Shown piece after piece: positions 1 to 7,608 of a DNA stretch of 7,608 nucleotides. How positions within the stretch are numbered: the stretch's first letter is position 1; each line of letters begins with the position of its first letter. The position numbers and the translations under genes are program-made. The notes under the pieces were generated by a model that ran no database searches, had not been told where the DNA came from, and was given only the letters and a program-made list of their open reading frames with translations. The stretch is taken from the IMG/VR virus record IMGVR_UViG_2703718816_000006, positions 1 to 7,608 of that record. The stretch is one strand, 5' to 3'. The stretch comes from a virus (taxonomy: Duplodnaviria; Heunggongvirae; Uroviricota; Caudoviricetes).

Positions 1-1617
1 CAGGGACATCAGGGATACCGCATTGAAGAGCGCCATCAGCGGGTCAATTTTCCCCCGTCCGCTGGCCTGTTTGGTAATAAGGATGGCGTTACCTCTGGGC
101 TCCACCCGGGCATTGCCAACGCACCAGGCCATCAGTGACTGACCACCATGCACCAGCACTCCCTCAGCCAGTTTGCGCTCGGTGGTTTTGATGGCCCCGC
201 CCAGCTTCCAGCCCTGGCTTATCCCCACCACAATTCCTTCGGGGATCCCGGCTTCTGCCAGTGAATCCAGAATCTGCCCCACACCTGACGGGTCAATACC
301 GATATGGTCCAGTAACTCAGCCTCATGAATACGACGCACATACTCCGCCACTTCCGCCGTGTCATCCCCGACCCGACGGACAATCGTCATGTCTCCACTG
401 GCCACAAAATCCTGAAACCGGGATGCTTCACTCTTCCGTCTGACCACCGCGGTTTCATGCGCCCAGGCATGGCCCCAGCCCAGCCATTCGCGGGTTTCCC
501 TGTCACGACCAATCACGTACATTCCCAGCAGATCATCCAGGCCCCCGCCGTCAATCCCCACCGTCACCACATCAGCGCGCTGCAGGATATCGTCCAGGCT
601 GACGCGCCTGCCCTGCTGCTCCCAGAAATCCGCACCCGCCCAGCGGTCAGAACGCAGGGCAAGACCAATTTCCACATTGGCGTGTTTTGACATGAAGCCA
701 CGAAATGCCTCCTCACCAGCCTCCCGGGCTTTACGGTACTCCCGATACAAAAAGGCCTCATCCACCGAATAACCGAGATTCGGGTTAACCATGGCGAGGT
801 TTTCCATCAGCAGGTGCTCACCGCGCTCCACCATCTCCGGCGGATGCTCAAATATCACCGGCAGAAAGTGCGGATCATTAATTTTGCCGTCGCGCACATC
901 CCGGGCGTACTGCAGTTTCTGTCTGAACACCCCGGCGGGCGGCTCATTCGACTGGGTGGTTGTGTACACAACAAACCCTTCCGGGCGGGAGGCAAGGCCG
1001 CCTATGGCTTCACGTAACATGTCCTCCGCTTTGTACTGCTTGCCAAACAGCCACAGTTCATCAATCAGCGTCCCCACGGACTTGATACCGGACACCGTAT
1101 TCGGATCGGCAGCCACCACCTTAAGGGTGGTGTCCGTCACCCTGTGGGTGATGGTCCGGATATGTGTCTGCACCTGACAGAGGTCATCCAGATCATCGTC
1201 CCGTCGTACCATATCCCTGGCAGGGTTGAAGGCGTTAGCCGCCACCTCCACGGTCGGGGCCAGAATGGTGTAGCCCGCCGCCTGCCGCCAGTTCAGTAAC
1301 AGCGCCGTCATCATGATCCCGGCAGCCAGCGTGGACTTGCTGTTTTTTTTGGGTATCAGAATGAACACTTCCTTTATATGGCGTATACCGGTCTGCGCAT
1401 CGTAGGAGCCAAACAGGGCCGCCACCAGGTCAAACACCCACGGTGCACAGGACTCCCCGAACGTCGGGCTGCCCGGTGCATCCACAATCCGCAGTTGTTT
1501 AAAAATCGCCAGGGCATGTGCGGCCTGCTCCGGGTAAATCGGAGCCGGAATAATCGACAGCCCCTTTTTCAGGCGCTCTGCCCAGTCCGGGCAGGCCGTG
1601 CTCCACACAGGTATCAT
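1..1617 (-). CDS. Terminase large subunit (ATPase + nuclease), partial: C-terminus lies beyond the left edge
   Basis: Manual translation from ATG at 1617..1615 gives MIPVWSTACPDWAERLKKG... and stays open to position 1 (end of window reads ...GRGKIDPLMALFNAVSLMSL). Deviant P-loop FILIPKKNSKST, Walker-B-like LIDELW, nuclease-like VGIDGGGLDD. The track omits it because there is no in-window stop. Start overlaps the TerS stop (ATGA). Confidence 0.88.
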   Translation of the reverse strand, partial: MIPVWSTACPDWAERLKKGLSIIPAPIYPEQAAHALAIFKQLRIVDAPGSPTFGESCAPWVFDLVAALFGSYDAQTGIRHIKEVFILIPKKNSKSTLAAGIMMTALLLNWRQAAGYTILAPTVEVAANAFNPARDMVRRDDDLDDLCQVQTHIRTITHRVTDTTLKVVAADPNTVSGIKSVGTLIDELWLFGKQYKAEDMLREAIGGLASRPEGFVVYTTTQSNEPPAGVFRQKLQYARDVRDGKINDPHFLPVIFEHPPEMVERGEHLLMENLAMVNPNLGYSVDEAFLYREYRKAREAGEEAFRGFMSKHANVEIGLALRSDRWAGADFWEQQGRRVSLDDILQRADVVTVGIDGGGLDDLLGMYVIGRDRETREWLGWGHAWAHETAVVRRKSEASRFQDFVASGDMTIVRRVGDDTAEVAEYVRRIHEAELLDHIGIDPSGVGQILDSLAEAGIPEGIVVGISQGWKLGGAIKTTERKLAEGVLVHGGQSLMAWCVGNARVEPRGNAILITKQASGRGKIDPLMALFNAVSLMSL

Positions 1618-2177
1618 CCGTTGCCCTCATTATCATTATTCACCACCAGGCGGGGTGGTGGTGGCACCGCAAAACGGTTAGCCGCTTTTTTCGCCGCGTC
1701 ACCTTTTGCCGATTTTTTACCGGCATCCCCTTTTTTGTGGTGCGTGAACTGCGCCAGCTTATAAGCCACATCCAGCGCCAGCCTGGGGTCGGTATTAATG
1801 TTCTCCACCAGAAGACGCCCCATCGCTTTCACCGGATCGGGAAGACCGTCCTCCATATACTCAATACCAGGAGATATCACCACGGGCGGTGGCATCTCCG
1901 GATTTGTTTCGTCCTGCTGTGGTATTGCAGCCGCCTCACGGCGACGGGGTTTATCCTCCTGCTCTGATTTTTTCTGCCGGTAAACAGGAACCTCATCCAC
2001 CTCCACCGTCTCGCACTGTTTACGGGCTATAAACGCAAGCACCTCCGGATCTTTTGCCAGCTGCGAGCCTTTAACCCTGGCTGTCTTCGCCGAATAACCG
2101 GCGGCAATGGCTGACGCTGTTTTGTTTTTCCCGGACATGAGCGCCAGCGCAAATTTTCGTTTTTGCGTTGTCAGCAC
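1614..2177 (-). CDS. Terminase small subunit
   Basis: 187-aa ORF immediately upstream of and overlapping TerL; basic, Lys/Ala-rich N-terminus typical of DNA-binding small terminases. Start is GTG at 2177 preceded by GGAGGAGG (complement of 2180..2187). Family assignment is from position and composition, not from a search. Confidence 0.75.
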   Translation of the reverse strand: MLTTQKRKFALALMSGKNKTASAIAAGYSAKTARVKGSQLAKDPEVLAFIARKQCETVEVDEVPVYRQKKSEQEDKPRRREAAAIPQQDETNPEMPPPVVISPGIEYMEDGLPDPVKAMGRLLVENINTDPRLALDVAYKLAQFTHHKKGDAGKKSAKGDAAKKAANRFAVPPPPRLVVNNDNEGNG

Positions 2178-2467
2178 AGCCTCCTCCCGGGTCCAGAACG
2201 CACTCAGCCGGGTATGGTTCAGCCCATTTTTCCCGGCGTCTCATGCCGCAAATGTTAACTGCTGCCTGGTTAACATTTGCTGAAAAAGCCTGTTAACATT
2301 TTTTCCACGCAACAAACTGAATAATAAAGATAAAAACCGAAAAAATGCCCGGGCAGCCAGTTAACATGTTAACTGCCCTGAAACGGGAATTTTTTCTCTG
2401 CGTGAGAGGGGGCGCGGTGTCCGGAGCGATCGTTTTTTACGCCGGATGATACCCCCCCCCGGTCGGG
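2178..2467. promoter_or_regulatory. Candidate cos / packaging-initiation region between HNH and TerS
   Basis: 290-bp non-coding gap in the position where HK97-like phages carry cos. Contains a GTTAACAT palindrome cluster (2248..2375), a GC-rich core cgtgagagggggcgcggtgtccggagcgatcg (2401..2432), a T6 run and a C9 homopolymer (2452..2460). Exact cos ends cannot be determined from sequence. Confidence 0.4.
2248..2375. repeat. Cluster of five GTTAACAT octamers (three direct, two inverted) in two palindromes
   Basis: Inverted repeat gcaaatgttaac-N9-gttaacatttgc (2248..2280), a further copy at 2292..2299, and the perfect 18-bp palindrome cagttaacatgttaactg (2358..2375). Confidence 0.7.
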
Positions 2468-2833
2468 TTACAGTCCGATGATGTCGTCCGCTCTGCCACT
2501 ACCTCCGGACACCTCCGGCAGCGTCGGGTCCGGCATACCACCCGCCGCTTCACGAGCAGACTTTTGTCGATGGCATTCGGTACAGAGCGTCCAGAGATTC
2601 GTCTCCTCATTACCACCACCGAACTGAAGTGCAATTCGGTGATCGAGTTCACTGTCACAGAGGTCAACCACACGACCACAGAGACAGCACTGCCCGGCGT
2701 CCCTGAGCCAGATATGACGCTTGAGGGAAACACGTGCACTGCCACTGACACGACGCTGTTCACCATTCAGAATATTCACCCGTCGGGTATTCAGTGTTTT
2801 GATTCTGCTCTGGAGTGTACGAAGCTCAGCCAT
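2468..2833 (-). CDS. HNH endonuclease (terminase-associated type)
   Basis: 121 aa with HNH signature CCLCGRVVDLCDSELDHRIALQFGGGNEETNLWTLCTECH (CxxC...DH...N...CxxCH). ATG at 2833 with GGGGA upstream. Sits directly upstream of cos/TerS as in HK97-like packaging modules. Confidence 0.85.
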   Translation of the reverse strand: MAELRTLQSRIKTLNTRRVNILNGEQRRVSGSARVSLKRHIWLRDAGQCCLCGRVVDLCDSELDHRIALQFGGGNEETNLWTLCTECHRQKSAREAAGGMPDPTLPEVSGGSGRADDIIGL

Positions 2834-2874
2834 GTAAAATCCCCGTCATATGGCAATCAGTAAAGGAAATAAAT

Positions 2875-3045
2875 ATGTCATCGAAAAACCGGACCCGCAG
2901 AACCACAACCCGCAATATCCGTTTCCCCAATCACATGATTGAACAGATCAACATCGCCCTTGAGCATAAAGGGTCCGGTAACTTTTCAGCGTGGGTTATT
3001 GAAGCCTGTCGCCGGAGACTGACAACTGACAAGAAAACATGCTAA
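2875..3045 (+). CDS. Small ribbon-helix-helix (Arc/MetJ/CopG-like) DNA-binding protein, 56 aa
   Basis: ATG at 2875 preceded by AAGGAAAT (SD about 7 nt upstream). MSSKNRTRRTTTRNIRFPNHMIEQINIALEHKGSGNFSAWVIEACRRRL fits the RHH pattern of basic N-terminus, beta-strand, helix, Gly turn, helix. Divergent from HNH (41 bp between starts). Called by motif resemblance only. Confidence 0.55.
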   Translation: MSSKNRTRRTTTRNIRFPNHMIEQINIALEHKGSGNFSAWVIEACRRRLTTDKKTC

Positions 3046-3240
3046 TCGCATAACAAGTTTAAAGAATGAGGCCAGAGGGTCGGACCGTTTCTCTGCCCCT
3101 TTATATAACTAATCTTTAACATTGCCGGCTTTACGATAACTTAAAGTTATTACCTACAGTTATTCCGAATTGAAATAATCCGTCACATAAAATAAAACAA
3201 AAGAATAATAATAATAATCTTCTACCCTTATCCAATCTTT

Positions 3241-3271
3241 ACTGCTGTGCGCCAACACAGCAGTTTTTTTT
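3241..3271 (+). terminator. Rho-independent terminator (plus strand)
   Basis: Stem ctgctgtg (3242..3249) / cacagcag (3256..3263), 6-nt loop, then T8 (3264..3271). Probably ends the RHH transcript and/or unit 1 of the AT-rich island. Confidence 0.6.
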
Positions 3272-3804
3272 GATTATGCTCACATATTTTTTATTCCCCA
3301 GCCGTGATGCACATTACACCTGTTTCTTTTCAATTCAGGCTTTTTCCAGGTATATCTGAATCTCATCCGGTGGCTTCTGCATCGTTATCAGCAAAAAATA
3401 CGGCCGCTACACTGACAAAAGCTCTCGAGAGCAGTTGCACCCATTTTTCGCTTAAAGATTCACTCAGTAAAATAAGGAGAAATTCACAATCATGTTCAGG
3501 CGGCAAACATTATAAAATTAAAACGCCAGACTTGCATAAATAATCCTATGAAGGCTGAACATACTTAAAGCAGTGTGTTATATAAGAGTAAACAACACCC
3601 TATAAAAACCTGCCCCCACACAAGGAGCCACAAAGGCAATTTTATACGCTCCAAACATTATTCAGAAAAGCTTAACAATAAGAAATATTCTTTTCGTCAT
3701 TCATCTCAACTGTCTGATGGACACCGCCCAGTCCCGCAACATGGAGCATAATAGAAGTAAATAACGTATAGTAAGTATTATAATTCAGGCTCGATTATTT
3801 CGAG

Positions 3805-3832
3805 TTGAAAACAACTCTGAAAAAATGATAAT
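3805..3832 (+). promoter_or_regulatory. Candidate sigma70 promoter (TTGAAA - 16 bp - GATAAT)
   Basis: -35 TTGAAA at 3805..3810 and -10 GATAAT at 3827..3832 with TG immediately upstream; palindrome ctcgattatttcgag (3790..3804) abuts the -35. By-eye prediction only. Confidence 0.3.
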
Positions 3833-3838
3833 AAAAAA

Positions 3839-3907
3839 ATAACAACAATACCATTCTCTTCTGCATGTGCCATCACCTGCCGTTGCTACAACCCGGCAGG
3901 TTTTTTT
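3839..3907 (+). ncRNA. Candidate small RNA (~65-70 nt) between predicted promoter and terminator
   Basis: Predicted start about 7 nt after the -10, ending at the 3876..3907 terminator; no ORF with an RBS in the interval. Purely structural inference, no homology known to me. Confidence 0.25.
3876..3907 (+). terminator. Rho-independent terminator (plus strand)
   Basis: Stem cctgccg (3876..3882) / cggcagg (3894..3900) with an 11-nt loop, followed by T7 (3901..3907). No T-run on the other strand, so unidirectional. Confidence 0.6.
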
Positions 3908-4107
3908 ATTGTCTAAACTCCAGATTCTTCCACCATCGCACCGGACTGGCGACTATGAGGGGACAACGCCGCGCTCCGTTAACGCGGTAAACCCCGGTGT
4001 GTATCGTTTTTGATTATCCCCACAAACTCTCGCAGAGGAGTCTCCCTGTCGGGCTGCGGTATCTGTTAATGCGGGAATACGGCGACGATACGGCGCATCA
4101 GCAAAAC

Positions 4108-4575
4108 TTATTTCAGACACTGAGTGCGGATATATTCCTGCGCCCCTTCCAGCTGCTTCTGCATTGTCATCAACCGTTCTCTGAGGATGAAATAATCCCA
4201 TTCAGCGGTGTCTGCCAGTCGGGGGCCGGTTGCATTATCCACGCCGGAGGTGCCGGTGGCTTCACGCACGGTACCGGAGCAGGTGGCGTTGATCCGCAGG
4301 CGCTTACGACCAGCGGCAACATCAGCACGCAGAGTTTCATTTTCAGCTCTCGCATCGGCTAATTCCCTCGAGTATCTGGCATCAAGCGCAGCAACATCAC
4401 CCTGGCGCTGCTGCATATCAGTAATAGTGGCATTCGCCAGTTTCAGCTCACTGACTTTTTTATCGCGCTGCGCTTTGTAGGTGATGGCGTTATCACGGTA
4501 ATGATTCAGCCCCAGACTAAGCACACCACAGGCTACCAGCAGGGCAATGATGACCACGCACAGAACACGGTTCAT
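4108..4575 (-). CDS. Rz: Rz i-spanin (inner-membrane spanin subunit)
   Basis: 155 aa from ATG at 4575: [40 protein letters not shown]...[20 protein letters not shown]-terminal TM helix plus coiled-coil periplasmic domain, closely resembling lambda Rz as I recall it. The track ORF extends 28 codons further upstream, judged non-coding. Confidence 0.9.
4170..4355 (-). CDS. Rz1: Rz1 o-spanin lipoprotein, embedded in Rz in an alternative frame
   Basis: 61 aa [61 protein letters not shown]: lipobox LVVSAC and Pro-rich mature region, closely resembling lambda Rz1. Lies entirely inside Rz. Confidence 0.85.
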
Positions 4576-4674
4576 ATCACCACCAACGGATTGCCCAGAC
4601 CAGAACAGCAATGGCCACAATACGAATGGAAAATGCCATTGCCCGAATAAATTCAGCACTCATCTTTTTAAAGT

Positions 4675-4857
4675 TCACGATTTCAGCGCAATGACCAGTT
4701 TTGCCAGCCCATACAGCATCGGAGACACAGCGATACCAACCGCCACCCACTTAATAGCAAAAGCCAGCGCTCTGCTGATGTCATCAGTTACTGGCGCTTT
4801 CAGTTCAAGGCCGTTTTTCATAGTCAACCTCAACAGAATTCGTTTATACTTTTCCAT
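4675..4857 (-). CDS. Hypothetical small membrane protein (60 aa; alternative start at 4821 gives 48 aa)
   Basis: ATG at 4857 preceded by AGGGAG; alternative ATG at 4821 preceded by GAGG. One C-terminal hydrophobic helix ALAFAIKWVAVGIAVSPMLYGLAKLVIAL. Sits between endolysin and Rz; no family recognised. Confidence 0.4.
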   Translation of the reverse strand: MEKYKRILLRLTMKNGLELKAPVTDDISRALAFAIKWVAVGIAVSPMLYGLAKLVIALKS

Positions 4858-4894
4858 GTTCTCCCTTGCCTTATCCAAGGTCAGAAACACAAAA

Positions 4895-4924
4895 CCCCGC
4901 TTGCTGCCAACAAACGGGGTTTTT
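4895..4924. terminator. Hairpin with T-runs on both sides (bidirectional terminator-like)
   Basis: Stem ccccgcttg (4895..4903) / caaacgggg (4911..4919), 8 of 9 bp, 7-nt loop, then T5 on the plus strand and TTTTGTGTT on the minus strand. Between the endolysin stop and the small membrane gene. Confidence 0.4.
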
Positions 4925-5013
4925 ACTTTTATTCACTTAGGTTTTGCCAGTTCGCAGGATTTCGTGTTATCCGCCCGCGTTGGCCAACGTCATTTTTCAG
5001 CAAAATATTCTGC

Positions 5014-5547
5014 TTATCTGTCGACTCCCCAGCACGCCAGCGCACTCTCCTGGTCGCGACGGGATACCTGACCGTAGCAATTATTTGAGCGAATACGGCA
5101 GTCTCTGCCACCGTCCTTAATCCACCAGCGAATCGCTTCACACGCTCCCCTGCGATCGCCTGCATTAATTCGTTTATAAAACGTCGACGGGAAACACTTA
5201 CCGGGGCCAATGTTGTACGGACAGAATGACGCGATCCCCGCTTTCTGGGGTTCGCTCAATGGCACTTTGATGTTTTTCTCCACCCATGCCAGCGCCTTAT
5301 CACGCTCAATGGCGTTAACCCGGTCGCATTTTCCCTTCGACAGCTTCATGCCAGGAATAACAGGCTTACCATCCACCCGGGTGGCTCCACGGCAGATGGT
5401 CCAGATCCCCGCACCATCACGGTATGCCGTGGTGTGGTTACCTTCTTTTTCGTCAAGAAACTGGTCGAGGATTTCAGGCGCAGACGCCCCTGCACCAATC
5501 AGCGCCAGAACGGCAGCCGACAGGCCGTATCGGATTTTTGCGTTCAT
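5014..5547 (-). CDS. R: SAR endolysin (T4-lysozyme-like / GH24 muramidase with signal-anchor-release N-terminus)
   Basis: 177 aa. Catalytic motif E-x8-D-x5-T in DEKEGNHTTAYRDGAGIWTICRGAT; N-terminus MNAKIRYGLSAAVLALIGAGASA is a Gly/Ala-rich weakly hydrophobic helix typical of SAR domains. No strong SD upstream of the ATG at 5547. Confidence 0.85.
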   Translation of the reverse strand: MNAKIRYGLSAAVLALIGAGASAPEILDQFLDEKEGNHTTAYRDGAGIWTICRGATRVDGKPVIPGMKLSKGKCDRVNAIERDKALAWVEKNIKVPLSEPQKAGIASFCPYNIGPGKCFPSTFYKRINAGDRRGACEAIRWWIKDGGRDCRIRSNNCYGQVSRRDQESALACWGVDR

Positions 5548-5675
5548 GGATATTTATCAGGATTTATCGGTTCCGGCCCCCTGGATATGTTAAGTCTTCA
5601 GCCTGCCAGTGGTGGGCACTGGCGTTTTATCTGCTGGCTGAAAATATATCTGACAATTCCAGTCGAGGATTAACC

Positions 5676-5990
5676 ATGCATAACCATCAACATAATTATG
5701 ATTTATACCTGCAAGCCATAAATGAGCGGGTAAAATCGGAATGCCTTTTACTCCTCCTGCAAGAACACGAAGCAGTAAAGGCCATTCAGGCTGAACCGTA
5801 TGGAGCTCTCACTACTGCAACTCTCAGTATTATATCCGGAGCATTAACACCAACCTTGCTCCTTCGCCTGAAAGACAATATAGATGACTGGTTAAACGAA
5901 GAATTAAACTACCTTGAATGTGAGTGGGATCATCATTACGCCAAATCACAAAAAGAACGCATCTTCCGTCGATTATCCGGCAACAGATAA
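5676..5990 (+). CDS. Hypothetical protein, 104 aa, convergent with the 213-aa gene
   Basis: ATG at 5676 preceded by GAGGA (5665..5669). Protein-like composition, no TM segment, AT-richer than the flanking phage genes. The track ORF 5424..5990 extends upstream into the endolysin gene on the opposite strand; the internal start is preferred. No family recognised. Confidence 0.45.
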   Translation: MHNHQHNYDLYLQAINERVKSECLLLLLQEHEAVKAIQAEPYGALTTATLSIISGALTPTLLLRLKDNIDDWLNEELNYLECEWDHHYAKSQKERIFRRLSGNR

Positions 5991-5999
5991 CGAGCCAGC

Positions 6000-6641
6000 T
6001 TATATACGTCCTTTAAGATAAGTCAGTCCGGGATGAAACCAGTAAGCCGGCACTTTTTTAAAGGGCGGATTATCAAAATCACGAAGAAGAGCCTCCCGCA
6101 CAACTGCATCCTTGTCCGCACCACTGGCCAGCGCTTCAATCTCAGCAGCTACCTGCAGATATCCCATGCAACGACCAATGCGCTGCATCAGCCCCTGCTT
6201 TTTATTGTTCTTCAGGTAATCAATGGCAAATTCAGTGAGCGCCTCACTGTGCTGGTGCGATGCCGGTGTTACTTTCCCATCTTCACGGATCGTGATATTC
6301 CAGTCATCGCTGCTCACAATAAAAGATGGCCGATTACACTCCCATTCCTGGTCTTTATCCGGTGCAGACGCAATAAAATAACGTTTATTGCCTTCCTCTC
6401 CGGCACTTTTAACCGTAATGGAGTACTTTTCTGACAATGCGGTCGGTAAAAACTTTTCCTGCAAAATATTCGCAAAGGTCCTGCGAGCAATTTTGATGCA
6501 ATCATCGTAAAACGCCGCAAACTGCTCATCGCGGCGTTTTTTTGCATCTTCAGAAGGCATCAGCGCCGACAGTTTTTTATTCAGTTCAGCAATTTCATTT
6601 TCCAGACGACTTATGCGCCGATTCATTTCTTCATGCTTCAT
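6000..6641 (-). CDS. Hypothetical protein, 213 aa, translationally coupled to the holin
   Basis: ATG at 6641 lies 3 nt after the holin stop (TAG at 6647..6645) with GGGGAGAG inside the holin 3' end. N-terminal coiled-coil-like segment RRISRLENEIAELNKKLSAL, soluble, no motif I recognise. Inserted where phage-21-type cassettes have holin and endolysin adjacent. Confidence 0.6.
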   Translation of the reverse strand: MKHEEMNRRISRLENEIAELNKKLSALMPSEDAKKRRDEQFAAFYDDCIKIARRTFANILQEKFLPTALSEKYSITVKSAGEEGNKRYFIASAPDKDQEWECNRPSFIVSSDDWNITIREDGKVTPASHQHSEALTEFAIDYLKNNKKQGLMQRIGRCMGYLQVAAEIEALASGADKDAVVREALLRDFDNPPFKKVPAYWFHPGLTYLKGRI

Positions 6642-6644
6642 TAT

Positions 6645-6860
6645 CTACTCTCCCCGGGCCGCCTTACGCCGGTCTTCTTTAATTTTGAAATACAGGTTAG
6701 TCAGATACGTCAGCAGACCAAACAGCAGACTCCCCAGCACGCCTATTGCCGCCCACTGAGACGGGGAAACCCTGTCCAGCAGCTGCAGGAACCAGTAGCC
6801 CGTCCCCACCGCTGACGTGGTGTATGACACACCTGTTGTGATTTTTTCCATCTGGTACAT
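6645..6860 (-). CDS. S: Class II holin of the phage 21 S21 pinholin type, with dual-start motif
   Basis: 71 aa [71 protein letters not shown]: two TM segments, charged C-terminus, Met1/Met4 dual start (antiholin/holin). Closely resembles S21 as I recall it; GGGAGA upstream. Confidence 0.88.
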
Positions 6861-6935
6861 ATCCCGTCTCCCGCAATCCGGAAGCTCACAACAACAAGAG
6901 GGGCATCAGCTCACACCGACAGCCCCTGCGCATGG

Positions 6936-7205
6936 TTACATCATCATTTCGCCGTCAGGCTGAGGCTCACTGCCACCATCAGGCTGAGACACGACACCAT
7001 CTGAAACAGCACTGTCACCCGCACCGTCTTCAGGCCCGGGAGCAGCCGTTACCCCCAGCAGTTCATCCAGAATGGCATCCACTTCAGCATCAAGACGCGC
7101 CTCAAGATTCTGGCGGAGTTGCTGTTTCAGTACGCTTCTGACTTCTTCAGAGCGCAGGACTTCCTTCACTGCTTCAGCAGTGACCAGCGGTTTTATTTCT
7201 GACAT
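6936..7205 (-). CDS. Hypothetical acidic protein, 89 aa
   Basis: ATG at 7205 preceded by a weak SD (GAGAAAATACC). MSEIKPLVTAEAVKEVLRSEEVRSVLKQQLRQNLEARLDAEVDAILDELLG... then an acidic Gly/Pro/Asp-rich tail. The track ORF 6936..7319 is an upstream extension overlapping the next gene and is rejected. No family recognised. Confidence 0.4.
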   Translation of the reverse strand: MSEIKPLVTAEAVKEVLRSEEVRSVLKQQLRQNLEARLDAEVDAILDELLGVTAAPGPEDGAGDSAVSDGVVSQPDGGSEPQPDGEMMM

Positions 7206-7242
7206 GGTATTTTCTCGTTGAAAGGTGTTGTTAAGAAAGTTG

Positions 7243-7425
7243 CTACGGAATGAGAGGCTCTTCGGGTTTTGTTCCGGCTGACTGACTGGCGCTGATTTTC
7301 TCAGCGGCCCTTTTGTCAATCTGTCTGCGCCAGAAATCTCTCACGACTCTGTACCCACCAGAAAGAAGATACAGCACACAAACTGCTGTACAGAAATACA
7401 ATAAAATAAGCTGTATAAATGTCAT
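7243..7425 (-). CDS. Hypothetical small membrane protein, 60 aa
   Basis: ATG at 7425 preceded by GGAG (spacing about 7). N-terminal TM helix FIQLILLYFCTAVCVLYLL followed by a basic tail. Upstream of the holin in the same orientation. Confidence 0.45.
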   Translation of the reverse strand: MTFIQLILLYFCTAVCVLYLLSGGYRVVRDFWRRQIDKRAAEKISASQSAGTKPEEPLIP

Positions 7426-7519
7426 TATTCATCTCCATTATTGACATGGTTAATGCCTGCCAGTAAAAAACTCCTGCATTTTTTGCTCAGCATATTTTTG
7501 CTAAGGATGTAGCGACCTC

Positions 7520-7568
7520 TGCCGCCGGTTCTGGCTCCTTGTTTTCCCTGCCCCGGCGGCATTTTTTT
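7520..7568 (+). terminator. Terminator-like hairpin plus T7 on the plus strand
   Basis: 9-bp GC-rich stem tgccgccgg (7520..7528) / ccggcggca (7553..7561) with a long 24-nt loop, then T7 (7562..7568). No T-run on the minus strand. Function unclear; may belong to the late promoter/regulatory region. Confidence 0.3.
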
Positions 7569-7608
7569 ATCCTGCTTACGCGTTATTCACTTCCACTGTT
7601 ATACTTTC

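Follow-up and report, generated by a model that had tools for sequence, protein, structure and literature searches.

A predicted cos site with a probable array of small-terminase recognition sites in a lambdoid prophage of Escherichia coli

The packaging module and its intergenic interval

We analyzed a 7,608-nt stretch of DNA, hereafter the window, and found it to be part of an E. coli lambdoid prophage of the BP-4795/Lys8385Vzw type. The sequence is 97% identical to phage BP-4795 over 1.3 kb and 95–97% identical to phage 2851 and many Stx1a-, Stx2a-, and Stx2c-converting prophages. The genes on its minus strand are those for DUF826, lysozyme, Rz, an HNH endonuclease (2468–2833), TerS (1614–2177), and a truncated TerL (1–1617). 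The HNH gene was identified by a match to PF01844 and its counterpart in BP-4795 carries the annotation HNH endonuclease, while terS starts with a GTG codon (2175–2177) and has the Shine–Dalgarno sequence GGAGGAGG at 2180–2187. BP-4795 shows the same gene order, with terL overlapping terS and, as annotated, followed by the capsid gene and then the portal genes. A DUF3950/YlcI-family gene (2815–3045, plus strand) lies between Rz and HNH on the opposite strand, an arrangement kept in BP-4795 and relatives.

The packaging module was present in 1,278 of 5,426 complete E. coli genomes, with up to seven copies per genome, and its carriers include many Stx1- and Stx2-converting prophages. In these 1,278 genomes, RefSeq holds no annotation under the interval between the HNH gene and terS. 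The features of the module are given below by window coordinates and, where relevant, relative to the predicted cut, with +1 corresponding to position 2406 on the coding (minus) strand.

2468..2833, minus: HNH endonuclease gene, 121 aa (PF01844 HNH, 29.7 bits against a cutoff of 21.4), directly upstream of cos
2452..2460, minus: G9 run on the coding strand (C9 on the plus strand), a position-fixed, length-polymorphic upstream element of cos
2385..2432, minus: conserved cos core CGATCGCTCCGGACACCGCGCCCCCTCTCACGCAGAGAAAAAATTCCC, near-invariant in close relatives and kept in Enterobacterales relatives and most satellites
2407..2416, minus: predicted 10-nt 3' cohesive end CGCGCCCCCT, homolog of the Lys8385Vzw end CGCCCCCCCT, with the coding-strand cut between 2407 and 2406
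2390..2395, minus: A6 tract, +12 to +17 from the cut, kept in all classes including satellites
2358..2375, no strand: sites 1 and 2, forming the 18-bp palindrome CAGTTAACATGTTAACTG, +32 to +49
2300..2357, minus: spacer rich in T-tracts, with tracts at +62, +71, and +79
2292..2299, no strand: site 3, a lone octamer that reads ATGTTAAC on the coding strand, +108 to +115
2248..2280, no strand: sites 4 and 5, the inverted pair AAATGTTAAC-caggcagca-GTTAACATTT, octamers at +131 to +138 and +148 to +155
1614..2177, minus: terS, 187 aa (PF03592, 35.8 bits), with residues 1–55 forming the helix-turn-helix (HTH) DNA-binding domain and the GTG start at +230 on the coding strand
1..1617, minus: terL, truncated by the window end (PF03354 TerL_ATPase and PF20441 TerL_nuclease)

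The cos core, the cut, and the G-run

A sequence-only reading of the window had presumed that the interval between the HNH gene and terS contains cos, and published termini of a related phage support that presumption. Zhang et al. 2021 (PMC7946995) induced the Stx1 phage Lys8385Vzw and, using PhageTerm, assigned it 3' cohesive ends with the 10-nt sequence CGCCCCCCCT. Its record MT225100 carries the same HNH–terS–terL module, with an interval near-identical, base by base, to that of the window. The record ends with ...ggacaccgCCCCCCCT (...gatcgctccggacaccgCCCCCCCT), 59 nt past the HNH stop codon, and starts with ctcacgcagag (ctcacgcagagaaaaaattcccgtttcagggcagttaacatgttaactgg...); at the junction, the coding strand of the window reads ...gatcgctccggacaccgCGCCCCCT|ctcacgcagagaaaaaattcccgtttcagggcagttaacatgttaactgg, and the Lys8385Vzw junction aligns to 2407/2406. 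The predicted overhang falls within the GC-rich core at 2401–2432 (75% G+C by direct count), the segment that had been proposed as the cleavage site. With the termini mapping inside the interval and the interval itself sitting between the HNH gene and terS, beside a TerL of the families PF03354 and PF20441, the identification as the cos site of a BP-4795/Lys8385Vzw-type lambdoid prophage is supported. The cut position derives from one PhageTerm analysis, of a relative, and the coordinates printed in PMC7946995 are garbled. Among isolated phages, none besides Lys8385Vzw had record ends in the core; the record of vB_EcoS_phi330 starts at terL, not at cos.

The overhang itself varies among close relatives (L005–L084), the 10-mer being CGCGCCCCCT in 46, CGCCCCCCCT in 13, and CGCCCCCCGT in 15 of them; four have a shorter C-run at the overhang, and TerS is 89–98% identical across these prophages. 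Two contigs from different isolate assemblies break within 1–4 nt of the predicted cut, L029 starting with tctcacgcag and L179 ending with ...ccccctctca. These breaks could represent phage DNA ends in the sequenced cultures, lending weak support for the cut, or assembly breaks at a variable or repeat-boundary spot. We also noticed that the 3' end of the HNH gene contains a perfect 11-nt inverted copy of a part of the core (GGTGTCCGGAG / CTCCGGACACC; 2416–2426 and 2503–2513). The related locus L174 lacks this copy, and we judged it probably coincidental.

The C9 tract past the end of the HNH gene had been taken for an unusual, possibly slippage-prone homopolymer 8 bp beyond the stop codon. No other C or G homopolymer in the window reaches seven bases, and the tract begins 7 nt, not 8, after the HNH stop codon (2468–2470). 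Each of the 131 distinct core-carrying sequences had a G-run of at least five G's, with lengths of 5–13 and mostly of 7–9, and in 124 of the 131 the run ended 28–29 nt before GGACACC. The length polymorphism was thus borne out, while the tract proved to be a conserved part of cos with a fixed position rather than an oddity.

The approximately 48 bp around the cut and the G-run at a fixed upstream distance recur in Enterobacterales relatives. A block of ~110 bp lies directly upstream of terS in 20 loci/species of the genera Erwinia, Kluyvera, Atlantibacter, Serratia, Kosakonia, Enterobacter, Rouxiella, Pantoea, Phytobacter, Citrobacter, and Buttiauxella, with TerS proteins 33–48% identical. In these 20 loci, the block follows the pattern GGGGGGG(G)TA-N10-GTAAACATCGATCGCNCTGGACACCGCGCCCCCTCTCACGCACAGAAAAAATTCCCCTCTGGAGGGTGTAAACATGTTAACAGCG, the G-run being separated by 28–29 nt from GGACACCGCGCCCCCTCTCACGCAGAAAAAATTCCC. 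Phage HK97 (L297, NC_002167) also has a G9 run (583–591, corresponding to genome positions 39682–39690), located 32 nt upstream of its terminal 10-mer CGCCGCCAAA. Because the position of the G-run is fixed in relatives and HK97 has a G9 near its cos end as well, we assign the tract to cos. It is perhaps analogous to cosQ; our literature searches for cosQ or a role of the G-run in HK97 found nothing specific. In six loci without an HNH gene abutting cos (L085, L090, L093, L095, L100, and L101), ATCATTTCAAATGAT-type repeats are located just upstream of the G-run and resemble the HK97 sequence upstream of its own (L297, 530–575).

The octamer array and its covariation with TerS

On the terS side of the cut, at +32 to +155, the interval contains an array of short repeats. 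The sequence-only reading had counted five copies of an octamer in about 125 bp, arranged as an inverted repeat and an 18-bp palindrome, and the count and the arrangement were confirmed in full. The octamer GTTAACAT has five matches in the 7,608-nt window, at 2252–2259 (minus), 2269–2276 (plus), 2292–2299 (plus), 2360–2367 (plus), and 2366–2373 (minus), all within a span of 122 bp (2252–2373). The expected number was 0.21, and none of 200 dinucleotide shuffles reached a count of five. The bare hexamer GTTAAC is also found at 784, 3978, and 5314, the full octamer being confined to the cluster. The inverted repeat (2248–2259 / 2269–2280) has 12-nt arms of 100% complementarity and a 9-nt spacer, while the palindrome at 2358–2375 is perfect over its 18 bp.

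With at most one mismatch allowed, the IHF consensus WATCAANNNNTTR had no match in 2178–2467. Phased T-tracts occupy the place of the absent IHF consensus. The spacer between the palindrome and site 3 is probably intrinsically bent, and the positions of its T-tracts are equal in the window and in L174 though the spacer sequence differs. A small ORF starting from the ATG of the palindrome (MLTGCPGIFSVFIFIIQFVAWKKC; 24 codons, hydrophobic, coding strand 2367 to 2293) was rejected as a gene since it lacks a good Shine–Dalgarno sequence and its length and sequence differ in L174.

All five octamers were kept in 79 of 80 close relatives, among which the octamers did not separate from their flanks, the whole interval being conserved. 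Due to this, distant and mosaic relatives were needed. Two of them, L174 and L175 (TerS P0020, 76% identical), have the same architecture with another word in every copy. In L174, ATGTTTAY occurs five times (0.10 expected) with the strand pattern seen in the window, and the spacings of the octamers are 6, 68, 24, and 17 nt vs. 6, 68, 23, and 17 nt in the window. Alignment of the interval in related phages, named by the sequence-only reading as a check on the conservation of octamer spacing, therefore shows the same five-site geometry. In these class-2 versions, the palindrome is TATAAACATGTTTATA and site 3 is ATGTTTAT. The class-2 inverted pair reads ATGTTTAC-agggcagcg-GTAAACAT in the loci of P0020 and P0019. 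In that of P0031 the spacer is agggcagca, and in the truncated locus of P0012 just agggcagcg-GTAAACAT can be seen.

The word present in the array followed the DNA-binding domain of TerS. A sequence search of TerS against the PDB gave marginal matches only (E 0.17–0.7), and a fold search was therefore required. The N-terminal domain predicted with AlphaFold2 (pLDDT 92–96; helices 4–14, 19–25, 33–41, and 44–55) had its best Foldseek match in the DNA-binding domain of SF6 G1P (4zc3, 2cmp), with a TM score of 0.82 and an rmsd of 1.5 Å over 54 columns at 30% identity. In the model, residues 32 and 35 flank the start of the helix 33–41, the putative recognition helix. In every lineage examined, Thr32/Val35 was associated with GTTAAC and Ser32/Cys35 with GTAAAC or GTTTAY, and TerS proteins of satellites, with RFADA...GWQL, were associated with AAGTTACAC.

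We used mosaic TerS proteins as predictions for the word class. P0019 combines a P0014/P0017-type body with a class-2 N-domain, P0012 a window-like body with a class-2 N-domain, and both loci carry the class-2 word. P0014, with an N-domain identical to that of the window, has retained GTTAACAT. P0010, P0022, and P0032 have Thr32/Val35 and GTTAAC despite their strongly diverged spacers, and GTTAAC has similarly been retained in L301 and L305, where the spacers have diverged.

The pairing extends to a set of compact relatives. In these and in Salmonella phage FSL SP-016, terS starts ~40 nt past the cut, with ATG TTA ACA within GTAAACATGTTAAC, and the palindrome of the window is positionally homologous to this start (GGAGGGTGTAAAC ATG TTA ACA). 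The lineage of the window has ~190 extra bp holding three more sites, whereas the compact relatives have only one or two sites; their upstream site is degenerate in the window (GTAAAAAAC). Among the compact relatives, TerS proteins with SEKSARSKG (Ser32) are found with GTAAAC on both sides of the cut and those with SEKTARSQG (Thr32) with GTTAAC or GTCAAC.

A third pairing is found in small E. coli islands with a terS of their own (L167, L168, L172, and L173, with terS at 1501 or 3001; L170 and L171; and L306). They encode a D5_N primase or AlpA along with small ORFs, followed by a cos core accompanied by AAGTTACAC repeats and then by terS; in the P0062/P0076-type islands (L167, L168, L172, and L173), there are also genes for a 53-aa protein and a capsid-like protein of 307 aa (weak match to PF05065). 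None has an HNH gene nearby, and TerL is present only in the P0080 island; several terS islands adjoin AIDA autotransporter genes. The G-run is kept, as is the core in most of them, and the repeats are AAGTTACAC in direct and not inverted orientation. In L170, GTTACAC occurs five times against 0.56 expected, four of these copies belonging to the array that precedes terS and the fifth falling within terS itself.

The two domains of the island TerS proteins show opposite patterns of identity to the TerS of the window. In the N-domain, the islands are the most divergent, with 47–54% identity vs. 68–77% for distant phages, while in the C-domain they reach 58–69% vs. 35–48% for distant phages. The islands resemble satellites of this type of phage, and their TerS appears chimeric, with an N-domain of its own and a helper-like C-domain. 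As the identity patterns of the satellites and the distant phages are reversed between the domains, we infer that the N-domain may read the repeats and the C-domain may engage the TerL of the helper.

The geometry of the array is kept while the word switches in all copies with the class of TerS, and we consequently read the octamers as TerS sites; the concerted change of all five copies favors a single reader protein. The suggestion that the octamers could be cosB-like binding sites of the small terminase has thereby gained ground, and TerS recognition is the most likely function of the array given the sequence comparisons. As neighboring stretches of DNA, the repeats and the terS 5' end could also be co-inherited through plain linkage.

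We weighed three other explanations, all of which fit less well with the satellites, with the conservation of site 3 despite its lack of pairing, and with the concerted switching of the word. The octamers might be read by another protein of the phage (the HNH endonuclease, TerL, or a late regulator) or by a nucleoid protein of the host, with TerS reading only the A-tract by the cut. The TerS site of HK97 is indeed a single A-tract element at +15 to +29, TerS might here in fact bind the invariant A6 tract at +12 to +17, and the HNH protein diverges together with the motif (79% identity in L174). The A-tract is constant across the TerS specificity classes, however, and satellites lacking HNH and TerL genes at the locus combine their own kind of TerS N-domain with their own kind of repeats. 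As for host factors, the interval has no IHF consensus, and a host protein would not account for switches of the word between coresident phage lineages. We consider a different reader unlikely.

A role of the inverted repeats in the late RNA, as hairpins or a leaky terminator tuning terS/terL expression or mRNA stability, is still less probable. In the predicted RNA fold (z = –2.5, with 3 of 200 shuffles folding as well), the inverted repeats of 12 and 18 bp are paired into stems, and in class-2 relatives the two arms of each repeat have changed jointly. A hairpin is not, however, expected to switch its word in step with the HTH residues of TerS, site 3 is unpaired and yet conserved and word-switching, and the satellites carry direct rather than inverted repeats. 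Our search for an intrinsic terminator with a G+C-rich stem and a T run found only a weak, terminator-like site at 2352–2337 (minus strand); its stem has just five pairs and is absent in L174, and the number of such sites was not above that in shuffled sequences, so the candidate was rejected.

Finally, the octamers could be nonfunctional relics, duplicates of an old terS 5' end (ATG TTA ACA, encoding Met-Leu-Thr) that stayed behind upon the insertion of ~190 bp in this lineage. This scenario is in keeping with ATGTTAAC being the terS start of the compact relatives, with the positional homology of the palindrome to that start, and with the resemblance of the present terS start GTGCTGAC to the octamer word. 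We find it very improbable, as relics would decay independently, whereas 79 of 80 close relatives and also lineages with diverged spacers have retained the word and all five copies have switched in concert in the class-2 lineages.

Known packaging systems and the proposed reading

The cos site of lambda consists of cosQ, cosN, and cosB, with the gpNu1 sites R3, R2, and R1 and the IHF site I1, and lambda and phage 21 differ in their packaging specificity. The layout of the lambda site is described in PMC6092414. The order of the elements is the same in the window: an upstream element, the cut, and several TerS sites (putative ones here) that extend over ~150 bp in the direction of the small-terminase gene, the first being separated from the rest by a bend, in the window a predicted one. 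Both systems also show specificity classes in which the HTH of TerS and the repeats change together; in the window, five copies of a word expected 0.21 times lie between the cut and terS and covary with the DNA-binding domain. The systems differ in that the overhang of lambda is 5' and 12 nt long, whereas that predicted for the window is 3' and 10 nt. Unlike lambda, the window has an HNH partner, a TerS of family PF03592 instead of the Nu1 winged helix, and a word made of a short palindromic hexamer plus AT, and between the repeats it has phased T-tracts in place of an IHF site, for which no consensus match was found in 2178–2467. A paper on a Serratia phage, considered as cos literature, was set aside as it concerns an unrelated 5'-cos phage.

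Our comparison with HK97 covered TerL, HNH, the position of the site, and the G-run. The cos site of HK97 (TerL gp2, HNH gp74, and TerS gp1) likewise lies between the HNH gene and terS, and its cleavage by TerL and HNH gives 10-nt 3' ends (PMC11331095, PMC9410871), as predicted for the window. The TerL proteins are of the same Pfam families (PF03354/PF20441), and both sites have a G9 run upstream of the end, at ~32 nt in HK97, as well as an A/T tract just past the cut. The two diverge at TerS: that of HK97 binds one 15-bp A-tract site through a non-HTH substructure, while the window encodes a PF03592 protein with an SF6-like HTH and has an A6 tract and five repeats reaching to +155. The terminal 10-mer of HK97 also differs from that of the window, and comparison of the unaligned cores by eye revealed no similarity.

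In SPP1 and SF6, the pac site contains pacL and pacR boxes. The G1P proteins of these phages share the N-terminal fold (4zc3, 2cmp) and the Pfam family with TerS of the window, and in both systems multiple short repeats flank the cut. SPP1 and SF6 differ from the window, however, in packaging by the headful (pac) mechanism, with neither defined cohesive ends nor an HNH partner. The Stx prophages Lys8385Vzw, BP-4795, and 2851 carry the same module as the window, at 95–97% identity.

Taken as a whole, the proposal of a cos site with a cosB-like five-site array bound by TerS is, in our judgment, a probable one, built on comparisons among sequences. On the coding strand, the order would be the HNH stop codon, the G-run, the core, the A6 tract, the array of five GTTAACAT sites, and terS, and within the array, the palindromic pair, the probably bent T-tract spacer, the single site, and the inverted pair. 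The N-terminal HTH domains of a TerS oligomer would bind the five sites, marking the DNA as that of the phage, and the phased T-tracts would bend the DNA. The bound TerS would position TerL and HNH on the adjacent core, where TerL with HNH would most likely make staggered nicks and leave the 10-nt 3' overhang CGCGCCCCCT (2407–2416), and packaging would proceed toward terS. The location of cos between HNH and terS is already known, as is the 10-mer of a relative (PMC7946995, 10-mer only); the palindrome string, the repeat array, and the specificity classes were not found in the literature searched.

We tentatively suggest a further possibility, held with clearly less confidence than the proposal itself, that the N-domain of TerS and the adjacent array form a swappable specificity cassette defining packaging groups, with one cut site shared for TerL and HNH. 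The groups would be three: GTTAAC with Thr32/Val35, GTAAAC or GTTTAY with Ser32/Cys35, and AAGTTACAC in the satellites. If this is true, the up to seven coresident prophages of an E. coli genome may avoid cross-packaging, small satellites may hijack the TerL, HNH, and capsids of a helper by means of a chimeric TerS, and recognition may follow a code of one or two residues. With three words, two candidate residues, and mosaic proteins, the locus is a small, naturally occurring system in which to study how a TerS of the SF6 type may read DNA in a cos/HNH phage.

Knowledge of the cut site and the likely TerS word bears on which terminase packages which prophages and satellites, and the cut site helps to assign the genome ends of induced Stx phages. 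It can also flag defective prophages, such as those with an insertion element within cos. In the PPompW prophage (L295, LC567822.1), an IS110-family element, ISEc20 (1046–2504), is located inside the G-run of cos, corresponding approximately to 2452–2460 of the window, with ...ctttcGGGGGGG on its left flank and GGGGGatcatccggcg...cos on its right. In prophages of this type, the stretch from the Q/tRNA region to the insertion element is devoid of lysis and HNH genes, and their packaging is therefore probably defective.

Follow-up and report, generated by a model that had tools for sequence, protein, structure and literature searches.

The closest described system is HnrS (EcOnc10/11/12), a 66-nt Hfq-bound sRNA from the prophages Sp9, Sp10 and Sp12 of E. 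coli O157:H7 Sakai (Poudyal et al., PLoS Pathog 2026, PMC13502914; bioRxiv 10.1101/2025.11.27.690950). HnrS first appeared among the Hfq-CRAC peaks of Tree et al. 2014 (Table S2, PMC4104026), and the identity of EcOnc10-12 with HnrS is stated directly in PMC13502914. The same study mapped its transcription start and intrinsic terminator experimentally, describing a primary transcript from its own promoter that accumulates in early stationary phase. Repression of hha in trans by the Sakai allele was proven through compensatory mutations, and the resulting phenotypes were Hha-dependent; the 3' end of mazF was the most abundant CLASH partner, with no detectable function. Each prophage carried one HnrS copy (PMC13502914); as many as nine per genome have been reported, and their number is believed to be important.

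Further prophage elements resemble the locus described here. AgvB and AsxR (Rfam RF02702 and RF02703) are likewise Hfq-binding RNAs of small size (51-60 nt), whose genes converge on the late operon at lambdoid moron sites and belong to families in which the 3' part is conserved and the ARN-rich 5' part varies (Tree et al. 2014); they differ in their site, which is downstream of PR'/stx and not between Rz and ylcI, and in sponging the host sRNAs GcvB and FnrS instead of blocking an mRNA ribosome-binding site. The lambda morons bor and lom share an AT-rich composition, their own promoter and terminator, an orientation against the late operon and the variable slot after Rz, but their cargo is a protein, whereas here it is non-coding RNA without a conserved ORF. 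The Pas sRNAs, Esr41 and STnc100 of EPEC and EHEC are also multicopy, pathotype-restricted, prophage-borne and Hfq-associated, with sequence variants differing in seed or 5' end, although they lie near Q, holin/lysozyme or esterase genes and not at the Rz/ylcI junction. The Rfam models of Esr41 and STnc100 gave no match to either unit of our locus. Membership of AgvB/AsxR was also rejected, with no match in positions 3040-3960 even at E up to 10; the two models pick up AgvB both in Sakai and in this prophage, where a gene of the AgvB family is located ~2 kb past the window.

An AT-rich island between the DUF3950 gene and Rz

Within the window (the whole stretch of 7,608 nucleotides that was analysed), positions 3046-3950 form a non-coding, AT-rich island in an E. 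coli Stx-like lambdoid prophage. Its features and flanks are as follows.

2875-3045, plus strand: DUF3950 (YlcI/YnfO family) gene of 56 aa, left flank (Pfam PF13132, E 6e-20; RefSeq annotation)
~3160-3271, plus strand: unit 1 as a whole, with promoter-to-terminator layout and HnrS homology
3160-3198, plus strand: unit 1 promoter, with box TTATTCCGAA, −35 TTGAAA (3170-3175), a 17-nt spacer and −10 TAAAAC (3193-3198)
3205-3271, plus strand: predicted sRNA of unit 1, an HnrS variant of ~67 nt, by homology to the 66-nt Sakai HnrS
3272-3794, no strand: AT-rich spacer of ~520 bp without a conserved ORF, from alignment to a second island version (L003)
~3795-3907, plus strand: unit 2 as a whole, with promoter-to-terminator layout, a diverged paralogue
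3795-3832, plus strand: unit 2 promoter, with box TTATTTCGAG, −35 TTGAAA (3805-3810), a 16-nt spacer and −10 GATAAT (3827-3832)
3839-3907, plus strand: predicted sRNA of unit 2, an HnrS paralogue of ~69 nt, start inferred 7 nt past the −10
3908-4107: conserved right flank from unit 2 to the Rz stop codon, from sequence comparison of the window, L002/L005 (Sakai), L003 and L009
4108-4575, minus strand: Rz spanin gene, the final gene of the lysis cassette, right flank (Pfam Phage_lysis, E 2e-48; annotation)

The RefSeq annotation of the flanks was taken from a 99.8%-identical prophage. GC content is 0.30-0.42 over 3101-3900 compared with 0.46-0.63 in the genes on either side, and late transcription crosses the island antisense to both units. 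An earlier sequence-only reading had called the island more AT-rich than its flanks and had placed it antisense to the late operon, where lambda has the bor moron, both of which agree with the composition and flank layout found here; it had also placed a gene correctly on the left but labelled it RHH, for which Pfam and RefSeq give DUF3950 (YlcI/YnfO). This gene shares its strand with the two sRNA units, and the stretch between it and unit 1 is without a terminator. Other prophages have genes in the slot after Rz, Rha/antirepressor or a DNA methyltransferase among them.

The island might be read as the remnant of a decayed protein-coding moron (e.g. bor-like), with the hairpins as its flanking terminators. 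Its position is analogous to that of lambda bor, other prophages carry genes in the slot, the spacer is homologous between the two island versions and a 79-aa ORF is present (3304-3543). However, 11% of shuffles yield an equal or longer ORF, and indels of 1-2 nt disrupt the 79-aa frame in the homologous version of the island, which has 73% identity. Relative to L003, the first ~75 nt of the spacer (3272-3345) are 80-92% conserved and the remainder is 37-77% identical with non-triplet indels, the best-conserved parts of the island being the two units and not its middle. A Pfam search of the island ORFs returned no family, and the 79-, 58-, 47- and 82-aa ORFs were rejected as coding sequences, being of chance length, without a Pfam family and not conserved between island versions. 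The sequence-only reading had rightly found the 79-aa ORF unconvincing and had set a decayed protein-coding gene against its own proposal; this was looked for, and neither an ORF common to both island versions nor a conserved ORF with a translation signal, as expected of a bor-like moron, was found. As unit 1 is, moreover, homologous to the validated sRNA HnrS, we consider a coding remnant very improbable. A terminator-like site was also marked on the minus strand (3610-3639), where the spacer is least conserved (37% identity) and rich in indels.

Two units of common layout

The box TTATTYCGARTTGAAA occurs exactly twice in the window (3160-3175 and 3795-3810, both on the plus strand), was matched in none of 200 shuffles and is invariant in 11 of 11 aligned family members. 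The units (~127 nt each), the second ~635 bp downstream of the first, align collinearly with a local score of 37 against 16.7 ± 2.7 for shuffles (global z 6.9), a score reached by 0 of 2000 shuffles, while comparisons of unit 1 with pieces of the spacer scored no higher than shuffles. In the family alignment, 86% of cells in the terminator helix are paired and two compensatory pairs distinguish the unit-1 and unit-2 types, a covariation signal that is thin because only 11 distinct sequences from few lineages were aligned.

In unit 1, the −10 TAAAAC is a poor match, and both it and the start site were placed by homology, the 5' end of the predicted RNA being set by alignment to the published 66-nt RNA. 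The promoter geometry resembles that of Sakai hnrS (TTGAAA-17-TAAAAA). ARN repeats, (AAU)5, at 3204-3218 are followed by the seed CUUCUACCC at 3219-3227 and by a terminator with a 9-bp stem (3241-3249/3256-3264) and seven further T to 3271; T3264 closes the stem, and the T run counts eight (3264-3271). The predicted fold has −14.0 kcal/mol (z −5.4 versus shuffles). For unit 2, a promoter scan identified TTGAAA-16-GATAAT at 3805-3832 with 10 of 12 matches. Its predicted RNA begins with a CA/A-rich 5' end, AUAACAACAAUACC, containing AAC AAC AAU ARN repeats, and continues with a conserved single-stranded body, AUUCUCUUCUGCAUGUGCCAU, at 3853-3873 and a terminator at 3875-3901 with a U-run at 3901-3907, which a simple scan missed because its loop exceeds 8 nt. 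The fold is predicted at −13.6 kcal/mol, with a z of −1.7 that is weak against shuffles.

Much of what had been read from the letters is borne out by these results, namely two units of the same layout, a good −10 with a 16-bp spacer in unit 2, a weaker promoter in unit 1 and a tcttc segment before the hairpin, which corresponds to the seed; the covariance check proposed for homologous loci is the helix analysis given above. The earlier figure of ~95 nt stands as the distance from the −35 to the terminator end but not as an RNA length, for which 67-69 nt are predicted.

Very probably, the island is a non-coding moron with two independently transcribed sRNA genes of HnrS type, unit 1 being an HnrS allele and unit 2 a paralogue. 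Our analysis draws on homology, position, conservation and predicted folds and pairing, from which we infer the expression and activity of both alleles. Each unit would be transcribed from a sigma-70-type promoter built on the shared ATTYCGARTTGAAA box. The resulting RNAs of ~67-69 nt would each present an ARN-repeat 5' end (an Hfq distal-face motif), a single-stranded, UCUUCU-containing seed and a terminator with a U-tail (an Hfq proximal-face site); these putative Hfq features, the ARN repeats and the 3' U-tail, are common to both units, and binding itself was measured for the Sakai allele only. Both units run opposite to the late operon and could therefore be expressed in a lysogen.

Unit 1, HnrS and the pairing with hha

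Judged by its nucleotide sequence and position, unit 1 is a homologue, or allele, of HnrS at the same locus as in O157:H7 Sakai. The two are 81% identical over 122 nt, promoter included, and Sakai Sp9, Sp10 and Sp12 carry identical copies of the unit in the intergenic region between Rz and a ylcI-like gene. The Sakai unit holds a 15-nt perfect complement to the end of mazF together with a complement to the AGAAG ribosome-binding site of hha, and we identify it as HnrS because these complementarities match those in PMC13502914. The EcOnc10/11/12 peaks fall on the Sakai copies after a coordinate offset of +126 to +137 nt; the coordinates in Tree et al. 2014 are those of an older Sakai record, and the offset was obtained from AgvB1 and the three hnrS copies. 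At its face-value coordinates, EcOnc11 would lie downstream of the Sakai unit.

The seed CUUCUACCC of unit 1 pairs with GGGUAGAAG at positions −11 to −3 of hha, just 5' of the AUG. The predicted duplex has −15.6 kcal/mol, compared with −16.8 for Sakai HnrS and −9.3 ± 2.5 for shuffles, 1.2% of which are equally good. Of 5426 E. coli genomes, 5424 contain the hha 5' region, with an identity of at least 99% in 5308. By binding this Shine-Dalgarno region, unit 1 would block translation of hha, and a lower level of Hha, an H-NS co-silencer, would relieve the silencing of horizontally acquired genes. The corresponding pairing of unit 2 comprises seven pairs including G-U (−11.3 kcal/mol, z −0.3), and 34% of shuffles are as good. 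The mazF complementarity is absent from the window, where unit 1 reaches −12.0 and unit 2 −9.2 kcal/mol compared with −27.1 kcal/mol and 15 contiguous pairs for Sakai HnrS; such complementarity is probably not a defining trait of the HnrS family.

Unit 1 thus has in common with HnrS its locus, promoter box and geometry, A-rich 5' end, CUUCUACCC seed, terminator architecture and approximate length, and differs in overall sequence (~81% identity), in its −10 (TAAAAC here, TAAAAA in Sakai) and in the loss of the mazF match. A locus between Rz and the ylcI-like gene/terminase, opposite to the late operon, and an RNA of ~66 nt with an intrinsic terminator (67 and 69 nt predicted, the 5' ends being placed by homology and promoter geometry) characterize both units. 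Nucleotide homology to HnrS over promoter and RNA was found for unit 1, and the seed for the hha ribosome-binding site is present in unit 1 but not in unit 2. Unit 2 further departs from HnrS in its extended seed and terminator sequence, and the window as a whole in holding a tandem with a diverged second unit where the Sakai prophages hold a single copy.

Both units might instead act mainly in cis on the Q-antiterminated late transcript, as antisense RNAs or as convergent transcription units, tuning the downstream HNH/terminase genes or shielding the lysogen against late transcription that leaks through. Each of the two RNAs is a full antisense match to late read-through RNA, and the units sit between lysis and packaging genes in every locus examined. 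When a 13.6-kb prophage segment was scanned with both seeds for cis or trans targets, these self-antisense pairings were the top duplexes (−39 and −46 kcal/mol), and nothing else rose above the expectation for the best of ~5400 windows. Yet the regulation of hha demonstrated for the Sakai allele operates in trans (PMC13502914), a unit-2-type copy exists away from any late operon, and the conserved part comprises a short seed and terminator, as is typical for trans-acting Hfq sRNAs. A predominantly cis role appears decidedly unlikely to us, although a cis effect could coexist with trans action by the two HnrS-type sRNAs.

Conservation, distribution and possible origin of unit 2

A homologue of unit 1 (81% over 122 nt) was found in 568 of 5426 complete E. 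coli genomes, unit 2 in 135, and the two-unit layout in 24 of the 5426 and in none of the deposited phage records. Strains OkiPb01678, OkiPb01712, ST865 and ST866 are examples of island carriers. Megablast of the island against 50,697 phage records gave no match; in a distant search mode, a single-unit version was recovered from 71 Stx-type phages, none of which annotates it as RNA. Rfam searches of both units and the spacer returned nothing at threshold, the best scores (CyaR and manA-II, 19 bits each) being well under gathering scores, and the unit-2-type copy of a separate genomic island (L010/L011) likewise had no Rfam match. A pattern scan of one genome per species (GTDB) gave a single match, a chance hit in a GC-rich MAG contig, and thus no evidence of the family outside E. 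coli.

Conceivably, unit 1 alone is a working sRNA gene, and unit 2 is a duplicate in decay or no more than a residual promoter and terminator that regulate nothing. Its pairing with hha is at chance level, its fold z is weak, it is much rarer than unit 1, and the HnrS paper reports single copies per prophage (PMC13502914). Against this, the unit 2 hexamers and their 15-16-nt spacing are kept in the lineages of the window, L003 and the genomic island (L010/L011) while the spacer sequence has diverged, the pattern of a working gene and not of decay. Compared with the L003 version, body and terminator are 86% identical and the promoter spacer 66%, and the 20-nt single-stranded body (consensus UUCUCUUCUG(C/G)AUGUGCCAU, also kept in the genomic-island copies) is identical between versions of an island whose identity around it is only 73%. 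Compensatory changes preserve the terminator, and unit-2-type copies persist alone, adjoining Rz in one locus (L009) and in the genomic island outside any late operon. A unit 2 without function is, in our estimation, unlikely.

On these sequence comparisons, unit 2 is a genuine, diverged HnrS paralogue, its promoter hexamers, spacing, seed and terminator being kept in three lineages; we term it a paralogue and not an allele because its homology to HnrS is seen only as a collinear alignment (z ~7). As its duplex with hha is no better than those of shuffles, we argue for its function from conservation, and with its different extended seed it most likely regulates targets other than hha. The suggestion of the sequence-only reading that the island holds paralogous small transcription units, a candidate sRNA pair, is supported by the HnrS homology together with the conservation of unit 2.

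The kind of sRNA was already known from HnrS, whose mechanism the island leaves unchanged, and a tandem paralogue is of modest novelty. The HnrS family nevertheless extends past the one 100%-identical allele that earlier work covered, and prevalence counts made by matching the Sakai sequence probably under-count it. Some prophages hold two family members in tandem, and some alleles keep the hha seed and drop the mazF complementarity, in agreement with the reported lack of function of the mazF interaction. A sister lineage with a different seed occurs in strains outside the LEE-positive group in which hnrS is enriched. Together, these variants amount to an allelic series provided by nature, with which the targets around hha, those around mazF and others could be told apart.

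More tentatively, and with somewhat less than even confidence, these observations may be joined into one history, in which unit 2 is an undescribed lineage that split from HnrS and acts on non-hha targets, the two-unit island is ancestral or a donor, and Sakai hnrS is a recombinant. Unit 2 would have kept the HnrS promoter box and UCUUCU core, alongside a 20-nt seed that is new, UUCUCUUCUGCAUGUGCCAU, and a 5' end rich in CA. Possibly, it also titrates GcvB as AgvB does; the duplex of its CA-rich 5' end with GcvB-R1 is predicted at −20.8 kcal/mol against −24.6 for AgvB, no better than composition-matched shuffles. The lineage would circulate alone, at Rz as well as in an island that is no prophage and adjoins an AraC-family regulator, and its hosts would include LEE-negative STEC and porcine strains. 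The hnrS of O157:H7 would then consist of unit 1 up to the terminator loop and of unit 2 from the 3' stem half onward. The right-flank sequence (3908-4107) also occurs 3' of the single hnrS copy in O157:H7, and both this unit-2-like downstream flank and a U-G wobble in the Sakai terminator would be explained if hnrS is such a recombinant.

Anatomy of the two-unit island

The window represents the late region of an Escherichia coli lambdoid Stx-phage-like prophage, 99.8% identical to a prophage found in two bovine isolates from Okinawa and with flanking genes 91-95% identical to those of many Stx-converting phages. The genes framing the AT-rich island (3046-3950) are:

Minus strand of the window: holin, lysozyme, Rz, HNH endonuclease, and small and large terminase subunits
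2875-3045 (+): DUF3950 (YlcI/YnfO) gene, 56 aa

GC content within the island was 0.30-0.42 (3101-3900) compared to 0.46-0.63 in the adjoining genes, in agreement with the sequence-only reading. The window contains exactly two copies of a 16-nt box, TTATTYCGARTTGAAA, both on the plus strand (3160-3175 and 3795-3810), and a match arose in 0 of 200 control shuffles. The units that it opens (unit 1, ~3160-3271; unit 2, ~3795-3907; each ~127 nt as aligned) were collinear from box through U-run, with a local alignment score of 37 against 16.7 +/- 2.7 for dinucleotide shuffles and a global z of 6.9, the observed score being reached by 0 of 2000 shuffles. This confirmed the paired layout of box, promoter-like part and terminator that had been proposed; pieces of the spacer between the units (3272-3794) aligned to unit 1 only at shuffle level. 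Both proposed terminators were also recovered, the first (stem at 3241-3264 plus 7 more T, ending at 3271) by scan and by fold (z = -5.4), and the second (3875-3907) by fold (-13.6 kcal/mol), having been missed by the terminator scan because its loop is longer. The unit 2 promoter, TTGAAA-16-GATAAT, matched 10 of 12 consensus positions, upholding the good -10 and 16-bp spacer noted earlier, while that of unit 1 reads TTGAAA-17-TAAAAC. The earlier description was thus accurate except in one respect: its ~95 nt spans the -35 to the terminator end, and the predicted RNAs are ~67-69 nt, with that of unit 1 placed by alignment at ~3205 to 3271.

The claim that the island holds no convincing ORF also stood, as the 79-aa ORF at 3304-3543 was within the length expected by chance and had no protein family match. 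Compared with the 73%-identical version of the island (L003), the spacer was 80-92% identical over the first ~75 nt after terminator 1 and 37-77% identical beyond, with indels of 1, 2, 7 and 10 nt and wholly different ORFs. With no match in Pfam or Rfam either, the spacer is, as far as can be told from these comparisons, non-coding. Conservation of 3272-3345 equalled that of the sRNA itself, while the L003 island was 73% identical overall, and no ORF, promoter or structure accounting for this was found there. Two sequences 89% identical to each other, TTTTTGATTATGCTCACA (3267-3284) and TTTTTGATTATCCCCACA (4007-4024), form a direct repeat: the first copy directly follows terminator 1, and the second sits in the conserved stretch that precedes Rz. 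The repeat may be left over from an earlier duplication or mark an old recombination junction.

Unit 1 and the sRNA HnrS

E. coli O157:H7 Sakai carries identical single-unit copies in three prophages, between Rz and a ylcI-like gene:

NC_002695.2 1946946-1947011 (-): Sakai unit, Sp10
NC_002695.2 1779648-1779713 (-): Sakai unit, Sp9
NC_002695.2 2234370-2234435 (+): Sakai unit, Sp12

Hfq-crosslinking peaks EcOnc11, EcOnc12 and EcOnc10, with near-identical peak areas (Tree et al. 2014, Table S2; PMC4104026), lie in exactly these prophages and on these strands. The published coordinates belong to an older genome version; shifted by ~+126 to +137 nt, an offset for which AgvB1, located with the Rfam model, served as calibration, the peaks fall on the Sakai unit. 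EcOnc10/11/12 have since been renamed HnrS (Poudyal et al., PLoS Pathog 2026, PMC13502914; bioRxiv November 2025), a primary transcript of 66 nt that ends in an intrinsic terminator, associates with Hfq and RNase E and accumulates in early stationary phase (PMC13502914). HnrS represses hha ~10-fold by pairing at the ribosome-binding site, as confirmed by compensatory mutations, and influences motility, type III secretion and genes under Hha control; its perfect complementarity to the final 15 nt of mazF has no detectable consequence (PMC13502914). Both sequence properties were present in the Sakai unit, in which CUACCCAAUCAGUAC is fully complementary to GTACTGATTGGGTAG at the mazF 3' end and CUUCUACCC(A) to (U)GGGUAGAAG immediately upstream of the hha AUG; the identification therefore holds at the sequence level and not through coordinates alone. 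The kind of element was already known, having been detected in 2014 and characterised in 2025-26.

On sequence grounds, unit 1 is an HnrS allele. The seed CUUCUACCC is unchanged (3219-3227), whereas the linker differs from that of Sakai HnrS and a terminator stem pair is U-A rather than U-G. When the single-stranded 5' part was paired in silico with hha (-35..+20), the predicted energy was -15.6 kcal/mol for unit 1 and -16.8 for Sakai HnrS, against -9.3 +/- 2.5 kcal/mol for shuffles, of which 1.2% were as good as unit 1, and the hha target region is core and near-invariant in E. coli. Unit 1 thus very probably still represses hha, judging by the predicted pairing. Unlike Sakai HnrS it lacks the mazF complementarity (-12.0 compared to -27.1 kcal/mol). 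Such an HnrS allele, retaining the hha seed but not the mazF site, is new.

Unit 1 has a linker peculiar to the window, CCUUAUCCAA, whose complement UUGGAUAAGG (4858-4897, minus strand) lies ~10 nt 5' of the ribosome-binding site that serves a small ORF (4675-4856); the duplex of -20 kcal/mol is about the chance best among the 5400 windows scanned. Set against window 3241-3271 and 3875-3930, the Sp10 hnrS locus (L005 1136-1211) agreed with unit 2 and not unit 1 in the 3' half of its terminator stem (CGGCAG) and throughout its downstream flank. Together with the U-G wobble, these features make the single-unit O157 locus look like a unit 1/unit 2 recombinant minus the spacer, or the reverse.

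The unit-2 lineage and its distribution

All that unit 2 has in common with the hha seed is CUUCU, and its best hha duplex (-11.3 kcal/mol) was not better than shuffles. Its promoter was kept as TTGAA(A/T) and GATAA(T/A) in three independent lineages (window, L003 and AraC-island types), with the hexamers 15-16 nt apart and the intervening sequence unrelated, the signature expected of a working sigma-70 promoter. The first ~15 nt of the predicted RNA are variable yet A- and CA-rich, while the following segment, UUCUCUUCUG(C/G)AUGUGCCAU, is essentially invariant across types and the terminator is likewise kept. Limited covariation among homologous loci, suggested as a check in the sequence-only reading, was found in the family alignment of 11 distinct sequences: unit-1- and unit-2-type terminators occupied identical columns and register, 86% of helix cells were paired overall, two pairs changed on both sides (C-G to A-U and C-G to U-A), and slid registers all paired far worse. 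We regard unit 2 as a putative functional paralogue. A duplex of its CA-rich 5' end with GcvB R1 was predicted at -20.8 kcal/mol, close to the -24.6 for AgvB, but composition-matched shuffles were nearly as good for both, which makes GcvB pairing no more than a lead.

The exact island (>=98.7% identity) was present in 4 of 5426 complete E. coli genomes, and distant searches recovered the whole 73%-identical version with both units from 20 additional genomes (representative L003); this version also occurred in ~10 IMG/VR prophage contigs, with boxes ~650 bp apart. In O157:H7, O111, O121, O145 and other STEC, the DUF3950 gene and Rz enclosed a short one-unit version, which was the only version in 71 deposited phage genomes, all Stx-type, with RNA annotation at the site in none of the 71. 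Unit-1-type sequence was detected by distant search in 568 genomes (at most 5 copies per genome) and unit-2-type in 135. The latter stood alone beside Rz in some genomes, including porcine and wild-boar O139:H1 strains (L009), and outside the late region in others, O113:H21 strains among them, where an AraC-family regulator gene follows ~380 nt downstream:

L010 1454-1570: unit-2-like paralogue, outside any late operon
L011 1443-1560: unit-2-like paralogue, outside any late operon

These copies, carried by STEC that include O113:H21, have the common promoter box, a -10 of GATAAA, a UCUCUUCUGGAUGUGCCAU body and their own terminator; a DUF1187 gene and IS66 remnants are adjacent, and no Rfam family matched. 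When one genome from each bacterial species was scanned for the pattern, the only match was a chance one. Neither unit matched Rfam 15 or was annotated among the RefSeq/GenBank records examined. Each prophage has a single hnrS copy according to the HnrS paper (PMC13502914); the tandem two-unit island is new, as is the unit-2 lineage.

Proposed action and neighbouring sites

Transcript ends, Hfq binding and direct hha repression were demonstrated by others for the Sakai allele (PMC13502914), and our analysis established anatomy, homology, conservation and predicted pairing; we infer expression and activity of the two alleles in the window. In a lysogen, both promoters would fire opposite to the direction of the silent late operon, and Hfq would stabilise each RNA via ARN repeats and the U-tail. 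Unit 1 would cover the hha Shine-Dalgarno sequence and lower Hha, weakening Hha/H-NS silencing of horizontally acquired loci, while unit 2 would work on other RNAs by its own seed. Being oriented against the late operon, the units might also exert a cis-antisense effect on the late transcript, but this is unlikely as their main role because the trans activity of HnrS is proven and a unit-2-type copy exists outside a prophage.

Other sRNA-like sites were observed in this prophage. In the extended prophage sequence (L001 12654-12922, ~2 kb past the right end of the window), an anti-sRNA gene of the AgvB family (56.6 bits, only just reaching the gathering score of 56) sits beside STnc100 (176.7 bits), upstream of three tRNA genes, which brings the sRNA genes of this prophage to four or more. 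Close to the window's right edge, 7485-7570 (+) holds a GC-rich hairpin and, after it, a U-run, on the strand that converges with the late operon (fold -27.2 kcal/mol, z -2.4); the site has a weak Esr41-like Rfam match (23 bits against a gathering score of 102) and may be a further prophage sRNA or a terminator. Within the lysis cassette, 4859-4933 (+) resembles a bidirectional terminator, with an A-run, a hairpin (AAAACCCCG...CGGGGTTTTT) and a T-run; its match to the rimP leader is weak (25.6 bits, gathering score 47). A run of 9 C (2452-2460) falls in the intergenic stretch (2178-2467) that separates the HNH endonuclease gene from the one for the small terminase subunit, and going by the HK97-type HNH-plus-terminase layout we take this stretch to be the likely cos region.

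Follow-up and report, generated by a model that had tools for sequence, protein, structure and literature searches.

The small open reading frame (ORF) situated between the endolysin gene R and the spanin gene Rz in the phage DNA analysed here (a stretch of 7,608 nucleotides, hereafter the window) is, by its pattern of substitutions, a real protein-coding gene under strong purifying selection. Comparison of related loci indicates that the hairpin, the leader and the small ORF are one portable cassette that moves between lysis cassettes and occasionally also into tail-gene clusters. As to function, we tentatively favour, with confidence that stops a little short of even, a promoterless, late-expressed accessory protein of the inner membrane that is insulated by a terminator and acts at the end of the lytic cycle.

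Over positions 4600-5100 (501 bases) the window is 100% identical to a prophage of E. coli OkiPb01678 (bovine faeces). Its lysis cassette is of the phage 21 type, and the late genes lie on the minus strand. In the order of transcription these include S, a phage-21-type class II holin of the pinholin family (6645..6860; Phage_holin_2_1, PHROG and RefSeq matches), an ORF of 213 aa with no known function (6000-6641), and R (5014..5547), a phage lysozyme according to Pfam and PHROG whose N-terminal segment is weakly hydrophobic and of the SAR type. The stop codon of R is followed by approximately 90 nt of non-coding DNA (4924..5013), a stretch that, judged by eye, is kept in Stx phages and in part in Salmonella loci. 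Then come a terminator-type hairpin of 15 pairs (4891..4923) and a conserved leader (4858..4890) that consists of the U-rich tail GUGUUUCUGA, a small hairpin (CCUUG-GAUAAGG-CAAGG) and the Shine-Dalgarno sequence (SD) GGGAG. The long form of the small ORF occupies 4675..4857 and is followed by a second small ORF of 28 aa (4577..4663), recorded as a pseudo fragment in RefSeq, by Rz, an i-spanin of 155 aa (4108..4575), and by the o-spanin Rz1 (4170..4355), which is nested in Rz; both spanins were assigned by Pfam and PHROG. An HNH endonuclease gene and terminase genes are located beyond Rz/Rz1 in the late gene order. In related loci, the region upstream of the holin contains Q-type antiterminator genes and a match to Rfam family STnc100, which we take to be the short pR' transcript. 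The prophages that host the small ORF are lambdoid; their antiterminators are of the Q type, and their terminases are of the cos type or of other types.

Three in-frame starts are present on the minus strand, at GTG 4890 (71 aa), ATG 4857 (60 aa) and ATG 4821 (48 aa). The first of these was discarded because it sits within the U run of the terminator and is missing from the Salmonella versions. The RefSeq call (WP_052834940.1) is the 60-aa form MEKYKRILLRLTMKNGLELKAPVTDDISRALAFAIKWVAVGIAVSPMLYGLAKLVIALKS from ATG 4857, for which GGGAG is found at a spacing of 3-4 nt, whereas the short form (4675..4821) begins at the internal ATG13, 6 nt after the SD sequence GAGG. ATG13 is invariant in 25/25 unique alleles, and the majority of distant relatives are called from it. 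The first start varies between ATG, GTG and TTG and is ACG in one locus (L099), but the N-terminal extension is still kept as protein, and its amino acid sequence is conserved between family A, to which the ORF of the window belongs, and the paralogous family A' despite nucleotide differences. The protein may exist in both 60-aa and 48-aa forms.

Selection was estimated from the homologous DNA of E. coli, E. marmotae and Salmonella prophages. Between E. coli and Salmonella copies, dN/dS is 0.05-0.13 in the C-terminal hydrophobic half at a pS of ~0.6, and values of 0.2-0.55 were obtained for the N-terminal half. The reading frame is unbroken across Escherichia and Salmonella and in the 25 unique alleles. 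These data bear on the view that the ORF has no protein function and is a by-product, the hairpin alone being of importance as a terminator or as an mRNA-stabilising stem-loop at a recombination joint. It is true that mosaic phages often cease to be homologous at the hairpin or immediately past it, and that there are working relatives without the ORF. Nevertheless, strong purifying selection at near-saturated synonymous change contradicts such a view, as does the intact frame, and we regard it as barely credible.

The only family assignment of the ORF is to PHROG 1115 (E 6e-47), for which no function is known; it also matches PHROGs 4493 and 3246, and has these matches in common with the 28-aa ORF. 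Searches of Pfam, NCBIfam and PADLOC with the ORF and with families A', B and C (see below) returned no match (Pfam E up to 0.1 for the ORF), and the search of PHROG returned families of unknown function alone; neither Pfam nor PHROG gave a holin match for the small ORF. Matches to the ORF are present in 1580 of 5426 complete E. coli genomes (29%), O157:H7 among them, and in 1037 of the 1580 no less than 80% of the ORF is covered. Phages that have been isolated, namely PhiR12_1 to _5 and PhiR5_2, carry an intact copy. A word-indexed search gave a listing of 120 clusters, almost all from Escherichia or Salmonella, and a profile search of 1.84 billion protein representatives recovered 21 relatives, all of one small family; the names given to relatives are hypothetical protein or "transmembrane protein" throughout. 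From these searches it would appear that the family is found only in prophages of the Escherichia/Salmonella type. A search of the literature found nothing on the ORF family, and the main text of an EHEC translatome paper does not mention these genes.

The hydrophobicity of the small protein is concentrated in a C-terminal helix, with a Kyte-Doolittle 19-residue maximum of 1.90 at residues 38-56. AlphaFold2, run with 28 relatives, predicts helices at residues 2-18 (pLDDT 60-73) and 23-59 (pLDDT ~90), with a mean pLDDT of 79. The conserved C-terminal helix (residues 30-58, 4684..4770) is marginally hydrophobic; on the Hessa scale it has a value of +3.7, compared with +4.7 for the SAR segment of R and -3.5 for the membrane segment of Rz, and residues K36, P46 and K53 fall inside it. 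The first 37 residues contain 8 Lys/Arg and have a net charge of +4, while beyond the most hydrophobic 19-residue stretch there are 4 residues, including a single Lys. Based on this charge distribution and the positive-inside rule, the small protein is predicted to be an N-in tail-anchored membrane protein. The original prediction that a small gene with an SD sequence and a C-terminal membrane helix lies between endolysin and Rz is confirmed.

On the minus strand the hairpin at 4891-4923 folds with 15 pairs and -21.1 kcal/mol (z = -3.0 versus shuffles), with the arms AAAACCCCG...CGGGGUUUU and the tail GUGUUUCUGA / UUUUGUGUUUCUGA. The corresponding values for the plus strand are -14.3 kcal/mol and z = -1.7, and the tail there is UUUUUACUUUUAU. 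The T runs that had been noticed on both strands of a strong hairpin were confirmed in this way, and since an A run and a T run flank the hairpin it should be able to act on either strand. Among 25 distinct versions of the hairpin, 96.7% of cells are paired and 3 stem pairs are altered on both sides; the inner stem and the loop vary while pairing is kept. The covariation score is 0.174 compared with 0.115 in shuffles, of which 0/500 reach 0.174, and it is at most 0.065 with slid partners. The hairpin therefore looks like an intrinsic terminator that has been maintained through compensatory changes. Its mean folding energy over the 25 versions is -22.4 kcal/mol in the sense direction and -19.7 kcal/mol in the antisense direction. 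A search of Rfam with the window and eight related loci gave nothing above threshold at the hairpin or the leader. On the antisense strand the Rfam family rimP-leader reached 25.6 and 36.2 bits against a cut-off of 47 bits, and these hits were taken as terminator look-alikes. In single-sequence folds the U-rich tail of the leader pairs with the SD sequence, beside the small conserved hairpin CCUUG/CAAGG, a position that is held in the Stx2a version by GACU/AGUC, as read from the sequence. The distance between the terminator hairpin and the ATG is 33 nt. Stabilisation of the 3' end of the S-R message is a further role that the stem-loop could have.

Between 3900 and 7000 the minus strand gave no sense promoter-like site, and a search by eye for a sense promoter overlapping or upstream of the hairpin yielded weak 7/12 matches that were discarded. 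Given that there is no sense promoter between the hairpin and the start codon, the protein would be expected only from late transcripts that result from Q-dependent read-through. In phage lambda, late transcription under the control of Q passes terminators; Q and pR' are outside the window, and read-through at this locus is drawn from lambda biology.

We suggest that the small ORF belongs to a portable, promoterless cassette of three parts within the late, Q-dependent operon of a lambdoid prophage. The first part would be a strong intrinsic terminator placed after the endolysin gene, the second a short structured leader with a ribosome-binding site, and the third the gene for a tail-anchored inner-membrane protein whose N-terminal helix is basic and cytoplasmic and whose C-terminal helix is marginally hydrophobic. 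Q-modified RNA polymerase would pass the terminator late in infection, whereas other transcription would stop there, and the small protein would be made when the spanins are, as the lytic cycle ends. In the lysogen the terminator, possibly aided by an antisense RNA, would silence both the membrane-active product and the spanins. The protein would most likely be a dispensable inner-membrane modulator of final lysis, through holin triggering or spanin action, and not an essential factor. We infer this role in lysis from position and timing, and from nothing else. The idea that the hairpin attenuates read-through into the spanin genes is reasonable only for RNA polymerase without the Q modification; in VT2-Sakai, Rz is present though the hairpin is absent.

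Related loci were gathered by exact-protein look-ups and by scanning IMG/VR with an exact DNA pattern (the 3' side of the hairpin plus the leader), which gave at least 119 loci. Each lysis-cassette copy examined has the arrangement ATAAAAG..AAAACCCCG-(18 nt)-CGGGGTTTT, then TTTTsTGTTTCTG(n)ACCTTGnnnnAAGGCAAGGGAGAA, then the start codon. In the IMG/VR loci the common hairpin and leader are followed by one to three small ORFs and then usually by Rz. The families that occupy this slot are A, A', an A/A' hybrid in one locus (L029), B VFDFSKLIREIRVMAEKLSTWKFLLIWLVFLILASGYFVGQIRWW, C MSDKLITLAKILCVIVGISFSLMLVALFLSMAWMMLSSSGLLG and others, and the commonest order among the IMG/VR matches listed is A, C, Rz. 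Families A, A' and B have a short polar N-terminus and one hydrophobic helix at or near the C-terminus, while in family C the hydrophobic helix is near the N-terminus (residues 11-29). The stop codons of the small ORFs are 1-19 nt from the start of the next ORF or of Rz. The 28-aa ORF of the window (4577-4663) is, as judged from its sequence, a 5'-truncated paralogue of family A'. A gap of 1 nt separates its last codons, CGTTGGTGGTGA, from the ATG of Rz, which may explain why this fragment has survived.

The genes upstream of the cassette vary and include lysozymes of three lengths, GH19 with a lambda-type holin, GH108 with two other holins, and a 138-aa protein; in one locus a P22-type antirepressor gene is inserted between the lysozyme gene and the hairpin. 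In total, the ORF is found between endolysin and Rz behind five holin/endolysin combinations. This variety is relevant to whether the small protein could be a specific regulator of the SAR endolysin or the pinholin, acting in a releasin-like or antiholin-like manner. The window itself combines a phage-21-type holin with a lysozyme that has a SAR-type N-terminus, and a lysozyme of that type is upstream in 93 of the 104 classifiable loci among the IMG/VR matches listed, a bias that is owed partly to the exact DNA pattern scanned; the remaining classifiable loci have GH19, GH108, antirepressor, methylase or baseplate genes in this position. Moreover, the two in-frame starts recall the dual-start motifs of holins, and the helix is weakly hydrophobic and in this respect SAR-like. 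However, proteins that are more than 78% identical are encoded behind GH19 and a lambda-type holin, behind GH108 and other holins, and behind an antirepressor gene, and similarity to holin families is absent. A function tied to SAR endolysins is not upheld by this distribution behind GH19, GH108 and other endolysins. The suggestion of a releasin-like protein fared no better, given that the features of gp25, the releasin of phage Mu, are all opposite to, or missing from, those of the small protein, which also has no Pfam match (PMC9239132). A releasin or SAR-specific regulator was therefore rejected, and we consider regulation of this kind very unlikely.

In some relatives the slot is decayed, replaced or empty. 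In K-12 Qin, R (rrrQ) overlaps Rz (rzpQ) with nothing between them. In the Stx2a phage Stx2_14040 the family B ORF behind the hairpin is interrupted by an in-frame stop, and in VT2-Sakai ant replaces the hairpin and an unannotated family C ORF is located ahead of Rz. Related Stx phages such as these have a decayed, different small ORF in the R-Rz slot, or ant and another small ORF. Based on this pattern the small gene is accessory, and its absence from K-12 Qin, Stx2_14040 and VT2-Sakai indicates that it is dispensable. Its absence or decay in related functional phages counts against an essential role, but purifying selection shows that the ORF is not junk.

Copies are also found outside lysis cassettes. 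A record named Actinobacillus phage pPE4 carries the hairpin, the leader and a family B ORF among baseplate genes, and divergent copies of family A are located after tail-fibre genes and at prophage ends. The family A copies of tail-fibre regions are flanked by other terminators, before and after, and one tail-region copy alone (L010) has a downstream terminator too. To judge from such positions, near tail and baseplate genes and at the ends of prophages, the protein can do without a lysis cassette.

An arms-race role would be an equally good fit to the variable slot, and the protein might serve in exclusion or counter-defence, either blocking the entry of competing phage DNA or neutralising a membrane-bound host defence. 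Conflict of this sort would explain the turnover of families in the slot, where unrelated families and tandem, decayed and hybrid copies share one position, as well as the copies next to tail-fibre genes; sites after tail-fibre genes and at prophage ends are classic positions for morons. A precedent is HK97 gp15, a small inner-membrane exclusion protein that is encoded by a moron of the tail region. Exclusion, however, needs expression in the lysogen, yet the gene lies behind a strong terminator and no promoter was found for it; there is no PADLOC match, and family A is conserved (dN/dS far below 1) rather than diversifying. In the light of this conflicting evidence we hold an exclusion or counter-defence role to be unlikely, though of some weight.

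One feature of the gene is not explained by late expression alone, namely the near-invariance of codons 3-18 (4804-4851). In the 25 unique family A alleles these codons show almost no synonymous variation, as opposed to 29/42 codons with synonymous variation after codon 18 in the same alleles. Codons 3-18 contain the internal SD sequence (GAGG) and AUG13, both of which are invariant, and a predicted RNA hairpin (GAGGUUG/CGGCCUU) that has AUG13 in its loop. On the plus strand they overlap a sigma-70 promoter-like site, TAGTCA-18-TATACT (4821-4850), which faces the terminator hairpin from a distance of ~40 nt and is the sole promoter-like site detected in 3900-7000. Every family A allele scanned carries T(A/G)GTCA-18-TATACT, and in family A' alleles TATACT is combined with TGGACA or TCAACA across a different spacer. 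This site, which lies within codons 3-13, would give rise to a cis-antisense RNA of ~75 nt that covers the start codon, the SD sequence and the leader and ends at the terminator hairpin as read on the plus strand. The antisense site, the internal start and the RNA hairpin around AUG13 cannot be separated as causes of the constraint.

It is conceivable, if on balance improbable, that the locus is a type I toxin-antitoxin-like module in which a membrane toxin is blocked by this antisense RNA. Apart from the retention of the promoter-like site and the lack of synonymous change beneath it, such a module would be consistent with the stability of the hairpin on the antisense strand and the good T run found there, with the upstream terminator of the L010 copy, which is unrelated in sequence and, by eye, appears to have the better T run in the antisense direction, with the predicted sequestration of the SD sequence by the leader, and with the tandem paralogues, which are typical of type I loci. 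On the other hand, the toxin would have no sense promoter, and the two hexamers coincide with conserved codons (K-Y-K and L-T-M) and with the internal SD sequence and AUG, which could explain their constancy. The sense form of the hairpin is the stabler one in 21/25 versions, and neither Hok, Ldr, Ibs and TisB nor any other Pfam family shows similarity to the protein; no Rfam sRNA was found either. Above all, antisense promoter-like sites are weak or absent in the family B ORFs that lie behind the common hairpin, and for this reason the type I interpretation is ranked as a rival and not as the lead.

The late-expressed accessory protein that we prefer may be one of a larger group. According to a broader conjecture, which we put forward as speculative and quite doubtful, the slot before Rz/Rz1 of enterobacterial lambdoid phages would hold an unrecognised class of interchangeable tail-anchored microproteins that share a common terminator-leader cassette and are controlled at the RNA level (by dual starts and/or a cis-antisense RNA ending at the bidirectional terminator), and that determine when, or how efficiently, the final stages of lysis proceed, via the inner membrane or the spanin. 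In Gram-negative phages, lysis cassettes are taught as consisting of holin, endolysin and spanin, with an antiholin or releasin as an occasional addition; here the cassette also encodes a conserved, selected small membrane protein, one of an interchangeable set whose genes have a terminator-leader cassette in common. If it tunes lysis or release, it would have a bearing on the release of Shiga-toxin phages and on the design of lysis modules. If, instead, the product is an antisense-controlled toxin, the late operon would contain a type I-like family that is new. In either case there are consequences for annotation, as relatives are unannotated or labelled as pseudogenes in reference records such as that of VT2-Sakai.

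A number of known systems resemble the cassette in part. SymE/SymR and Hok/Sok are type I systems with an antisense RNA that overlaps the 5' end of the toxin message. A link between such systems and phage release has been described for hokW-sokW of Sp5, where a small membrane toxin aids the release of the Stx phage (PMC8621323). Similarities to type I toxins include the size of the membrane protein (48 or 60 aa, thus within the limit of 60 aa), with one C-terminal helix in the present case, together with the sequestered SD sequence, the tandem paralogues and a conserved antisense promoter-like site ahead of a terminator, as predicted. Differences from type I toxins are that the small ORF has neither a toxin promoter nor similarity to known toxin families, that its helix is C-terminal and marginally hydrophobic, and that the antisense RNA is here a prediction from the sequence.

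Like the releasin of Mu and lysA of P2, the small ORF would be a non-essential membrane protein gene within a lysis cassette, near the endolysin and spanin genes. P2 LysA is larger and has several membrane segments. Mu gp25 is a protein of 99 aa whose membrane segment is N-terminal (N-out, C-in) and whose cytoplasmic domain of ~70 aa is acidic; it belongs to the DUF2730 family, which occurs only in transposable phages (PMC9239132). By contrast, the small protein has no DUF2730 domain, its helix is C-terminal, its N-terminal part is basic and it is encoded by lambdoid prophages; it has no homology to either gp25 or LysA and is not bound to one endolysin type.

The genes for lambda S105/S107 and phage 21 S68/S71 are dual-start genes that encode both holin and antiholin. 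The small ORF differs from these in having one marginal C-terminal helix in place of two or three membrane segments, and a holin is separately encoded in all cassettes examined. It is similar to them in its two in-frame ATGs with SD sequences, in the positively charged N-terminus that the longer form would add, and in the predicted RNA hairpin around the second start.

Finally, morons are, reportedly after Juhala et al. 2000, extra genes with their own promoter and terminator that are inserted between genes adjacent in relatives. The proposal that the small ORF might be a moron can be retained in part. It does not extend to the regulatory signals, in that no sigma-70 promoter of its own was found for the small gene (minus strand, 3900-7000), and the terminator is upstream and not downstream of it, the stop codon being followed by the next ORF or Rz. 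The close coupling to the next late gene would also lead one to expect late expression rather than expression in the lysogen. What does hold is the nature of the insert, a dispensable extra gene that separates R from Rz, its direct neighbour in K-12 Qin, and a small gene that is bounded by an intrinsic terminator and is mobile between unrelated contexts, tail-gene clusters included.

The gap between the holin gene S and the lysozyme gene R (5548-6644) contains a 213-aa ORF assigned to PHROG 1085 (6000-6641, minus strand) and, on the opposite strand, a 104-aa ORF assigned to PHROG 1853 (5676-5990, plus strand), directly upstream of which lies a terminator-like site (5604-5624, plus strand). Thus, the lysis cassette of the window has additional inserts. 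A 28-aa ORF (4577-4663, minus strand), labelled as a pseudogene fragment in RefSeq, is a 5'-truncated paralogue (family A') of the 60-aa membrane-protein gene (family A). The last codons of this ORF are separated from the start of Rz by a gap of 1 nt, and they look like the Rz ribosome-binding site.

Downstream, approximately 1 kb (3046-4107) separates Rz from a YlcI/YnfO-family gene, which is longer than is usual for non-coding phage DNA. No ORF of more than about 80 aa was found in this interval except one on the plus strand (3997-4362), which is mostly antisense to Rz, and a search of the interval for tRNA genes found none. Only the first 219 nt downstream of Rz are common to the window and the Stx phages.

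In VT2-Sakai, the reference Stx2 phage, a 44-aa single-helix ORF of family C (MISDKLITLVKSLCVLVGISFLVMLVAIFFSTAWRVLTLSGLVG; 2850-2984 of locus L019) is flanked by ant and Rz and is not annotated in NC_000902.1. Identical copies of the protein occur in 170 contigs, close relatives in about 1000. In the E. marmotae-type cassettes (L012, L044, L091 and L110) a GH108 endolysin is followed not by a recognisable Rz/Rz1 pair but by an ORF of family A, one that resembles family C and one of 60-65 aa with a lipoprotein-type signal (..FFLVGC..). In the family A allele of the IMG/VR locus L099 the first ATG is changed to ACG while the remaining ORF is intact, so that translation could begin only at ATG13 within the ORF, or at a GTG further upstream.

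Matches to RNA families recur upstream of the holin gene. Those to Esr41, an EHEC sRNA, are weak and far below threshold (23-31 bits vs. a cut-off of 102 bits), and were seen in three related phages: the window (7485-7570, plus strand), Stx2_14040 (L016, 159-235, minus strand) and VT2-Sakai (L019, 566-642, minus strand). Matches to STnc100 (Rfam) are above threshold and lie upstream of holin genes in the Salmonella loci L004 (1653-1860), L007 (45-245 and 977-1201) and L008 (194-395 and 660-860), in some cases as two copies.

The named host of PP818812.1 ('Actinobacillus phage vB_Apl-pPE4') may be worth checking. The hairpin and leader of this record share 82% DNA identity with those of E. coli, and it encodes RecT, exodeoxyribonuclease VIII, Kil, DicA, YdaT and Hok, a set that is typical of Rac-like or lambdoid prophages of E. 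coli.

Follow-up and report, generated by a model that had tools for sequence, protein, structure and literature searches.

Variable accessory DNA between the holin and endolysin genes of an E. coli prophage, and the convergent gene pair that occupies it

S21-type lysis cassettes have a hypervariable accessory slot where the holin (S) and endolysin (R) genes meet, and the 1.1-kb segment between these two genes in the window, the whole 7,608-nucleotide stretch of viral DNA analysed here, represents one of its alleles. This allele carries two convergent genes. One, encoding 213 amino acids on the late strand, appears to be a member of the modular YdfR family; the other, encoding 104 amino acids, looks like the cargo of a reverse-moron cassette. 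Neither belongs to the core lysis machinery. These identifications of the parts are very probably correct, and the evidence tilts slightly towards a functional coupling of the two genes. The reading as a whole, in which a slot allele combines a late YdfR-C gene with a reverse-moron cassette and the two are functionally coupled, is evenly balanced between right and wrong.

The lysis cassette and its variable junction

The slot, its borders and its contents are laid out as follows.

5014..5547, minus strand: SAR-type endolysin R, 177 aa (PF00959), the downstream border of the slot
5563..5591, plus strand: promoter-like element TTTATC-17 nt-TATGTT (position weight matrix scan), ending 6 nt before the leader
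5598..5665, plus strand: putative reverse-moron leader (covariance model, 32.4 bits, E ~2e-6; minimum-free-energy fold)
5665..5669, plus strand: Shine-Dalgarno GAGGA of the 104-aa gene, read from the sequence, ending 6 nt before the ATG
5676..5990, plus strand: 104-aa gene, probable reverse-moron cargo, predicted cytoplasmic five-helix bundle
5991..5999: 9-bp spacer between convergent stop codons, terminator-free (sequence and terminator scan)
6000..6641, minus strand: 213-aa late gene, probable YdfR-family member without the DUF1327 domain
6003-6329, minus strand: conserved "YdfR-C" domain of the 213-aa protein, residues ~105-213
Residues ~65-104 of the 213-aa protein, minus strand: linker, variable or disordered
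6450-6641, minus strand: coiled coil of the 213-aa protein, residues 1-64
6645..6860, minus strand: S21-type class II holin (pinholin) S, 71 aa (PF04971), the upstream border of the slot

The bordering genes have most of the attributes of a phage-21-type cassette. In Pfam, the 71-aa holin matches PF04971, "Bacteriophage P21 holin S" (7.2e-33, residues 5-67), and RefSeq names it a "class II holin family protein". The 177-aa endolysin matches the PF00959 lysozyme family (5.6e-24; RefSeq name "lysozyme"), and its N-terminus, YGLSAAVLALIGAGASA, includes a hydrophobic segment that is predicted from sequence to be SAR-like. Rz is equally clear (PF03245, 3.9e-48) and has an Rz1-like ORF (4170-4355) embedded within it. 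A class II holin of about 71 aa, a SAR-like lysozyme endolysin and an Rz with embedded Rz1 are thus all present, but S and R, adjacent in a phage-21-type cassette, are separated here by 1097 bp.

An initial annotation of this DNA had placed the two slot genes at the positions given above, and the ORF listing agrees in both cases. Both slot genes had been described as AT-richer than their surroundings, and indeed GC content is 0.43-0.49 over 5551-6600 compared with 0.53-0.58 in the endolysin and the upstream flank of the holin. The same annotation had the 213-aa gene starting 3 nt past the holin stop: the minus strand reads TAG (6647-6645), ATA, then ATG at 6641, and the proposed Shine-Dalgarno within the holin 3' end is GGGGAGAG, at 6655-6648. 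With this spacing and ribosome-binding site, the gene is placed for co-expression with the holin, as had been suggested. The two slot genes do end 9 bp apart. Moreover, the late strand contains no promoter-like or terminator-like site between 5548 and 6000, so R is reachable solely by transcription that crosses the 104-aa gene antisense, as had also been argued.

The segment had further been interpreted as an insertion splitting the S/R pair, and here only part of the claim stands. S and R are separated by a 4-bp gap in 9 of 73 related loci; the DNA between them is accordingly accessory and dispensable for a working S21/R21 cassette. The idea of a one-off insertion between two genes that normally adjoin has to be dropped, since the slot is occupied in 64 of the 73, with gaps of 374-1445 bp that fall into 24 length classes. 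Its contents include ydfR-family genes of varying module make-up along with at least five unrelated antisense genes. The Qin prophage of E. coli K-12, with the gene order essQ-ydfR-rrrQ, has ydfR in the same slot, and a holin-stop/ATG junction of 3-4 nt is common to all ydfR-family alleles. RefSeq lists both the 213-aa and the 104-aa ORFs as hypothetical proteins in an E. coli prophage whose sequence is 100% identical. What seemed an oddity of one prophage becomes, when seen as a slot, a tractable comparative system, and the S-R junction of S21-type cassettes emerges as a hot spot of recombination and cargo in prophages carried by pathogenic E. coli, Stx phages among them.

A modular YdfR-family gene behind the holin

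Neither slot protein had been thought to match a family, a statement that no longer holds. Each has a matching PHROG family, of unknown function in both cases: phrog_1085 (7e-103) for the 213-aa protein and phrog_1853 (2e-41) for the 104-aa protein. The 213-aa protein also has homologues under the NCBI name "YdfR family". In alignments with the 287-296-aa members of that family, which carry PF07041, 99% of the 213-aa protein is covered at 60-66% identity, and the match falls on the C-terminal two thirds (residues ~100-296) of these long forms. DUF1327 (PF07041) itself has no match in the 213-aa protein at E<=1, and the Pfam scan assigned it no domain of its own. YdfR of K-12, on the other hand, consists of DUF1327 alone and corresponds to the N-terminal domain of the long forms (81% over 74 aa); BLASTP gave no alignment between it and the 213-aa protein. 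Homology to multi-domain proteins and a position right after the holin thus argue for YdfR-family membership in a protein from which the DUF1327 domain is absent. As far as sequence comparison can say, the 213-aa protein is a member of a modular YdfR family, made of a coiled coil and YdfR-C and missing the N-terminal DUF1327.

The comparison with Qin is instructive. Its ydfR likewise starts 3-4 nt past the stop codon of an S21-type holin and upstream of the endolysin gene, yet the K-12 protein is exactly the domain that the window protein lacks. YdfR binds the N-terminal domain of RNase E through its first 72 residues (PMC13232886). Because DUF1327 is missing and there is no similarity to K-12 YdfR, the data on RNase E and RNA binding by YdfR are not transferable to the 213-aa protein; given the modularity of the family, that result covers one module only. 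Structure prediction adds little, as the AF2 model (pLDDT 48) is, the coiled coil excepted, too poor to interpret. Both the sequence and the AF2 helices indicate that the protein has no transmembrane or signal segment. The gene would, on this evidence, be a member of the late operon, translationally coupled to the holin and making a cytoplasmic coiled-coil plus YdfR-C protein.

Its location raises the question of whether the 213-aa protein, with or without its partner, might modulate lysis timing by acting on the holin or the endolysin. In its favour, the gene is translationally coupled to the holin, and YdfR-family genes always adjoin lysis genes, either just after or just before the holin. 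That said, the interval between Q and the lysis genes serves as a general site for morons, which makes proximity to lysis genes weak evidence on its own. The protein has no transmembrane or signal segment, related cassettes work without the gene (the nine loci in which S and R adjoin), and the sole YdfR-family member that has been studied has RNase E, not a lysis protein, as its binding partner. A role in lysis timing is therefore very doubtful.

A reverse-moron cassette against the late operon

The 104-aa ORF is a genuine gene under purifying selection. It is counted as one on the strength of a dN/dS of 0.24-0.33, below that of all five control frames, and of a confident AF2 fold (pLDDT 90.7, pTM 0.83), a five-helix bundle. 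One could suppose instead that the region is non-coding, a spacer or the source of an antisense RNA only, given that a consensus scan found no promoter and that the family is small (47 clusters). Yet the reading frame stays intact in two genera at 34-49% identity, and the Shine-Dalgarno is well spaced. A non-coding region is effectively refuted.

Upstream of the gene lies a leader of about 65 nt whose pattern recurs in at least 120 viral stretches. It precedes all 104-family genes as well as the genes of at least 20 other, unrelated cargo families, and of 88 cassettes with this leader, 76 run antisense to the long ORFs on both sides. The set includes HK022 gp23 and HK97 gp23, the latter annotated as a "reverse moron product". 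When the covariance model (R1) was built without 104-type copies, the window leader still scored 32.4 bits, and Salmonella leaders of the 104 type scored 36-72 bits. In the window copy, helix P1 pairs UCAGCC (5598-5603) with GGCUGA (5636-5641) and encloses a hairpin, P2 (5604-5624); both appear in its minimum-free-energy fold, and the canonical P3 is not evident there. Canonical cassette leaders would form P1 and P2 with P3 added as a pseudoknot. P3 has compensatory changes in five of its six pairs; P1 is predicted by RNAalifold, with a U-A to C-G change in one locus (L271). Neither the window leader nor that of HK022 has a match in Rfam.

The promoter-like element precedes the leader and lies in the intergenic region from which the cassette and R diverge. 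It is homologous to a conserved block, ...ATCAGGrTGTT...CCCTGGTTAAGGT, that stands upstream of canonical cassettes. It is a weak sigma-70-like match at a conserved position, which the consensus scan did not call, and may act as a promoter. Judged by eye against consensus sequences, the upstream block is a misfit to a LexA box (CTG-N9-CAG, not N10) and to CRP, sigma-54, sigma-32 and sigma-E sites, as is the leader hairpin to attC or REP elements. The hairpin was also considered as an intrinsic terminator and rejected, as most copies have no T-run and it stands upstream of the ORF, not downstream.

The cassette consists of extra DNA of deviating base composition, in opposite orientation and with a conserved leader and upstream region, and by these sequence features the 104-aa gene is identified, in all likelihood, as cargo of a reverse-moron cassette of the HK97/HK022 gp23 type. 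HK97 gp23 and HK022 gp23 ("srb") are annotated in GenBank AF069529 and AF069308. Reverse morons of this kind reportedly go back to Juhala et al. (2000). Like the 104-aa gene, each gp23 is a small ORF that runs against the late operon, separates genes that relatives have side by side, differs from its surroundings in base composition, and is preceded by this conserved leader and its upstream region. The cargo proteins are unrelated, however, and the gp23 cassettes lie between tail genes I and J and not in the lysis cassette. The window copy also lacks a flanking late-strand terminator, a downstream terminator of its own and the canonical P3. A literature search on the S-R slot, "reverse moron" and "srb" returned nothing relevant.

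The terminator difference may have consequences for the neighbouring gene. HK97 gp23 has an annotated terminator. No terminator-like site is found on the cargo strand for ~480-620 nt past the stop codon of the 104-family gene in the window and in L089, or within the ~980 nt that the scan of L274 covered; the nearest such site on the plus strand of the window is at 6469-6487. A cassette without a terminator of its own should produce a transcript that runs antisense into the YdfR-C gene.

Assembled from these parts, the cassette would comprise an upstream region, a structured leader, a Shine-Dalgarno and the five-helix-bundle gene. It runs counter to the late operon and is presumably transcribed while the prophage is repressed. 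A broader and only tentative proposal is that the conserved module of ~190 nt preceding the 104-aa gene is an undescribed portable expression platform, perhaps a new class of cis-regulatory RNA, and that the 104-aa/YdfR-C pair is a dedicated conflict module. The upstream block and a pseudoknotted UCAGCC-P2-P3-GGCUGA leader would then drive dozens of unrelated reverse-moron cargoes in E. coli and Salmonella prophages, and either a protein made in the lysogen or a terminator-less antisense transcript would act on a protein of the late phage programme or on the mRNA encoding it. The shared leader could account for the expression of many unrelated accessory genes by repressed prophages, and it may be used as a search handle for reverse-moron accessory genes.

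Conservation and possible roles of the convergent pair

A YdfR-C gene is convergent with and abuts the 104-family gene in 52 of the 54 viral loci that carry one, though many of the 52 are close relatives and only about 13 independent lineages are represented. The arrangement extends to all seven Salmonella-type loci, at 34-48% identity in the 104-aa family and 38-47% in the YdfR-C domain. There the pair is upstream of the holin, which is mostly of another type, and its two genes overlap by as much as 33 bp or lie up to 19 bp apart. YdfR-C genes also occur without the partner, in 15 of 22 loci of an E. coli sample and in L087, L088 and L091, and a 104-like gene occurs without YdfR-C in L140 and L146. 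By these sequence comparisons the two genes are best described as a convergent pair that is conserved in E. coli and Salmonella and is not obligatory. For two proteins that have no annotation, such a pair offers a concrete, testable hypothesis.

Direct searches for function gave few leads. Scans of Pfam, NCBIfam and PADLOC returned nothing passing cut-offs for either slot protein (in PADLOC, nothing below E=0.04), and profile searches against PDB sequences picked up nothing beyond noise from coiled coils and designed helices. Across 1.84 billion representative proteins, an exhaustive HMM search recovered only 43 relatives, none tied to a known domain. No sequence or structural link to any protein of known function emerged, the AF2 model of the 213-aa protein being too poor for a fold search.

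Association does not require cooperation. The 104-aa gene might be a stand-alone moron for lysogenic conversion or superinfection exclusion and the 213-aa gene an unrelated late accessory gene, the two travelling together only because a cassette once inserted behind a YdfR-C gene and the block was inherited. Each gene can be found without the other, and recombination has occurred between them. Their divergences are uncorrelated, with C-domain identities of 97%, 79-82% and 92% accompanied by partner identities of 73%, 92-93% and 47-49%, respectively, a pattern that speaks against an interface under tight co-evolution. At many other positions in late operons, the same leader heads cassettes with at least 20 unrelated cargoes, and antisense morons of late regions are as a rule accessory loci that act autonomously (PMC7067206; PMC3594210). 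Mere inheritance as a block accounts less readily for an adjacency that is kept down to ~35-47% identity and at a different position, upstream of the holin in Salmonella. Nor does it lead one to expect that the pair persists beside sense proteins of 192-318 aa with different N-terminal architectures, or that the 104 cargo is consistently without its own terminator. Independent neighbours are a rather unlikely explanation, and functional coupling remains the reading that we narrowly favour.

Toxin/immunity or abortive-infection modules, in which a toxic protein is neutralised by its partner, were among the roles first suggested. A conserved two-gene pair of small, cytoplasmic, uncharacterised proteins would suit such a module, and the region holding the pair in Salmonella phages also contains HicAB and RelB/ParE modules. 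These suggestions fare poorly against the data, however: PADLOC has zero matches, the genes are convergent and not operonic, either one stands alone in apparently intact cassettes, and the lack of correlation in divergence applies here as well. Both are improbable.

If the two genes are coupled, the 104-aa protein, made in the lysogen, would most likely antagonise or sense the late YdfR-C protein, whether the leaky product of the prophage itself or that of a related superinfecting phage. This specific mechanism is speculative, and we consider it unlikely to be correct as formulated. A partial precedent is STnc6030 of the Salmonella prophage BTP1, which is antisense to late genes and has been proposed to exclude related phages by pairing with late mRNA (PMC7067206). 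Both are transcription units antisense to the late genes of a prophage and expressed in the lysogen, presumably so in the case of the window. STnc6030 is non-coding, whereas the window unit encodes a conserved protein, and any antisense action on its part is suggested by the missing terminator.

The closest known counterparts of the pair are found in Stx phages. Both Stx2-converting phage 86 (orf5/orf6) and the Stx2a phage Stx2_12E129 have the same pair in the same slot and carry stx; no stx is annotated in the 25.5-kb stretch of the late region examined in the window prophage. In Stx2_12E129 the partner is 91% identical and the 213-aa protein 85% identical over its full length. In phage 86 the partner is 76% and the C-domain 81% identical, and orf5 differs in being a 268-aa long form that has DUF1327 and lacks the coiled-coil segment.

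A variable slot between holin and endolysin

The window comes from a lambdoid prophage and represents its late region, on the minus strand; it is 100% identical to a prophage of E. coli OkiPb01678 that adjoins an integrase gene, beside a DUF72-family gene. Its genes run in the order DUF1378, DUF826, S21 holin, 213-aa gene, 104-aa gene (on the opposite strand) and SAR-type endolysin, followed by a small ORF, Rz/Rz1, HNH and terminase.

Genes of the holin-endolysin segment
6645-6860, minus strand: S21 holin
6000-6641, minus strand: 213-aa gene
5676-5990, plus strand: 104-aa gene
5014-5547, minus strand: SAR-type endolysin

The initial annotation read this arrangement as a two-gene insertion into a holin-endolysin pair that is normally contiguous. 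Its local description holds: the holin stop (TAG, 6647-6645) is followed by ATA and then the ATG at 6641, the Shine-Dalgarno sequence of the 213-aa gene (GGGGAGAG) lies within the holin 3' end, 9 bp separate the convergent stop codons of the 213-aa and 104-aa genes, and the segment is AT-richer than its flanks (GC 0.43-0.49 versus 0.53-0.58). The premise of adjacency is another matter. When 80 viral contigs with this holin were fetched and the holin-endolysin distance was measured, both genes were found in 73 loci, with a gap of 4 bp in nine of these and of 374-1445 bp, in 24 further length classes, in the rest; in the Qin prophage of K-12 the order is essQ-ydfR-rrrQ. Adjacency of S21 and R21 thus fails as a norm for this prophage group. 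The segment is really present, but it represents one allele at a hypervariable slot between the holin (S) and endolysin (R) genes, not an insertion into a normally contiguous pair. The finding is real, yet of known kinds, the ydfR slot and reverse morons.

In occupied slots a sense gene begins 3-4 nt after the holin stop, often joined by one antisense gene from at least five unrelated types: the 104-aa family, two further families (90 aa and 70-91 aa), a DUF1823-annotated protein and a 210-aa ORF. In loci L002, L005, L010, L012, L029 and L087 the slot, bounded by the holin and the late gene that follows, holds as alternative antisense cargo the DUF1823-annotated protein, the 90-aa "MDNNTISL" and 70-91-aa "MSEENSK" families, the 210-aa ORF and DUF1883. 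Each of these cargoes accompanies one particular form of the sense ydfR-family gene's 3' end.

The 213-aa protein and the YdfR family

Scans of the 213-aa protein against Pfam, NCBIfam and PADLOC gave no match. It nevertheless belongs to a recognizable family, contrary to what was first reported: it matches phrog_1085 (7e-103), and its homologues include "YdfR family" proteins of 287-333 aa with PF07041 (DUF1327), which are 60-66% identical over 99% of the query. Alignment resolves the family into an N-terminal DUF1327, a linker, a coiled coil, an optional middle segment and a conserved C-terminal domain, here named YdfR-C, with the motif HRDxII...NMLKRLGRCMGLLQVAAEIEA...DFDNPPFKxVP..W..PG..YLK.R. 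The 213-aa protein begins at the coiled coil. Among 1.84 billion representative proteins, an exhaustive profile search turned up just 43 relatives, the distant ones retaining YdfR-C behind DUF1327-like N-termini.

K-12 YdfR consists of the DUF1327 domain alone; across 74 aa it shares 81% identity with the long forms, and no similarity to the 213-aa protein was detected. A 2026 paper (PMC13232886) reports binding of YdfR, through residues 1-72, to the catalytic half of RNase E, and co-purification of RNA with the protein; this RNase E-binding module is absent from the 213-aa protein. Of the HMM and structure searches proposed at the outset for both proteins, those made returned no sequence or fold relative of established function, and AF2 gave no usable model of the 213-aa protein outside its coiled coil (pLDDT 48).

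A structured leader shared by reverse morons

The 104-aa ORF is a genuine gene: compared with diverged alleles it has a dN/dS of 0.24-0.33, below all five control frames, and AF2 predicts a confident five-helix bundle (pLDDT 90.7, pTM 0.83). Judged from the DNA in front of it, a "reverse moron" cassette carries this gene as its cargo. The gene's ATG is preceded, at a distance of 51 nt, by a UCAGCC-flanked hairpin; the same element precedes 104-family genes of distant loci as well as unrelated antisense genes. A scan of viral contigs found the leader pattern in at least 120 stretches; among the matches listed, the ORFs directly following it (62-154 aa) fall into at least 20 unrelated families, and the cassettes are antisense to both flanking long ORFs in 76 of 88 cases. 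They are typically located between lambda-like tail genes, and HK022 gp23 ("srb protein; moron gene product"; L149) and HK97 gp23 ("reverse moron product"; L153) are among them.

Alignment of one copy per cargo type delimits a conserved module of about 190 nt.

Module parts and copies
Part 1: late-strand terminator
Part 2: block CTACTGtctgAATATCAGGrTGTT...CCCTGGTTAAGGT
Part 3: leader UCAGCC-[P2 hairpin]-...-GGAGG-GAU-GGCUGA-UUA-CCUCU
Part 4: Shine-Dalgarno sequence
Window, 5563-5665, plus strand: block plus leader
Window, 5604-5624: P2 hairpin, flanked by UCAGCC
L149 (= HK022), 7205-7385, minus strand: block plus leader

Within the leader, RNAalifold predicts a helix P1 (UCAGCC:GGCUGA) enclosing P2, and a third helix, P3 (GGAGG:CCUCU), crosses P1 as a pseudoknot, with compensatory changes in five of its six pairs. 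P1 and P2 are nearly invariant, in part because both served for ascertainment; in L271, a U-A pair of P1 is replaced by C-G. A covariance model of 56 leaders, none from 104-type cassettes, scores the window leader at 32.4 bits (E ~2e-6) and Salmonella 104-type leaders at 36-72 bits. The window leader keeps P1 and P2, and P3 is not evident there. No Rfam family matches the leader, nor was it found in the searchable literature, though an earlier description may exist. This conserved structured leader, common to many unrelated reverse-moron cargoes, is the most novel element of the analysis. The leader is preceded, after a 6-nt gap, by a weak promoter-like element (TTTATC-17-TATGTT, 5563-5591), a putative promoter with a counterpart at equal distance in the Salmonella loci.

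A canonical copy has a late-strand terminator on its upstream side and its own terminator on its downstream side, and the block with pseudoknotted leader (loci L149-L268) lies antisense in late operons of E. coli and Salmonella phages. Window positions 5548-5625, immediately upstream of the endolysin gene, are conserved in H-19B and many Stx1/Stx2 phages without the 104-aa gene. The shared part takes in the promoter-like block together with as much as half of the leader hairpin, and homology stops inside or just after the hairpin, as would be expected of a recombination boundary or of remnants of a lost cassette. The 65-78-aa cargo ORFs of L179, L199, L210 and L263 resemble, by eye only, N-terminal DUF1327-like domains of the YdfR family, with several beta-strand-like segments and then "...SL(A/K)EIE..A...", which hints at a common small fold.

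A conserved convergent pair

The 104-aa and 213-aa-type genes form a conserved convergent pair, though their linkage is not absolute. A 104-family gene abuts a convergent YdfR-C gene in 52 of 54 viral loci. The pair recurs in seven further loci of Salmonella type (database name of homologues Salmonella enterica, including subspecies salamae and diarizonae), with 34-48% identity to the window protein for the partner and 38-47% for the C-domain. Their sense proteins (184-318 aa) have different N-terminal halves, and, where flanks are known, the pair lies not between holin and endolysin but between Q/HicAB and the holin. The partner is absent beside 15 of 22 YdfR-C genes in an E. coli sample and beside three distant ones, two loci carry a 104-like gene alone between S and R, and the divergences of the two genes are uncorrelated. 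We slightly favor a functional link between the genes; the main rival, that they are independent neighbors inherited as a block, is a serious but less probable reading.

The 213-aa protein would be a late product made with the holin, a cytoplasmic and probably oligomeric accessory protein, and the 104-aa protein the product of its own unit, presumably in the lysogen. A functional link may lie at the protein level, with the partner antagonizing or sensing YdfR-C, a specific version that we consider unlikely. It may also lie at the RNA level, through an antisense transcript of the cassette. No terminator follows the 104-family stop codon in the window or in Salmonella-type L089 and L274, whereas HK97 gp23 has one. 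On the cargo strand, the first terminator-like site of the window and of L089 comes some 480-620 nt into the YdfR-C gene, and L274 has none in the ~980 nt scanned. Late-operon antisense transcripts proposed to exclude related phages provide a precedent (PMC7067206). Two roles suggested initially found no support: toxin/immunity or abortive infection, with no PADLOC match for either protein, has little chance of being right, and lysis timing marginally less.

In Salmonella-type phages two strong late-strand intrinsic terminators enclose the ydfR-like gene and its reverse moron (L089, 4934-4957 and 6236-6255; L274, 4694-4671 and 3382-3364). Upstream is HicAB, which in L089 is on the opposite strand and in L274 on the late strand, and L276 has a pertussis-toxin-S1-like gene nearby (faint Pfam match).

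Elsewhere in the window, a weak Rfam match to the EHEC small RNA Esr41 (7485-7570, plus strand; 23 bits, with a gathering threshold of 102) most likely arose by chance. Another antisense late-region gene (2815-3045, plus strand), of the YlcI/YnfO (DUF3950) family like K-12 Qin ynfO, sits between the Rz and HNH/terminase genes without a reverse-moron hairpin in front. The ~1 kb between it and Rz (3046-4107) is AT-rich (GC 0.36-0.43), with short ORFs only and no gene annotated by RefSeq. A second accessory position lies between endolysin and Rz (4675-4923, minus strand), where a strong terminator-like hairpin directly 3' of the endolysin gene (4923-4891, 15-bp stem) is followed by a 71-aa ORF (phrog_1115), annotated in RefSeq as a 60-aa hypothetical protein.

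Follow-up and report, generated by a model that had tools for sequence, protein, structure and literature searches.

A conserved DUF1378/DUF826 gene pair between a NanS-p-type esterase gene and the pinholin gene of a lambdoid Escherichia coli prophage, and its possible role in lysis

Between nanS-p and the holin gene S, the Stx2a phages have been noted to carry open reading frames of the DUF826 and DUF1378 families (PMC10462455). Our survey of the literature, including searches with L0106 and with the Z/ECs locus tags, returned no function for either family, and this sole mention is descriptive. The protein encoded by the upstream neighbor is better characterized: NanS-p (gp84) of the Stx phage phi24B is a virion protein that decorates the capsid, to which it is attached via DUF1737 (bioRxiv 10.64898/2026.04.10.717836). 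Moreover, in enteropathogenic E. coli (EPEC), the region between a sialate esterase gene and a holin gene encodes, in antisense orientation, PasA and PasC, two verified Hfq-dependent small RNAs (sRNAs) (Pearl Mizrahi 2021, PMC8550237; Zhu, Shabalina and Storz 2026 preprint).

The window analyzed here, a stretch of DNA of 7,608 nucleotides, is part of a lambdoid E. coli prophage and shares 99.8% identity with the chromosomes of the bovine isolates OkiPb01678 and OkiPb01712. From nanS-p to S, the locus resembles those of the Stx phages 933W, VT2-Sakai, Min27 and P13374, having the same protein families, gene order, spacing, esterase and pinholin, with a nucleotide identity of 80–95% over about 750–800 nt. 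Unlike the Stx phages, however, this prophage has no stx genes, and Q is followed by tRNA genes and then nanS-p. All genes that bear on the pair are encoded on the minus strand, and the principal features are as follows:

7576–7608, minus strand: 3' end of the NanS-p-type esterase gene (DUF1737-SASA-DUF6645), with the stop codon TAA at 7578–7576 and the remainder outside the window
7243–7425, minus strand: DUF1378 gene, 60 aa, ATG start (PF07125, phrog_494)
6936–7205, minus strand: DUF826 gene, 89 aa (PF05696, phrog_311)
6887–6927, minus strand: terminator-like hairpin after the DUF826 stop codon and before the holin gene, AGGGGC..GCCCCU followed by CUUGUUGUUGUG
6645–6860, minus strand: gene for a pinholin, a phage-21 S-type class II holin (PF04971, E 7.2e-33), with a Met1/Met4 dual start

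The two small genes thus lie in tandem on the strand of the holin gene and directly upstream of it, as an earlier note on this DNA had reported. That note had also placed them in the accessory slot between Q and S, and the source prophage bears this out: its gene order is Q, a gene encoding an HTH-domain protein, two hypothetical ORFs, three tRNA genes, NanS-p (644 aa), DUF1378, DUF826 and S, so that Q is located about 5 kb upstream of the pair, past the three tRNA genes and the NanS-p gene. The holin, which RefSeq names 'class II holin family protein', is followed on its 3' side by a 213-aa ORF, a lysozyme with a hydrophobic SAR-like N-terminus, Rz/Rz1, an HNH endonuclease and the terminase genes. 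On the gene strand, a consensus scan detected no sigma-70-type promoter of the pair's own that would give a leadered mRNA; the promoter-like sites that it found only overlap the DUF1378 start codon or come after it. Furthermore, a GC-rich hairpin in the spacer upstream of DUF1378 lacks a U-run when read in the sense direction. With no promoter of its own detected, the pair, which lies in the Q-dependent late operon, therefore probably depends on read-through transcription from nanS-p and pR'; it would then be produced late, at the same time as the lysis proteins.

Both gene products belong to families that are already catalogued. The 60-aa protein matches PF07125 with an E-value of 1.4e-37 and 128.1 bits (gathering cut-off 25), its residues 1–59 aligning with the full length of the profile (positions 1–59 of 59), while the 89-aa protein matches PF05696 with an E-value of 1.9e-32 and 111.6 bits (gathering cut-off 25), residues 1–73 aligning with profile positions 1–73 of 75. 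By these scores, the matches are far beyond chance. The PHROG assignments are phrog_494 for DUF1378 and phrog_311 for DUF826, and in the 99.8%-identical E. coli chromosome RefSeq names the two products 'DUF1378 family protein' and 'DUF826 domain-containing protein'. As the pair consists of conserved, known late-region proteins, which the earlier note had itself named as the finding that would speak against it, the suggestion that these genes match no recognized family has to be abandoned. They are ordinary members of two catalogued but uncharacterized families, as was already known, and their re-identification does not introduce a new kind of element.

The predicted architectures of the two proteins agree with the earlier description of a single-transmembrane protein and an acidic protein with a helical N-terminal half. 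Residues 3–21 of DUF1378 (pI 9.18) are strongly hydrophobic (Kyte-Doolittle 2.41), a basic segment, RVVRDFWRRQIDKRAAEK, comes after the hydrophobic stretch, and AlphaFold2 models residues 2–49 as one continuous helix. The resulting layout comprises a transmembrane segment at about residues 3–25, a basic juxtamembrane helix and a short, proline-rich end; in the family alignment, S22, G23, G24 and Y25 are invariant (SGGY motif). DUF1378 is hence predicted to be a bitopic inner-membrane protein of N-out/C-in topology, its C-terminus being expected in the cytoplasm because of the positive-inside rule. DUF826 is acidic (pI 4.06, 19 D+E versus 7 K+R), and AlphaFold2 predicts helices at residues 10–17 and 20–49 (pLDDT 88–98) and a disordered tail at residues 57–82. 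Its conserved helical N-domain (aa 1–51) contains all of the 38 invariant alignment columns except A62, and is followed by a variable, acidic, proline-rich tail, which in the 89-aa variant found here ends in a hydrophobic MMM; the Min27 version has 81 aa. As modeled, DUF826 is a soluble cytoplasmic protein composed of a two-helix N-domain and an acidic disordered tail. A Foldseek search with the DUF826 model gave 0 matches in the PDB and none below E 0.6 in BFVD. Among PDB sequences, no match to the profile of either family fell below E 0.3, searches of PADLOC and NCBIfam gave no matches, and no holin family of Pfam or PHROG was matched by either member of the pair.

As the reading frame of DUF826 can be drawn in more than one way, we examined the coding status of both genes. 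The DUF1378 start codon is preceded, at a distance of 6 nt, by a Shine-Dalgarno sequence (GGAGA, 7432–7436). In the mechanical ORF list, the DUF826 ORF begins at a TTG codon at 7319 and comprises 127 aa; in most relatives this frame is open even further upstream, overlapping the 60-aa DUF1378 gene. Long forms of 128–154 aa have been deposited in databases and are included in phrog_8301, and RefSeq annotates a single 148-aa ORF (ST933Wp43) at this locus of 933W. Variability at codon positions 1/2/3, measured on an alignment of 68 distinct related sequences, was as follows:

60-aa DUF1378 frame: 0.045/0.034/0.122
DUF826 N-domain: 0.020/0.017/0.102
upstream extension of the DUF826 frame: 0.071/0.067/0.042

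The excess of third-position variability is present in the DUF1378 frame and in the DUF826 N-domain, and is absent from the extension. Pairwise dN/dS values are 0.09–0.23 for DUF1378 and 0.09–0.28 for the DUF826 N-domain, apart from one Mu-like comparison of 0.45, and the Pfam DUF826 profile begins exactly at Met 7205. These three observations indicate that DUF1378 and DUF826 are two separate protein-coding genes under purifying selection, and that the long ORF is an annotation artefact; the 148-aa ORF of 933W is probably a misannotation. It is therefore extremely unlikely that the locus encodes a single longer protein in the DUF826 frame, overlapping DUF1378, despite the open frame in most relatives and the deposited long forms, and we rejected the extended ORF of 127–148 aa, as codon positions give no coding signal in the extension. 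The possibility, raised in the earlier note, that the true coding frames differ from those of 60 and 89 aa was thereby checked, and the codon-position pattern and dN/dS support the latter.

Both families are narrow. The pair is found in about 307 records of the phage collection, nearly all of them Stx-converting phages, including 933W, VT2-Sakai and Min27. Word-indexed searches for both families returned Escherichia and Shigella entries only, and 54 proteins were recovered when 1.8 billion representatives were searched exhaustively by profile. In a one-genome-per-species scan, no DUF826 patterns were found, and DUF1378 patterns were found only in Cedecea neteri and at a decayed locus of Escherichia ruysiae. 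The C. neteri DUF1378 gene stands alone after tail-fibre genes, with neither DUF826 nor NanS-p. Conversely, Salmonella prophages have distant but bona fide DUF826 genes (E 1.8e-20) that stand alone between Rz/Rz1 and terS, encode proteins without the acidic tail, and have neither NanS-p nor DUF1378 at the same locus; they adjoin a lysis cassette consisting of a class II HP1-type holin, a SAR-like lysozyme and Rz/Rz1. Since DUF1378 occurs alone in C. neteri and DUF826 occurs alone in Salmonella, a physical partnership of the two proteins is not obligatory.

In all lambdoid loci for which enough DNA was available, the gene order is DUF1378, DUF826, S21 holin, SAR lysozyme and Rz/Rz1. Of the 83 loci with enough upstream DNA, 82 have a NanS-p gene at a distance of about 150 nt ahead of DUF1378, and, proceeding outward from NanS-p, both small genes are present in all of its 72 close relatives with enough downstream DNA. 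Twelve of these 72 loci are without a holin. The ones that we examined, L085 and L198, belong to Mu-like prophages and carry, between the tail-fibre/invertase genes and com/mom and far from any lysis gene, DUF1378 and DUF826 together with a NanS variant, which in L198 lacks DUF1737. The unit of nanS-p, DUF1378, DUF826 and hairpin is thus also found at the right end of Mu-like prophages, where the small proteins have diverged strongly, the identity being about 60% for DUF1378 and about 53% for the DUF826 N-domain, and we rejected an obligatory linkage between the pair and a holin because these loci carry the pair with no holin nearby. More distant lambdoid relatives (L119, L173) likewise retain the trio of NanS-p, DUF1378 and DUF826. 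The parts of the trio recombine independently: the identity of DUF1378 shows no correlation with that of the catalytic domain (rho 0.02) or the C-terminal domain (rho -0.18) of NanS-p, and the DUF1378 and DUF826 identities correlate with a rho of 0.45.

NanS-p is also found without the pair. Prophages PP2 and PP5 of EPEC E2348/69 encode NanS-p proteins of the same domain architecture (56% identity). In PP2, the gene is followed by a 447-nt non-coding spacer and then by an S21-type holin gene (91.5% identity), and tblastn detected no trace of DUF1378 or DUF826 in this prophage; in PP5, two IS elements intervene ahead of the holin, and neither small gene is annotated. The PP2-type spacer is present in 29 phage records, including phage 434, and in the phage collection as a whole NanS-p occurs in 347 records versus 307 for DUF826. 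Stx1a phages have NanS-p and the same holin while the pair is absent, and DLP12 of K-12 has the S21-type essD with neither DUF1378 nor DUF826. We therefore rejected an obligatory linkage of NanS-p to the pair, as PP2, PP5 and phage 434 have NanS-p alone. Because phage 434, the Stx1a phages and the EPEC prophages keep both NanS-p and the pinholin without it, the pair is dispensable for NanS-p and for pinholin lysis, although it accompanies nanS-p in phage backbones of two unrelated kinds.

Our preferred reading, which is tentative and to which we assign a probability of roughly 0.3, is that membrane-anchored DUF1378 and acidic DUF826 together form a non-essential modulator of a membrane-dependent step in lysis. 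DUF1378 would insert into the inner membrane; the acidic surface and tail of DUF826 would bind either the basic cytoplasmic helix of DUF1378 or the similarly basic C-terminus of the pinholin; and the pair would set, in a non-essential manner, the timing of pinholin triggering and of SAR-endolysin release, following a logic analogous to that of accessory antiholin or pro-holin factors. The charges are consistent with such an interaction, the pinholin C-terminus being basic and DUF826 strongly acidic, as is the build of DUF1378, which, with one transmembrane domain and a charged cytoplasmic C-terminus, resembles holins and antiholins, and whose gene adjoins S in lambdoid loci. The late-operon position and the synteny in lambdoid loci may also be counted in favor of lysis modulation, as may the location of the solo DUF826 gene of Salmonella beside a lysis cassette.

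Accessory regulators of lysis timing are exemplified by the T4 antiholins RI and RIII and by the S21-71 antiholin. Like the pair, these are small, late, helical proteins, membrane-anchored or cytoplasmic, non-essential and encoded near the holin; the analogy is one of how they work, as the pair has no sequence or fold similarity to them and, in Mu-like prophages, also occurs away from the lysis genes. Several observations argue against lysis modulation. The Mu-like pair lies with nanS-p between gin and com/mom, distant from the lysis genes; S21-type cassettes function without the pair in DLP12 (essD), phage 434 and EPEC PP2; each gene is found alone, in C. neteri and Salmonella; and the structure, PDB-sequence, PADLOC, NCBIfam and literature searches gave no functional lead. 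Moreover, the sites that are occupied (Q–S in lambdoid phages, gin–com in Mu-like phages and Rz–terS for solo DUF826) are all junctions at which accessory genes accumulate, so that the proximity of the pair to the holin gene may be functionally irrelevant.

The constancy of the upstream neighbor raises an alternative that we consider unlikely, namely that the pair are accessory factors of NanS-p, serving its folding, processing, localization or attachment. The near-constant presence of a NanS-p-type gene upstream of DUF1378, the presence of both small genes in all 72 close NanS-p relatives with enough downstream DNA, including the 12 Mu-like loci without a holin, and the persistence of the trio despite independent recombination of its parts all speak for this, as does the role of NanS-p as a structural decoration protein (bioRxiv 10.64898/2026.04.10.717836). 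However, NanS-p of the same architecture is encoded without the pair in EPEC PP2 and PP5 and in the 29 phage records that include phage 434, NanS-p records outnumber those of DUF826 in the phage collection, and, conversely, DUF826 occurs without NanS-p in Salmonella and DUF1378 without NanS-p in Cedecea. In addition, the DUF826 and DUF1378 peptide strings that we searched for are not in the covered part of the phi24B virion proteome table, and a membrane anchor would be an odd partner for a capsid protein.

Similarly doubtful is a role as lysogenic-conversion cargo (a moron) that would be expressed from the prophage and would serve superinfection exclusion or some other host-fitness function at the membrane of the host, with no relation to lysis or to NanS-p. 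The sites just listed are classical accessory slots, the pair is dispensable, and small single-pass membrane proteins, such as gp15 of HK97, are typical exclusion factors. With the morons of the Q–S region (stx, nanS-p and the logic of lambda bor/lom) the pair shares its slot, a downstream terminator-like hairpin, dispensability and mosaicism. The hairpin follows DUF826 in all lineages, being present at the position of 6887–6927 in most of 80 distinct downstream sequences, which cover all three contexts; it would shield S from read-through in the lysogen. Its U-tract is degenerate in the window but canonical in many relatives, the stem sequences of which differ and many of which have a canonical T-run, e.g., GGGACCATCGG..CCGGTGGTC-TTTTTTATTG. 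However, loci that do not have the pair likewise show a comparable sense-strand terminator ahead of S, so that the hairpin is not specific to the pair, and PADLOC gave no matches. Furthermore, in contrast to the morons of this region, no promoter of its own was detected for the pair in the consensus scan. Thus, of the moron reading offered in the earlier note, the terminator-like hairpin 3' of the pair is in place while a promoter of its own was not found, and the reading is not established.

Separately, the spacer of 150 nt between the nanS-p stop codon (7578–7576) and the DUF1378 start codon has the features of an sRNA gene, antisense to the operon:

7441–7570, plus strand: candidate antisense sRNA gene in the nanS-p/DUF1378 spacer
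7441–7446, plus strand: -35 element TTGACA (consensus) of the candidate promoter
7464–7469, plus strand: -10 element TAAAAA, 17 nt from the -35 element
7476–7570, plus strand: candidate sRNA body of about 95 nt, starting near 7476
7521–7528 paired with 7553–7560, plus strand: arms of the terminator, an 8-bp GC hairpin
7562–7568, plus strand: T7 run, abutting the esterase stop codon

Across 43 distinct spacers taken from lambdoid and Mu-like loci, the promoter and terminator elements are almost always conserved, whereas the sequence of the body varies, and compensatory changes are found in five of the eight pairs of the terminator stem. The sense strand of the spacer has a fold z-score of -2.8. 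At gathering score, no Rfam family was found over the spacer in the eleven related loci scanned; as PasA and PasC also went undetected at this score, they appear to be absent from Rfam. Below it, Esr41 (RF02676) gives a match that is full-length but weak (23.2 bits against a gathering score of 102), an identity that we rejected because Esr41 is located in SpLE1 (PMC5286369). AsxR and STnc100 were rejected because both are located upstream of nanS-p, and PasA because it has no BLAST-level similarity to the window spacer; PasC was also rejected as an identity, the BLAST comparison having covered PasA. The geometry nevertheless matches: like the candidate, PasA and PasC are encoded on the strand opposite to that of the late operon, begin within the esterase–holin spacer and have an intrinsic terminator abutting the esterase stop codon, although PasA-type spacers, unlike that of the window, are without DUF1378 and DUF826. 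By this likeness in arrangement, we regard the candidate as a positional analogue of PasA and PasC; a conserved candidate antisense sRNA gene upstream of DUF1378 is thus added to the description of the locus.

Given such a candidate, DUF1378 might be viewed as a membrane peptide resembling type I toxins, with an mRNA leader that is targeted by the antisense sRNA of the spacer. The size and build of the protein (60 aa, an N-terminal transmembrane segment and a charged tail) resemble those of type I toxins, the candidate RNA gene overlaps the spacer, which constitutes the DUF1378 leader in read-through transcripts, and the antisense -35 element lies 16–21 nt from the DUF1378 start codon. However, the candidate RNA would leave the Shine-Dalgarno sequence and the start codon uncovered, the positionally equivalent PasA and PasC occur at loci without DUF1378 and act in trans via Hfq, and such a scheme has no part for DUF826; we therefore consider it very unlikely.

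Modulation of lysis thus remains the reading that we prefer. A more specific form of it, in which the two-protein module times the action of the pinholin and the SAR endolysin, and hence the release of Shiga toxin and NanS-p in Stx-type phages, with the leader perhaps controlled by a Pas-like antisense sRNA, is decidedly speculative, and we would not expect it to hold in full. The pair is among the most consistently conserved uncharacterized ORFs of the late region of Stx phages, and is positioned between the toxin and esterase genes and the lysis cassette that releases their products. If it affects the timing of lysis or the decoration of the virion, it would be relevant to toxin release by STEC.

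The spacer between the NanS-p-type sialate esterase gene (nanS-p) and the DUF1378 gene carries a candidate antisense small-RNA gene, one of several features that surround the DUF1378/DUF826 pair in the window:

7441-7570, plus strand: candidate gene for an antisense small RNA between nanS-p and DUF1378, with promoter and terminator features
6887-6927, minus strand: terminator-like hairpin between DUF826 and holin
6000-6641, minus strand: 213-aa ORF, phrog_1085, coiled-coil-like N-terminus
5676-5990, plus strand: 104-aa ORF, phrog_1853, convergent with the 213-aa ORF
4674-4890, minus strand: small ORF of 60-71 aa between endolysin and Rz, C-terminal transmembrane segment
3046-4107: AT-rich stretch of about 1 kb between the YlcI/YnfO gene and Rz

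The candidate has a consensus -35 element (TTGACA) and a -10 element TAAAAA, and the predicted RNA of about 95 nt ends in a GC hairpin followed by T7, which adjoins the stop codon of nanS-p. Among 43 distinct spacers compared, nearly all retain this set of elements, and compensatory changes occur in the stem. The Rfam search of this interval gave a weak match to Esr41, and no family reached the gathering score; in position, the candidate is an analogue of the EPEC prophage sRNAs PasA and PasC. In Min27 (L002 8999-9258) and phage 933W (L255 5101-5351), nanS-p is immediately preceded by a back-to-back pair of known sRNAs, AsxR on the antisense and STnc100 on the sense strand, so that the esterase gene would have sRNA genes on either side.

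The hairpin between DUF826 and the holin gene recurs at this position across all lineages with differing stems, many of them canonical terminators, and a comparable hairpin also precedes S in loci that lack the DUF1378/DUF826 pair. In a lysogen, the hairpin would keep read-through transcription from reaching the holin gene.

At the 933W locus, variability by codon position points to the two short ORFs as the true genes. RefSeq has here a single 148-aa hypothetical ORF, ST933Wp43 (NC_000924.1 25307-25753), which is in the DUF826 frame and overlaps DUF1378, and which, given that analysis, looks like a misannotation; it has since been carried over into phrog_8301 and into several proteins in the databases.

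DUF826 also occurs alone, as a tail-less gene of Salmonella-type lambdoid prophages that follows Rz/Rz1 and precedes the gene for the small terminase subunit, with neither DUF1378 nor NanS-p found nearby:

L122 5052-5240: stand-alone DUF826 gene
L163 5052-5234: stand-alone DUF826 gene
Fels-1, NC_010391.1 15793-15900: stand-alone DUF826 gene

About 45 more IMG/VR loci carry one besides L122 and L163. Where the window has its 60-71-aa ORF, which matched no family, these prophages have a C-terminally anchored 45-aa ORF (L122 4223-4360).

The 213-aa ORF, without a Pfam match, and the 104-aa ORF form an insert between holin and endolysin, a variable cassette that separates S from R and is present, absent or different among related loci. 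The AT-rich stretch (GC 0.38-0.42 versus 0.5-0.6 elsewhere) has neither annotated genes nor long ORFs, and its Rfam search gave no match. The source prophage may be defective, since its portal gene (L001 7321-9743), which lies outside the window, is annotated as frameshifted.

NanS-type esterase genes are also located between gin and com/mom in Mu-like prophages:

L198 531-2585: NanS-type esterase gene, without the capsid-binding DUF1737 domain
L085 2740-4872: NanS-type esterase gene, N-terminus not alignable to that of the window's NanS-p

In each of the two, some 110 aa at the N-terminus are of a different kind, suggesting that these esterases attach to another virion site, or to none.
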